A DNA stretch of 64,000 nt from Coraliomargarita sp. (lineage in GTDB: Bacteria; Verrucomicrobiota; Verrucomicrobiia; Opitutales; Coraliomargaritaceae). The DNA lies in assembly GCA_965216325.1 (NCBI GenBank), contig OZ244160.1:1088001-1152000 (forward strand), given 5' to 3'. The position numbers and the translations under genes were made by a program. This document shows, in pieces, positions 1 to 64,000 of the stretch. Every line of letters begins with the position of its first letter. The stretch's first letter is position 1. The notes under the pieces were generated by a model. It ran no database searches and was not told the origin of the DNA. It saw only the letters and a list, made by a program, of their open reading frames with translations.

Positions 1-1
1 C

Positions 2-166
2 TTCGAAACCACGATGGACCCGAAGACGCGCCGCTTGTTGAAAGTCGACATTTCCGACGCAGCCGCGGCCGACGCGACCTTCTCCATGCTCATGGGTGAA
101 GATGTCCCTAGCCGCCGTGCATTCATTGAAGATAACGCGCTGAACGTGTCGCACCTCGACGTCTAA
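2..166 (+). CDS. gyrB: DNA gyrase subunit B, C-terminal end (partial at window edge)
   Basis: Own translation: [15 protein letters not shown]...[28 protein letters not shown], the typical GyrB C-terminus; lies directly upstream of gyrA. Confidence 0.93.
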
Positions 167-172
167 GCGCCC

Positions 173-264
173 TCTTACTCCTAATCCTACTCTGAATCCT
201 AATCTATCCACAGCACTGCCATAGAAAGATCCGATTAAGAGTAAGATTAAGATTATGATTAAGA
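173..264. repeat. Inverted pair of 6-bp-period tandem repeats (TCYTAM arm / GATTAA-GAGTAA arm)
   Basis: 173-205 tcttac tcctaa tcctac tctgaa tcctaa tct; 233-264 gattaa gagtaa gattaa gattat gattaa ga; the arms are imperfect reverse complements. Confidence 0.75.
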
Positions 265-285
265 ATACATAAACACTTTAAGATA

Positions 286-2784
<2,499 letters not shown>

Positions 2785-2809
2785 GAGATTCGTAACAAAC
2801 TATCTTGCC

Positions 2810-2840
2810 AGGGCCGTTCCATCAAGGAGCGGCCTTTTTT
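2810..2840 (+). terminator. Intrinsic terminator after gyrA
   Basis: ggccgttcc / ggagcggcc hairpin followed by a T run. Confidence 0.8.
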
Positions 2841-2856
2841 ATTATGGTTCAACAAT

Positions 2857-3117
2857 TTGACTCATTTTTTTCTAGTTTGTGATCATGATGCCATGGTCGG
2901 AGCCATCATCGCGTCTTCAGGTAGTGCCTCGCATCCCTTTGCCATTCTAATCGGGTTCTTCGCACTGTTTGGTAGTCTCTTTTACCTCTCACATCTGCAG
3001 GCGACGAAGCGGACAAAGAATTTAGCGACCGTGGCGGAATCGCTCAGTCTTGCGTTCAGCCAAGAATGGCCCCTACCTTTCCGTAATGCTGTGGGCTCGC
3101 TAGATCTATCAAGCTGA
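2857..3117 (+). CDS. Small hypothetical membrane protein, possibly truncated
   Basis: One hydrophobic segment then QATKRTKNLATVAESLSLAF; short, start uncertain. Confidence 0.3.
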   Translation: MTHFFLVCDHDAMVGAIIASSGSASHPFAILIGFFALFGSLFYLSHLQATKRTKNLATVAESLSLAFSQEWPLPFRNAVGSLDLSS

Positions 3118-3351
3118 GCACACAACGAGCTTATAGGCCCCTTGGTCTACAGTAGGGATTCAAGTCTATGGCGACACATATTCGGCCGCCATTGCTGAGG
3201 CTGATTTCCGGCGCATTCGTGTAGTGACTGAGTCGTTTCATTAGTCTAGCATGAGCGTTCCGTGGACTATTACTTCGAGCACTTGTGGAGATGCCTATGC
3301 TAATGCGGGAATTCCTTTGCTAAATGCCAGCTTCCGCGAATTGTGGTTGCC

Positions 3352-3813
3352 ATGGCAAAAAGCTTTGAGTTGAAGGGCTACACTGTGGCGATTGGATTGC
3401 TGGTGCTCACGGGGATCGTGGGCATGCTCTTTATCGTGCTAGGCCCACAGGCTACCGAGAAAAGTCCTGGGGTGCTGCATGTGGGGGTTCGCTATGTCGA
3501 TGAGAGTAGTATTGCATTCGCACGCTTTGATAAGTCGGGGCCGGGCGCCCTACTCCAGTTCTTTAATGCTGACGATACTATGGTCTATCAGGTCGGCGAC
3601 CTGAAGATTGGGCGCAATCTGGTTCCGATTGAAACGGAGAATTTGCCCAGTGGCCAATATACCGCACGTCTCAGTGCGCCGGAGTATCAAACCGTGACAA
3701 TTGAAGTACAGGTTGAGGGGCGCATGCTGAACCCAGTTAAGGATACGGAATTCACGCTCGGCACGCACGCCGACTATAATATGATCGGGGTGCGCTTTCG
3801 ATCGGTCGACTGA
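3352..3813 (+). CDS. Hypothetical membrane-anchored protein
   Basis: ORF with an N-terminal TM helix and a beta-rich soluble domain; ATG at 3352 chosen. Confidence 0.6.
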   Translation: MAKSFELKGYTVAIGLLVLTGIVGMLFIVLGPQATEKSPGVLHVGVRYVDESSIAFARFDKSGPGALLQFFNADDTMVYQVGDLKIGRNLVPIETENLPSGQYTARLSAPEYQTVTIEVQVEGRMLNPVKDTEFTLGTHADYNMIGVRFRSVD

Positions 3814-3835
3814 AAATAGCCCTGGTACCAGTGTA

Positions 3836-4951
3836 CTAACGCACAGCTTCGAGTGGAACGAGTTCGATTAAGGTAATTTCCGTTGGGCAATTGAAGCGCA
3901 TTGCGGGTAGTCCTTCGAAGCGATTTGAGCCTGCCCCCGCGGAAACATTCAGATAAGGGACTCCGATGCGCCGGAAGCCATGTGCCCAGTCGCGCGGAAC
4001 TTCGCTATCGGTTACGAGTGGTCCATACCATGGCACCTTGACCTGTCCACCATGTGTGTGTCCTGCAAGGCAGAGATCGATCGGGAGCTCGCCCACGCCA
4101 AGCGCGTAGTTCGGCGAATGCCCCATGAGAATACGGAAGTCGGATGAGTCAGATGCATCCAGCCACTGGTTGACCGAACGCTGTGCATAGCTGAAGTCGC
4201 GCGACTGGTTCAGGTTTAAGCCGTGCAGACTTAAGACTCCACCTACAGTTTCCACCTGAACACTACTCGAGGACAGCATCTGCATCGGCGCGAAGGCTTC
4301 TACCCTGAAGCGGTAGAGTAGATAATCCGTGTCCCCGTAGACGCCGTAGGTGCCGTAGCGCGGACTGGTTGTGCCGATCAAATCGACCAACTTTGGTAAT
4401 TCGCTATTGGTTGTGAGTGGTCGAACTGGTTGCACGAAATCACCGGTATTCAGAATAATATCTGGATCCAGTTCACGGATTATCTCGAAAAGCGCCTCTT
4501 CTTTGGCGCCAATTGCACCCGACTGTATGTCGGCAATGTGTAGCAGACGAACCGGGTGTGTGAGCTTCGGTGTGGCAATGCGCACGTGGCGAACCTCATG
4601 CCTGTTCGGCTCCACATGGGTTACCCAATAGCGCAGAAAAAACAAGTCCAGGGCAATAAACAGATAGATGCCAGCAATCCAGTAGAAGCGCGGAGTGCCG
4701 ATGCGCCCCATGATCGCAAAAAGTATAGACAGGCCTACTAAAGTCCAAGGCAGTTCCCAGAGGTTGAAATCGTATGCCCTGTGGATCTGCGCAAAGTTTG
4801 GGCGCAGCATACCCGCTTGCACGAACTGGTAGTTCCGGTAGCCAACGTAGACGCCGAATGCGACGAGAGCAATTAAGATCCACAACCAAACGCGTGACTT
4901 TTCCGGACGGGTGGCGATATCAACCATTCCGATTTCGTTGATTGGCTTCAT
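3836..4951 (-). CDS. Membrane-associated calcineurin-like metallophosphoesterase
   Basis: HIADIQ, NTGDF, MGHSP and LAGHTHGGQV motifs; N-terminal TM helices. Confidence 0.85.
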   Translation of the reverse strand: MKPINEIGMVDIATRPEKSRVWLWILIALVAFGVYVGYRNYQFVQAGMLRPNFAQIHRAYDFNLWELPWTLVGLSILFAIMGRIGTPRFYWIAGIYLFIALDLFFLRYWVTHVEPNRHEVRHVRIATPKLTHPVRLLHIADIQSGAIGAKEEALFEIIRELDPDIILNTGDFVQPVRPLTTNSELPKLVDLIGTTSPRYGTYGVYGDTDYLLYRFRVEAFAPMQMLSSSSVQVETVGGVLSLHGLNLNQSRDFSYAQRSVNQWLDASDSSDFRILMGHSPNYALGVGELPIDLCLAGHTHGGQVKVPWYGPLVTDSEVPRDWAHGFRRIGVPYLNVSAGAGSNRFEGLPAMRFNCPTEITLIELVPLEAVR

Positions 4952-5409
4952 TTGAGTGATTGGCGGCGCAATAGAAGGCGCAGGCTGAAAGGCAGTAAGG
5001 CCAGCGCACCAAATAACCAGCAGAAGACCAGTTCAAAACTTGCACGAAAACCGGATCGCTGTGCTTTTTGAAAAATTACAGTGCCGATCGCAATATTGAG
5101 CACCTGCCAATTGCAAAACAGGGCCAGAAAGATCATCGGGTGTCGTGAGAATTCCTGCGCGGCGGAGTAGCTGACATTCGTTTGCACTGAACCCGGCAGG
5201 AGTGCTGCATCATAAGACATCCATAAGACATACACGAGCACGAGCGCATAGAGTGGCGACAGCACAAAGGGTTGCGCAAGTGCTTGGACCCAGCGTTGCC
5301 GAGCAAAAAAGACCATCGCAAACCAAGCAGGTGCCGTCATTAGGGCGATAAACAAAAAAGCACGCTCCAAATCGTGTGCTCCAAATGTTTCAATCAACCA
5401 GATCGGCAT
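4948..5409 (-). CDS. ABA4-like (DUF4281) membrane protein
   Basis: 153 aa, four TM helices, PAWFAMVF start and terminal CWLFGAL pattern resembling the ABA4 family; 4-bp overlap with the downstream gene. Confidence 0.55.
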   Translation of the reverse strand: MPIWLIETFGAHDLERAFLFIALMTAPAWFAMVFFARQRWVQALAQPFVLSPLYALVLVYVLWMSYDAALLPGSVQTNVSYSAAQEFSRHPMIFLALFCNWQVLNIAIGTVIFQKAQRSGFRASFELVFCWLFGALALLPFSLRLLLRRQSLK

Positions 5410-5503
5410 GGTCTTTAGGAGTGAAAATGAACGTGAGAGTGACGGTGGCTAACTGCGGGATAGGCGTGATCACTTTTGCCCGAACCTTCACGGTTCACTC
5501 TCC

Positions 5504-6418
5504 TTAGTCGTTCTCTACGATTAAGGAGTAGGCTTCGATATAGCGTGCAAGTGTGCCCTCAAGCACCTCATCGGTAAGTGCCGGAGGCGGCGGGGTCTTA
5601 TCCCAATCAAGCCCTTCAAGGTAATCACGAACAAATTGCTTGTCGTAAGAGGGCTGTGCCCCTCCTGGTGCATAACTGCCCTTGGGCCAGTAGCGGGATG
5701 AATCCGGCGTCAGGATTTCATCGATCAAGTAGAGTTCCCCGTCTTCATCGGTGCCGAACTCAAACTTTGTATCCGCAAGAATGATACCAGCCTTGTCTGC
5801 ACGTGCTGCACCGAGTTGATACAACTCAATGCTTAGGTCGTGGACTTGTTTGAATAGATCTTCACCGATCAGGTCTGCCGCGGGTGCGCAATCGATTGGC
5901 ATGTCATGGCCGCTGGCGGCCTTGGTGGTTGGAGTGAACAGTGGTTGCGGCAGTTGGCTGCTCTCCTGAAGCCCTTCGGGTAGCTCGTACTCAAAGAGTT
6001 TACCATTTTGCTGATAATCTTTCCAGCCAGATCCAGATAGGTAGCCACGCACGATTGCCTCAATGGGGAGTGGCATGAGCTTCTTTACGATCATACTGCG
6101 CAGTGCCAGCTCTGGGTGATCCTGCGCCAGTTCAGCAATGCGCTCTGCATGATTGTCGACTAAGTGATGGCGTGTCAGCTTGGCGGCCTGCTTGAACCAA
6201 TAGAGGCTGATTTGAGTGAGCAAGGCACCCTTGCCGGCCAGACCTTCGTTCATGATGACATCGAAGGCAGAGACGCGGTCGGTTGCGACCATGAGCAAGG
6301 CATCTCCCATATCGAAGATTTCCCGCACTTTACCTTGGGCTACCAGCGGATATGGTAGGCCTTCGACCTTCATGAGTGCCTTCTCGGGCAAGCTAAATGG
6401 CAGTTGAGCTGTAGTCAT
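5504..6418 (-). CDS. purC: SAICAR synthetase
   Basis: GKVREIF, ATDRVSAFD, ADTKFEFG, DEILTPDSSRYW, SYDKQFVRD. Confidence 0.96.
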   Translation of the reverse strand: MTTAQLPFSLPEKALMKVEGLPYPLVAQGKVREIFDMGDALLMVATDRVSAFDVIMNEGLAGKGALLTQISLYWFKQAAKLTRHHLVDNHAERIAELAQDHPELALRSMIVKKLMPLPIEAIVRGYLSGSGWKDYQQNGKLFEYELPEGLQESSQLPQPLFTPTTKAASGHDMPIDCAPAADLIGEDLFKQVHDLSIELYQLGAARADKAGIILADTKFEFGTDEDGELYLIDEILTPDSSRYWPKGSYAPGGAQPSYDKQFVRDYLEGLDWDKTPPPPALTDEVLEGTLARYIEAYSLIVEND

Positions 6419-6505
6419 GCTCACTAAATGAGTGTGCAATCCCGCATTCGCAAACGGTTTCTTTCCGTTCAAATGAAATTTGTGACATTTATATCAAAAA
6501 AAGAC

Positions 6506-6533
6506 TTGCAGGAGCTAAGCCGAAACGTAGCTT
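6506..6533 (+). promoter_or_regulatory. Putative sigma70 promoter of the tRNA-Glu cluster
   Basis: TTGCAG-16 nt-TAGCTT preceded by an A-rich tract, 18 nt upstream of the first tRNA. Confidence 0.4.
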
Positions 6534-6548
6534 CTCGGCTTCTTTCTT

Positions 6549-6630
<82 letters not shown>

Positions 6631-6671
6631 CTCAATAGAGGCGGCATCTTAGCGACAACAAGAAAGCTCCA

Positions 6672-6759
<88 letters not shown>

Positions 6760-6793
6760 GATCGAGGTGGCATCTCAGCACAGCAAGGAGGCA

Positions 6794-6884
<91 letters not shown>

Positions 6885-6901
6885 CATCCTGCATATGGTA
6901 G

Positions 6902-6929
6902 AAAACTCCCACACGTTGGGAGTTTTTTT
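6902..6929 (+). terminator. Intrinsic terminator after the tRNA cluster
   Basis: aaaactccca-cacgt-tgggagtttt hairpin with T run. Confidence 0.85.
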
Positions 6930-7037
6930 GTGGCTGTTCCGAGCGATGAGAACCTTGGTTCGACGAAGCGAGAAGAAGCGAGCAAAGATGGGACTGCTCC
7001 TCGAGCAGGTCGCGACGCGATGACGCCGCGCGGCACC

Positions 7038-7102
7038 AATCCCCTACGGGATGTCATTGGAATCTTACAACGACCAAAAGCTCCCACAGCTTGGGAGCTT
7101 TT
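7038..7102 (+). repeat. Duplicated tRNA-Glu 3' end plus a second related terminator (tRNA-linked repeat)
   Basis: aatcccctacgggatgtca (7038-7056) matches the tRNA 3' end at 18/19; followed by hairpin aaaagctccca...tgggagctttt (7076-7102), similar to the 6902-6929 terminator. Confidence 0.8.
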
Positions 7103-7184
7103 GAAGCATATTTACTAGCCCTCGTCATGGATAAACGTTTTGCTGATGCAGAATTCAGTCAATCCACTGAATGGAACCTGTATC

Positions 7185-8117
7185 ATGAAACAGATCCTAT
7201 TCACACCTATATACCAAGAACGCGTCTGGGGAGGCACCGACTTCGAGGCTAAGCTCGGGCGCCAACTGCCTGCTGATAAAGTCATCGGCGAGAGCTGGGA
7301 GATCGTCGATCGCCCAGAGGCACAGTCTACCACCAGTACGGGAAAAACAATTCGCGAGCTGATTGCAGCGAATCCTGTGGGCATCATGGGGGATGACTGG
7401 GACGCAGCCCGCCCATTCCCAATCTTGGTCAAATGGCTCGATTGCCAGGAGAAGCTGAGTCTTCAAGTGCACCCGCCGGCAGACATCGCACCGAGCCTGA
7501 ATGGTGAGCCTAAAACCGAGAATTGGTATATTGCTGATGCAACCGATGATGCGACACTTATGGCAGGCCTTAAGCACGGTGTGACACGTGAAGATTTTGA
7601 GACTGCGTTGAAGAACAACGAACTGGAGCCCCTTGTGCACCAAATTTCGGTTTCTGCAGGTGAATCAATTTTCATCCCGAGTGGACGCATCCACGCAATT
7701 GGAGGTGGCAACCTGATTTTGGAGATTCAGCAAAACTCGGACACCACATACCGCGTCTACGACTGGGGGCGTGTTGGCCTAGATGGCGCTCCTCGTGAAT
7801 TGCACATCGAAGAGTCGCTGAAGAGTTCCGATTTCAATGACTTTGAGCCTGACACCCTGAAGCCTACCGGTGAATCGCAGCTTCTTGCTGAGAGTGATGT
7901 GTTCAATCTTCGCAAGGTCTGCCTGTCTGCTGGCGAGACACTGGAGTTTGCCGCCGGAGAGCCCAAAATCTTGAGCGTAGTGGTTGGTAGTCTGACCGAA
8001 ACGGATGGTGATCAACTGAACAAGGGTGATAATGCCCTACTCCCTGCTTCAGAGTCGTTCAGCTACACCGCTAAAGCGGACTGCGAGCTGTTGGTGACAG
8101 ATCGGTTCAATCGCTAG
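7185..8117 (+). CDS. manA: Mannose-6-phosphate isomerase, class I
   Basis: VWGG, GESWE, LSLQVHP, KTENWY, IHAIG and EIQQNSDTTYRVYDW motifs. Confidence 0.9.
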   Translation: MKQILFTPIYQERVWGGTDFEAKLGRQLPADKVIGESWEIVDRPEAQSTTSTGKTIRELIAANPVGIMGDDWDAARPFPILVKWLDCQEKLSLQVHPPADIAPSLNGEPKTENWYIADATDDATLMAGLKHGVTREDFETALKNNELEPLVHQISVSAGESIFIPSGRIHAIGGGNLILEIQQNSDTTYRVYDWGRVGLDGAPRELHIEESLKSSDFNDFEPDTLKPTGESQLLAESDVFNLRKVCLSAGETLEFAAGEPKILSVVVGSLTETDGDQLNKGDNALLPASESFSYTAKADCELLVTDRFNR

Positions 8118-8138
8118 TCATTCAGCGCTTTGTTTATC

Positions 8139-8167
8139 AGCCGTCTCCTGTGTGAGACGGCTTTTTT
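8139..8167 (+). terminator. Intrinsic terminator after manA; target of intron copy 1
   Basis: agccgtctc-ctgtgt-gagacggct plus T6, ending 2 nt before the intron 5' end. Confidence 0.85.
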
Positions 8168-8169
8168 GT

Positions 8170-10083
8170 GTGCGCCCGGCAGGGCGCACTTACTCGACAG
8201 TGATTATTAATGGAAATTGATGAAAGTCTGTTACTCGCCCGGCAAGGGGAAGAGTTAGCCGAAGGGCAACTGCGGCATCGCGAGGTGTTCGTGGGAAGGA
8301 AGCCTATGGCAAAGCACTGGCCTGACGAACAGGAATCGCATAAGAGGCGTTTGCGTTGGATGAGGAGGCACAGAACTTCAAAGTCCGAAACTTGCCCGGA
8401 AAGCGCAGGCGTATATGCGGCAGGCATAAGTGTGACGGTAAGTGCGCATTACCCGGGGAGGTCTCTGAACATGCTACTGGCTACCAGTGTCGCGAGGCAC
8501 TGGGATGTGTTTAGAGAAGTCAGCCGAGATCATAGTAGCCTGCACAGGTCGCGGGCGAAGGATCGAACCGAAGAACGACAACAAGGACTGAGACCATGAG
8601 CGAGAGCAGGGAAGCAGAAGCTGGCGGCACCACCCGTCAGACCCGCGTGGAAGGAACCGGACGGCATCTGGGGCGAGTCCATGCGGGCGCATCAAGCGCG
8701 CCATTGGCCTTGGAGAACCGAGTTGCTCACCAATACGACCTGATTCGACAGGTGACCGAGCGCGGCAATATCAAAGCCGCGTGGAAGAAAGTGCGCCGCA
8801 ACGGCGGCAGAGCGGGCATCGACGAGCGCGACATGGAAGCCAGCCTGGCGTATCTAAATGCGCACTGGGAGCAGATCGAATCGCAGTTGCTGACCGGGAG
8901 GTATCGTCCCCCGGCAGTGCTGCGTCTGGAGATCAAAAAGCCGGGCGGGGGCACCCGCAAGCTGGGCGTTCCCACGATCGTTGACCGTGTGTTGCAACAA
9001 GCGGCCTTGCAGATACTCAGCCCGATCTTCGACCCCCTGTTCAGCGAACACAGCTACGGGTTCCGCCCCGGACGCAGCGCAGGACAAGCGGTCGAACAGG
9101 CGCAAAAGTATCAGCACGAAGGCAAGAACTGGGTCGTGGACATGGACTTGAAGGCCTTCTTCGACGAAGTGAACCACGACCTGCTGATGGCGCGGGTGCG
9201 CCGTCATGTGAAAGACAAAGCCATGCTCAAACTGATCCGCTCCTGGCTTAAAGCTGGAGTGATGATCGGCGGGCTGGTTCAACCCACGGAGAAAGGCACG
9301 CCTCAGGGTGGGCCGCTCTCTCCACTGCTGTCCAACATCATGTTGGACGATCTGGATAAGGAACTGGAGAAGCGCGGCCATAGCTTCTGCCGCTACGCGG
9401 ACGACTGTAACATTTACGTCGCCACGCAGCGCAGCGGCGAGCGTGTGCTCGCTTCGATCACGAACTATTTGGAGACCAAACTGAAGCTGAAGGTCAACCA
9501 CCTCAAAAGCGCGGTGGATCGTCCGAGCCGCCGGATCTTCCTCGGCTACAGCTTCACTGGGGGCAAGCATAGCCGCATTCGCGTGCCCAAACAGACGACT
9601 CAAAAGATGAAGTCCAAGCTGCGGAAACTCTGCCGCAAAGGGCGCGGGCGCAACCTGCGCCGCTTCATCGCTGAGACGCTCAATCCAGTGCTACGCGGCT
9701 GGACGAACTACTTCCGCCTGAGTCAGACGAAAACCTTCGCCGGGGAACTGGACGAATGGTTGCGACATCGCTTGCGGTGCATCCTCTGGCGACAGTGGAA
9801 ACGTCCCCACACCCGCTACAGGAAGCTGGTGCAGCTTGGGCTCAGCCCCGAATGTGCACGCAAAAGCAGCTACAACGGACGCGGGGCGTGGTTTAACAGC
9901 GGAGCCTCTCACATGAACCAAGCCCTCCCACGCAAAGCCTTCACGCAAATGAAGCTCCTATCTGTCTATGATTTGCTCGAATTGATGAGAGCCGAAATCC
10001 TTCTTCGGAACCGCCGTGATACGTGAACCGCACGTCCGGTGGTGTGAGAGCTTGGAGCGGGCAACCGCTCCCGGCTACTCGAT
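8170..10083 (+). mobile_element. Group II intron, class IIC, copy 1 (1914 nt)
   Basis: Starts GTGCG; domain V gaaccgccg...cggtggt with CGC triad overlapping the ORF stop; domain VI ending ctactcgAT; boundaries supported by identity with 54407-56320. Confidence 0.93.
8596..10026 (+). CDS. ltrA: Group II intron reverse transcriptase/maturase, no endonuclease domain
   Basis: RKLGVPTIVDR, SYGFRPGRS, GTPQGGPLSPLL, RYADD, maturase X domain NPVLRGWTNYF. Confidence 0.96.
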   Translation: MSESREAEAGGTTRQTRVEGTGRHLGRVHAGASSAPLALENRVAHQYDLIRQVTERGNIKAAWKKVRRNGGRAGIDERDMEASLAYLNAHWEQIESQLLTGRYRPPAVLRLEIKKPGGGTRKLGVPTIVDRVLQQAALQILSPIFDPLFSEHSYGFRPGRSAGQAVEQAQKYQHEGKNWVVDMDLKAFFDEVNHDLLMARVRRHVKDKAMLKLIRSWLKAGVMIGGLVQPTEKGTPQGGPLSPLLSNIMLDDLDKELEKRGHSFCRYADDCNIYVATQRSGERVLASITNYLETKLKLKVNHLKSAVDRPSRRIFLGYSFTGGKHSRIRVPKQTTQKMKSKLRKLCRKGRGRNLRRFIAETLNPVLRGWTNYFRLSQTKTFAGELDEWLRHRLRCILWRQWKRPHTRYRKLVQLGLSPECARKSSYNGRGAWFNSGASHMNQALPRKAFTQMKLLSVYDLLELMRAEILLRNRRDT

Positions 10084-10371
10084 ATTCGCGGAACCAAGCG
10101 TTCCGGATTGGCGATATGGATCGCGATTACTTGCTTGGAATTCCACTTGGAAGTGGGCCTTAAAATCAATTATACACTGAATCTGATGGGTTGGATGCCC
10201 CCGTGTCATTCAGTTCGCTGATGCCGCTCCCCGCCGCCGCGCAGTGCCCCCTTCTTTGAGCCAGTCTATCAGGAAATCAACGTTTTAGCCTAGCTCAGCA
10301 CAAACGACATGGAGCAAACACAGACGCAACACGACAAAACAAGAGTGATGCCGGAGTCGTTGGATCATCAA

Positions 10372-11337
10372 TTACGCCGAAACTACGTTAATAGGCGCGT
10401 TGTCGAGATAAGCTCTCAGATTCTGTATTGCCTCAACGAGTAAGCGTCGACGCGCAGGTTCACTTGCCCATGCGATATGTGGTGTGATAAAGCAGTTCGG
10501 CGCTCCTAGTAAAAGGCACTCTTTAGACATCGGCTCGGCGGTTAAAACATCCAGCGCAGCACCACCCAGGTCCCCTGAGTGTAGCGCAGCCGCCAGATCG
10601 GATTCATCGATCAACCCTCCACGCGCAGTATTTACTAGCAATGCCCCAGGCTTCATTGTGCTAAGCCGTTTGGCATTAACAAAACCGCTCATCTCGGCGG
10701 TCTGTGGGCAGTGTAAACTCACTAGATCAGCTTCTTTGAATAGCACTTCGTTTGATACCCACTCAAACCCATCCCAGTCAGGAGCCTCTTTAGGCGTGCG
10801 TGCGGATGCGATGATACGCGCTCCGAGTGCGTGGTAAGTTGCTGCAACACGACGACCAATCGTTCCGAAACCTACGATGCCAACAGTCATGGACTCCAGC
10901 TCTAGGGGCGCGCGTTGCCAGTAGGAAAAATGCTTACTTGCAATCCAATCTCCCGAGTGGACGCTGTCACTGTGTCGCGCAACCTGATTGCACAATTCGA
11001 GGCCAAGGGCGACCGCATGTTGAGCAGTGGCGGCAGTGCCATAACCGGGAACATTGCATACAGTCAGGCTACATTCCGCAGCACATTCCATGTCGACAAT
11101 GTTGTAACCTGTCGCCAACACGCCAATAAACTTCAACTGATGTGCAGCTTTTAGCACCTCAGCACAGAGGGGCACCTTATTACTAAAGACCACCTCACAA
11201 CCTTTAATGCGCTCAGCGATGACCGAATTTTCGCTTGGAGTATGCCCATACAAGCATAGCTCGCCAAACTCTCTGAGCTCGCTCCAAGCGCTGTCGTCGA
11301 AATCGAGAGTTTCCGCATCTAAGACGGCGATCTTCAT
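10372..11337 (-). CDS. D-2-hydroxyacid (glycerate-type) dehydrogenase
   Basis: GIVGFGTIG, LHCP, NTARGGL, DVLTAEP, TPHIAW. Confidence 0.9.
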   Translation of the reverse strand: MKIAVLDAETLDFDDSAWSELREFGELCLYGHTPSENSVIAERIKGCEVVFSNKVPLCAEVLKAAHQLKFIGVLATGYNIVDMECAAECSLTVCNVPGYGTAATAQHAVALGLELCNQVARHSDSVHSGDWIASKHFSYWQRAPLELESMTVGIVGFGTIGRRVAATYHALGARIIASARTPKEAPDWDGFEWVSNEVLFKEADLVSLHCPQTAEMSGFVNAKRLSTMKPGALLVNTARGGLIDESDLAAALHSGDLGGAALDVLTAEPMSKECLLLGAPNCFITPHIAWASEPARRRLLVEAIQNLRAYLDNAPINVVSA

Positions 11338-11340
11338 ATT

Positions 11341-11937
11341 CTACTTTAGACGCTGGATAACATCTGCTTCACGCATCTCATGGATGAGCCTATTGACATA
11401 TTTGCTCATGCCGTTGCTTGCGTTGCCAGACTCTGACTGAAATCGGGTGCGATTAAGCCAGACCGCTGCTTTGATTTCCTTAACGTAGAGTGCAGCTTCA
11501 ATAATGGCTCCAACTTGCACTTCCCAACTGTGGTGGTCTGTGCCGAAAATGCTTTCCTCTGCATGATTTCGATGCGTGTTATGATCTTGACGTGTGATTG
11601 AGAGTGCATGCGCGAAAAGCACTGCGCGATTGTCCGCCCCATAGAGGTAGGCATTCAAACTATTCGAATTGATCGACGTCATTGCCGGATATGAAATGTA
11701 AGATGCCTCAGCGTTCACGCCAGCTCGTCGCAAAGCCCGAGTCATTTGGTCCTCGAACGAAATGCGATTTGCGCCCTCGTAGGCATAACCTACCACAAGA
11801 ACTTCATAACCCTTCTTCCCTTCCCATTTCGAGTTGCCTATCGAGCCTATTGTGTCGAGAGAAACGGACGAGGTTTGGCAACCCGCCAAACCAAATACGA
11901 AAACAATCAGTAGAATTAGTGGAGGTACGGATTTCAT
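11341..11937 (-). CDS. Hypothetical lipoprotein
   Basis: Signal peptide with LAGC lipobox; ATG at 11937 chosen. Confidence 0.65.
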   Translation of the reverse strand: MKSVPPLILLIVFVFGLAGCQTSSVSLDTIGSIGNSKWEGKKGYEVLVVGYAYEGANRISFEDQMTRALRRAGVNAEASYISYPAMTSINSNSLNAYLYGADNRAVLFAHALSITRQDHNTHRNHAEESIFGTDHHSWEVQVGAIIEAALYVKEIKAAVWLNRTRFQSESGNASNGMSKYVNRLIHEMREADVIQRLK

Positions 11938-12032
11938 TGGTAATGGTTTGATTTCTTTAAATAGTATTAGTTCCAAACGTAATTTGATTATTTTTCACAA
12001 TCTGGCCAGAGCAATCAGGCCTTTTAAACCAA

Positions 12033-12767
12033 ATGGCACTACAGGTTTACTATCAAGATGAAGACTATGTGGTGATCGACAAGCCCTCGGGGCTACTCGT
12101 TCATCGGACAGCGCTCGATGCCTATGCAGATGAGTTCGCGGTGCAGCTACTGCGAGATCAACTGGGGCTTGAGGTCCACCCATGCCATCGTTTGGATCGC
12201 CCGACCTGCGGGGCTCTTCTTTTCGCTCTGAATAAAAAGGCTTTGGTTTACGCAAAAGAGCAATTTCTAGAGCGAACCGTAAAGAAAGTCTACCATGCTG
12301 CGGTTCGTGGCTGGCCCGAGGATCGCGGGTATATCGACTATGAACTTCGCTCCGAGGAGAACCCTGACAAAACGCACACATCGCAAACTGGGTATGATTG
12401 TATCAGTCGTAGCGAATTGCCCTACCCTGTCGGACGTTACTCAACAAGTCGTTTTGCACTGATGCGCTTAAAGCCTGAAACCGGCCGTAGGCATCAACTG
12501 CGCCGACATATGGCTCATATAAGGCACCCAATTCTGGGAGACACCACCCATGGAGATGGCGCGCAGAACCGGTTTATTCGCAAATACTTCAACTGCCACC
12601 GCTTACTTTTGCGCGCCACGAAATTGGGCTTTAAAAGTATGTCTGGCGCCGAGGTGATTGTCGACGTTGGTATGGGCGCAGGATTTGCCCCCATGCTCAG
12701 CTCGTTGAACCTAATGAATCCCGCTGAAAAAGAGCCCAGATACGGTCACGAAGATCATCAATTTTGA
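12033..12767 (+). CDS. truC: RluA-family pseudouridine synthase, TruC-like
   Basis: KPSGLLVHR, HRLDRPT catalytic Asp, TGRRHQLRRH, HPILGDTTHG; GRYSTSRF segment typical of TruC. Confidence 0.8.
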   Translation: MALQVYYQDEDYVVIDKPSGLLVHRTALDAYADEFAVQLLRDQLGLEVHPCHRLDRPTCGALLFALNKKALVYAKEQFLERTVKKVYHAAVRGWPEDRGYIDYELRSEENPDKTHTSQTGYDCISRSELPYPVGRYSTSRFALMRLKPETGRRHQLRRHMAHIRHPILGDTTHGDGAQNRFIRKYFNCHRLLLRATKLGFKSMSGAEVIVDVGMGAGFAPMLSSLNLMNPAEKEPRYGHEDHQF

Positions 12768-14610
12768 TCGGCTTGCTTAAATAAGCATCCATTCCAGCCT
12801 CCAAGCATCGCTCCTCGTCCCCTGAAAGTGCATTCGCAGTGAGCGCGATGATTTTTGTATACTGGTTTTGTTCACCAACCGCGCCTTCGCGAATCGCAAG
12901 GCATGCTTCGATGCCATCCATCACTGGCATTTGTAGGTCCATCAACACCAGATCATACGGCGAATGCGTCATCTGTTCCAGTAGTAGCTTTCCATTTTGA
13001 CAGAAATCTGCGGTCCAGCCCAATCTACGGAGCATTAATTCAAGTAGTCGCTGATTCGCTAAATTATCTTCTGCCACGATGATTCGCAAAGGAAGCTCAT
13101 CTGCTGCTTTAGCTGTGTTTTCGGACTTTCGAGCGTGACTGAGTGTCGTGCCCTCCTTCGAGCCATCAGAAGGCAGATCTGTGGTATCGGCAAATGGAGA
13201 CTTTGTATCGTGCTGCATGCGAATGGAACGAACCGTCAATTCAACAAAGAACGAAGACCCGCCACCGACGACGCTTTTGGCCCAAACGCGACCATTCATT
13301 GCTTCAGATAGGCGTTTGCAAATCGCTAAGCCCAAACCTGTGCCACCATACTTACGTGTAGTGGATGAATCCGCCTGCAAGAATGGCGAAAATAGCTTAT
13401 CGAGCTGATCAGGCTCAATCCCGATGCCGGTGTCGCTCACTTCAAATTCCAACTCACATGGACCTCCAACTGTAAACGAAGAGCGACGGCTCACACGTAT
13501 CGCAACCTCGCCCGCTTCGGTAAATTTGACGGCGTTACCAATCAAGTTGATCAAGATCTGACGTAATCGAGTTTGGTCCCCCTCAATAATGCGCGGGACT
13601 TCTTTCTCGATCGAGAGTGTTAGTTGGATCCCCTTCTTAGTTGCATCGGCAAAGAACATCGAGACCAGGTCTCGCAGCAGGCGCAGTAGGTTGAACTCAT
13701 GCTGTTCGATTTCCAGATTCCCGGATTCGATCTTGGAGAAGTCCAAAATGTCGTTGATCAAGGCCATCAGCGTTTCGCCACTCTTTTTTAAATTGTCGGC
13801 GTAGTCTCGCTGCTCTTCGTCGAGCTCTGTTTGCTCAAGCATGTCGACAAAGCCGATCACACCGTTGAGTGGCGTGCGGATTTCATGGCTCATGGTCGCG
13901 AGGAAGTCACTCTTCGCACTATTTGCAATTTCAGCATTTCGTGCAGCTGCTTTAGTTTGCTCAATGGCTTCGTTCAGGCGAAGATTAAGTGCTTCAAGCT
14001 CTTCGCGAGCCATTTCAGCATCCTCCATCATACTTAATGCGACCTTACGCCCTTCTCTCAGTTCGCTCGCACGTTCCACTAGATCAGCATTTGCGCTGAC
14101 CAGCTCTTTTTCTGCACGTTTCCAGCGCTGTTCGGTCTCATTGCGTTCACTAAGCGTTAAATGCATCGTCTTGATAACCGAATCGAACTCTTTGAAATCG
14201 AACGATCTCGGCATCAATGAAGACCCTCCTTGCCTGCTCTCGGTGAAGTGATCTTCAAGCAGTTGCAGATTCCCCTCCACCATATGAGATAAGTGGCGAG
14301 CGACTAATATCGGCACGGCAACGCCGAGGCTAAGAATCGCCAAGGATAAGGTCATATCCTGAATGAATTGACGGTTCAGTTCTGCCAACCTCTCGTGACG
14401 AATCACTTCAAGCTCATCTATATGCTTCCCCGGGGATTCAGCCCCGCTCAAAATCATTTGATTAATTTGAGTCATACGAGACTCACGCTTCTCAATGTAA
14501 TCAGTGACCTTGGTGGAAGTTAGCCACCCAATAACGAGGAAAAGCACTAGCGCAATCGGCGCACCTGCATACAGCATGAAGGCTCGAGATATCGATTTTA
14601 CCTCACTCAT
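12697..14610 (-). CDS. Hybrid sensor histidine kinase (HisKA, HATPase, receiver)
   Basis: [10 protein letters not shown]-box, [18 protein letters not shown]-terminal receiver LMDLQMP...SKP; two TM helices. Confidence 0.93.
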
Positions 14611-15421
14611 GTGTCTTCTTCTCCTGCTGTATTTCTGTGAGCATGTCGGCGATACGCCCTGTTTCAGCTGCAGCAGTGACTGCGTAGCGAGGAGCTTGGC
14701 CTTTCATCGCCAGCAAGCCGTTCACCTCGTTCTTCAAGTCAATGATACGTTTTTCCCGGCGGAGCATTCCCTTGCGGAAGCGATCCAGGTCTTCCATCAT
14801 TTGTTGGAGTTCCGCATATCGCTTAAAATTATCCGGCGAGCAGACTAAGCATAATTCAACAACATATCGGTCCTTAAAAAAGCGTCCCGTAGTGTTTAAG
14901 TCTAAAACATCCCCTCCCACTCGCCGACAACTCAAGCTCGTGGCCTGTTTCAAGTTGTTGCGTTTAATCCGTTCAGTAAGGCGTTCCAATTTGGATGCAT
15001 CTATACCAAGCAGCAGGTCCAACTGTTTTCCCTGTAGTTGGCGACTCGGGTCGAACCCCATTAATTGGTAAAAGCCACTACTAATCCTACCGACCATTAG
15101 GCTACTTGCGTCGTATTCGATCAAACTGATAGTCGATCTCTCGTACAAATAGTCCAGTTCACTTTCAAGGTGGGTAACGTGTTCATTACGGTCACGCTCA
15201 GCTTTCTCCAGACTCTTGAGCAGGCTGCGTTCGCGCCAAACAAACCCAGTGACCGCCAAACCGCTAAGTCCCGAAAAAATTAGAGTTGGAATCGGGGCAA
15301 CTCCAAAGCGTGAAATAACCAAACTAATTGTGGCAAAAGCAAATACCCCGGAAGCAATGGAAATAAACAGGCTAAGGCTATTGCCTGTGTGCTTCGCTGG
15401 ATTGCTTTTTGGGGGAGGCAT
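14603..15421 (-). CDS. Membrane protein with PAS-like domain and C-terminal coiled coil
   Basis: Two TM helices, PAS-like GFYQLMGF...LQGK segment, C-terminal REKRIIDLKNEVN; overlaps the kinase start. Confidence 0.7.
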   Translation of the reverse strand: MPPPKSNPAKHTGNSLSLFISIASGVFAFATISLVISRFGVAPIPTLIFSGLSGLAVTGFVWRERSLLKSLEKAERDRNEHVTHLESELDYLYERSTISLIEYDASSLMVGRISSGFYQLMGFDPSRQLQGKQLDLLLGIDASKLERLTERIKRNNLKQATSLSCRRVGGDVLDLNTTGRFFKDRYVVELCLVCSPDNFKRYAELQQMMEDLDRFRKGMLRREKRIIDLKNEVNGLLAMKGQAPRYAVTAAAETGRIADMLTEIQQEKKTHE

Positions 15422-15472
15422 CTTAGTTGGTTAAAACTAAGCGAACTTAGTTCAGGTCTTCTACTGCACTGC

Positions 15473-15838
15473 TTATAAATCGACTTCTGTAGCGTCTTTC
15501 CAGAGCTGTTCCAGTCGATAGAGATCACGCATGGCTTCAGTTTGAATGTGCACCATAAAGTCGAAACCATCAACAACAACCCAACCGCTGCCGACTTCCC
15601 GGTCTTCGCCGATCAATTGGACGCCATTTTCCTTCAGCGCCTTATCCAGCGCAGCTTTCATCGCTTTGATATGTGGATCGGAGGTGCCAGTCGCCAAGAC
15701 CAAGTAATCGGTTATTGAGGACTGCGCGCGCACATCGAGTACGCGAATATTTTCGGCTTTCTTATCCTCAAGTGCGGCAATTGCACAGCGGACATCGTCA
15801 AGAGTGGTACGGTTAGATTTCGGATCTTTGGAAGACAT
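15473..15838 (-). CDS. rsfS: Ribosome silencing factor
   Basis: DKKAENI, TDYLVLATG, WVVVD, YRLEQLW; adjacent to nadD. Confidence 0.93.
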   Translation of the reverse strand: MSSKDPKSNRTTLDDVRCAIAALEDKKAENIRVLDVRAQSSITDYLVLATGTSDPHIKAMKAALDKALKENGVQLIGEDREVGSGWVVVDGFDFMVHIQTEAMRDLYRLEQLWKDATEVDL

Positions 15839-15853
15839 AGATGTAAAAACGGT

Positions 15854-16456
15854 TTATTTATAGAGCTCGTGCTTCGAAATGAAAGCCTCAACTGCGGGCG
15901 GAACCATGCCCCTGATGGGCTTGCATGCCTTTCGGCGTTCTCGCAGTGCACTGGAGCTTTCCGGCATCAGGGGCGCAATCAATTGCCGATAGTCCAGATT
16001 TGAAATTCCTGGGGCGCTCAGAGAATAGCCAGGCCGCGCAAACACCAAAAAGGTAACCAGTTCAGCAAGTCGATCTGAGTTGCGCCACTGCCCAAGTAAC
16101 TCGAACTGATCGGCACCCAGAATCCAGTAAAAGTCCGCCTCTGGAGATTGCTGGCAAAAATATTCGACGGTTTGGTAGCTGTAGCTCACACCTCCACGGA
16201 CAAGTTCATGATCAGAGATGTCGAACTGTGGCTCATTGGCAGTTGCGAGCGCCAACATTTCCAAGCGTTGAGCGTCGCTGGCAAAGGCACCATGCTGTTT
16301 GAGTGGCGATTGTGCCGCCGGAATGAAGCGCACTTGATTCAGTTTTGCCTGATCCAGGGCAGCTCGCGCAAGTGCTAGGTGTGCATTATGCACTGGATCG
16401 AAGGCTCCACCGTAAAGAGCGATTTGTTGGCGGCTTTGCCCCGAGTTCACTTGCAT
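15854..16456 (-). CDS. nadD: Nicotinate-nucleotide adenylyltransferase
   Basis: GGAFDPVHNAH, ILGADQ, SSSALR. Confidence 0.92.
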   Translation of the reverse strand: MQVNSGQSRQQIALYGGAFDPVHNAHLALARAALDQAKLNQVRFIPAAQSPLKQHGAFASDAQRLEMLALATANEPQFDISDHELVRGGVSYSYQTVEYFCQQSPEADFYWILGADQFELLGQWRNSDRLAELVTFLVFARPGYSLSAPGISNLDYRQLIAPLMPESSSALRERRKACKPIRGMVPPAVEAFISKHELYK

Positions 16457-16527
16457 ATCTTTTGATCTATGTTTTCTGCTTGTCCCATTACCGACTTAAC
16501 TGCCTAAGCAAAACACCCTCGTCCAAC

Positions 16528-17196
16528 ATGCAAACTGAATCCGAAGAAGCTACCCATTGTTCTTTGGCCGAAACGCTTGAACACACCCTGAGTTCACATA
16601 ACGAAGAGGGTCCCTCGATTGGTGAGCTAACCGAAGCAGTTGGTGACAAGGGCTTTGGTCTTTTATTAATCATACTCTCGCTACCAAGCGCCCTGCCGGT
16701 CCCAGCGCCGGGCTACAGCACCCCCTTTGGTATCGCGATTGCACTGATTGCCCTCCAAATGCTCATCGGTCGCCACACTGTTTGGCTACCGGGCCGCATT
16801 ACGCGCATACGAATTGCCCCAAAAATAGCGGGTAAGATGATCGGTGCAGCGAGTAAATTTCTACGTGCGATCGAGCATCTGATCAAGCCACGCCAGCGAT
16901 GGATTCGTTCCCGTGGAGGGCAATCCGGTCTTGCGATCGTCATTTTAATCATGTCGTGCCTGATGATGTTGCCAATCCCCTTGACCAACACATTCCCTGC
17001 AATGGTTATTTTCATGATCGGGGTCGGCCTGTCCGAAGAAGACGGCCTACTTGCCATTGCAGCCTTTGGTGTCGGGCTTGGCGCCGTGGCACTGTATGGA
17101 TACATTATCTATCTGGTCCTAACGCAGGGGCCCGAAGCAGTGGAAGAGATCAAAGACTGGATCAAAGCGGCACTGTTCGGAGCCGAGACGGAGTAG
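16528..17196 (+). CDS. exoD: ExoD-family exopolysaccharide synthesis membrane protein
   Basis: GDKGFGLLL, LPVPAPG, WLP, LPIPLTNTFP and EEDG motifs; ATG at 16528 avoids overlap with nadD. Confidence 0.85.
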   Translation: MQTESEEATHCSLAETLEHTLSSHNEEGPSIGELTEAVGDKGFGLLLIILSLPSALPVPAPGYSTPFGIAIALIALQMLIGRHTVWLPGRITRIRIAPKIAGKMIGAASKFLRAIEHLIKPRQRWIRSRGGQSGLAIVILIMSCLMMLPIPLTNTFPAMVIFMIGVGLSEEDGLLAIAAFGVGLGAVALYGYIIYLVLTQGPEAVEEIKDWIKAALFGAETE

Positions 17197-17252
17197 CTGT
17201 ACTCGCTAAAAGAAGTTGCAGAGCTGCATATCTCTCAGCAAGTTAGCTTTCA

Positions 17253-18521
17253 ATGGATGTGTTGAGTGCATGGCGTAGCCTACTAATCCCCGATAACGGA
17301 TTTCAGTTTCACGACCTATGGCAGGTGCTTTGCGTTTTACTGACACTCGTGGCCATTCGACGCTTGGTGCCGCCAATTGAAATCAGGGACCGAACCAGGC
17401 AGTATTGCACTGGCCTTTGGTTTAAAGAGCAGCGGACCTTCCTGCTGTTCTGGATTTTAACAACGGTCTACTTTCTGTTGGGTGTTTTTGTCTTTGGGCA
17501 AGAGGTGTCGATTTTTCGCCTCTTTGCCTTTCTCGGAGGAGCGTGGGCACTTATCGGGCTGGCAAGTAGCATGATCCCTGATCGCTTTTGGGCGAAATCC
17601 ATTGCAGCAGTCTGTTATGTTGGCGCCAGTTATTGTGTCCTAGCTCAAGCCGGTGAAGGCGTCATACTGTTGGATCAATTCTCGTTCACAATGGGCAAGA
17701 TTCGGCTCTCGGCATGGACGATTTTAGCCGGTCTCGTTACCATCGCATTTACGCTGTGGATCGGTTTGGCCATTTCTCGTCTGATCGAGAATCAGTTACA
17801 CAAGGCGCGCCGCATTACGCCGTCGATCAAAGTGTTAATTGCCAAGGTAGTGCGCATTTTAATCGTAATTGCCGCCTGTATGATTGCACTCGATTCCATG
17901 GGGATCGACCTGTCGGCACTGACAGTGCTCGGCGGTGCTGTGGGTCTCGGTCTTGGTTTTGGCCTGCAGAAAGTCGTTTCCAACTTTATTAGCGGCATCA
18001 TTCTGCTGACGGACAATTCGATTAAGCCTGGTGATGTCATCGAAATTGATGGCACTTACGGTTGGATCAACAATCTGCGTGCTCGCTATGCATCAATCAT
18101 CACACGCGATGGCACCGAACATTTGATTCCAAACGAGGATTTAATCACACAGCGTGTCGTCAACTGGTCATTTACCGACGATCTGGTGCGGCTAAAGATC
18201 CCCATTGGGGTTTCCTACAACGAAGACCCACACCAGTGCATTCGCCTGGCCATTGAAGCAGCAGAGTCGGTTGACCGCATCTTGAAAGACCCCGGACCGG
18301 TTTGCTTAATGAAAGGTTTCGGTGATAGCTCGGTCGACCTTGAACTGCGCATTTGGATTTCAGACCCAGCCAAGGGTGTCTCCAACGTGCGCAGTTTGGT
18401 GCTTTTGAAAGTTTGGGATGCGTTTAAAGAGAACGACATCGAGATCCCCTTCCCTCAACGGGATTTGCACATTCGCTCGGGCAGCTTGGTCACCGAGCAG
18501 ACGAACTCGGCTTCGAGTTAG
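17253..18521 (+). CDS. Small-conductance mechanosensitive channel family protein
   Basis: GLGLGFGLQKVVSNFISG, IKPGD, IPNE, IPFPQRDLHI. Confidence 0.92.
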   Translation: MDVLSAWRSLLIPDNGFQFHDLWQVLCVLLTLVAIRRLVPPIEIRDRTRQYCTGLWFKEQRTFLLFWILTTVYFLLGVFVFGQEVSIFRLFAFLGGAWALIGLASSMIPDRFWAKSIAAVCYVGASYCVLAQAGEGVILLDQFSFTMGKIRLSAWTILAGLVTIAFTLWIGLAISRLIENQLHKARRITPSIKVLIAKVVRILIVIAACMIALDSMGIDLSALTVLGGAVGLGLGFGLQKVVSNFISGIILLTDNSIKPGDVIEIDGTYGWINNLRARYASIITRDGTEHLIPNEDLITQRVVNWSFTDDLVRLKIPIGVSYNEDPHQCIRLAIEAAESVDRILKDPGPVCLMKGFGDSSVDLELRIWISDPAKGVSNVRSLVLLKVWDAFKENDIEIPFPQRDLHIRSGSLVTEQTNSASS

Positions 18522-18534
18522 TTACGGATTCGAT

Positions 18535-18791
18535 GGTGGCGCGTGCGCGTCACGCGCCGTATTCATTTGAGACCGTTTAGGCTTACAAGGCTGTGATGCG
18601 CACCGAGGACGGTGCTGCGCTACCGTTCACTCGGTTCGGGTAGATACCCCGCGACGCTTGCAGGGTGTATCCTGTTGGTAGGGTCGCCTCGCCGAGGCGA
18701 CCGTTCGGCAATGGGGTGTATCTTGTGTAGGTGAAATTTTGGTTGTTTGCAGGGGCTCGGCAAACGGCGGTCTCAGCGAGACAGCTCTACC
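18535..18791. repeat. Cluster of GGTAG/GTAG-headed REP-like palindromes between convergent genes
   Basis: ggtggcgcgtg..cacgcgcc (18535-18560, +); gcaccgaggacggtgc..ctacc (to 18624, -); ggtagatacc..tgtatc (18639-18671); ggtagggtcgcctcgccgaggcgaccg (18677-18703, +); cggcggtctcagcgagacagctctacc (18765-18791, -). Confidence 0.75.
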
Positions 18792-18827
18792 TTTTTGTTG
18801 ATACTCTGCCCCTTGCGGCGTGGAACT

Positions 18828-19274
18828 TCATTCGGAAGCCACTTTCGCCTGCCCTGAAAGTGCTGCCTCAAAGGTGTGCCACGGCAACGTTGCACACTTA
18901 ATCCGTGCGGGGAATTTACGGACCCCCGCGAGTGCAGCAACAGCTCCATCGGCATCCAAGTCGGTCTGCACTTCCTGAGTAAGCACCTCGGTCACACGTG
19001 AGTCCAACTGCTTGGCTTCTGCGAGCGTCTTGCCGATCAAGACCTCCGTCATCATGGATGCCGATGCTTTGCAGATCGCACAGGCTGCTGCTTCAAACTG
19101 AATCGCTTCGATCGTATCACCATTCAGCTGCAAAAAGACGTTCAGCTTGTCGCCACAGAGCGGATTGTAGCCCTCCGCAGTATGCGTGTAGCTCGCAAGC
19201 ACACCATAGTGCCTCGGCCGCTTGTTGTGGTCGAGGATGATATCCTGATACAGGTCGTGCAGATCGTCACTCAT
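18828..19274 (-). CDS. sufU: SUF-system SufU (NifU-like) protein
   Basis: [34 protein letters not shown]. Confidence 0.93.
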
Positions 19275-19279
19275 GCAAG

Positions 19280-20512
19280 TTATCCGAAGAAACGCTGAAG
19301 CTTGGTGACCGCATTGACCAAACGCTCGACGTCATCGAAGTTGTTGTAAAACGCAAACGAGGCCCTCGCGGTGGCAGGCACGCCAAAACGCTTCAGTAGT
19401 GGTTGGGTGCAGTGGTGACCAGCACGGATTGCGACTCCATCGGCGTCCAGAAAGGTGCCGATATCATGCGGGTGAATCTCGTCGATTAAGAATGAAATAA
19501 CCGAGGCCTTGTTTGGAGAGGTTCCATAGATGCACAGACCATCAATTGCACTGAGTTGCTCGGTTGCAGCAGTGAGCAGAGCTTGCTCATGCGCAAGCGC
19601 CCCGACTCGATCAATGCCACCGAGATAGTCGATAGCGGCCGAAAGCCCGATCACACCCGCAATGTGTGGCGTGCCGGCTTCAAACTTACCAGGGATGCCC
19701 TTGTAGGTGGTTCCGTCGAAGTCGACCTTTTCGATCATATCACCGCCGCTTTGGTATGGTGGGAGGCGTTCAAGCCATTCGCGCTTCCCCCAAAGAACTC
19801 CGATGCCGGTGGGGCCAAACACCTTGTGACCTGAAAACACGAAAAACTCGCAGTCGATATCCGCGACATCCACCGCTGTGTGTGGCGTGCTTTGTGCACC
19901 ATCGACCAAGACTGGAACGCCCAGCGCATGGGTCTTGCGGACGATCTCTTTGACCGGATTGATGGTGCCGAGTGCATTGGAGCAATGCACGACCGAGACT
20001 AACTTGGTCTTCTCGCACAGCAGCTGATCAAAGGCTTCCATATCGAGGACTCCATCGTCGTCGACCGGAACGACCTTGAGGACTGCTCCAGTCTTCTCAC
20101 AGGCGATCTGCCAGGGCACTATGTTCGCATGGTGCTCCATGTGCGTGATCAAGATCTCATCACCAGCCTTCAAGATCGATTGGGTGAAACCGTGAGCGAC
20201 AAGATTAATGCCCTCAGTCGTGCCACGGGTGAAAATGATCTCATCTTCATCGTCGATATTGATGAACTTCGCAACTTTGCCGCGTGTTGCTTCGTAGGCA
20301 TCCGTTGCTTGCTCACTGAGATAGTGGACCCCTCGATGAATATTCGAATTCTCCAGCGCGTAGTAGCGTTCCAAGGCATCAATTACCTGCTTTGGCTTCT
20401 GTGCAGTCGCAGCATTGTCCAAATAGGTCAAGGGCTTGCCGCGCACTTCGCTGGCAAGTATCGGGAAATCGGCTCGGATGGCATCCAAGTTGAATGGCTT
20501 TATCTCAGTCAC
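19280..20512 (-). CDS. sufS: Group II cysteine desulfurase
   Basis: YLDNAAT, EHHAN, SGHK PLP lysine, RAGHHC. Confidence 0.95.
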
Positions 20513-20626
20513 AGCGCTTAGGTTTCGAAGATGACACAGAATCTCAATTGAATTCGGTGGAATTATTTTGGCGCTCCCATTCGGAAAAATCTGGAGATAC
20601 CTCAGTTAGATCGCTTGATTGAGTGC

Positions 20627-21307
20627 ATGCATTACAAACAGGACGGTAAGATACTCACCTACGCCATCGTGCTCACCGCCCTCATTACTGCATCGATTCT
20701 CGGGCTTTCGATGTATTTTTCCAGCTCGACGGTCCACGACTTGTTGACAGAAAACCATGCGCTGAACAAAGCGATTCGGAATCTAACCGATGAACAGCAG
20801 ATCGGCTATGCGACACTGCAATCCAGAACTCGCAACGAATTTGGAGAGCCGGAGAGTGTGGTGCGTTTTGTGCAGACGGCCCCGGGCGATCCGCGTGAGA
20901 TCGTTTCGGAGCAGCTTTTCATGGTTGAAGGAGACATCGTCCATTTCGACGCCTTAATCGTCAAATTCAGCGACCGCTACGTCAAAGAAGGCAAAGGGCG
21001 CGCACTTTACCTGTGGCGGCGCGTCTACAGTGAACACACCCCACCCTCCAGTGGTGAAGCGATCGAGCTCCCAGGCAGCGCTCCAGAGCGTTACTACGAG
21101 ATTACGAAGACCTTGAAAATCAAGGATCGAGACATTTTCTGGGAGGCGATCTGGGACCTCGCCAATGACCCGCAGCAACTCAGCCAGTATGGGATTACCG
21201 CAGTCTACGGTGAGGCGATCTATTTCAAATTGGCTGCGGACAAGCTCTATCGCTTTAAAGTAAGCCCCCAGGGACAGCTTTACGCCGAGGTCGTCGACGC
21301 TCGTTGA
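20627..21307 (+). CDS. Hypothetical protein with N-terminal TM anchor
   Basis: About 226-aa ORF filling the gap between sufS and the IS; no motif recognised. Confidence 0.65.
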
Positions 21308-21379
21308 AAGACGCCCCTTCTTCTTCGTAGATGACATGGGCGTTTATCAGGAGCACGGAAGTGCTATGATGATAAACTT

Positions 21380-22468
21380 ATGCAAAACCCCACATCATCT
21401 ACACGGACAACTAAGAACGCACTGGGCACAGTAATCAAGCTTGGCATTGACGTGCATGCGAGCACCTACGTGGTGGTCATGAAGATCGATAGCAGCGCCC
21501 CTTCACGCGCGAAGCGCATGAAGCCTGATATCTTCCTTCGATGGATTAAGCAGCTGAGCACTCAGTGCGAGCAGTTGCAAAGTTGCTACGAGGCCGGTCC
21601 TTTTGGTTACAGCCTGCACCGCAAGCTCAAGGCGATGGGCGTGAACAACCACGTAATCCGCCCGATCAACTGGGACACTCATGGTAAGAAGGTAAAGACC
21701 GACGCGCGTGATGCGTTGCAAATGGTCTTGAGTCTGGACGGCTATCTGCGGGGCAATGACCGCAGCTTCAGTGTCGTGCGTGTGCCCAGCGAGCAAGAAG
21801 AGCGTCACCGCAGCCTAACCCGGCAGCGTGAAAGCTTCGTCAAAGAACGTGGCCGTGCGGCCAAGCGTGGTAAGAGTCTGGGACTGTATTACGATCAACC
21901 CTTACCCAGCGGCTGGTGGAAGCCGCGCAAATGGATGCAGCTACTCGAACAGCTCGACGATTTTTTGATCAGCCTGCTGGAGCCACTGCGGTTAAACTGC
22001 CTGCACTTTAGCGAGCTAATCAGCAACATCGAAGAACGTATCGAAGCGCTCGAGCCGGAACGGGTGCTGCCTAAAGGCATGGGGGTGGTCCTCTATGAAC
22101 AGATCGAACGTGAGGTCTGCAACTGGAAGCGATTCAACAACCGCAAGGCGGTCAGTTCCTTTACCGGACTGTGCCCAAGCGAAGACACTAGTGCAAATCG
22201 GCGTTTCCAGGGCTCGATCAACAAACACGGCAGTCCCCGCCTGCGGCATATGCTACAAGAGTGCGCCTGGTTATTGATCCGGTGGAATCCCGGCTACAGT
22301 GGGGTGCGTAAATGGCAGGCCAAGCTCAGCGACGAGACCACCAGTAAGGCGACCCGCAAGAAAATTGCCGTGGCCATCGCCCGGCAGTTCGCCGTGGACT
22401 GGTGGCGCATACGCACTGGCCAATGCAGTCTCGAAGACTTCGGACTGATAAGCAGACAAAACCCATAA
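21380..22468 (+). CDS. IS110-family DEDD transposase/recombinase
   Basis: GIDVH, CYEAG, KTDARD; C-terminal domain GLCPSEDTS...GSINKHGSPRLR...KIAVAIAR. Confidence 0.95.
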   Translation: MQNPTSSTRTTKNALGTVIKLGIDVHASTYVVVMKIDSSAPSRAKRMKPDIFLRWIKQLSTQCEQLQSCYEAGPFGYSLHRKLKAMGVNNHVIRPINWDTHGKKVKTDARDALQMVLSLDGYLRGNDRSFSVVRVPSEQEERHRSLTRQRESFVKERGRAAKRGKSLGLYYDQPLPSGWWKPRKWMQLLEQLDDFLISLLEPLRLNCLHFSELISNIEERIEALEPERVLPKGMGVVLYEQIEREVCNWKRFNNRKAVSSFTGLCPSEDTSANRRFQGSINKHGSPRLRHMLQECAWLLIRWNPGYSGVRKWQAKLSDETTSKATRKKIAVAIARQFAVDWWRIRTGQCSLEDFGLISRQNP

Positions 22469-22530
22469 GTCCGAACCAACGCTAAAGGCCTTCACCCTCT
22501 GATTTTAACGTTCTTTTGCAGTTTTCCTTT

Positions 22531-22690
22531 GTGCGGAGTGAGTCTGACCAAGCCCCTGTTGCCAACACAACGATTTTGTAGAATAGGCCACTTCGCCACC
22601 AAGCTTTTGAATGACCCAATGGATAGGTCATAGTGTGCTCTTCTGAGAAACACTCAGAAACACGGATAGCAGGTTATCCCGGATCATCGA
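22531..22690 (+). ncRNA. Candidate IS110 bridge/seek RNA (boundaries approximate)
   Basis: Two stem-loops with internal loops; aagcccctg (22550-58) is the reverse complement of the right flank; catagtg (22629-35) and atagca (22666-71) match the predicted circle junction. Confidence 0.6.
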
Positions 22691-22802
22691 AACTCCGAGG
22701 CCATGCGCGGTGGACGCTCAAAGACGATTGCAATCAAAACAAACCACTTATCTTATGTAAAAACACTCACACGCTTCTACACTCTTGACAGAAACGAACA
22801 TA

Positions 22803-22908
22803 GCAGGGGCTTTGCTTGCCTTCGAGCATGAGCTCAGGCCGAATGGCGAAGCCCGCATCAGATCAGTCGCATTCACATCGGTTCGGGCGTCGCAAGCAAC
22901 GCCCCTAC
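22803..22908. repeat. Inverted REP pair (GTAGGGGC type) abutting the IS right end
   Basis: 22885-22908 reads GTAGGGGCGTTGCTTGCGACGCCC on the minus strand; degenerate partner GCAGGGGCTTTGCTTGCC starts at 22803 on the plus strand. Confidence 0.75.
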
Positions 22909-22976
22909 AATTTCCAGTAATAGCGATTCCAACAAAGCGAGTTGCCATTCCAGAACTTCCTGTTTGTTTACGCCGC

Positions 22977-23237
22977 ATGGGCAAAATCATCTTTAAACGT
23001 TCCGGCGTCGAGTTCGAGTGGACTGGCGACGATGAAAGCATTCTTGAACTCGCCGAGGCGAATGACCTCGATCTCGATTTCGGCTGCCGAATGGGCAACT
23101 GCACGGCCTGCCAGCACGAGGTGGTCTCTGGTGAAGTTGAATATCCCAATGGCCATACAGGGGAACCCGATGAGGGCTATCAGCTGCTTTGCTGCTGCAC
23201 GCCGATGGGCGATGACGATGTTATCATCAACGCCTAA
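22977..23237 (+). CDS. 2Fe-2S ferredoxin
   Basis: [22 protein letters not shown]; real start at MGKIIFK because the longer ORF begins inside the IS end. Confidence 0.88.
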
Positions 23238-23258
23238 TCGTATTCTATATTTAACTAT

Positions 23259-23292
23259 AAAAATGCCGCCCCGAATTGGAGCGGCATTTTTT
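23259..23292. terminator. Bidirectional intrinsic terminator
   Basis: aaaatgccgc...gcggcatttttt between convergent genes. Confidence 0.8.
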
Positions 23293-23315
23293 ATGATACT
23301 AAATCGATTCGCGGC

Positions 23316-24965
23316 CTACCACCATGCTTCGGCTTGAACACCAAAGGTGATGCCGTCGGTATCATTGCCGTATGTGGTCGGGGCAACAAAGGTTTCGAAG
23401 TCATCACTCCACCAAGCATAGGTGACAAACATCCGAATTGCCGGGCGAGCAAAGTGCCCTCTGCCTGGGGTAATCTGCGGGGCAATGGTAAGCTTGTAAA
23501 CCTCGCCGGAGATATCGGAGATGTCAGAGTCGGTGTGATCGACACCTGCCTCAAAAGCCAGCGACCAGTAGTCGTTGAAATGGTAGACGGGACGGACACC
23601 AAACGAAACCCATTCAATTTCGGAGTCCTCCACTAGACCAGCGTCCACCAGGTCATAGACAAAAGTCGCCTGCATGGTCCAGTTGGTGTTGTCTGGTTCG
23701 ATGACGAAGTCATCGGTAAAACGGAAGTGCCAGATGTCAGAATAGTCGACTACGGTTGGGTTCATTGCATCACCTGAGCCAGTGCCGTCGAAGTCGGGCT
23801 CGGTTGACTTGAAGTTCGCAGCTGCACCAAAACCGTATTGGACCATGGCCCGGTTGCGCCCACCAAGGATCTCGGAACTTTCATGCAGGATACCGAAGGC
23901 AGCACCCGCATCGCCCTTGATATTGACGTCATTGTTGCCATTCGGGCTATCATTGTCGTCGAGGTCGGCGATCGCGGCCCAGAGCATTGCTTTACCGCCC
24001 GGCACGTCGATGTCCTTAATGCGCACGTCCAGGGTATTTTTACCATTGATTGTTGCATCCTCGACATCGACACCACCGCCTTCAAGTTCGTCAATGCTGC
24101 CCCCGAGCCATGCGACTGAGAGTGTGCCGAAGTCACCCAATTGGATGTCTTGGACGCCGCCACCGAAACCACTCATATCGAGGTAGTAGAAGTCGGTCAT
24201 GTGCACATCGTAGCGATCGTAGTAGATTTGCCCGGCCCAGAAGGTGGCCTCTGGCTGCTCCGCCCAAACGCCCTTAGCAGAGGCGTAAGCCTGCCGCATG
24301 GAGAAGACCGTGTCGTCGGCGTTGGACGTCGGGATGACGTAAGATGGCATGAAGCCAACGTAGAATTCCGTGCCTTCGGGAAGGTCGAGATCCGGGAAGG
24401 TGTAGCCAAAGAGCATTTCGACATAGGTCTCGGCCTCATTACCCAAACGGTATTTGGAACCAGCGCCCGGCGCTTGGAAAGCCTCCATGGTATTGCCGTC
24501 ATCATCTACACCCAGCCCCGAGCGGAAGTAACCGCCAAACTCAAAGCCGCGTGTAACGTCAAATTTATCGAAACTCTCCTCTATCTGAGCCATCTGGGCT
24601 TCGCTGAGCGCATCGCTCTGAGCCGCTGCAGAGTTCGCAGTATTGGCTGCGGTGCTGGCCTTTGCTTCGGCGGCGACCGCACGTTGCTCCACTTGAGCAA
24701 GCTTCGCTTGATCTTCGACGCGTTCGGACTCGAGTTCTTCGACTCGATTTTTCAGTTGCTTGATCTCCGACTCGTAACTTGCACGCATCGCTTCAATCTC
24801 AGCACGTATTTGCGCGAACGCATCGGCCTGAGTCTGAGCAGCATCGGCAGATGCTGTGGCGGCTTCTTGGGCAACGGCCTGATTGAAGACAAACAGGCTG
24901 CTACCAGCGACTGAGAGCATACAGAAAGCTCTCCTCATTGCAGGGTAATTGGTAAGCATAGCCAA
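23316..24965 (-). CDS. LamB/ScrY-type carbohydrate porin with N-terminal coiled coil
   Basis: FGGYFRSG, KYRLGNEAETY, WAGQIYYDRYDVHMTDFYY, RPAIRMF, terminal FGVQAEAWW; start may be 24938. Confidence 0.9.
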   Translation of the reverse strand: MAMLTNYPAMRRAFCMLSVAGSSLFVFNQAVAQEAATASADAAQTQADAFAQIRAEIEAMRASYESEIKQLKNRVEELESERVEDQAKLAQVEQRAVAAEAKASTAANTANSAAAQSDALSEAQMAQIEESFDKFDVTRGFEFGGYFRSGLGVDDDGNTMEAFQAPGAGSKYRLGNEAETYVEMLFGYTFPDLDLPEGTEFYVGFMPSYVIPTSNADDTVFSMRQAYASAKGVWAEQPEATFWAGQIYYDRYDVHMTDFYYLDMSGFGGGVQDIQLGDFGTLSVAWLGGSIDELEGGGVDVEDATINGKNTLDVRIKDIDVPGGKAMLWAAIADLDDNDSPNGNNDVNIKGDAGAAFGILHESSEILGGRNRAMVQYGFGAAANFKSTEPDFDGTGSGDAMNPTVVDYSDIWHFRFTDDFVIEPDNTNWTMQATFVYDLVDAGLVEDSEIEWVSFGVRPVYHFNDYWSLAFEAGVDHTDSDISDISGEVYKLTIAPQITPGRGHFARPAIRMFVTYAWWSDDFETFVAPTTYGNDTDGITFGVQAEAWW

Positions 24966-25024
24966 ACGCTAAGTTAGCCAGCCTGTGTGGTCAAATCTAA
25001 CTGTGCGTTTCTCAGCACAAAAAA

Positions 25025-25816
25025 TTAGTCCGCCTTGCAGACTTCAATCCGTTCAAAACTGCGCGCTAGACCGGTTGTTGAGTCGATATCGATTAAGCAG
25101 CCAGCGATGCGCACATCCTCGCTGGCAACTGGAAAGCGACGCTTCATCCCATCCAAAAAGGCTTCGATAACAGGCTTGGCCTCACGCCCAAGCACGCCTG
25201 CATAGGGGCCACACATGCCGGCATCGCTTAGATAGGCGGTGCCCTGGGGCAACACACGCCCGTCGGCGGTGGGAACGTGGGTGTGCGTGCCGACCACAGC
25301 CGCAACCCGACCATCCAGATGCCAACCAAACGCAATCTTCTCGGAGGTGGCTTCCATGTGGGCTTCTGCAAACAGCGCATCACACTGATCACCGAGTTCG
25401 GCAATCTTAGCATCCGCCATTTTGAAGGGGCACTCGTCGGATTTCATGCCAATGTAGTTGCGCCCCAGTACGGTAAACAGACCGAGCTTAAAACCATCCT
25501 TTTCGACGACAAGGTGTGTGCGCCCGGGGTTTTGTTTCGGTAAATTTGCCGGACGGCAGACCTGCTCCAATGTGCCGATCTCGTTCTCGAAATTTTTCTG
25601 GTCCCAGACGTGGTCGCCGAGCGTAATCGCATCGACGCCGGCCTTTACGAGTTCATCAGCGATTTTCTTGGTAATACCGGAGCCACCCGCTGCGTTCTCA
25701 GCATTCGCAACGACAATATCAGCCCCCAGTTCCTCACGCAAATTCGCGAGGCGCTCGATTACAAAATTACGGCCCGGCCGGCCTACAATATCTCCTAAAA
25801 ACAGCAGTTTCGGCAT
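25025..25816 (-). CDS. YmdB-like metallophosphoesterase (TIGR00282 type)
   Basis: [34 protein letters not shown]. Confidence 0.92.
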
Positions 25817-25857
25817 GATCGCGAAGGCTGGGTCAATTCCACAAACTCGGCAAGCTC

Positions 25858-26382
25858 CTATCCATTTTCGGCAGACATGCCTTTACGACTCGGAAACAAC
25901 CAGTCCATCGCATCCTCGAGAATGACGTAAAAACACGGCACAAGAATTTGCCCCGCGCGGATCTTCCCCCAGAGATCAACTTCGTAACTCACCGAAATTC
26001 CAGTCGTGTAATTCGACTCTGCAGTATTGGCACCGCTTTCTCGCCAATTCCGGCGGTAGCCAGTTGAGAGGTCCGCTTGTGGATACAAGTCGGCGCCCGC
26101 CTTCCGTGCCCTTGCCTCTGATTGACGCAGGCGGGCCCAGGCTTGAGCTAAATCAAGGTTTTCCGTAAAGGCTTGTGCCTGCAATTAGTCTAGATCGTCG
26201 CGCTGAAAGGTGTCCCACCACGGGACTGCCGCAATCGAAGTTTCCTTCGGTTGATTGGTGCTAAAGGTCTCCGGCAAGGGCTGCAATACACTGGTATCAC
26301 GCTCAGTTGCAGTAAAGCAGCCCGCTAAGCATAGCGAGAGGGCCATGCTTAGCGCCATAGCCAATCTCCACGTAGCGTTCAT
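25858..26382 (-). pseudogene. Disrupted NodT/TolC-family efflux lipoprotein fused to an RND-permease-like tail
   Basis: LAGC lipobox, WWDTF, in-frame TAA at 26185-87, then NLDLAQAWAR...YEVDLWGKIR, then an abrupt switch to ILVPCFYVILED. Confidence 0.8.
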
Positions 26383-27020
26383 TTGGACAGCTCCTTTGCT
26401 AATAGACCACGCATGCCCGCGATGGAAAAATCATAGATATGTTCTGCGATGACGTCGACATCGGGCATCGGCAAGCGTGGCCCTCCACCCATTTCACGAA
26501 TGAGGCGACTGAAATTATAAAACTGAAACTGTGAGACGATGCTCACCATGGCTAAGCGAATACGCTGCTCGGATACCTTGTCGCCCAAGATCCCTTCGAT
26601 TGCGTGGCGCATATTCGCTCGGTTGTGTCCAATTAGCTCTGAAAAAATCAAATCGACCGCAAAACTGGGCTCTGCGAACTCCTTTGCTACAATGCGGGAC
26701 AAATAGCCGGCTTCTGATTCGCAGAAGATTTGTGAAATCATGGCGTGGATGTGTTGGCGAAGCCGCTGGTGTGGGCTCGCCGTGGCACCCTCAGGTAGTG
26801 CGACTGGAAAGGCTTCATTCGCGAGGCGATACGCCGTGCGCAAGGCCTCCTCGTAGAGGGACTGCTTGTCGCCAAAATGGTAATTGACGGCGGCAACGTT
26901 CGCCTCTGCCTGCTGGGAGATGGCCGCAATCGTGGTCTGCTCGTATCCGCGTTCCGCAAATAAGGCCATTGCGGCCTGCAAGAGTCGTGAACGAGTGCTT
27001 GTCTCTACTTCTGTTGCCAT
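26379..27020 (-). CDS. TetR-family regulator (CecR/YbiH-like C-terminal domain)
   Basis: TRSRLLQAAMALFAERGY...ANVAAVNYHFGDKQSLY HTH; C-terminal HIYDFSIAGM. Confidence 0.88.
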   Translation of the reverse strand: MATEVETSTRSRLLQAAMALFAERGYEQTTIAAISQQAEANVAAVNYHFGDKQSLYEEALRTAYRLANEAFPVALPEGATASPHQRLRQHIHAMISQIFCESEAGYLSRIVAKEFAEPSFAVDLIFSELIGHNRANMRHAIEGILGDKVSEQRIRLAMVSIVSQFQFYNFSRLIREMGGGPRLPMPDVDVIAEHIYDFSIAGMRGLLAKELSK

Positions 27021-27322
27021 AATTCAATTGATCAATTTAAACGTCCATTTGAATCATTTGTTTCATCTTTTTTCAATTTATCCTTGAGGGGGTGGTTTAG
27101 CCCCCCACGACCAGCCTCCAACAATCCAGTCCAAACTGCTCCCGGGATCGAACCAGGCAGATCCTTGCAGCCCAGAATCCGTCTGGTTTGCCGCTGATAT
27201 GAAACCCGATATCAGTTCTGCTTACGGGCTTGATTTAGAGCGATTTTACTGTCTTCATCCTTCGCTTTTCGCACGGGCACCCTGCCCGCATTAGCTAAAC
27301 ACAACCATCCAACCACACCAAA

Positions 27323-29107
27323 ATGAAAACAGAAGAAGCTATCGAATTCCCGAAGCAGGACGAAATTGGTCCTGAAATGAAGGGCGCCGATGTCATGGTC
27401 GCCGCGCTCGAACGCGAGGGTGTGGATGTGGTGTATGCTTATCCAGGCGGCGCATCGATGGAGCTGCACCAAGCCCTCACCAAGAGTAAGACCATCCGCA
27501 CAATCCTGCCACGTATGGAGCAAGGCGGTGGTTTTATGGCACACGGCCATGCACGTGTAACAGGTAAGGCATCGGTCTGCATGGCAACATCCGGTCCAGG
27601 CGCAACGAACTTGGTCACCTGCATCGCAGACGCCTATATGGACAGCATCCCGCTGGTTGCGATCACCGGACAGGTGTATCAACAATTTATCGGTAAGACA
27701 GCCTTTCAGGAAACTGACTTCTACGGCATGACGCTACCGATCGTGAAGCACTCTTACCTTGTTCTGACCAAGGAAGACCTTCCACGCGTCATCAAGGAAG
27801 CCTTCCACATTGCACAGACGGGACGTCCTGGTCCTGTTGTGATCGACATCCCGAAGGACGTGCAGCAAGCGATTTTCGCTCCAACTTTCCCAGCAGAAGT
27901 CGATATCCCGGGGTACAAAGTCAACACCACCAAACCGGAAGCATCGGATGAGGAGCTCATCGAAGTTCTTGATTTGATCGGTGGTGCAAAGCGTCCGGTT
28001 CTCTATATCGGTGGTGGTATCATCTCTGGCGAGGCACACCAGGAAATGCGTGAATTCGCAGAACTGACTGGTTTGCCAGTTGCGTCCACACTCATGGGCC
28101 TTGGCGCATTCGACGCGGAGCATCCACAATCGCTCTACTGGTTCGGTATGCACGGCACCGTTGCTGGCAACTGGGCTGTTTGCGACAGTGACCTCCTGAT
28201 CTGTGCGGGCGCACGCTTCGATGACCGTATTACCGGCCTCGTTTCCAAGTTCGCACCGGATGCGACGATTGTTCACATCGATATCGATGGCTCTGAGCAC
28301 AACAAGAACAAGCGTGTTCAATACCCGATCCACTCCGACGTTAAGTATGCGCTGACTCGCCTGAACGAACTGGTGAAGGCTGGCAAGTTCAACAAGCCCG
28401 ACCTCAGTGACTGGTTCAACACGATCAACAAGTGGAAGGCAGAGCACCCATTCAGCTACGACAAGGGTGAGCACATTACCCAGCAAGAAGCGATCGAAGC
28501 GCTCTATGACGAAACCAAGGGTGACGCAATTATCACGACTGGTGTTGGGCAGCACCAAATGTGGGCAGCTCAGTTCTTCAAGTTCCGTGAGCCACGCACT
28601 TACATCAGCTCACTTGGCCTTGGCACTATGGGCTTCGGCCTGCCTGCTGCCATTGGCGCAAAGGTGGCTTGCCCGGACCGCGAGGTGATCAACATCGACG
28701 GCGACGGCTGTTTCATGATGAACATCCAGGAACTGGCGACTGCGAAGGTTGAGAAGATCAACGCAAAGACCATCATTCTGAATAACCAGCACCTTGGTAT
28801 GGTGGTTCAGTGGGAAGACCTCCTCTATGAAAGTGTCCGCGGTCAGACCATCCTTTGCGACAAGGACAACATCGGTGGCCCGGACAATGTCGACGCGATC
28901 TATCCGGACTTTGTTAAGATCTCTGAAGGTTTCGGTGTGAAGGCTCGTCGTGTTGTTAAGCGTGAAGACCTGCGCGACGCAATCAACGAGATGCTCGCAC
29001 ACGACGGCCCGTATGTTTTGGAAGTGATCGTCCCATACACTGAGCACGTCTTGCCGATGATTAAGCAAGGTCTCTCCGCGAAGGAAATTTTGCTCAAGTC
29101 CGAGTAA
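27323..29107 (+). CDS. ilvB: Acetolactate synthase large subunit
   Basis: [30 protein letters not shown]...[11 protein letters not shown] motif. Confidence 0.95.
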
Positions 29108-29124
29108 GGCATACATTTTGCATC

Positions 29125-29158
29125 AAGCGGACACGCCGGCACGGCGTGTCCGCTTTTT
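29125..29158 (+). terminator. Intrinsic terminator after ilvB
   Basis: aagcggacacgccg-gca-cggcgtgtccgctt perfect hairpin plus T run. Confidence 0.85.
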
Positions 29159-29207
29159 ATTTGCTCCCACCATAGCACATTCAGAAACCAACGACATAAA
29201 CGACACC

Positions 29208-30245
29208 ATGAACCGCAACACACTCCTCCCCCTTGGAGTTTCATTCTTTTTAAGTGCCATTAGCCTGTTAGCTGATGTGGTTACAACAGTCGACGGCGCA
29301 CGCCTAACCGGCACAATCACTCTAATCGATAAGGGCTCGATCCACATCGATACTCCCTATGCGGGGTCGATCGTGGTGAAGCAGGATCAGGTTTCTACTT
29401 TTGAGACCGAGTCACCTGTCGTCGTGCGTTTGGAAAGCGGCACGGTTATGGAGGGAGCGGTTGAATCCTCTACAGGCGGAAAGCTGAAAGTTGAGTCTGA
29501 GGACGGTGTGCTCGAAACCAACACCGCGAAGATCGCAGCGTCCTGGAATCCGTCTGCCGAAGATCCGGAAATTGTGCGCAACCGCAAGACCTGGAAGTAT
29601 GAGGCTGCGCTCAATCTCAATGGTAAAGAAGGTAATACGGATAAGTTCTACTTGGGAACTAGCCTCGCCGCGACACTTAAGGGGCCGGACGACGAGTTTC
29701 GCATTCGTGGTGAATACGAGCAAGGCGAAGAAAACAACAACAAGACCGATGACCGTGCGGCCGGTGGCGCTTCGTATGAGTCCTTTATGGGCGGCAAAAA
29801 GACGGGCTGGTATGTGCGCACGAATTTGGTGACTGATCCCATTAGTGACATCAAATTCCGCTCAACCTCTGCTGGCGGCCTCTCCTGCCGCTTCATCAAT
29901 AAAGACAACCAGAAGTTGATTGCTCGCGGCGGTTTGGGTTATCGCTTCACCGACTATGATAGCGACCGAGAGGATGATTCACAAGGCACCTTAGATACGA
30001 TCCTTGAGCACACTTACCAGTTTAACGACGACTTCTTCATGGAAAACTTGCTGGTTTACACACCGGCGATCGACGACTTCGGCGACTACACGGCCCTGCA
30101 TGACAGTGCGATCAAGATTCCAGTCGGTAGCGGTGAGAATTTCTGGATCCGTATGGGCATCAAGAACGAATACGAAAGTAAGACCTCCGCAGAAGAGAAG
30201 TTGGATACCAGTTACTACACCAAGCTGATCTACACCTGGGAGTAA
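29208..30245 (+). CDS. DUF481-like outer-membrane beta-barrel protein
   Basis: Signal peptide, DVVTTVDGARLTG N-domain, GNTD motif, alternating beta-strand pattern, C-terminal LIYTWE. Confidence 0.75.
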   Translation: MNRNTLLPLGVSFFLSAISLLADVVTTVDGARLTGTITLIDKGSIHIDTPYAGSIVVKQDQVSTFETESPVVVRLESGTVMEGAVESSTGGKLKVESEDGVLETNTAKIAASWNPSAEDPEIVRNRKTWKYEAALNLNGKEGNTDKFYLGTSLAATLKGPDDEFRIRGEYEQGEENNNKTDDRAAGGASYESFMGGKKTGWYVRTNLVTDPISDIKFRSTSAGGLSCRFINKDNQKLIARGGLGYRFTDYDSDREDDSQGTLDTILEHTYQFNDDFFMENLLVYTPAIDDFGDYTALHDSAIKIPVGSGENFWIRMGIKNEYESKTSAEEKLDTSYYTKLIYTWE

Positions 30246-30270
30246 TTGTCTAGTCAGGTTTACGCTGATG

Positions 30271-30299
30271 AAAGGTCACGTCTCGCACGTGGCCTTTTT
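30271..30299 (+). terminator. Intrinsic terminator
   Basis: aaaggtcacgt...acgtggccttttt. Confidence 0.75.
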
Positions 30300-30302
30300 G
30301 CT

Positions 30303-30372
30303 GGTAGGGTTCGATATCCATATCGAACCGTTTAATCATTCTGACTGCGCGTTAAGGATAACGCGCCCTAGC
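30303..30372. repeat. Inverted pair of GGTAG-headed REP-like palindromes
   Basis: ggtagggttcgatatccatatcgaaccg (+, 30303-30330) and gcgcgttaaggataacgcgccctagc (-, from 30347); the latter supplies the aguA stop codon. Confidence 0.7.
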
Positions 30373-31417
30373 GCTTAACAGCAGGCTGGTGCTGGCTCAT
30401 GCAGTGAATCGCGCCGCCTTCGCGGATTATGTAGCTGCAATCGAAAGCGATGATCTCTCGGTCACTAAAGCAGTCACCGATGATCTCCAAGGCTTGCGCA
30501 TCGTGCTCAGGCTGATTGTAGGTTGGTACCAACACCGCGCCATTCAACACCAGATAATTCATGTAGCTCGCAGCTAATGGCTCACAATTTAGCTGCATCG
30601 GCTTGGGGAGTGGCAACTGCATTGAGGCAAATGGTTGTCCGGCAGTGGTTCGAAAGCTCCTCAAGCGGTCGAGATTCTCTTGCATGACCTCGAAGTTCGG
30701 ATCGTCCGGCGATTCGGCCTCGGCAATCAGAATTCCATCCTTTGCATAAAAGCGCGCCAGGTTGTCGATGTGCCCATCGGTATCATCGCCAGCAAGCCCA
30801 TCTCCTAGCCAGAGTGTCTCGCCGATTCCCAGGCCACTACGAAGCTTCGGCTCAAGATGTTGCTTGCGGATAGGACCGTTACGGTTCGGGTTTAATAAGA
30901 CAGCCTCAGTGGTCAGAATTTGTCCTGCTCCATTACTTTCAATGGCTCCACCTTCAAGGACGGTGTTGAAGGCGAAACGGCGAATCGACAACTGATCAGC
31001 GATCCATGCAGACGCTTGATTGTCCTTTTCTTGTCGGGGGAATTTATTGCCCCATGCGTTATACGTCCAGTCTGCCATGGCGAGGCTGGATCCATCTTCA
31101 CTTAGAAGGAACAAGGGACCAAAGTCACGGATCCACACGTCGTCACACTCGTAATCGTAGAGCTCGATGTTTGTGGGATCTCCCGCGCTATCCAGCAGGC
31201 CCTTGAGTTCATCTTGGGCGAATGCCGGACAGAGGATCCGAACGGTTTGAAAGCGTGCAGCCAGAACATAGAGGCTGGCGAGTTGAGGCTTCACTTTATC
31301 GAGCACGCCTTCCCAGAGGTCAGTGCGTGTAGGCCAGGCAAACCAGACGGCCTCCTGTGGTTCCCACTCTGCAGGGAATCGGTAACCGAGCTCTTTGGGT
31401 GTGTTAGGCTTAGACAT
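30368..31417 (-). CDS. aguA: Agmatine deiminase
   Basis: PAEWEP, WIRDFGP, LEGG, DTDGHID, SYMNY, GGAIHC. Confidence 0.92.
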   Translation of the reverse strand: MSKPNTPKELGYRFPAEWEPQEAVWFAWPTRTDLWEGVLDKVKPQLASLYVLAARFQTVRILCPAFAQDELKGLLDSAGDPTNIELYDYECDDVWIRDFGPLFLLSEDGSSLAMADWTYNAWGNKFPRQEKDNQASAWIADQLSIRRFAFNTVLEGGAIESNGAGQILTTEAVLLNPNRNGPIRKQHLEPKLRSGLGIGETLWLGDGLAGDDTDGHIDNLARFYAKDGILIAEAESPDDPNFEVMQENLDRLRSFRTTAGQPFASMQLPLPKPMQLNCEPLAASYMNYLVLNGAVLVPTYNQPEHDAQALEIIGDCFSDREIIAFDCSYIIREGGAIHCMSQHQPAVKR

Positions 31418-31467
31418 GAGCGAGATAGAGACTTTAGAGGGACTTGGGTTCGGGTCAAGCGATGCGC

Positions 31468-32355
31468 TTACTGATCAATCATTCGCGCAGTGATATCCGT
31501 GTAACTGTCGATGCGGCGATCCCGGAAAAAGGGCCAAATGCGGCGCATGTCCTCTAGACCTTTCATGTCGCAGTCTGCAAACAGTATTGCCTCTTCGCTA
31601 ACCGGTGCACGCTCGACGACTTGGCCATAGTAGTCCGCGACAAACGACTGGCCCCAAAACTCAGTATCGGCCTCGATTCCTACACGGTTGACTGCGGCAA
31701 CGTAGCATCCATTTGCCACGGCATGCCCACGCTGAACCGTTTCCCACGCGGTGTGCTGGGCTTCTCCTAGCTCGTCCTTCTCTTCCGGAAGCCAGCCAAT
31801 GGCTGTTGGGTAAAAGAGGATTTCGGCACCTGACAGTGCTGCCATACGCGCTGCCTCGGGATACCATTGGTCCCAACAAATGAGCACGCCAATTTTACCA
31901 AATGCAGTGTCCCAGACTTTATACCCAAGGTCGCCGGGGGTGAAATAGAACTTCTCCTCAAAACCCGGATCCTGAGGAATGTGCATTTTGCGATACTTGC
32001 CCAGGTAGCTGCCATCCGCATCAATGACAGCGGCCGTGTTATGATAGATACCTGGGGCGCGACGCTCGAAAAGTGAGGCTATAATTACGATGCCAAGCTC
32101 TTTGGCGATATCTGCGAGAGCATCGGTCGTTGAGCTAGGGATCGGTTCTGCGAGCTCAAACTGATCGGTATCTTGGGTGATGCAGAAATACGGTGTATTG
32201 AAGAGCTCCTGAGTGCAAATGATCTGCGCCCCGCCCGATGCAGCCTCGCGCATGCGCTCGATGGTATACTCAAGGTCCGCCTGCTTGGAGCCTTGCTCGC
32301 GACCTTGGATGAGTGCAATGCGGACCTTGGATGACTTCTCTGTGCTCATAAACAA
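31468..32355 (-). CDS. aguB: N-carbamoylputrescine amidase (carbon-nitrogen hydrolase)
   Basis: QELF, YRKMHIP, EKFYF, ICWDQWYPE, YPTAIGW; adjacent to aguA. Confidence 0.88.
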   Translation of the reverse strand: MFMSTEKSSKVRIALIQGREQGSKQADLEYTIERMREAASGGAQIICTQELFNTPYFCITQDTDQFELAEPIPSSTTDALADIAKELGIVIIASLFERRAPGIYHNTAAVIDADGSYLGKYRKMHIPQDPGFEEKFYFTPGDLGYKVWDTAFGKIGVLICWDQWYPEAARMAALSGAEILFYPTAIGWLPEEKDELGEAQHTAWETVQRGHAVANGCYVAAVNRVGIEADTEFWGQSFVADYYGQVVERAPVSEEAILFADCDMKGLEDMRRIWPFFRDRRIDSYTDITARMIDQ

Positions 32356-32408
32356 AAACGGCGCGGATTATCCCGCGCCGTTGAAAGGTTTCAAATGTAT
32401 TTTGACGA

Positions 32409-33293
<885 letters not shown>

Positions 33294-33429
33294 GAAGCCA
33301 GCAAAGCTGGCGCTAAGGCGCTGAGGCACAAGATTAAATTTCGGAATTTGCTTACGCTTTGGTGAAATAAGTAATTGTAAAGAAACTATTAAGTCGTCAT
33401 TTTTTACATTTGAAGACTGCGTATCTCTT

Positions 33430-33906
33430 ATGGCGAAACCTCAACCACTCACCGAAGGAAGCACAGCTCCTGAATTTTCATTTCAGGAAGACGGCAAATT
33501 ATTGACGCGCGCAGAGGCCGGAGGCCCGATGTTGCTGTATTTTTATCCCAAGGATAATACTCCCGGTTGCAACAAACAGGCCTGTGGACTTCGCGATGCA
33601 TGGGCAGAGCTACAAGCAGCGGGTCTGCGTGTCGTCGGCGTTAGTAAAGATTCGGAGGCCTCGCATGATAAGTTTCGCGCCAAATTTGACCTTCCCTTTC
33701 CTTTAATCGCCGACACGGAACTTGAGCTTGCGCAAGCCTATGGAGTCTATGGCGAAAAGCAGTTTATGGGGCGCACGTTTGACGGTGTCCATCGTGTGTC
33801 TTTCCTTATATCCACAGACGGCACTATCCTCAAAACCTACGCTAAAGTGAAACCTGCCGAGCACGCGGCTACCGTGTTGGCTGACTTCACTGCCCTTAAT
33901 CAATAA
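33430..33906 (+). CDS. bcp: Peroxiredoxin Bcp
   Basis: [16 protein letters not shown]. Confidence 0.92.
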
Positions 33907-33908
33907 GC

Positions 33909-34646
33909 ATGAATCAAAACCCGAAGCCACTGATTGTTATCGCTGAGGACGACAAAGACCTCGCAAGTTTGATTGCAACACAACTGGAAGTCTCCGGCAT
34001 GCAGAGCCAAATCTGCCACGAGGCATCGCATGTGTCCCGCTTTCTGAAGAATAACTTTGCGAATTTATTGCTACTGGATGTGCACTTGCCTGACGATACA
34101 GGCTTCAACCTCGTCGACGACCTGCGTAGGCACGGCTCTGAGGTGCCCGTCATCTTCCTTACCGGAGAAAGCGGTGAAGTGCAAAAAGTCAAAGCACTGG
34201 AGATGGGGGGCGACGACTATATCACCAAACCTTTTGGCTTCCCTGAGCTAATCGCACGTATCAATGCCGTGCTTCGTCGTGCTGGCACTGCACACGATAC
34301 AAACATCACTCAGAATGCCTCAACTACTGATGGGCCGTTTCAATTTTGTGGCGCAGAAATCAATCCGCAGCGCTTGGAAGTCAGCTTCCCCGATGGCGAG
34401 ACTGAGAGCATTGGACGCAAGGAACTTGGCATCTTTGCCTATCTGGCTGGCAATCCGAATACGGTGCTCACACGCAAGAATCTAATCCACTCCGTTTGGG
34501 GGATCCATGCCGATGTGCGTAGCCGCTCGCTGGATCAATACATCGTCAAAATCCGCGATCTGTATAAGCGGCACGGCCTTTCGTTGGATGCCTTCCGCAC
34601 CGTGCATGGTGTCGGCTACATCTACGATCTAGATGGTGTGGAATAA
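33909..34646 (+). CDS. OmpR-family response regulator
   Basis: AEDD, LLDVHLP, DDYITKPF, winged helix TVHGVGY. Confidence 0.93.
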   Translation: MNQNPKPLIVIAEDDKDLASLIATQLEVSGMQSQICHEASHVSRFLKNNFANLLLLDVHLPDDTGFNLVDDLRRHGSEVPVIFLTGESGEVQKVKALEMGGDDYITKPFGFPELIARINAVLRRAGTAHDTNITQNASTTDGPFQFCGAEINPQRLEVSFPDGETESIGRKELGIFAYLAGNPNTVLTRKNLIHSVWGIHADVRSRSLDQYIVKIRDLYKRHGLSLDAFRTVHGVGYIYDLDGVE

Positions 34647-34651
34647 TTTAT

Positions 34652-34682
34652 AAAAAAGGCGGCATGAATTGCCGCCTTTTTT
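34652..34682. terminator. Bidirectional intrinsic terminator
   Basis: aaaaaaggcggca-tgaat-tgccgcctttttt. Confidence 0.85.
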
Positions 34683-34683
34683 G

Positions 34684-36078
34684 TTATTGTCTCCAGTGGG
34701 CAATTCGTGCCGCAACTTGCTTTGGGCCCGGCATCCCAGGCTTTTCACGTGCTTCAAGTGCGCGCTTGAGGTCGAACACTGCATTCCAATCTTCCCCAAG
34801 TGCTGTGTGGATCGGCGACACTTGGTCATAGGGTAATTGATGTAGTGGCGTCTCGAGTTTCTCGGATAGTCCGACCAGTGCACCAACGACGTGGTGCGCT
34901 TCACGGAATGGAACACCCTTTTCCACGAGGTAGTCGACCACGTCAGTCGCTAGCAACGCGGGATCGGCAACTGCATCGGCGCAGCTTTGAGTATTGATTT
35001 GGACACCGGGCATGCAGGCCGCTACTGAATCGAGCATGAGCAAAGTTTGCTCCAGGGAATCAAATACCGGCGGCTTATCTTCTTGAAGGTCCCGATTGTA
35101 AGTAAGCGGTAGCCCTTTCACCATCGTCAGCAACATTTGCAGGTTGCCAGTCAGACGCGCCGTTTTGCCGCGAATCAACTCAAAGGCATCCGGGTTTTTC
35201 TTCTGCGGCATTAAACTGGAGCCAGTGGTGAAGGCATCCGGCAGGCGCACGAAGTTAAATTCGGCGCTACTCCAAAGAATAAAATCCTCAGAGAGGCGGG
35301 ACAGGTGAGCGCCAATGGTCGCACAGGCAGCAGCAAAATCGATAAAGCAGTCGCGGTCGCTCACTGCGTCCATACTGTTTTGGGTCATGCGTGGATTGCC
35401 ATCAGCATCTACAAATCCAAGTTCGCGTGCAACGAATTCGCGGTCGATCGGCAGTGTGGTGCCGGCAATCGCGCCCGAGCCTAGCGGGCACACATTCGCC
35501 TGGTCATGGACTGCAGAAACGCGGGTGCGGTCACGGTTGAACATTTCCACATAGGCCAACAAGTGGTGGGCCATGGATACTGGTTGAGCGCGCTGAAGGT
35601 GTGTATAACCGGGGATAATTGCATCCTGTCCACGCTCAGCCAAATCGACCAGAGAGGCGACCGTCGCATCCAGCGAGGCAAGCAATTGCGTACAGGCATC
35701 CTTAAACCAAAGTCGCATGTCTGTGGCGACTTGGTCATTGCGACTGCGCGCCGTGTGTAACTTGGCAGCTGCGGGGACCCGCAGCGTGAGGGCCTGCTCA
35801 ATGTTCATATGCACGTCTTCAAGCGCCATGTCCCAATTGAACTGCCCTGCTTCGACTTCAGCCAAGATTTCGTCCAAGCCTGACTGAATCGCATCGCGCT
35901 CTTCGTCAGTGATGATTCCGACATGAGCCAGCATGGCTGCCTGAGCCTGACTCCCCTGCACATCGAATTTTGCGAGTTTTTGGTCGAAGGATACGGACTC
36001 ACCAATACGTAGCATGAGTTCGGCTGGGCCTTCGGAAAAGCGTCCACCCCATGTGGCTTGTTTATTCGTTTCAGACAT
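34684..36078 (-). CDS. argH: Argininosuccinate lyase
   Basis: [42 protein letters not shown]. Confidence 0.96.
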
Positions 36079-36132
36079 AGTGCTGACTTTCGATAGCTGG
36101 TTCTGCTTTGGCAAATTCAAATTACGCGCCAA

Positions 36133-38145
36133 TTACAAGGCCTCGATCACTGCAGCAATGTCATCGGTGGGCACCAAACATTGAGAGCTCACACAAACCT
36201 GATAAGCTGAGCTCTGCACAGATACGGATTGAATGAAGATCGGTCGTGATGGTCGGCAGGCAAGTGCATCGCGTAAGCTGGAGAGGTCTGTGCCTTGCTT
36301 CACTTTAATCACGATTATACCAATCGCATGTGCGGCCACCGCCTCCAAGCTATGCGCGACTCCAGACGCGACTTTCTGCGCGTAATCAGCATATGCGGGC
36401 AAGGTCGATTGAAGTGCTTCTGCGTAACGACCTTCGCCCGAGATGGCATACATTCCGGCCAAGGCGTGTAGCATTACGCTATTACCTGCAGGCGTGGCAT
36501 TGTCGAACCACTCTTTACGGCGGGCCACCGGTGTTTCGACGCCGTCGGCCGTGAAGTAATAGCCGCACCCATCCGCATCGCTAAACTTATCTAACGCCGC
36601 ATCCAAATAGAGTTGGGCGCGCTCGTAATAGCTATTTGCAACTTCAGCATCCAGCCAAGCTAACTTAGCACCAACCTTTAAACAGGCATCTGCCGCCAAG
36701 GCATAATCGTGCAGGAAGCCATCCACCGTTGCGCCGACACCTTCGTAATAGACTGACTTGAGCTTAAGCCCCGAGTCAGTTATCTCGCTCAGGTCTGACC
36801 ATATGAAGTCTAGCGCCTGACGTGCACGCTCCAGCCACTCTGGGCGATCAAAGATAAAGCCTGCTTCAGCAAGCGAGCGTATTAGCATGCAGTTCCAGGC
36901 TGTGCTGATCTTCTCGTCACGACCAGGCGCAGTGCGCGTCGCTTCTCGGTGCTTACGCAAGTCCGCTCTCGCGCTGGCCAGATGCTGGCGCACCTCAGGA
37001 TCGGAATCGGCTAGTGCGGGATTCGAGAGGCCGTGTTCGAAATTTCCTTCGAGGGTAATATTATACGCGGTGCGGATTTCCCGCCCGGTCGATGGACCCA
37101 GGACACTGTCAATCTCGTCTGGCTCCCAAACGTAATAGCGCCCTTCTTCTCCATCGGTATCTGCATCCAATGCCGCATAAAATGCACCGGAAGTAGCGCT
37201 CATTTCACGCTCCAGCCATTCCACGGTCTCCTCTACGACGGCTGCATACAGCGGATCCTGCTTATCCTGCCAACCACGTGTATAGGCATCGATGAGCAAG
37301 GCATTATCATAGAGCATTTTCTCAAAGTGCGGTATTAACCAGTGCGTATCGACGCTATAGCGTGCAAAGCCGCCGCCAAATTGGTCGTAGATGCCACCAT
37401 GGGCCATCGCTTGCAGCGTCTTATGGCAGACCTGATCAATGCGCTTCGCGAGTTCTGGTGCCTCTTCCTCAACGGTCGCACTGCGGCGTATTGTTTGCAG
37501 AAAGTTGAGGCTCATCGATGGCGGAAACTTCGGAGCTCCTCCAAAACCGCCATATTGGTCGTCGTGATTACCGACGATCCCCTGAGCCGCTGCAACCAAA
37601 AGTGCATTATCCCAGCTTGAAGTCGCATCTGTCTGCACCCCAGCCAAAATGTTCTTCTGGATAGAATCTGCATTCTCGATCAACTCCTCACGGGAACGCT
37701 TATAGTAGTCCGCAATTCGCATCAGAAGCTGTGGCCATGGAATCATACCATTGCCACGGTCCTCCGGAGGAAAATAGGTGCCCCCGAAGAACGGTCGCCC
37801 ATCCGGTAAGCAAAAGACATTCAGTGGCCAGCCTCCCTGCTGTTGAATCATTTGTACCGCCTCCATATAAACTTGGTCAACGTCCGGGCGCTCTTCACGG
37901 TCCACTTTAACGCAAATGAAGTGTTTGTTCATGAGTCCCGCGATGTAGGGGTCATCGAACGATTCATGCGCCATAACGTGGCACCAGTGGCATGCTGAGT
38001 AACCAATCGAAACCAACAGAGGTTTTTGACTCTCCCTTGCAGCCTGAAGCGCTGCCTCACCCCACGGATACCATGCCACGGGCTGCGTTGCGTGCTGTTT
38101 CAGGTATAAGCTTTGCTCGCCTTTCAGGCTGTTTTTAGAGTCCAT
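36133..38145 (-). CDS. YyaL/DUF255 thioredoxin-domain protein
   Basis: [39 protein letters not shown]. Confidence 0.92.
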
Positions 38146-38235
38146 ATTGTAAATATCTTTATAAAGCGTTGGTTCTAAACGTTTGACGCTCGTGGTTTAT
38201 GCGGCCTCTGTTAAAAAGAATCATCCCCCTAGTCT

Positions 38236-38697
38236 ATGCTAAAAGCCCCCAAGCAAGGATTTACCCTACTGGAAATCATGATTGTTGTTACGATCATTGG
38301 TATTCTGGTCGCACTGGTATTCCCTCTCTTTTCAAAGATCAAGATAAGTTCACAAAACTCTGCCTTGGCCAATGACCTGCGATGTTTTTCCAGTATGATT
38401 GAGTTCTATGCGACCGACAGTGGCGATTACCCTGAACCAGTTGAATCCGGCTCACTGCCCCCCGACCTCTCAGGTTACATTACCTCCGGTCAATGGAATG
38501 CAAGGCCTTCAATTGGCGGGATGTGGGACCTTGTCTATGAAAGTGGCACGATCATTTCTGCGGTAGGCGTCCGTGGCTTTAGTGTCGATGATGAACAACT
38601 CCGTGTTTTCGATGAAAAATACGATGATGCAAGCCTGAGTACCGGACTTTACCGTAAAATTGGCGGTGGAGGTTTTTTCCGCATCATCGCTGAGTAG
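38236..38697 (+). CDS. Prepilin-type (type II secretion / type IV pilin-like) protein
   Basis: KQG-FTLLE cleavage/methylation motif followed by a hydrophobic helix. Confidence 0.88.
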   Translation: MLKAPKQGFTLLEIMIVVTIIGILVALVFPLFSKIKISSQNSALANDLRCFSSMIEFYATDSGDYPEPVESGSLPPDLSGYITSGQWNARPSIGGMWDLVYESGTIISAVGVRGFSVDDEQLRVFDEKYDDASLSTGLYRKIGGGGFFRIIAE

Positions 38698-38781
38698 ATC
38701 GCGTTAATCGCTCATTCTACATATTATTTGTTTTGCAGGGCGGTCTACGCGGTCCAACATGGTGCGTTTTTCTACCTTCCC

Positions 38782-40611
38782 ATGTCATCCATTCGCATTC
38801 TTCCTGACCGTGTTGCAAATCAAATCGCTGCTGGCGAAGTGATTGAACGGCCAGTTGCTGTAGTTAAAGAATTGGTTGAAAATAGTATCGATGCAGGGGC
38901 AACCCGTATCGAGGTCGAATTTCGAAATGGCGGGAAGTCCTACATCCGCATTGAGGACAATGGTAAAGGAATGTCTCCCGATGAGGCATTACTTGCCCTC
39001 GAGCGGCATGCCACCAGTAAAATCCGTGAAGCAGCCGACTTGAATGAAATCGCGAGTTTCGGATTCCGGGGTGAAGCTCTGCCGTCGATCGCATCTGTAT
39101 CCAAGTTTACCTTACGCACACGAGCTGAAGGCTTTGAGCACGGAACTGAAATTCTAATCAACGGTGGCAAACTTATTGAGAAGAAAGAATGTGGCATGCC
39201 GGTTGGCACTGTAATTGAAATTGCCCACCTCTTCAACTCGGTGCCTGCTCGACGGAAATTTCTGAAGACCGACCCGACTGAAACTGCGCATATTACCTAC
39301 ACAACACGCTTGTTTGCCGTCGCACACCCACAGGTCGCATTTCGGCTGCTGGAAAATGGCCGCACCTTGTTCCAGTCCCCAGCATGCAGCGATTTACGTG
39401 ATCGCATCGCCGAGATCTGGGGGCGCCAACTCGCAAATGATCTGATTCCCGTTCAGTTTAATGATGTGGAGCGCGGCTATACGCTCAGTGGTCTGACTGC
39501 GAAGCCTGGCGTCGGTCGCTCTACGAGACGGGAATTAGTCACCCTCGTGAACCGACGGCCAGTAGACAGTCGCACACTTGGATTTGCGGTGCTGGATGCC
39601 TATCATGGACGCATACAGAAAGGACGTTATCCTCCCGCCTTTTTATTTCTGGATATCGCACCTCAAGAAGTTGACGTTAACGTGCATCCAGCCAAGCGCG
39701 AAGTGCGCTTCCGCGACGATGGTGCGATTCGGCGCTTTGTTTTAGGTGCCGTAAGCGACACCTTGGCTGATTACACAGAACAGTCGCAGCCAAAGCCGCC
39801 TGTGCCTGCTGCCAACCCCGCAAGTGAACCAGCGCCACGAGCAGCAAAGCCTGACCTAAAACCTAAGATCTCAATGCCAAGCGAATCCGTCCCAGTCGCT
39901 AGTGAGATCGTTGCTAAAAAGATGGGCACAAAAGTGCAACTTGCCCCGCCCCCCACCAAGGTCACGCCACCAGAGCCTGCACCTAAAACAACAGTTAGTA
40001 AGGAGGCACCCGAAACCGTGCCGATCAAACGCGATACAGACTGGAGATACATTGCACGCTTCCAAAAACACTATGCATTGTTCGAAACAAAGCGTGGACT
40101 GGTAATGCTACACATTCGGCATGCGGACCAACGTGTGCGTATGGAAAAAATCCAAGCCAGCTTCCACCAGGAAAACCAACCAAGCCAGCAACTTTTGATT
40201 CCACTCCCGCTGGAACTGGAGCCGTTGACCTCGGAAACACTGAAAAAACAGCTAAAACTACTGAACTCGCACGGATTTCAAATTGAAGAGTTTGGACGCA
40301 ATTTCTATCGCATCGAAGCGGTTCCGATATGGCTTGAGCAGGAAAAAGCCGAAGCCTTTGTTCGTGATTTTATTGATCGTATTCGACAGCGTGAGGGAAG
40401 CCGTAAGAAAGATTCGTTGATTTGGGACGCCGTTGCCCAACTCGCGATTAAGGATAGCTATCGCAGTAGTGACCATCTCAGTGATTTGGCACTCAAGCAA
40501 CTCGCGAGCGAACTATTAAATTGTTCGTCGCCGCATACGGCCCCAAGTGGGAAGGCGACCTTTCAAGAGGTCAGCTGGAGTGAATGGGCTCGCCGTTTTG
40601 GAGCAGATTAA
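38782..40611 (+). CDS. mutL: DNA mismatch repair protein MutL
   Basis: [41 protein letters not shown]. Confidence 0.95.
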
Positions 40612-40623
40612 CACTGGATCGAT

Positions 40624-41913
40624 ATGACTCAGCAAAAGTTCAAGCAGTGGCAGGCATACTCACGTGATGAACCGATTGCCTGTGTGGATCGCTTCTTCAA
40701 TGCGATCGGGCTATTATCAGAGACTGATCGTCGTAGCTATATTGCATCAACCTATGATCGTGCGGACCTCGCTCGTAGTCTGCTAAAATCAGCACATCGT
40801 GCAGACGCACCACTCGCAGGAATTCCCTACACAATTCAAGATTTAGTCGATGTCTCAGGACTCCCGACTGGATGTGGCGCACCCTTTGATCAGCCTTTTG
40901 AAGGAATCATTGACTGCTCATCAGAGCTCTCCAACGCGTTGGATACAATGGGCGCCTGCTTATTCGCCAAAACAGTTCCAGCCGAGTTCGGAGTAGATAT
41001 TCGGGGGCGTAATCCAAGCCACGGCACTTGTGCACATCCGGATTCGGATGTATATGTGCTTGGTGGCGGCGCCGGCAGTACAGTGCGGGCTGTCGCCGAA
41101 GGCCTGGTGCCGCTCGGTGTGGGGGTAGACACCTCGGGAGGAATTCGTATCCCTGCAGCCTTCCAAGGGTGCTTTGGCTTCAGGATGGGACATAATGCTT
41201 ATACGCACGATGGACTATTCCCGATCATGCCCTCAGTTGAGTCAATTGGATGGGTCACCAACACCATCAGCACCTTAAAGCAAACTTTTAGGGCCTTTTA
41301 TCCCCACGCAATAAAGCAGCAAATGGAGCCTAAGGGCTTCTTAATTGATGATCCCTGTTGTCATGTATCGCCTGAGGTTAAATCGAGCTTTCTACTGCTA
41401 TCCCGTGAGCTCGACATTCATGAGGACCCCCAACAACACACTCGCTTAAACCAAGCATTTCAAGGTGCTGGCAATGCGCTCCAGTTGCTACAGGCCCGTG
41501 AACTTTACACAATCCACCAGTATTGGATTGATGAGTATAGAGATCGTTACGACACGAATTTGTTGCGGCGCATTTATAGAGGGATGGAATGCAGTTCAGC
41601 TGAAGTTGAGTTGAGTGGGCAAGTTCAAGAGCGCATCAAGCGAGCGTTGACGACGTTTTTCGAGCGCTATGATTATTTACTGATGCCGGTTTCAAGCGTA
41701 TCGACTCCCCGACAAGGGGACTGGAATGTGGATTTGGAAAGCGACCTGATGCAACTGATCGCCCCGGCAAGCTTATCTGCACTTCCTGCGCTTATATTGC
41801 CATTTATCTGTGAAGATGGCATGCACGGCGCGGCTCAATTGATTATAAACCCGCGAAAAGTAGGTATTGTCCCCGACATTTTAGATCAGGTTGCGGCTTA
41901 CTACGAAGACTGA
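40624..41913 (+). CDS. Amidase-signature family protein with degenerate catalytic motifs
   Basis: PLAGIPYTIQDL, AKT..EF, GGGAGS and GVDTSGGIRIPAAFQG resemble the amidase signature. Confidence 0.8.
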   Translation: MTQQKFKQWQAYSRDEPIACVDRFFNAIGLLSETDRRSYIASTYDRADLARSLLKSAHRADAPLAGIPYTIQDLVDVSGLPTGCGAPFDQPFEGIIDCSSELSNALDTMGACLFAKTVPAEFGVDIRGRNPSHGTCAHPDSDVYVLGGGAGSTVRAVAEGLVPLGVGVDTSGGIRIPAAFQGCFGFRMGHNAYTHDGLFPIMPSVESIGWVTNTISTLKQTFRAFYPHAIKQQMEPKGFLIDDPCCHVSPEVKSSFLLLSRELDIHEDPQQHTRLNQAFQGAGNALQLLQARELYTIHQYWIDEYRDRYDTNLLRRIYRGMECSSAEVELSGQVQERIKRALTTFFERYDYLLMPVSSVSTPRQGDWNVDLESDLMQLIAPASLSALPALILPFICEDGMHGAAQLIINPRKVGIVPDILDQVAAYYED

Positions 41914-41941
41914 GGCACGCTCACTGCACGTAAAGGAGGCA

Positions 41942-42745
41942 CTACACGGCGAAACCAACAGCCGCCTCCAATAGATCGGCAAACTGCAAGCGCACTCGTT
42001 CTGCCGTATCCGAAACCTCTTCGTGGCTCAGTGGCCCATCCGACATTCCCGCTGCAGCATTTGTAATGCAGGAAATTCCGACAACTCGCATTCGGGATCG
42101 CCGTGCAACTATTGCCTCTGGAACCGTAGACATGCCAACGGCATCCGCCCCCAAGAGTGCGAATGCGCGAATCTCTGCCGGCGTTTCAAAGCTAGGGCCA
42201 GTGGTCGCAAGGTAAACGCCTTGCTTGAGTTCGAACGCATGCGCAGCTGCCCATTCGACGATTCGAGCACGCAATGCCGCGTCATAGACTGTGGTCATGT
42301 CCGGAAACAAGTCTTCCCCTTCGTTTGGCTTGACTCCGACAAGTGGATTGCTGCCGAGACAATTGATATGGTCCGTGAGCAACATGAAATCACCTGGCGT
42401 GTAATCAGGGTTGATCCCTCCGGCCGCATTGGTCAGAAATACAGTCCCAATTCCGACTTCTTTCATCAGGCGGATCGGACTCGTCAGTTCTTGTAGTCGA
42501 TAGCCTTCGTAGTAGTGAAATCGTCCCTGCATACAGAGGACACGTAAGCCGTTTATGGTCCCATAAACAAACCGTCCTGCATGCCCGGGAACTGTAGAAA
42601 CTGGAAAGCCATCAATTTCGCTGTAAGCAATACGGCCAGCAACATCGATGCGCTCATCCGCAAAAAATCCTAAGCCTGAGCCGAGCACTAAGCCGACTTG
42701 TGGGCGAAAATCGATGAGTTCTTTGGGGAGCACAGGTAAGTTCAT
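41942..42745 (-). CDS. punA: Purine nucleoside phosphorylase (trimeric type)
   Basis: LGSGLG, STVPGHAG, QGRFHYYEG, GPSFETPAE, VGMSTVPE. Confidence 0.92.
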   Translation of the reverse strand: MNLPVLPKELIDFRPQVGLVLGSGLGFFADERIDVAGRIAYSEIDGFPVSTVPGHAGRFVYGTINGLRVLCMQGRFHYYEGYRLQELTSPIRLMKEVGIGTVFLTNAAGGINPDYTPGDFMLLTDHINCLGSNPLVGVKPNEGEDLFPDMTTVYDAALRARIVEWAAAHAFELKQGVYLATTGPSFETPAEIRAFALLGADAVGMSTVPEAIVARRSRMRVVGISCITNAAAGMSDGPLSHEEVSDTAERVRLQFADLLEAAVGFAV

Positions 42746-42754
42746 GGTTAGCTC

Positions 42755-44071
42755 TTATACGGATGTAATTCGATTCATGACAACAGGTGGCACATCCACT
42801 GGCTGTTCTGAATAGGAATAAGCGGTCTTGATTCGCTCAAGTGCGCGTTCACACTGATCTGTAGTTTGATAATGAATACAGGCGAGGACTTGGCCATTTT
42901 GGACGCTATCGCCCTCTTTCGCTTTTAATACAATACCCACAGCCGGGTCGATCAAGTCATCTGCATACGCACGCCCTGCCCCCAAATTACGCGCAGCGTC
43001 TCCGAGTATGCGTGCATCGAGTGATTCGATGAAGGCTGGCGCGCCTTGATACCGGAAGTCGAGTTGCATGGACGACTTGGGCAATTTATCTATAGAATCT
43101 ACAATGCTCTCATCACCCCCCTGCGCGGTGATTAATTCTCGAAATGCATTCAGCGCCCGACCGCTTTCAATCGACTCAGTAATGAGCGGTGCGGCCTCTG
43201 CTGCTGTTTTACAAATCCCACCAAGTTGAAGCATTTCTGCCACTAATGCATTGGTGACCTCCATAAGGTCTTGGGGGCCAGTCCCTTTCAGGCAGTCAAT
43301 AACTTCCGCGACCTCCAAACTATTGCCGATCGCATAGCCTAGCGGTTGATCCATACGCGTGATCAGTGCAGTCGTTGGTTTGCCTAAGCCAGAACTAATT
43401 TGCACCAAGGATTCGGCGAGTTCACACGCCGAATCCTTGGTTTGCATAAAGGCACCGGAACCGCACTTTACGTCCAGCACGAGTGCGTCAATTCCTTCGG
43501 CGAGTTTCTTACTCAAGATACTCGCGCAGATCAGCGGAATGCTTTCCACAGTGCTGGTCACATCCCGCAATGCATAGAGAACTCGGTCAGCTGGCACCAT
43601 ATCCTCCGACTGCCCGATCATCGCCTGATGGATGTTCATCAATTGTTGCCGATAGGCCGCATCATCCAGATCAACACTAAATCCGGGGATCGACTCCAGT
43701 TTATCCAATGTGCCACCGGTATGCCCCAAGCCCCGACCGCTCATCATCGGCACACAAAGCCCCAGCGATGCAGCCAGTGGCGCAAGAATTAGTGACACTT
43801 TGTCGCCGACACCACCCGTCGAGTGCTTGTCGACCTTTGGACGACTGATCTCCGGCAGTTCGACGACTGTCCCAGAGCACATCATAGCTTCGGTCAGTGC
43901 AACCGTCTCCTCCTTCGTCATACCATTAAGCACAATCGCCATTAACAAGGCACTGGCCTGATAATCGCGAAAATCACCAGATACAACCCCATCTACAAAC
44001 TGCCGAACTTGCTTTGGAGTCAGGCGACGCCCATCTCGTTTAGCGGCAATAATATCTACAGGATTCAGCAT
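42755..44071 (-). CDS. pdp: Pyrimidine-nucleoside/thymidine phosphorylase
   Basis: DKHSTGGVGDK, SGRGLGHTGGTLDKLE, SILSKK. Confidence 0.92.
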   Translation of the reverse strand: MLNPVDIIAAKRDGRRLTPKQVRQFVDGVVSGDFRDYQASALLMAIVLNGMTKEETVALTEAMMCSGTVVELPEISRPKVDKHSTGGVGDKVSLILAPLAASLGLCVPMMSGRGLGHTGGTLDKLESIPGFSVDLDDAAYRQQLMNIHQAMIGQSEDMVPADRVLYALRDVTSTVESIPLICASILSKKLAEGIDALVLDVKCGSGAFMQTKDSACELAESLVQISSGLGKPTTALITRMDQPLGYAIGNSLEVAEVIDCLKGTGPQDLMEVTNALVAEMLQLGGICKTAAEAAPLITESIESGRALNAFRELITAQGGDESIVDSIDKLPKSSMQLDFRYQGAPAFIESLDARILGDAARNLGAGRAYADDLIDPAVGIVLKAKEGDSVQNGQVLACIHYQTTDQCERALERIKTAYSYSEQPVDVPPVVMNRITSV

Positions 44072-44176
44072 AGTGTCGAAGCCGTAAGGCTGGCTAATGC
44101 ACTCGACAGATCAATGTTGATCTGGAAAAAGTTTACAAATCTTCCCTTGTAACTTGAGTGTAAGCCTCCGTTCTAG

Positions 44177-44887
44177 ATGATCACACATATGGATCTCAAA
44201 GAGTTTTCTGCACACCTAGACGCCACCAACCTCAAGCTGAATGCCACTGACGGCGAAATCTGCGCCCTCTGCGACGAAGCCGCAGAAGCTGCCTACGCAT
44301 CGGTCTGCGTTTATCCGACCAGCGTCGCGCTGTGCGCAAATATCCTGTATGGCACGGCTACTGGCGTCTGCACTGTGATCGGATTCCCGCATGGTCGCAG
44401 CACGCTGCAAGCAAAGAAAAGCGAGATTCTACAAGCGAAAGAGAACGGCGCAGCAGAGGTCGACATCGTCCTCAATTATGCAGCCTTACGCGCTGGCGAA
44501 AAGAGCCTGGCGTCCGAGGAGATCATTCGACTTTGTGAAACGGCTCGAGAGCAGAAGCTGCTGACCAAAATTATCGTGGAAACATGCTTTTTAAACGAGA
44601 GCCAGAAATTGACTGCTCTCGGGATCTGCGAAACTGCCAGAGCCGACTTCATCAAAACATCCACTGGATTTGGCACTGCTGGAGCAACCGTTGAAGACAT
44701 TCGCCTGTTTGCCGCGAATCGCACGAATGGTATTCAGATTAAAGCGAGTGGTGGCATCAAGACATTGAATTCCGCACTAGCGATGATTGAAGCCGGTGCC
44801 ACACGGTTGGGTGTCTCCGCAGCTTCAGCGCTTGTTGCTGAGCTTAAAGGCGAAGGCGTCGTTTCCCCGAGCGAAAGTGATTACTAG
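44177..44887 (+). CDS. deoC: Deoxyribose-phosphate aldolase
   Basis: VIGFPHG, EVDIV, KIIVET, FIKTSTGF, KASGGI. Confidence 0.95.
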   Translation: MITHMDLKEFSAHLDATNLKLNATDGEICALCDEAAEAAYASVCVYPTSVALCANILYGTATGVCTVIGFPHGRSTLQAKKSEILQAKENGAAEVDIVLNYAALRAGEKSLASEEIIRLCETAREQKLLTKIIVETCFLNESQKLTALGICETARADFIKTSTGFGTAGATVEDIRLFAANRTNGIQIKASGGIKTLNSALAMIEAGATRLGVSAASALVAELKGEGVVSPSESDY

Positions 44888-46188
44888 GTTTCGACCTCGG
44901 CATCATCCACTAGGCGCACACAAGCGGCTGCAATGAGGATCGATACGCCTCCGAGTAACACAGCATTCATACTGTTGTTGCCCAAGAGTGTTTTCATCAC
45001 TGTGCCTAATCCGAGCGATGCTGCAATTTGTGGGAGCACGATGAAGAAGTTGAAGACTCCCATGTAGAAGCCCATCTTTTCGCTGGGAATTGCATTCGAG
45101 AGCATCGCATATGGCATAGAGAGGATACTCGCCCAAGCGACTCCGACCAGAAGCATCGACAATAGTAGTAAATTCGGACTGCTAATAAACATCACCGAGC
45201 ACAAACCTAGAGCTCCGAGTGCCAAGCATACGGTGTGGATCGCCTTCGCACTGAATTTCTGAACGAGTAGAAGAAGTAAAAAGGAGAAAACAAAGGCGAC
45301 ACCATTATAGACAGAGAAGCAAACTCCACCCCACTCTGCACCGCTTTGATACTCAGGGCTACCATGTGCACCACCGAATACGTGCGTGGCCACTGCAGGG
45401 ATGAAATAAATCCACATGCAGAATAAACCAAACCATGTGAAGAACTGAACGACAGCCAACTGTTTCATCGCACGCGGCATGGAGCCAATCCCTTGAAAGA
45501 TTTCTTTAAATGCATTGGCCACTCCGGCGGTCTCACGCTTGTGCGCTTCAAAGGCCTCCATGTCTTTAGGAGGATACTCTTTGGTGCTTAGCACAGTGTA
45601 AAGCACTGCAAAAAAGAAAACTACGGAGCCTACGTAAAACGCAATGTGAACCGATTGAGGAATCGCATTGCCACTCGCATCGTTGGACACGTTAAACCAG
45701 TTGGTGAGCACCCAGGGGAGCGATGAGGACAGCACTGCCCCCAATCCAATCAGCAAACTCTGCATCGCGAATCCCGTCTTGCGCTGCTCCGAATTCAACT
45801 TGTCTCCAACGAACGCACGAAACGGCTCCATGCTGACGTTGACTGAGGCATCGAGTATCCACAGCAAGCCCGCAGCCATCCAGACCGTCCCCGAGTTCGG
45901 CATCGCGATGAGAGCGAGACTGGCACAAATCGCTCCGACTAGAAAATAAGGCCGCCGACGCCCTAAGCTGCACCAGGTTCGGTCACTGTAGTAACCGACG
46001 ATAGGTTGGACGATGAGGCCGGTAAGCGGTGCAGCCAACCATAGATATGGCATCTTACTTTCGTCTGCACCGAGGTATTGATAAATGGCGCTCATATTGG
46101 CCATCTGCAGGCCCCAGCCAAACTGGATGCCAAAGAAGCCGAAGCTCATATTCCAAATCTGCCAAAACGAAAGACGGGGTTTACTCAT
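44884..46188 (-). CDS. MFS (GPH/SLC45-like) maltose/sucrose-type permease
   Basis: WNMSFGFFGIQFGW, SDRTW..GRRRPY, MEPFRA, MGVFNFFIVLPQ; adjacent to malQ. Confidence 0.88.
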   Translation of the reverse strand: MSKPRLSFWQIWNMSFGFFGIQFGWGLQMANMSAIYQYLGADESKMPYLWLAAPLTGLIVQPIVGYYSDRTWCSLGRRRPYFLVGAICASLALIAMPNSGTVWMAAGLLWILDASVNVSMEPFRAFVGDKLNSEQRKTGFAMQSLLIGLGAVLSSSLPWVLTNWFNVSNDASGNAIPQSVHIAFYVGSVVFFFAVLYTVLSTKEYPPKDMEAFEAHKRETAGVANAFKEIFQGIGSMPRAMKQLAVVQFFTWFGLFCMWIYFIPAVATHVFGGAHGSPEYQSGAEWGGVCFSVYNGVAFVFSFLLLLLVQKFSAKAIHTVCLALGALGLCSVMFISSPNLLLLSMLLVGVAWASILSMPYAMLSNAIPSEKMGFYMGVFNFFIVLPQIAASLGLGTVMKTLLGNNSMNAVLLGGVSILIAAACVRLVDDAEVET

Positions 46189-46212
46189 AATATACTAACG
46201 TTGATTGCCTAA

Positions 46213-47793
46213 TTAAATAGTTGAGTTGATAACTGGAATGTTTGCGAGCCCTCTTCTTGTCTCTGCACTCAGCAAGGCCAAGTCTCGGAATGCCTCATCC
46301 AATGATGCGTTTTGCGAGAGCCTCCAACGCCAGCACCCGGATGCAGTCCCGGGGGTGTTCATGCGTGCCTCCGACCCGAGCCCCAGTATGTCTTGCAGTG
46401 GGACAATTGCAGCGCCGGCATTCGACGCATACAAGCCACGGATAAAGTCCCAATGAATCATGGAGCCATCCGACCCGAAATACTCCAGTGCTTCTGTTCG
46501 CTCATGCTCGATTTGAGTTTGAGTTCGTGTGCTGTGCGCATACGCGACACTGTTAAACCACCCGACTACCGTATCGTTATCATGTGTTCCTGTGTATGCG
46601 GCACAGTTCGTATCATATGCCTCAGGGATGAATGTATGCTTCATAGCATCGTTCCCGAACGCAAATTGCTCAATCCGTATTCCCGGCAAATGAAAGCCAT
46701 CGCGTAGCGCAACGACATCGTCCGTAATAACGCCGAGATCCTCAGCAATCACTGGCAGTGGCATGTCGCAGTCCCGTGCGAAATACTCGAACAGTTCCTT
46801 CCCGGGAGTCTGTATCCAGTGCCCGTCCACTGCCGTTTCCGCATCACCTGGAATTTCCCAGCATGCGGCGAATCCTCGAAAGTGATCAATCCGCACAATG
46901 TCGACCCATTCCAGCATTTTTCGTAATCGTGCACGCCACCATGCAAAACCATCCGCTTGATGCGCTTCCCACCGATACAATGGATTTCCCCATAGCTGGC
47001 CAGTCTCTGAAAAGTAGTCTGGAGGCACGCCTGCAACCACACTGGGACTGCCATCCTGATTTAGCCTGAACAACTCCGGCTGGCACCAGACATCGGCACT
47101 ATCGTGTGCAACGAAGATCGGTAGATCGCCGATGATGCGGACGCCATGCTCAGTTGCTAGAGCACGAACGTGCTCCCACTGTTCGCGTAATAAGAATTGT
47201 TCAAGACGTATTCTATCGAGTTCCGTGGCTGACTTTTGTTTGAAGTGATTGAGCGCTTCAGCCTGACGATCCCGGTAAGCCGCAGGCCACTCAGTCCATG
47301 CCAGCCCGCCGTGCTCATTTTTGAGCGCAATGAAGACTGCAAAGTCCTCCAGCCACTCAGACTCATTAATTCGGAATGCCTCGTATGCTACGCGCAGTTT
47401 GTGCCCCGAGTTGAGTTTAAAGAAACGATCCGCTGCGCGGCAGGACATTTCCATTCGATTGGCATATGCGACAGCATAGTTTACCTGCTTATCATCAGCT
47501 AAGCACAGTGCGCTGAGCTCATCAGCATCCAACAGCCCACAGCTATGTAAATGATCCGGACTGAGGAAAATGGGATTGGCCGCAAAGGCGGATAGTCCTT
47601 GATATGGAGAATCTCCATAGCCAGCAGGATTGAGTGGTAATATTTGCCAGAGGTTTTGCTTTGCTCCTGCGAGACCTTCAATCCACTGCAATGAGCTTGT
47701 GCCAAAGTCGCCAACTCCATACTTACTGGGCAGTGAGCTGACATGCATCAGAATGCCTGCATCACGCTCGAAGAGTTGTTTCATGGTTTCCAT
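46213..47793 (-). CDS. malQ: 4-alpha-glucanotransferase (GH77)
   Basis: WQILPL, GDLPIFV, GVPPDYFS, RIDHFRG, AEDLG, YTGTHDNDT. Confidence 0.95.
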   Translation of the reverse strand: METMKQLFERDAGILMHVSSLPSKYGVGDFGTSSLQWIEGLAGAKQNLWQILPLNPAGYGDSPYQGLSAFAANPIFLSPDHLHSCGLLDADELSALCLADDKQVNYAVAYANRMEMSCRAADRFFKLNSGHKLRVAYEAFRINESEWLEDFAVFIALKNEHGGLAWTEWPAAYRDRQAEALNHFKQKSATELDRIRLEQFLLREQWEHVRALATEHGVRIIGDLPIFVAHDSADVWCQPELFRLNQDGSPSVVAGVPPDYFSETGQLWGNPLYRWEAHQADGFAWWRARLRKMLEWVDIVRIDHFRGFAACWEIPGDAETAVDGHWIQTPGKELFEYFARDCDMPLPVIAEDLGVITDDVVALRDGFHLPGIRIEQFAFGNDAMKHTFIPEAYDTNCAAYTGTHDNDTVVGWFNSVAYAHSTRTQTQIEHERTEALEYFGSDGSMIHWDFIRGLYASNAGAAIVPLQDILGLGSEARMNTPGTASGCWRWRLSQNASLDEAFRDLALLSAETRRGLANIPVINSTI

Positions 47794-47849
47794 CAAGTTC
47801 AATTAACACCAATTTAAGGGACTCGTCTTCGATCGCAGCTGATTGCCAA

Positions 47850-47862
47850 TTTGACAGTTGAA
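47850..47862. promoter_or_regulatory. Candidate operator (TTCAAC-N-GTTGAA family) upstream of malQ
   Basis: tttgacagttgaa, 2 mismatches to the palindrome. Confidence 0.6.
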
Positions 47863-47905
47863 CCAGCGGTTGACTCCCCAAACTCCATAGCAACAACAGA
47901 ATCCA

Positions 47906-50900
47906 TTAGTTAACATAAATCGCTGACTGCATCGGCTCCAGGCGTAGACTGATATGGCCATCCTCAGCTATTGCAGTCGTTCCGCTAAGCACATCACTGA
48001 GTGCTTCAGAGCTAATTTCAGGAGCTAATTTCAGCTTGAGCACCTTTACCTCGGACGAACGGTTAAAGACAATCAATGCTCGGTCCTGATCGTATGCTCG
48101 GATGTATGCATAGACATCCTCACCCGCGACTAAAACACGCCGACTTCCCTGGTAGAGCGCGGGGTGTTTCCGGCGCGCTTTGGCTACCGTCGAAAAGTGT
48201 GCACGAACGGACATTTCATCAGCACTGACATCCTGTCCAAATCGCATCATCCTACGGTTGTCAGGGTCGCCAGCACCGGTCATCCCGATTTCATCCCCGT
48301 AGTAGATCATTGGAATCCCGTCGATTGTGAACAGGAAGGTCAGTGCCATCTTGAGCTTCGCGTATGATGCTGGATCATCGACTTGCAGCGTCCGGCTCCA
48401 TCCCACTTCTTCATCGTCCGGTTCATTGGCATCCGGCAAGTCGCCATCAGCATAGGCCATAAAGCGCGGCTTATCATGATTGCCGACTAGGGCTGACATG
48501 CGCACGGTGCGTCCATAACTTTGCTCTGAGGCTCGCAGCGCAGTTTCTAAATCGGCAAAGCTAACCGCATGCTGCGCAAAACAAGGTACCAAGACATCGT
48601 AGAGCGGAAAATCAAACTGCCCATCCAGCATATTGGCGCCAACGAAGTCGGCGATTCCCTCGCGGCTCTGAAAAGTCTCTCCAACAAAGTAGTGGTTTTC
48701 CTCAGGGAAAGCATCGCGCATGCGGGTCCGGAACCGCCACCAGAAATCAGGGCGAATGTGCTTAACTGCGTCCAATCGATATCCGTCCAGTTTGTATTCA
48801 TGTATCCAATACGATGCATCTTCGAGAAGGAACTCAACCGCCTCTGGGTTTCTAAAATCAAAAGCAGGTAAGAATGGCTCAAACCATGTAGTGTATGGGT
48901 TATCGTTCCAGCGCCGTAAGTTACGGCTACCATCACTCAATTCCAACTGGCCGAATAAGTCAGGGCGTTCGGTTCGAATGGGGTTGCTGGCATGCACATG
49001 TTTCAGGACGAGGTCTGCGAGCACCTTCATGTCGCGCTCATGCGCAGTTTCAATAAGCTGCTGTAAGTCTTCTTCTCCCCCAAACCGTTGCTCGACGCCA
49101 TAGCGCTCAACCGGCCAATAACCATGATAGCCCGTATAAGACCGATACGGCGGCAAATATTCTTTCCATGCATCCATCGGATTTTGATTCAATGGTGCTA
49201 GCCAGATTACATTCACGCCTAGTTCCTCGAAGTAATTACTTTCGAGTTTTTTACGAATGCCTTCAAAGTCTCCGCCTTGGTAGTTGGCTGCGTCTGCGAC
49301 ATCAGGGGCATTGACAGCGTTCGAATTGGATGTGTTGCCGTCGTAAAAACGATCAGTGAACGCGTAGTAGATAATATCGTCGCGCCAATCATCAATGCTG
49401 TCGCCTTGGAAGCGGGCAATTACAGGCAGACTACAGCGATTGGTCTCATCTATTGCCAGAACCCTGATGAGTGCCGGTTCTACAAGTGTGGGACTCTTTG
49501 CGATGACTATCTCCTGTCCGTTAACCTGAGCGCTCAGCGGGATGACGCCGCCGGATTGTGGTAAGGCCTCTGCGATCACTGACTGTAGCAGTTTATTGGA
49601 CTGCAAGACTATTGATACCGCCGTCACCTGAGACACAAAGACTGTTGCAGGTTCAGCATTCGGCCCACCCTCACCGATCGACGCGAGACTGTTGTGGCCA
49701 CCATAGCCGTCAGCTTCGCGTTGGTCATTGTCCGGGTCTGTTACCCAGTTGCCGTCAATGATGTATTTATAGCGGTAGATGCCGGCATTGAGTACCTTGC
49801 TTAACGTCCAACCCTTTGGAGTCTTTTCCATAAGGTCAGCATTCGTGTTCCAGCCATTGAAATCGCCGACCAGCGAGACGGAACCGGCCGACTGATAGCC
49901 GTTCAACTTGAACTCAAAAGTGGGTGTCGATTCGACCACCAAGGTTAAGCGGCTCTCGATGGTTTGCGCGTCCTCGGTGATCGGCTCTAGGCTAAGTGGA
50001 ATGATCCGTGGGCCATTGACTCCCGGAGCCACCGAAAGCTTAAGCTGATGGTTTAAGGGATCCAGGTCCACGCCGATTCCGTCGGTTGCAAGCGCGGCAA
50101 AGCGATGTGTTGATCCGGGGTTACCAAAGCGCCGCAGATCAATCTGCTTCATTTCTCCACCACGTAGACATATTACAGGAGGCGCACCTAGATAGGCTCT
50201 GCCTGGCTTAAGCACGGGACTCAGTGCCATTTCCTTATCTGGCGCATCCTCGGTGCTGAGCTCCCAGTAATATGCAGAGAGTGGCTTCAGGTTATCCAGG
50301 TAGATGCCTTCTCGTATGGCCTCTGCGACAGGAATTGCACGCACCGGTTGGCCATCATTAGCGAGGCGGTCACGTGCAATCAACCATTGGTCTATATTGC
50401 GCTCCAAGTGCAAACTTTCGGTGACTGCTTGCGGGAGGCGCACGCGAACGTGGCGTAATGTGGCGGATGGGTGAAAATTGCTAGTGACCAAGAAGTGAGA
50501 GTCCTCGGCAGGGTCACTGCGAACGTAGGCATGTAACCAATGGCCGGATGGCCCAATGTCTTCGACTTTACCGAAATACGGATTGGCACGATTCGGTAAG
50601 TTCAGCAGGTAACTGTTTCCTGTAGAAAAAGCCGGATGGCTCTGCAGTTGTAGCAATCGAGTATACCATGCGCGCAACTCGCGTTGCTCTTCGGATAGCA
50701 ATGCGCCATCAGCGGAACCGGAGTTCCACCATTTGTTCAACTCCGGAAGTGACCAATAGTCAAAAATCGTGGTCCGCTGATCATCTCCTCCAAAGCCCTC
50801 GACACCAAGGCCTGGTTCGCCGACTTCCTGCCCATGATAAATCATCACCGGGCCGCGGGACAGCCCAAACAGCGTCGCTGAAACCGGTCGCCCCACATGC

Positions 50901-52639
50901 TTCCCCTGGCCACCCCAGGTGTCCGGATGGGCCAGACGGATTTCGTCATGGTTCTCAGCATAGCGAAGTGCACAGTCAAAAAAGAAAGCATTCAGGCCTT
51001 GTTGGACATCATCCAGGTCATTGGCCCATGCCTTGCCGCTCATTAGATGCTCAAGCGTATCGTATCCAGGATCGTCATACACGGCATTAAAGCCGGCATC
51101 TAACAGTGCGAGCATCACACTATCGTCGGGGCGTAGAGATGGATCACGACTCGGCACCTTGGCGGGATCGTCGTTGTAAGCTTCTGCGCAAAAGAAAACA
51201 TCCGGATTGCGCTCCTTCGCGCGATGGATCAGCCACTTCCAAAACTCCGGCGGCACCATGTGCGACATATCAGAGCGGAAGCCATCCACACCCATGCTTT
51301 GCCAATACGCAATAATGACATCCATCTTCCTCCAGGTGTCCGGGATTCGTTTCTTCGGATCCACGGCTGAAGGGTATTCAGGTGCGCGACCGGGGTTTAA
51401 GAAATCAAAGCCATAGTTAAGTTTTACCGTTTCATACCAGTCACCATTGGATGGACTCCAATTTGCGACATTATTACCCGTGACTCGACCGTGGTGTCTT
51501 TCTGGAGCAAAATAGCCATCTGCCCCACCGACGATTTGTGCCGTTTCGTTGACCACGCGGCCTGTGGAGTGATCGACAGTCGGCAATCGCAGTGGTGCCC
51601 CGCCCTGCACAATTTCAGGGGTGAGGTAAAAGAAGTTGTTTCGCGGGTCGAAGTAAGCACTCCGGCGGTCGTGGTTGCCAAACTCCCAGTCAGGATAGAT
51701 GTCGGAGCGATAACTGCGGGCAACATGGTTCGGCACAAAGTCGATGATCAGCGCAATGCCAGCATCCTCCATACGAATCGCCAAATCACGAAACTCATCT
51801 AATCGTGCTCCGGGCGTGTCGGCGTAGTCAGGTGAGACGTCAAAGTAATCGCGAATCGCATAGGGGCTTCCTGCAATACCTTTTAGTAAATCCGGATCGT
51901 CAGGCTTTTGCCCGACACTACTGTAATCTGTTGAGGTTGCTTGCTGAAGAACACCCGTTAGCCAAATGTGTGTAAAGCCATCCTCCTTGAAGCCTTCGAG
52001 CACTGCTGGGCTGAGATCGCTAAATTTACCCGTTCCATTCTCTAGCACAGTGCCGTTGGTTTTGCGTGTTTCGTTCTCATTGCCGAAGAGTCGCGGGAGC
52101 ATCTGGTAGATGCGTGGCTTTGCGTCCGGCTCTCCATAGCGCCCAGCCAGACGATAATCCCCCGAGTCGGCAACGGTGTAGTAAAATGGCAAATAAACAT
52201 CCCCCTCTCCGGATCGGCTGGCATAGCTGTGGTCTAACGCAAACTCACCATTTGTACTCACTGTAAACGACTGAAACGCTCGCACGCGATCGAGCGCATC
52301 ATAGCCATCCATTGCCAAGTGTAAGTGATTGCCTGTGATGGAAACCGAGACCTTCGCATCCTGAAAATTGCTCCACTTCAGGCCGTGGTAGACACGAACC
52401 CCTAGCGGACGCTCGTCTTGCAGCGCAATCAGCACGTCGGCCTGAAAGGGTAAAAATAAACGCCTGCCTTCTCTCCCCTCTACAATTGTCGATCCCACTC
52501 CGTCGGTCGCATCCAGTGCGATCCAGTGCATGGCAGCAGCGTCTGACTGGGGCAGTTCCAGGTCTAATTCAATCGATTGAGCCTGAATACAAAGTGCTAC
52601 GAAATTGACCAGAACAAGAAGGAGCCGTTGGAACATCAT
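47906..52639 (-). CDS. Secreted glycoside hydrolase with two GH13 domains separated by a CBM48-like module
   Basis: Signal peptide; domain 1 YQMLPRLFGN, GFRSDMSH, AEAY, ENHDE; VGDFNGW...YKYIIDGNW module; domain 2 TDRFYDG, YRLDAVKH, VGETF, GNHD. Confidence 0.92.
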   Translation of the reverse strand: MMFQRLLLVLVNFVALCIQAQSIELDLELPQSDAAAMHWIALDATDGVGSTIVEGREGRRLFLPFQADVLIALQDERPLGVRVYHGLKWSNFQDAKVSVSITGNHLHLAMDGYDALDRVRAFQSFTVSTNGEFALDHSYASRSGEGDVYLPFYYTVADSGDYRLAGRYGEPDAKPRIYQMLPRLFGNENETRKTNGTVLENGTGKFSDLSPAVLEGFKEDGFTHIWLTGVLQQATSTDYSSVGQKPDDPDLLKGIAGSPYAIRDYFDVSPDYADTPGARLDEFRDLAIRMEDAGIALIIDFVPNHVARSYRSDIYPDWEFGNHDRRSAYFDPRNNFFYLTPEIVQGGAPLRLPTVDHSTGRVVNETAQIVGGADGYFAPERHHGRVTGNNVANWSPSNGDWYETVKLNYGFDFLNPGRAPEYPSAVDPKKRIPDTWRKMDVIIAYWQSMGVDGFRSDMSHMVPPEFWKWLIHRAKERNPDVFFCAEAYNDDPAKVPSRDPSLRPDDSVMLALLDAGFNAVYDDPGYDTLEHLMSGKAWANDLDDVQQGLNAFFFDCALRYAENHDEIRLAHPDTWGGQGKHVGRPVSATLFGLSRGPVMIYHGQEVGEPGLGVEGFGGDDQRTTIFDYWSLPELNKWWNSGSADGALLSEEQRELRAWYTRLLQLQSHPAFSTGNSYLLNLPNRANPYFGKVEDIGPSGHWLHAYVRSDPAEDSHFLVTSNFHPSATLRHVRVRLPQAVTESLHLERNIDQWLIARDRLANDGQPVRAIPVAEAIREGIYLDNLKPLSAYYWELSTEDAPDKEMALSPVLKPGRAYLGAPPVICLRGGEMKQIDLRRFGNPGSTHRFAALATDGIGVDLDPLNHQLKLSVAPGVNGPRIIPLSLEPITEDAQTIESRLTLVVESTPTFEFKLNGYQSAGSVSLVGDFNGWNTNADLMEKTPKGWTLSKVLNAGIYRYKYIIDGNWVTDPDNDQREADGYGGHNSLASIGEGGPNAEPATVFVSQVTAVSIVLQSNKLLQSVIAEALPQSGGVIPLSAQVNGQEIVIAKSPTLVEPALIRVLAIDETNRCSLPVIARFQGDSIDDWRDDIIYYAFTDRFYDGNTSNSNAVNAPDVADAANYQGGDFEGIRKKLESNYFEELGVNVIWLAPLNQNPMDAWKEYLPPYRSYTGYHGYWPVERYGVEQRFGGEEDLQQLIETAHERDMKVLADLVLKHVHASNPIRTERPDLFGQLELSDGSRNLRRWNDNPYTTWFEPFLPAFDFRNPEAVEFLLEDASYWIHEYKLDGYRLDAVKHIRPDFWWRFRTRMRDAFPEENHYFVGETFQSREGIADFVGANMLDGQFDFPLYDVLVPCFAQHAVSFADLETALRASEQSYGRTVRMSALVGNHDKPRFMAYADGDLPDANEPDDEEVGWSRTLQVDDPASYAKLKMALTFLFTIDGIPMIYYGDEIGMTGAGDPDNRRMMRFGQDVSADEMSVRAHFSTVAKARRKHPALYQGSRRVLVAGEDVYAYIRAYDQDRALIVFNRSSEVKVLKLKLAPEISSEALSDVLSGTTAIAEDGHISLRLEPMQSAIYVN

Positions 52640-52718
52640 TTAGAAAATCAATAAGATCGTTAAAGGAGATACGATTTAACTAAAAAGGTTTCCTCGTAAC
52701 CCTGCACACTTAGCTCAA

Positions 52719-52752
52719 TTGGACAGTTGAATTTGAGAATTCAACTGTTTCG
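52719..52752. promoter_or_regulatory. Two candidate operators in the divergent promoter region
   Basis: ttggacagttgaa (52719) and ttcaactgtttcg (52740); together they form ACAGTTGAAT-N6-ATTCAACTGT. Confidence 0.65.
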
Positions 52753-52817
52753 CGCACAGTGGACTTAACTGGACATGCTCAACTTGTTTATGTAGTGTGC
52801 ATAAACCACATCTAGCC

Positions 52818-53615
52818 ATGAATACTTCCCGACTTCTTCCCTTATTCTGCCTAAGTGGTACTTCTCTTTTTGCGCTTACCGCGTCGGATGATGCATCTAA
52901 TTATGGCGGCGGCTGGACCTCGGGAACGAACTTCGGATCAGGCTTCACCGATTGGTTCTTAACCAGCGATGATAATGCAGGCGCTGGATTTGCAGGTAGT
53001 TTTGTAGATGATTCCACGGATGGTGCAGGCGATATTAATACAGGCACCAATCAATCATTTGGACTCTTCGCAAACTCCGACGCTGGGGCGACTTCTTCCG
53101 CAATACGAAGTTTCTCTAGTGCACTCTCCATCAACGATCAGTTCGAAGTCGACTTGGCACTCAATTTTGATAACGGCAACAAGGGCTTCAATCTCCGTAA
53201 TGGCGGCACTCAAGTTTTCGGCTTCAATGTGGGCGGCGGAGCGCAAATTAATACTGCGTTTACCAACAATGCCACGACAGCAATTTACGACTATGGCGAT
53301 GATGCTATGCTGCATGCTGTCATTAAGGTGATTGGGGCGGACACTATTGAATATGAGATTAGTCGTATCTCCAATCTGGGAACACAAGGTGTGCTCTTTG
53401 CGGGCTCCATAACTGGCATTACGAACCCCATTGATAATGTCGAATTTTACATCACCGGCACGGACGATGGTGACCCGGCTAACAACTTTTACTTCAATTC
53501 ATTGATTGTGAGTGAGGTTCCGGAGCTGAGTTCAACCAGTTTGCTTCTAGGCATAGCAACGTTCAGTTTTTGTTTCCGGCGCCGGAATTTACGGTCCTTC
53601 AGGTCGCTAAAATAG
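52818..53615 (+). CDS. PEP-CTERM-type surface protein 1
   Basis: Signal peptide, Gly/Asn/Asp-rich beta domain, C-terminal VPELSS + hydrophobic helix + RRR. Confidence 0.85.
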   Translation: MNTSRLLPLFCLSGTSLFALTASDDASNYGGGWTSGTNFGSGFTDWFLTSDDNAGAGFAGSFVDDSTDGAGDINTGTNQSFGLFANSDAGATSSAIRSFSSALSINDQFEVDLALNFDNGNKGFNLRNGGTQVFGFNVGGGAQINTAFTNNATTAIYDYGDDAMLHAVIKVIGADTIEYEISRISNLGTQGVLFAGSITGITNPIDNVEFYITGTDDGDPANNFYFNSLIVSEVPELSSTSLLLGIATFSFCFRRRNLRSFRSLK

Positions 53616-53620
53616 CAGTA

Positions 53621-53633
53621 GTAAACGGTTGAA
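53621..53633. promoter_or_regulatory. Candidate operator upstream of PEP-CTERM protein 2
   Basis: gtaaacggttgaa, 2 mismatches to the palindrome. Confidence 0.55.
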
Positions 53634-53728
53634 CTTTAAAAAGTTTTCAAAGCGTGAATTCATTACACATATTTTACTTAACTATTATTTAGCTGTAACT
53701 CATTTACCCCTTAATTGTCTTAACATCT

Positions 53729-54352
53729 ATGAAACCTACACTACTTGCTGCTAGCACGTGCCTACTCGCCTTCTCCACAGCTCATGCCGCCTCGGGGATT
53801 TTTGGATCCTATATTGGCATAACAGCAGAAGGCTCATCTGAAGCCATTTACGGTGAGCAGCAGCCGGGACCAAACTTTGTCTTGGGTTTCAATAGTGCTG
53901 ATCTCGGCGATTTAAACCTAGGTGAGACGCTAACAATTTCTTCAGCTGAAGTGCTGACTTTTAAGAACGGAATCAGTGATGTTTTTGGTGCGGAGCTAAA
54001 TTATCGCGTCTATGAAAATGGCGGCAGTGCCGGTGCGTTCAATACGGTAGCGATCAACTTTGGTAGCAACGCCCCTTTTACTGATTTTGCAGGTAATAGC
54101 TTTTCCAATGGCGGTGACCAAAGCTGGAGCAACATTGCATCCACTCCGGAGGTCGCGAGTGCGCTAACTGCGGGTGATTATGTTCTAGAGATTTTCTGGA
54201 AAGCCACGACAAGTGATGGCGATCAGTTTGTAAACAACGGGGGAAGTAACTATCTGGCTAGCTTTACAGTTGTTCCAGAGCCTAGCTCTTACGCGTTGAT
54301 TGCAGGTATGCTCGGAGTTTGTATTGTTGCCCTTCGCCGGCGACACGCCTAA
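53729..54352 (+). CDS. PEP-CTERM surface protein 2
   Basis: Signal peptide ending AHA, C-terminal VPEPSSYALIAG...RRR. Confidence 0.92.
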   Translation: MKPTLLAASTCLLAFSTAHAASGIFGSYIGITAEGSSEAIYGEQQPGPNFVLGFNSADLGDLNLGETLTISSAEVLTFKNGISDVFGAELNYRVYENGGSAGAFNTVAINFGSNAPFTDFAGNSFSNGGDQSWSNIASTPEVASALTAGDYVLEIFWKATTSDGDQFVNNGGSNYLASFTVVPEPSSYALIAGMLGVCIVALRRRHA

Positions 54353-54373
54353 GCAAGCGATAACTTTTATCCT

Positions 54374-54404
54374 AAGGCACTGATTATTATCAGTGCCTTT
54401 TTTT
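54374..54404 (+). terminator. Intrinsic terminator; target of intron copy 2
   Basis: aaggcactgat-tatt-atcagtgcctt plus T run, ending 2 nt before the intron. Confidence 0.85.
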
Positions 54405-54406
54405 GT

Positions 54407-56320
54407 GTGCGCCCGGCAGGGCGCACTTACTCGACAGTGATTATTAATGGAAATTGATGAAAGTCTGTTACTCGCCCGGCAAGGGGAAGAGTTAGCCGAA
54501 GGGCAACTGCGGCATCGCGAGGTGTTCGTGGGAAGGAAGCCTATGGCAAAGCACTGGCCTGACGAACAGGAATCGCATAAGAGGCGTTTGCGTTGGATGA
54601 GGAGGCACAGAACTTCAAAGTCCGAAACTTGCCCGGAAAGCGCAGGCGTATATGCGGCAGGCATAAGTGTGACGGTAAGTGCGCATTACCCGGGGAGGTC
54701 TCTGAACATGCTACTGGCTACCAGTGTCGCGAGGCACTGGGATGTGTTTAGAGAAGTCAGCCGAGATCATAGTAGCCTGCACAGGTCGCGGGCGAAGGAT
54801 CGAACCGAAGAACGACAACAAGGACTGAGACCATGAGCGAGAGCAGGGAAGCAGAAGCTGGCGGCACCACCCGTCAGACCCGCGTGGAAGGAACCGGACG
54901 GCATCTGGGGCGAGTCCATGCGGGCGCATCAAGCGCGCCATTGGCCTTGGAGAACCGAGTTGCTCACCAATACGACCTGATTCGACAGGTGACCGAGCGC
55001 GGCAATATCAAAGCCGCGTGGAAGAAAGTGCGCCGCAACGGCGGCAGAGCGGGCATCGACGAGCGCGACATGGAAGCCAGCCTGGCGTATCTAAATGCGC
55101 ACTGGGAGCAGATCGAATCGCAGTTGCTGACCGGGAGGTATCGTCCCCCGGCAGTGCTGCGTCTGGAGATCAAAAAGCCGGGCGGGGGCACCCGCAAGCT
55201 GGGCGTTCCCACGATCGTTGACCGTGTGTTGCAACAAGCGGCCTTGCAGATACTCAGCCCGATCTTCGACCCCCTGTTCAGCGAACACAGCTACGGGTTC
55301 CGCCCCGGACGCAGCGCAGGACAAGCGGTCGAACAGGCGCAAAAGTATCAGCACGAAGGCAAGAACTGGGTCGTGGACATGGACTTGAAGGCCTTCTTCG
55401 ACGAAGTGAACCACGACCTGCTGATGGCGCGGGTGCGCCGTCATGTGAAAGACAAAGCCATGCTCAAACTGATCCGCTCCTGGCTTAAAGCTGGAGTGAT
55501 GATCGGCGGGCTGGTTCAACCCACGGAGAAAGGCACGCCTCAGGGTGGGCCGCTCTCTCCACTGCTGTCCAACATCATGTTGGACGATCTGGATAAGGAA
55601 CTGGAGAAGCGCGGCCATAGCTTCTGCCGCTACGCGGACGACTGTAACATTTACGTCGCCACGCAGCGCAGCGGCGAGCGTGTGCTCGCTTCGATCACGA
55701 ACTATTTGGAGACCAAACTGAAGCTGAAGGTCAACCACCTCAAAAGCGCGGTGGATCGTCCGAGCCGCCGGATCTTCCTCGGCTACAGCTTCACTGGGGG
55801 CAAGCATAGCCGCATTCGCGTGCCCAAACAGACGACTCAAAAGATGAAGTCCAAGCTGCGGAAACTCTGCCGCAAAGGGCGCGGGCGCAACCTGCGCCGC
55901 TTCATCGCTGAGACGCTCAATCCAGTGCTACGCGGCTGGACGAACTACTTCCGCCTGAGTCAGACGAAAACCTTCGCCGGGGAACTGGACGAATGGTTGC
56001 GACATCGCTTGCGGTGCATCCTCTGGCGACAGTGGAAACGTCCCCACACCCGCTACAGGAAGCTGGTGCAGCTTGGGCTCAGCCCCGAATGTGCACGCAA
56101 AAGCAGCTACAACGGACGCGGGGCGTGGTTTAACAGCGGAGCCTCTCACATGAACCAAGCCCTCCCACGCAAAGCCTTCACGCAAATGAAGCTCCTATCT
56201 GTCTATGATTTGCTCGAATTGATGAGAGCCGAAATCCTTCTTCGGAACCGCCGTGATACGTGAACCGTACGTCCGGTGGTGTGAGAGCTTGGAGCGGGCA
56301 ACCGCTCCAAGCTACTCGAT
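54407..56320 (+). mobile_element. Group II intron, class IIC, copy 2
   Basis: Same sequence as 8170-10083 (offset 46237) apart from three substitutions seen near the 3' end. Confidence 0.93.
54833..56263 (+). CDS. ltrA: Group II intron reverse transcriptase/maturase
   Basis: Protein identical to 8596-10026; YADD. Confidence 0.96.
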   Translation: MSESREAEAGGTTRQTRVEGTGRHLGRVHAGASSAPLALENRVAHQYDLIRQVTERGNIKAAWKKVRRNGGRAGIDERDMEASLAYLNAHWEQIESQLLTGRYRPPAVLRLEIKKPGGGTRKLGVPTIVDRVLQQAALQILSPIFDPLFSEHSYGFRPGRSAGQAVEQAQKYQHEGKNWVVDMDLKAFFDEVNHDLLMARVRRHVKDKAMLKLIRSWLKAGVMIGGLVQPTEKGTPQGGPLSPLLSNIMLDDLDKELEKRGHSFCRYADDCNIYVATQRSGERVLASITNYLETKLKLKVNHLKSAVDRPSRRIFLGYSFTGGKHSRIRVPKQTTQKMKSKLRKLCRKGRGRNLRRFIAETLNPVLRGWTNYFRLSQTKTFAGELDEWLRHRLRCILWRQWKRPHTRYRKLVQLGLSPECARKSSYNGRGAWFNSGASHMNQALPRKAFTQMKLLSVYDLLELMRAEILLRNRRDT

Positions 56321-56370
56321 GCAAGGTTCAGTTGGAGATCCCCCGTTGAGCGCAGTTTGGTTTGCGGGGT

Positions 56371-57420
56371 TTACGAGCTTTTTCCCGCTTTCACACTTGG
56401 ACCGTTAACCCAGACGCTTTCAATTTGCACAATCTGTGGGAATTCGAGCGAACCGAATTCATTTTTCTGCAGCTGGCCGGCAACCAGATCAACGCCTGCG
56501 CGACCGACAACGCGATTGTTCTGGCGCATCCCAGCAATGTGGGGAATGCCATCATGCCAATCCAGATGAGCTAGGCCCAATTTGCGTGGAATTGAAACCC
56601 CTGCATCAGCCAGTGCGTCGTATAGCTCCGTCTTGTTCGTGATGACTACGTCCGGTTGCTGCTTGCTGATCGCTTCGATCGCTGCATCCAAATCTTCGAC
56701 GTCCAGAGGAAGTGGCACCAGAGTGTTATCCGGGCTTAACTGTCGGGTCGCGCTCATAAATCCAGCGCTGAATTTATCGTCTAGCAACTGGTCGTCCTCA
56801 GGAGGAACTGCGAGCATCGGCCGTTTATAGCCTAGGCTAAGGACCCGTTGTGTTGCACGGCGTGCCGTCAGGTATTGGTCGTTACTTGCACAATTCAGGT
56901 GGTCGTTGAAATGGGTCACCCCGATCACCGCACAGGCGAAACTAAACCAGAATTCCGCGTAACTCTCATGGATCTTATCCTTATCCAGTGATGCAATCAG
57001 AATCAGGCCGTGTATGCCCCGCGTCTGCAGAATTTGCTTCAAGCGCTGCGGCCGCATGTCCGGTTGGTGGAGCCAGAACTCTTCAATGCCATACCCGAGT
57101 TGCTCCGCCCGAGTCAGGACGCCCTGTCGTAGGCGCCGAAAGGTGTGATTCACGGAAAGGTTCTTGTGTGGCGAGCAGTTGATCAGCCCCAGGTTTGCTT
57201 GGAAATTGGGTTGTCGCCCGGCGCGAAGTTGAGCCATAAGCGAGTCCACTACGGGGTTGCGCTGGTAGCCCATCTGGTCGGCGATCTTCTGAATGCGCTC
57301 GCGCGTGGCTTCTGGAATCCGTGGATCGTTGCGTAATGCCAGCGACACGGCAGATTTGCTCACGCCGGCAGCGTCGGCGATTTGCTGCATATTGGGACGA
57401 GGCTTGTTTGATTTTGCCAT
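56371..57420 (-). CDS. LacI-family transcriptional regulator
   Basis: MQQIADAAGVSKSAVSLALR HTH, MGYQRNP hinge, periplasmic-binding-protein-like C-terminal domain. Confidence 0.92.
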   Translation of the reverse strand: MAKSNKPRPNMQQIADAAGVSKSAVSLALRNDPRIPEATRERIQKIADQMGYQRNPVVDSLMAQLRAGRQPNFQANLGLINCSPHKNLSVNHTFRRLRQGVLTRAEQLGYGIEEFWLHQPDMRPQRLKQILQTRGIHGLILIASLDKDKIHESYAEFWFSFACAVIGVTHFNDHLNCASNDQYLTARRATQRVLSLGYKRPMLAVPPEDDQLLDDKFSAGFMSATRQLSPDNTLVPLPLDVEDLDAAIEAISKQQPDVVITNKTELYDALADAGVSIPRKLGLAHLDWHDGIPHIAGMRQNNRVVGRAGVDLVAGQLQKNEFGSLEFPQIVQIESVWVNGPSVKAGKSS

Positions 57421-57421
57421 A

Positions 57422-57521
57422 TTCGACAGTTGAACTTAGCTACGCTAGCCCTGCAAGTAAAGGGTATATTCAACAGTTGAGTTGTCGCAAGTAATCGCAA
57501 TTCGGTCGTTGAACTGTTGAA
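57422..57521. promoter_or_regulatory. Three candidate operators between the LacI gene and the giant hydrolase
   Basis: ttcgacagttgaa (57422), ttcaacagttgag (57469), ttgaactgttgaa (57509); each 1 mismatch from TTCAAC-N-GTTGAA. Confidence 0.7.
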
Positions 57522-57610
57522 TCCCCCTGACGCTTTCGCTGATATGTATTTGATCTAGTCTGCCTTCCAATCTGCTCCAGATCGCGTATACTAGTATCTC
57601 CCCTGTTCAC

Positions 57611-60600
57611 ATGCCCCGAATTCGACTACTCTTGCTCCTGCTCCTGATTTGCAAACTCGCTACAGGCGAGGCGATGCTGCAGTATTTCAATACTAGCTGG
57701 GCAGAGATTACCCGTAAGATGCCGGAGTTGGCTGAGGCCGGTTATTCGTCCTTGTGGCTCCCTCCCCCAACCAAGGGTAGCGGTGGATTATCGGTCGGGT
57801 ATGACATGTGGGACCCCTTTGACCTTGGCAGCAAAGACCAGCGCGGGTCGGTGCGAACCCGCTATGGCACCGAAGCCGAACTTCTTGAGCTCGTAGAAAC
57901 GGCCCACCGCTTCGGCATTCGTGTGTATTTTGATAACATCATGAATCACCGGGCCTTTGATATCCCCGGCTTTAACGAGACGACACCGATTGACATCTAT
58001 CCTGGACTGGTTCCCGAAGACTTCCACCTGCGCCGCACTCAAGAGGGGTTTTATCGTAAGTGGGATAACACCCGTGATTGGAACAGTGCATGGCAGGTGC
58101 AGAACCTCGGACTCGCCGATCTGATTGATATCGCTCAGGAGCCCGGCACGACTAATCTGAATTTTGGCGAAACCGAAGGTAGCACCTTTCCAAAGATTAA
58201 ATTCATTCGAGACTATGAGCGGCCCGAGCACTACGCCTATGACAAGGATGGCAATTATGTTGGCTTTGGTGGTTTGCTGCCACTGGCAGAGGGCTTATTG
58301 AATGACGAGGGCAATCCAAGCCCGAGTGATGTTCAAATTAAAGTTCGCGCACAGCAATATCTGTCCGACAACGCAGGTGTATACGAAGAGTATGTCGAAG
58401 ACTACCTCCATCGCGCTGCTCGCTGGAAGATGGACCGCACCAAGGCCGACGGCCTTCGCCTAGACGCGGTAAAACACATCCGTGCTGATTTCTTCGGCGC
58501 AACCTTTGGTGCGGACAAAGACAGCAGCGATTACGGCTATCTCGGTCAGGTTCAACGTCAGTTCAACATCACCCGCGGCTTTAGCGACGCAAATCATCGC
58601 GACACTGTCTTTGAAACTGAAAATCCACGCGACGATGCGATGGTCTTTGGTGAGCACCTTGGAGAACCCCCAGGCTATAGCCCCTACGTCGATGCGGGCA
58701 TGCGCCTAGTCGATAATCCCTTGCGGCAACAGTTCAATGACCGTCTCGGAAGCCCGTGGAACGGCTTGAATGGATTTGACAACCCCGGCTGGGGTGGTTT
58801 TGCGCCAAGCGTCGCGGTCATGCACGCGCAGAGTCACGACAATGATTACGCCTCACGAAGAGAACTCCAGCATGCCATGTATTTTACTCGCGCGGGTCTG
58901 GGGCTCCTCTATACCGACGGGAACTATCAAGCGGAGACACTTGGTGAATCCGGCGGTGCGTTCCCGCGCCACTCGAACACATCCTTCTTAGGCCAGTGGG
59001 ATGATGATCGAGTGCCGAACATTCTGTATATCCACGAGCAATTTGCCCGCGGTTACCAGCAAGGCAAGTGGTCGGACGACGATGTTGTCATCTACGAGCG
59101 CGTCGACAAGCGTGAGAACGGGGGCATGAGCGATGCCGACGGCGTCACCATGCTGTTCATGCTGAATGACAACTATGCAACCGGCCATGGCCGCAACTTT
59201 ACCACCAGCTTCCCAAGCACTGCGGGGGGCTCGGACGCCTACCTCTACAATTACTCCAGCTATGGCGGAGGTTTTTACACCTACGCATCGAACATCGTAA
59301 ATGGTTCTACTGTGATCCCTGCGGGTGGCTACTTCGTCTTCTCTTGGAAAAACCCGGATCCATCCAATCTATGGCAGAATTCTGACGGTCGCCCCATTAC
59401 GATCTATCAAGATGGCGTTGAAGTCGGCACGGTGGATGTGCTGCGTCGCGATGGCCCGAACGGCGATGCCGACTTCCATGGCGATACCCTTCCCTTTAGC
59501 GCACGTCCCATCATCAGCAACCCGGAGAGTGATGACTACGCTTACACCGCAACCATCCCACGCATCACGGACGGAACCCAAGTGCGCTTCGTGTCTCGTA
59601 GTGATGGGTCGACGGAGAACGTTCTAATGCGTCTTGATGGTGGCGTTGATCTGAATGATATCAATCACTCCGGTGGCGATCCGCGGGATAATCCACCAGC
59701 ACTCGCAACCGATTTGTTCCTCGGCTATGAGCAGGTAAGTTTCGTGGATCGGATTGGCCCCGAGAAATTCGCTGCGATTGATACCGCGCGTTGTATCTTT
59801 GGTTCTGCAGGTGCGGAAACTTACGAAGCTGGCGCAGCAACAACTGACGGCTTCGGCGCAAACCCGCAGGATGGCGATGCAGCGACTTTTGTCTTTCATG
59901 ATCCCACCGCGAACTTCGAAGGATGGGTTCCACTCGATGGCTCCCTTGCGACTGCGACACAACTGGATCAGTCCGGTGGATCGACAATTATCTGGGCGAA
60001 GACCAACAGCGTTGGTGCAGGCTTCAAGGCATATGTCTACTACACAACGGATGGATCGAACCCAGAAGGTGCAGCTGGCTGGGGCCGTGGCACCACGCGG
60101 GTTGAGGAAGCCTTCTACGTAGAGCCTAATACTGCTGGCGGCGACAACTGGTGGCGCGCGGAAATCGACCCAACACCAGCGGGAGCACTTAAATACAAAA
60201 TCGGCGTCTATAAGAGCGGTCTTTCCAGTATCTTTCCAAGCGGAGCATCTGAAGTCGCTCGCAAGGGCAATATGATGACGATTTTCGAAACTTCCGAGCG
60301 TGACCTCACTTCGGTAACGGTTCGCCCTCACGCGGACTATGGTGCTTCCGAAACAGGCCTAAAAGAAGGCATGCACATCATCACCGCACGCACCTTCCTG
60401 CAACGCCCGAACCGCGCCTCAATCTACAACACCTTCAAGCAAACTTTCTACTACGACACAGAGCGCCCTCAGGGTGAAGTCCGATTCCCGGAAAACAATG
60501 GTGACCAAGTTGGTGGCTCAAGTTACAGAGTTGTTGTGCGCACCGACGCAACAGTCGAAGAGGTCTGGTATCGTATTGAGGATTCGGATACGAGCAATGA

Positions 60601-63600
60601 CGACATCGAGACTGGCGCTTCAAACGGAAATGGTGTTGGCTTCGAGCCATTCATTGACGCCGATCAAGATGGCACTCGCGACGAAGGCGAAAGCTACGAA
60701 GACCTCAACGGCAACGGAGCTTGGGATAATAACCTGACCGAAAATTGGGCCCGCGCCTCTGAACTCACTCCAAGCCTGAGTGTCGAACCTTCCGATTCCA
60801 GCTACCGCAAGGAATGGCGTTTCGATTACGTGAACATTCCTCCGACAGGCAGTGCAGACATTAAGGTCCGCTTACGCGAGTTATCTTCCAGCGAGTTTGT
60901 CGACTTTAGCCTGAGTGATGCGGATGGTCATTACACCACGCTGACTCGCACAGTGAATACCGCGGGACCAAACGAACGCATGTTCATCGCCTTCCCCGGG
61001 CAGGATCGTCAGGTTGTAAGCGATGACTACATTATGAAGGTCTACTTCACGAAGTCGCTAGCGGATGGTTTGAGCGAGCAACAACTCATTGATCGCTTCC
61101 TAATTACGATTGGTTCTACTGAACCGGGAGATGCCGGCGTCACCCAAAGCCGTGACGATTACTCGATCGTTTATAACGAAACCAGCGAGTATCATGCCTT
61201 AGCCTTTGATCTGCCGAATCTCTACAACGACATTCCGGAATACGACCATAAGATTGTCGTTAGCCACGATCGGCCATCGCCTGCAACTGACTTCGAGGCA
61301 ACCCGAATTGTGCGTGCCTTACCGGTCACGACTCCTCGTGTCCTGATCGTTAACCCTCCCGAACTCGGACCCGACGGTCGTCCATTTGACATTATTCTCC
61401 CTGACGTCGCGAATCCAGCACCGGAAGATCGTCAGTTTACGATTCAAGTGGCTACCAATCTAGATGCGACCAATGTGACGCTCAACTTTGTTGACTTGAA
61501 GGGCAGCCTTATCGCCGCTCCGACGACCTTCGATGAAGGCAGCAGCAAATTCTGGAATTTCATCTGGTCGGATATGGTCGAAGGCAGCTTCCGCTTCACT
61601 GCGACAGTCACTGCTCCTGGTGGCTCCGCAACTGCAGACAGAAACACCACCGTCATCTTCCGAGAGAAAGTCGAGGAAGATGAGCTCGACGCTGATGACG
61701 ATGACGACGGACTCCTCGACATTGACGAAAATACTGCGCAAGTCTTCCCAAACCAAAGTCCGGATGGTGGAATCACCCCACCCGCCAAGCCGAACCCTGA
61801 GCAATGGACCAACGGCGAAGTGCACATCGTCTACGCTTATGGAAAATCCAGTCCGACCTCACCTGATACCGACGGTGATGGCTTACCGGATGGGCTTGAA
61901 GTCGGTTGGCGCAACACCAGCGGTGATCCTCCGACTGATGTTGTCGCAGATACCGACGGCGATGGATACCCGAATTTCATCGGCGACCTCGATCCGCCAT
62001 TCTTCAATACGCTGGATAACTTCGGTAGTGTGCCGGATGTCGACAGTCAGAGCTTAGGTGGTGACCGCGGCAAGCAAGTCGCAGGCACCATGACGGACCC
62101 ATCCAATCCAGACTCCGACTACGACGGCATTTCCGATGGTGTGGAGGATGCGAACCGCAACGGCTGGGTTGATGGTGATGGCGAGATTATCCCCGTCGAC
62201 TTCAACCCTTGGCTCGGACGCGACTGGCCTGATGGCGTCATCGACCCAGGTGAGACATGGACCGAAACCGATCCGAATAACAGCGATACAGACGGTGACG
62301 GTGCCAGCGATGGCTACGGCGAGGACAAGAACTTCGACGGTGTTATTGAGGGCGACATCAGCGGCGACCGTATTTACAACTCAGGTGAAGAATGGTCTGA
62401 AACGGACCCTCTCAACGCCGACACCGACGGTGATGGACTGCCCGACGGTTGGGAAATCGACAATGGCCTCGATCCGCTGGATAATGGGACCGATAACTTA
62501 CGGACCGCTGCTGCAGCCGATGGCGATCCAAACCAAGGTGGCTTAGGTGACCCAGATGGTGATACCTTTACCAATGCGCAAGAATTGGTGAACGGCACCC
62601 GCCCTCGAGTGGACGACAATGTGCCACCACCGCCGGCCAACTCGATCATCATCGGTCCAGGCGGCGACGACTCTGTTGGTAAAGCCGGGAATCTGAACGA
62701 GTTCACCGATTGGACGATTGATGACCTTCTTGTCCTCGACGAATACGATGGCAATGGCACCAACAATCAAGGCACCGACATATACAAAGCCTACGACGGC
62801 TTTGACAGCTCGCGTGACATTGTCGCGTTCTACTTCCGCGATGGCGGTGGTGATGGAAAACTCTACTTCCGCCTCGACATGCACGACCTGCAAGCCTTCG
62901 CCGAAGAAGGTAACCTAGATGCCTATGTTGTCATCGACACCGGCAACACTGCTGTCGGTGAATCCGCGCTCCCTGAAGCGGTCGACACGCGCACTGAAAT
63001 GAAGTGGGAACTTGTCGTTGCGGTCTATCAGGCAGACAATGGGGCCGTCTATATCGACACTGACTCCGGAGACAACACCACAGTAATTGGTGAAGACCTG
63101 TTCAGCAAGGGTGTCGTTCGCCGCACGCAGGCAGACGCAAATGGCTTTGGCCAGGCTTACTTCAATTCCGAACTCGATGCCTTTGAGTTCTCGATCAGTC
63201 GCCAAGCACTGCTGGACGCTGGCTGGAACGGCAACGCAGATACCTTGAACTTTCAAGTTTACACCGTTCGCGATGGTATCGACAACAGTGGCCCGGGCCT
63301 CGGTGACATTGGCGGACGTAGTGACATTCGTGATACGATCTACGATGACTTTATCGCCTCTGCTTATTTCAGGGACCAAAGCAGCATTGGCGGTGATAAG
63401 AGCGTTCTCTACAGCTGGTTTAGTCGTAGTGGCGCGAATGATCGTGGCAAGCGCGCTAAAGTGGCCTTGCTGACTCATGGCAACCAACCAATCCGTTCCG
63501 CGAATGAAATGCACCTGCGTATCAACGATGGTTCCGGTGCTGGCTACTACCGAATGGTCGATGCCCATGAAGCCTTTAATCGTCCTGTTAATCTACACAT

Positions 63601-64000
63601 TACGCCCACACTTGCATCCGCCCTACAATGGGCAAAGGTCGATCCTGCTGTCAGTAAACCATGGTTGGATGGCCCCACACTGAACAGCCGTATCAGTGGA
63701 CTATTGCTTTCCGATAATGCAATGCTGTTTGGCACTACCTTTGGCGACCAAGTCGTGCCATTTGCGCCGACCAGCTTTACTCAAGATAGTGTCGATTTAG
63801 CCGATGAAGTGTTAACGTCCGTTTACAGCACTGCTCCATCGAGCACAGTCTTTTGGCCAGCCGAGCGTGTTGTCGATGATGGCGTGCTGGCAACTGTTCA
63901 GGCCATGGGCTACAGCCACACGGTTGTGGATCAAATGCGCCATTTCTTCAAATGGTTTGGCCGCACTGAAGCACTCGGCCAAGCCGGCTATCAGATCAAC
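57611..64000 (+). CDS. Giant secreted GH13 + Asp-rich repeat + GH57 multidomain hydrolase (partial, at least 2130 aa; not in the ORF track)
   Basis: Own translation: MPRIRLLLLLLL signal; LWLPPP, VGYD..DPFDLG, RYGTEAEL, DNIMNH, DGLRLDAVKH (58448), VFGEH, QSHD; DTDGDG repeats; same frame gives HGNQP (63476), NLHITPTL, FWPAERV (63851), TVVDQ; the track lists no closed ORF in this frame. Confidence 0.92.
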   Translation, partial: MPRIRLLLLLLLICKLATGEAMLQYFNTSWAEITRKMPELAEAGYSSLWLPPPTKGSGGLSVGYDMWDPFDLGSKDQRGSVRTRYGTEAELLELVETAHRFGIRVYFDNIMNHRAFDIPGFNETTPIDIYPGLVPEDFHLRRTQEGFYRKWDNTRDWNSAWQVQNLGLADLIDIAQEPGTTNLNFGETEGSTFPKIKFIRDYERPEHYAYDKDGNYVGFGGLLPLAEGLLNDEGNPSPSDVQIKVRAQQYLSDNAGVYEEYVEDYLHRAARWKMDRTKADGLRLDAVKHIRADFFGATFGADKDSSDYGYLGQVQRQFNITRGFSDANHRDTVFETENPRDDAMVFGEHLGEPPGYSPYVDAGMRLVDNPLRQQFNDRLGSPWNGLNGFDNPGWGGFAPSVAVMHAQSHDNDYASRRELQHAMYFTRAGLGLLYTDGNYQAETLGESGGAFPRHSNTSFLGQWDDDRVPNILYIHEQFARGYQQGKWSDDDVVIYERVDKRENGGMSDADGVTMLFMLNDNYATGHGRNFTTSFPSTAGGSDAYLYNYSSYGGGFYTYASNIVNGSTVIPAGGYFVFSWKNPDPSNLWQNSDGRPITIYQDGVEVGTVDVLRRDGPNGDADFHGDTLPFSARPIISNPESDDYAYTATIPRITDGTQVRFVSRSDGSTENVLMRLDGGVDLNDINHSGGDPRDNPPALATDLFLGYEQVSFVDRIGPEKFAAIDTARCIFGSAGAETYEAGAATTDGFGANPQDGDAATFVFHDPTANFEGWVPLDGSLATATQLDQSGGSTIIWAKTNSVGAGFKAYVYYTTDGSNPEGAAGWGRGTTRVEEAFYVEPNTAGGDNWWRAEIDPTPAGALKYKIGVYKSGLSSIFPSGASEVARKGNMMTIFETSERDLTSVTVRPHADYGASETGLKEGMHIITARTFLQRPNRASIYNTFKQTFYYDTERPQGEVRFPENNGDQVGGSSYRVVVRTDATVEEVWYRIEDSDTSNDDIETGASNGNGVGFEPFIDADQDGTRDEGESYEDLNGNGAWDNNLTENWARASELTPSLSVEPSDSSYRKEWRFDYVNIPPTGSADIKVRLRELSSSEFVDFSLSDADGHYTTLTRTVNTAGPNERMFIAFPGQDRQVVSDDYIMKVYFTKSLADGLSEQQLIDRFLITIGSTEPGDAGVTQSRDDYSIVYNETSEYHALAFDLPNLYNDIPEYDHKIVVSHDRPSPATDFEATRIVRALPVTTPRVLIVNPPELGPDGRPFDIILPDVANPAPEDRQFTIQVATNLDATNVTLNFVDLKGSLIAAPTTFDEGSSKFWNFIWSDMVEGSFRFTATVTAPGGSATADRNTTVIFREKVEEDELDADDDDDGLLDIDENTAQVFPNQSPDGGITPPAKPNPEQWTNGEVHIVYAYGKSSPTSPDTDGDGLPDGLEVGWRNTSGDPPTDVVADTDGDGYPNFIGDLDPPFFNTLDNFGSVPDVDSQSLGGDRGKQVAGTMTDPSNPDSDYDGISDGVEDANRNGWVDGDGEIIPVDFNPWLGRDWPDGVIDPGETWTETDPNNSDTDGDGASDGYGEDKNFDGVIEGDISGDRIYNSGEEWSETDPLNADTDGDGLPDGWEIDNGLDPLDNGTDNLRTAAAADGDPNQGGLGDPDGDTFTNAQELVNGTRPRVDDNVPPPPANSIIIGPGGDDSVGKAGNLNEFTDWTIDDLLVLDEYDGNGTNNQGTDIYKAYDGFDSSRDIVAFYFRDGGGDGKLYFRLDMHDLQAFAEEGNLDAYVVIDTGNTAVGESALPEAVDTRTEMKWELVVAVYQADNGAVYIDTDSGDNTTVIGEDLFSKGVVRRTQADANGFGQAYFNSELDAFEFSISRQALLDAGWNGNADTLNFQVYTVRDGIDNSGPGLGDIGGRSDIRDTIYDDFIASAYFRDQSSIGGDKSVLYSWFSRSGANDRGKRAKVALLTHGNQPIRSANEMHLRINDGSGAGYYRMVDAHEAFNRPVNLHITPTLASALQWAKVDPAVSKPWLDGPTLNSRISGLLLSDNAMLFGTTFGDQVVPFAPTSFTQDSVDLADEVLTSVYSTAPSSTVFWPAERVVDDGVLATVQAMGYSHTVVDQMRHFFKWFGRTEALGQAGYQIN

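Follow-up and report, generated by a model that had tools for sequence, protein, structure and literature searches.

The segment from 21331 to 22804 of the window (the whole stretch of 64,000 nt analysed here) is an IS110-family insertion sequence that looks active and that, judged from its sequence, carries its own bridge or seek guide RNA 3' of the transposase gene. The ends of the element, its core and target, the conserved fold of the RNA and the co-variation of four guides with DNA are directly supported in this analysis. The best explanation as a whole, in which an IS110-family element of IS1111-type layout combines a DEDD/Ser recombinase with a guide RNA of about 150 nt from 22533-22679, is in our judgment very probably correct. 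The element is a clear, fresh example of a mechanism published in 2024; the mechanism itself was already known. An earlier note on this DNA had proposed an IS110 element with a bridge RNA in its right end. That idea was borne out by the conserved structure and by the covariation between guides and DNA, but the specific model that came with it was not; a right idea had here been built on misplaced boundaries. The features are listed in Table 1.

Table 1. Features of the element and its insertion site, in window positions.
Feature	Position	Strand	Details and basis
Insertion sequence body	21331..22804	+	1474 bp; nine genome copies, unitig depth
Core dinucleotide AG, left copy	21329..21330	+	Occupied versus empty sites; repeat unitigs begin at 21329
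Core dinucleotide AG, right copy	22805..22806	+	Flanks of copies and empty sites
Left target (LT) flank TCGT	21325..21328	+	Only GT matches the guide in the window copy; flanks of nine copies and empty sites
Right target GGGCTT and remainder of the REP-like palindromic repeat holding the element	22807..22857	+	Copies, empty sites
Left-end 5' UTR hairpin	21335..21382	+	Element bases 5-9 (CATGG) paired with the start-codon region
Transposase/recombinase gene, 362 aa	21380..22468	+	DEDD RuvC-like domain and Tnp domain with Ser271; Pfam, NCBIfam, relatives
RNA domain 1, target-binding stem-loop	22533..22596	+	P1 22533-40/22589-96, P2 22542-46/22584-88, apical hairpin 22558-71
Right-target guide AAGCCC + CU	22550..22557	+	Complementary to top strand AG+GGGCTT (22805-22812); covaries with right flank
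Left-target guide UUGU + AG	22576..22581	+	Same sense as LT and core, would pair with bottom strand; covaries with left flanks
RNA domain 2, donor-binding loop	22621..22679 (structured region from about 22611)	+	P3 22621-26/22674-79; P4 22633-36/22660-63 and 22641-47/22653-59
Right-donor guide GUCAU	22627..22631	+	Complement of element bases 1-5, ATGAC (21331-35)
Left-donor guide AUAGC + AG	22666..22672	+	Same sequence as the element's final five bases and the core (22800-22806)
TTGACA, putative -35 element; its promoter would be complete only with the circle ends joined	22785..22790	+	Putative function

Boundaries, core and target site

Nine full copies in the genome, all 100% identical after rounding and with a substitution in the RNA of one copy, share the sequence from 21329/31 to 22806 and have unrelated left flanks. 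These copies, together with many empty sites, fixed the ends at 21331-22804, with non-coding ends of 49 nt on the left (21331-79) and 336 nt on the right (22469-22804). When occupied and empty sites were compared, AG alone was present on both sides; the element has no terminal inverted repeats, and its insertion is site-specific, without duplication beyond the core. Its unitig depth is 8.3-9.5x that of the flanks, and the nine identical copies suggest that it is probably active now. Neither a circle junction nor an empty-site joint was seen in the assembly contigs of four runs; contigs drop rare forms, hence this result is uninformative either way.

The element lies at the foot of a palindrome belonging to a REP-like repeat family that is spread throughout the genome, and the empty site reads TTGT-AG-GGGCTT. 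Unoccupied sites in the genome read GTAGGGGCTT (n=34) or TTGTAGGGGCTT (n=8). GGGCTT directly follows the element in 9/9 copies, while on the left GT precedes the AG in eight of the nine and TTGT in three, and copy L002 has neither.

The model first proposed for this element set its limits at 21360/62 and 22803, took the AG at 21360-61 and at 22802-03 as cores, gave loop 1 a right-target guide only, and let loop 2 read the resulting junction. It rested on a correct observation, namely the exact reverse complementarity between AAGCCCCTG at 22550-22558 and CAGGGGCTT at 22804-22812 (inverted pair I12). In addition, AG does occur at both proposed core positions, and the three extra bases (C-AG) in a REP without the element, L013, would fit rare recombination through the AG at 22802-03. 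However, the 30 nt to the left of 21360 are common to the nine copies, which are unrelated beyond them, and in the empty sites, which read TAGGGGCTT, the 'C' of CAGGGGCTT is missing. Moreover, 21329 is the starting point of the repeat's assembly unitigs (the other breaks being at 22813/22819), and the conserved left end of the relatives starts at the same place as the corrected left end. We give this model an almost negligible probability. Its left end and left flank, gagcacgga (21351-59), are internal to the element, the nine copies being alike from 21329/21331, about 30 nt further left. The empty sites correct the cores to 21329-30 and 22805-06, the right one having been 3 nt off, and the circle junction gaacat-AG-tgctatgat, built on the wrong ends, is void. 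The search for other copies and empty sites that the earlier note suggested did fix the ends, though not those of its AG-core model.

Recombinase and RNA fold

The open reading frame at 21380-22468, behind which 336 nt of 3' non-coding sequence extend to the right end, was identified as an IS110-family transposase by Pfam PF02371 (C-terminal Tnp domain; E 4.9e-14, 52.9 bits) and PF01548 (N-terminal DEDD RuvC-like domain; E 9.4e-07, 29.2 bits, cut-off 29), in agreement with the IS110 element of the earlier note. NCBIfam NF033542, 'IS110 family RNA-guided transposase', matched residues 21-344 with 137.8 bits (E 4.7e-40), below its cut-off of 140, a near miss that marks what appears to be a divergent branch. 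D24, E71, D108, D111 and S271 are invariant among 37 aligned relatives and align with the motifs of IS621 and ISCro4. The catalytic roles of these D, E, D, D and Ser residues are known from the literature. In the C-terminal motif GLCPSEDTSA, GL.P and the Ser are kept and Ala replaces Gly, and the consensus of the 37 relatives also reads SA. A PDB search with the single transposase sequence gave no match at E<=0.01, and a profile search gave marginal matches only, to ISCro4 (E 0.0011) and IS621 (E 0.0076). According to the alignment columns, the N-terminal motifs resemble the ISSso6/ISEc45 cluster more than ISEc11/ISPa11.

The two structures that had been pointed out downstream of the gene, stem-loop 1 (about 22533-22596) and a second structured domain (about 22611-22679), were both recovered. 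Covariance model R1, built from 6 sequences, had 67 matches in 66 of the 80 sources searched (58 at E<=0.01), all but one on the strand of the gene and downstream of it; by this model the same RNA lies 3' of the gene in about 65 related loci, mostly in Verrucomicrobiota. In this genome, the 10 matches of the RNA model corresponded to the nine copies and a second element, with no orphan RNA copy. Among 48 distinct sequences, 90.3% of cells were paired compared with 73.1% after shuffling (0/500 shuffles as high), pairing fell to 32-42% when partners were slid by 1-3 columns, and the helices covaried, with 20 of 33 pairs changed on both sides, in an alignment that was fitted to the structure of the model and whose pair counts are thus biased toward that structure. 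In the same 48 sequences, helices 1-5 of domain 1 were 84-98% paired, with both sides changed at 14/18 pairs, and P4 of domain 2 (helix 7) was 91.7% paired, with 5/7 pairs changed on both sides. The P3 closing helix was weakly supported, cognate duplexes having a mean of -4.09 kcal/mol versus -3.43 kcal/mol for permuted ones (52/5000 permutations as good). G-U pairs were frequent, for example 39/48 at columns 31/144, and an RNA of the gene's strand is favored because these pairs would be C-A mismatches on the opposite strand.

Helix 6 of the automatic consensus, which paired one donor strand with the other, was rejected (69.6% paired, no double changes). The local hairpins AUGACC/GGUCAU (22611-16/22626-31) and GGAUA/UAUCC (22664-68/22675-79) of the single-sequence minimum-energy fold were not adopted as the functional form, and they may be present in the free RNA. 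The stability of the whole 338-nt non-coding end was ordinary (z +0.86; 82/100 shuffles folded at least as well). Rfam 15 gave no bridge-RNA family match in 21000-23200, where its 3 matches, all with E>3, were to unrelated snoRNA families.

Guides, left end and proposed mechanism

In loop 1, the complement of the top strand (22550-57) lies 5' of the complement of the bottom strand (22576-81). The right guides matched their own flanks over a mean of 7.5 nt exactly, compared with 4.35 +/- 0.30 under permutation (52 rows, 22 distinct guides), and the left guides over 4.74 compared with 3.12 +/- 0.23 (37 rows, 21 distinct guides), with 0/10,000 permutations reaching the observed mean in either case; the independent changes of guide and flank are fewer than the rows because many relatives share one target. 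The covariation of guide with target, which had been put forward as a check, therefore holds for both target guides. Relatives L094, L070 and L066 have three different 11-nt matches between guide and flank, and a second, diverged element of the same genome, L022, has a different guide, which predicts 8 nt of right target; exactly these 8 nt follow its AG. Of the 22 right-guide groups, four showed no better agreement with their own flanks than with those of others (6.44 vs 6.47, 4.5 vs 6.64, 5 vs 5.92, 3 vs 3.14), and the left-target guide is used only partly. The 9-nt complement alone is not beyond chance, because four other exact 9-10-nt inverted pairs (I2, I7, I8, I10) occur in the same 1.5-kb region; what gives it meaning is that it sits in an internal loop that is conserved and that it covaries among the relatives. 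The earlier note had seen no left-target guide in loop 1, because its left end was placed 30 nt wrong; UUGU-AG (22576-81) is on the 3' strand of that loop. Its suggestion of an unusual loop layout lacking such a guide is not upheld once the ends are corrected; the order is the one published for IS1111-type elements (PMC11187229, in part), and the difference from IS621 is limited to this known one.

These matches might instead be a by-product, either a captured REP fragment or DNA sites bound by protein (sub-terminal repeats), the protein picking the target without a guide RNA. The target is a repeated palindrome, so fragment capture is possible, a search for sigma-70-like promoters in 21250-22900 found none, and the sub-terminal inverted repeats of IS1111-type elements are thought to serve end recognition (PMC11187229, in part). 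Against such an origin, relatives whose targets are unrelated have the sequence that fits their own target at that position of the loop, and the compensatory helix changes and frequent G-U pairs work only as RNA of this strand. Published IS1111-type elements also require and bind such an RNA (PMC11187229, in part). We consider the by-product explanation highly improbable and retain a guide RNA with target-reading strands.

In loop 2, the right-donor guide is only 5 nt long and the core complement is not next to it, whereas the core is included in the other three guides (22556-57, 22580-81, 22671-72); all four guides covary with DNA. ATGAC ends occur with GUCAU in 9 loci and AAAAC ends with GUUUU in 4 loci, the AAAAC ends having first been predicted from the RNA and located afterwards. 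Two further classes have a constant mismatch (4/5 pairs), TTAAC with GAUAA in 14 loci and ATAAC with GAUAU in 10 loci. The left-donor guide and the right end both read ATAGC-AG in 42 loci and ATAGG-AG in 6 loci, and they have one mismatch in 4 loci, so that covariation with the RNA extends over four left-end classes and two at the right end. The strings catagtg (22629-35), atagca (22666-71) and cacgga (22661-66), which had been related to a junction, a left end and a flank, are present at these positions, but those meanings are void.

The short right-donor guide raises the question of whether loop 1 alone guides, with domain 2 serving as scaffold or as a signal for processing and the ends recognised by protein through sub-terminal repeats. 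An 82-nt RNA of ISEc11 with target matches alone sufficed for transposition (PMC11187229, in part), and the 5 nt of the guide here, its missing core complement, its constant mismatch in two classes and the weak closing helix of loop 2 point in the same direction. However, the donor strands change with the ends in independent clades (AAAAC/GUUUU, ATGAC/GUCAU, ATAGG-AG/AUAGG-AG), and IS621 uses such a donor loop (PMC11208160, in part). Guidance by loop 1 alone is thus unlikely, and we prefer a loop 2 that reads the ends.

The left-end hairpin is unusually stable (-16.5 kcal/mol, z -3.94; 0/200 shuffles as stable), and its architecture is present in 9/9 elements folded singly, with different stem sequences. 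A MAFFT alignment of 15 sequences, in which the 3' halves were misaligned, gave a consensus of this hairpin with 0 predicted pairs. In 4/4 elements checked, TTGACA and the right end are 14 nt apart, and a 17-nt spacer would separate it from a -10 at element bases 2-7 (TGACAT, TGATAT, TAACAT). We infer by analogy that the transposase gene and the RNA are jointly expressed from this junction promoter, whose -35 would lie at 22785-90 and whose -10 would come from the left end, and the hairpin, by sequestering the start codon, may restrict expression to the excised circle.

In the mechanism proposed here, the DEDD/Ser recombinase would act together with an RNA of roughly 150 nt transcribed from 22533-22679. 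Loop 1 would read the target and aim the element at the foot of the REP-like hairpin, and loop 2 would read the joined ends of the element, GUCAU pairing with its first five bases and AUAGC-AG matching its last five and the core. Recombination at the AG core would insert the circular form, with no target duplication beyond the common AG. Production of the RNA and its binding by the recombinase, as well as the circular intermediate, are presumed by carrying over the publications on ISEc11, ISPa11, ISKpn4 and IS621.

Significance and relation to known systems

A broader joint reading, which we put forward tentatively as a plausible one that falls somewhat short of probable, is that the element belongs to a branch of RNA-guided IS110-family recombinases that is uncharacterised and found mainly in Verrucomicrobiota, with an asymmetric compact RNA, end recognition by RNA and protein, hairpin-restricted expression and present activity, and that it could provide an orthogonal programmable recombinase. 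A divergent branch is suggested because identity to named IS hits in the plasmid collection is below 30%, the NCBIfam score is just below the cut-off, and Ser-Ala replaces Ser-Gly. Target recognition may be strongly asymmetric, with up to 9 nt and the core on the right and only 2-4 nt and the core on the left. Since the right-donor guide has 5 nt and no core complement, end recognition would be split between RNA and protein. Among the matches listed in a literature search joining IS110 and Verrucomicrobi*, no title concerned this clade. RNA-guided transposition was worked out in Proteobacteria, and this element is a natural case outside that group that can be read cleanly and in full: sequence alone defines its ends, core, target family and four guides, and natural retargeting is visible across relatives and inside one genome. 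Genome engineering gains a divergent pair of recombinase (362 aa) and RNA (about 150 nt), possibly orthogonal to the IS621 and ISCro4 systems.

In the seekRNAs of ISEc11, ISPa11 and ISKpn4, the top-strand match lies 5' of the bottom-strand match (PMC11187229, in part). The present element shares with them this guide order, a long non-coding region 3' of the transposase gene, the longer RNA form of about 150-170 nt, a specific target (that of ISPa11 being a REP), a promoter formed from the joined ends (here a candidate) and naturally retargeted relatives (PMC11187229, in part). It differs from them in its transposase of 362 aa compared with 330-350 aa, in the SA after GL.P compared with SG/TG/TA (PMC11187229, in part), and in its host clade, Verrucomicrobiota. 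IS1111-type elements typically carry sub-terminal inverted repeats of about 7-17 bp and the motif GL-P----S(t)G (PMC11187229, in part). The sub-terminal inverted repeat is weak in the window copy, where the best left/right alignment score of 16 was reached by 316/2000 shuffles; shuffles scored as high in 13/2000 cases for L027, 28/2000 for L022 and 547/2000 for L041.

In Pseudomonas putida, the IS110-family elements ISPpu9 and ISPpu10 are likewise inserted in REP sequences, and a hybrid promoter arises at the junction of ISPpu10 (PMC12288879, in part). The small RNA Ssr9 downstream of ISPpu9 is reported, in the portion of that source cited here, as not required and separately mobile, unlike the RNA of this element, which has no orphan copy. 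Bridge RNAs have been predicted in the right ends of three members of the ISfinder 'IS1111-group', ISCARN28, ISAzs32 and ISPa11 (Durrant et al., 2024, PMC11208160, Extended Data Fig. 10, in part), and our element resembles them, by description only, in a predicted right-end RNA with target, donor and core complementarity. In the matrix order of the source data of Siddiquee et al. (2024, PMC11187229, in part), ISCARN28 adjoins ISSso6 and ISEc45, which are the nearest named relatives here (27-29% identity). The nearest named families among the plasmid hits were ISSso6 (28.9%), ISEc45 (27.3%) and ISRel9 (25.7%), all named element hits in that collection being below 30%.

Like IS621, the element has two internal loops, predicted here, for target and donor, each with strands for top and bottom DNA (PMC11208160, in part), a core dinucleotide common to target and donor, and a DEDD and Ser recombinase (PMC11208160, in part; structures 8wt6-9). 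Unlike IS621, in which the RNA lies in the left end and the guide order is the reverse of that in IS1111-type elements (PMC11208160, in part), this element has its RNA in the right end with the strand order in the loops reversed, a right-donor guide without core complement, and a protein of marginal similarity (profile E 0.0076).

Ends, core and target site

The genome, a single contig of 3.06 Mb, carries nine full copies of the IS110-family element, all rounding to 100% identity. On the left side the nine copies are alike from GTAG and the adjoining ATGACATGG, and the sequence further left is unrelated; in one copy (L002) AG alone precedes ATGAC. On the right side they are alike through CATAGC-AG-GGGCTT, and empty sites, which form one repeat family with the occupied ones, have the sequence TTGT-AG-GGGCTTTGCTTGC..GAAGCCCGC. 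The comparison of copies with empty sites therefore places the element at 21331-22804. The left end proposed in the earlier note, 21360, lies 30 nt too far inward, as the nine copies share sequence left of it, and its right core, 22802-03, lies 3 nt too far left of the AG defined by copies and empty sites. Thus, the empty target and circle junction derived from those ends were wrong. In addition, unitigs assembled from the organism's public sequencing runs break at 21329 and 22813/22819, and unitig depth across the element is 9.5x and 8.3x the flank depth.

A genome-wide count of sites found GTAGGGGCTT unoccupied 34 times, TTGTAGGGGCTT unoccupied 8 times, and 9 occupied sites, and by this comparison the element inserts at the 5' foot of a REP-like hairpin. 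GGGCTT stands 3' of the element in 9/9 copies; the left guide finds TTGT in 3/9 and GT in 8/9, which suggests that the right guide does most of the target selection here. One copy (L006, G000:C1:1550961-1555470) borders a tandem array in which at least five REP-bearing units follow one another about every 290 nt; a near-perfect target (..gcgttGTAGGGGCTTTGCTTGC..) is present in every unit, and one unit alone is occupied. In an element-free REP (L013, G000:C1:1266318-1266370, minus strand), the sequence ..cgTAG-C-AG-GGGCTT.. exceeds the usual empty site by three bases, which equal the last element base plus the core. Since recombination through the other AG (22802-03) would leave such a sequence, L013 may be an excision scar.

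The element is intergenic and interrupts neither neighbouring ORF; both look ordinary.

Features of the element and its surroundings (window coordinates unless stated)
Feature	Position	Strand	Remarks
Neighbour ORF	19280-20512	-	cysteine-desulfurase-like, 410 aa; judged from translation alone
Imperfect inverted repeat	21327-21345 / 21384-21402		79% complementary; extreme left end vs transposase codons 2-8
Core AG, left	21329-30	+	occupied vs empty sites
Left-end/5' UTR hairpin	21335-21382	+	-16.5 kcal/mol, z -3.94; element bases 5-9 paired with start codon
Transposase ORF	21380-22468	+	362 aa; PF02371 E 4.9e-14, PF01548 E 9.4e-07
3' non-coding region	22469-22804	+	after transposase gene
RNA domain 1, P1	22533-40/22589-96	+	outer stem around internal loop
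RNA domain 1, P2	22542-46/22584-88	+	stem around internal loop
Right-target guide AAGCCC-CU	22550-57	+	loop 5' strand; complementary to top-strand AG-GGGCTT
RNA domain 1, apical hairpin	22558-71	+	
Left-target guide UUGU-AG	22576-81	+	loop 3' strand; identical to left target plus core
RNA domain 2, closing helix	22621-26/22674-79	+	possible, weak
RNA domain 2, GUCAU	22627-31	+	complementary to element's first five bases
RNA domain 2, AUAGC-AG	22666-72	+	3' of helix P4; identical to element's last five bases plus core
Core AG, right	22805-06	+	occupied vs empty sites
Neighbour ORF	23316-24965	-	549 aa, coiled-coil N-terminus, porin-like C-terminal half; judged from translation alone
L022 element	G000:C1:2769008-2772060, about 463-1996 in locus coordinates		single-copy diverged IS110-family element, same genome

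The predicted right-end RNA and its guide segments

The 9-nt complement to the right flank pointed out in the earlier note is exact; by itself it is not beyond chance, because the same 1.5 kb holds four further exact 9-10-nt inverted pairs. The whole non-coding end has no unusual fold stability (z +0.86). By these comparisons, the case beyond chance rests on the relatives. With the corrected ends, loop 1, where no left-target guide had been visible, was found to contain UUGU-AG, which repeats the left target and core and could thus base-pair with the bottom DNA strand.

For the relatives, 79 loci were fetched from genomes. When 80 sources were searched with a covariance model trained on six sequences, 66 of them contained matches, 67 in total (58 at E<=0.01), all but one downstream of the gene and on its strand. 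Over 48 distinct sequences, in an alignment fitted to the covariance model and thus favouring the model's own structure, 90.3% of cells were paired, compared with 73.1% after shuffling (0/500) and 32-42% with partners slid, and both sides had changed in 20 of 33 pairs. The domain 1 helices were 84-98% paired and P4 91.7%. Automatic pairing of the two donor strands was poor (69.6%, zero double changes), as expected if these strands are guides and not a helix. The lone substitution in the RNA of L002 (G000:C1:2070347-2070517, minus strand) falls in P4; this copy scores 139.1 bits against the model, and the other eight score 147 bits each. In one metagenome-assembled genome (L050-L058, L076, L078, L084) the RNA lies about 430 nt beyond the end of the transposase match, farther than elsewhere, and at its locus L055 another copy of the RNA lies some 300 nt off in opposite orientation, which suggests head-to-head elements.

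Covariation of guide and target, the check suggested in the earlier note, was borne out for both target guides. The relatives' ends were located by end motifs, the longest exact core-anchored match of each loop strand to its own flank was scored, and flank sets were shuffled among guides in 10,000 permutations. The right target guide (52 rows, 22 distinct guides) had a cognate mean of 7.5 nt versus 4.35 +/- 0.30 permuted, and the left target guide (37 rows, 21 distinct guides) 4.74 versus 3.12 +/- 0.23, with 0/10,000 permutations reaching either value. These counts leave out loci without a motif-found end, exact duplicates, two loci with a truncated loop, and one whose right end was mis-called (flank not beginning with AG). 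One target, GGGTCAG, is common to many relatives, so independent changes are fewer than rows, and in four guide groups the flanks of other elements were matched at least as well as the group's own. The agreement is plain in the window and L023, where AAGCCC accompanies GGGCTT, in the Synoicihabitans copies, where UGACCC accompanies GGGTCA, and in three further loci (L094, L070, L066), which each have an 11-nt match, all different. In L022, with a 384-aa transposase (517-1671, locus coordinates) and an RNA match of 39.9 bits (1688-1847), the right target predicted from the loop differs from that of the window copy, and the predicted eight bases stand exactly 3' of the L022 right end plus AG. 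A 19-nt direct repeat is present in both L022 flanks.

The donor guides also vary with the ends. Left end ATGAC occurs with GUCAU (9 loci) and AAAAC with GUUUU (4 loci), both 5/5 pairs, and TTAAC with GAUAA (14 loci) and ATAAC with GAUAU (10 loci), both 4/5; the AAAAC ends were located only once the RNA had predicted them. The right end is ATAGC-AG in 42 loci and ATAGG-AG in 6, the same in the RNA, and 4 loci have one mismatch.

Transposase and proposed mechanism

The ORF contains both Pfam domains of IS110-family transposases and scores 137.8 bits against NCBIfam NF033542 'IS110 family RNA-guided transposase', slightly below the cut-off of 140. In an alignment with 37 relatives, D24, E71, D108, D111, and S271 are invariant, and a marginal profile match aligns them with the motifs of ISCro4 (E 0.0011) and IS621 (E 0.0076); searching the PDB with the transposase sequence by itself gave no match. 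The serine motif is GLCPSEDTSA, and therefore has Ser-Ala where SG, TG, or TA has been described (PMC11187229). The transposase has 1300 database relatives at E<=0.001, and those with a named source belong mainly to Verrucomicrobiota, e.g., Coraliomargarita.

Sequence comparison here defines the ends, the core, and the family of targets; it also shows that an RNA-type fold is conserved on the coding strand and that four guide segments covary with target and ends. By analogy with published systems, the RNA would be made from the right end, bind the recombinase, and link the target to the junction where the ends meet in a circular intermediate, and exchange at AG would insert the element. In 4/4 elements checked, TTGAC(A/G) and the right end are 14 nt apart, and with a 17-nt spacer the -10-like hexamer falls on element bases 2-7, giving a candidate promoter likely split between the ends; a sigma-70-like search of 21250-22900 found no other promoter-like site. 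Siddiquee et al. argued that gene and RNA are co-transcribed from such a junction promoter (PMC11187229). All nine elements folded (9/9) form an equivalent left-end hairpin (z -3.2 to -8.2) from stems that differ in sequence. The modelled fold might hide the AUG in read-through transcripts and leave it free in those started inside the left end by a junction promoter. Both arms of the imperfect inverted repeat are kept in relatives, though the N-terminus is otherwise variable.

Comparison with known systems

By its layout, with a short left end, a long RNA-bearing right end, and its guide order, the element is classed as IS1111 type. The sub-terminal inverted repeat that defines the IS1111 group is not significant in the window copy (316/2000 shuffles as good) and is clearer in two relatives (13/2000 and 28/2000). 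Judged from sequence identity, the protein is distant from all named elements: tblastn against plasmids matched 1001 records, every one below 60% identity, and the named families among the matches listed (40, in even steps down the ranking) were ISSso6 (28.9%), ISEc45 (27.3%), and ISRel9 (25.7%). ISCARN28, one predicted right-end bridge-RNA example of Durrant et al. (PMC11208160), adjoins ISSso6 and ISEc45 in a source-data matrix of Siddiquee et al. (PMC11187229). A literature search for IS110 and Verrucomicrobi* gave no title on the clade among the matches listed, and the figures or supplements of both key papers may cover the nearest branch. The element is probably a member of an uncharacterised verrucomicrobial branch. 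Its guide order, in which the top-strand match precedes the bottom-strand match (5' to 3'), is that of ISEc11, ISPa11, and ISKpn4 and the reverse of that of ISEc21 (PMC11187229) and IS621 (PMC11208160). The mechanism, right-end location, and reversed guide order are already in print (2024), and the value of the element lies in a natural example readable throughout and a possible orthogonal recombinase/RNA pair.
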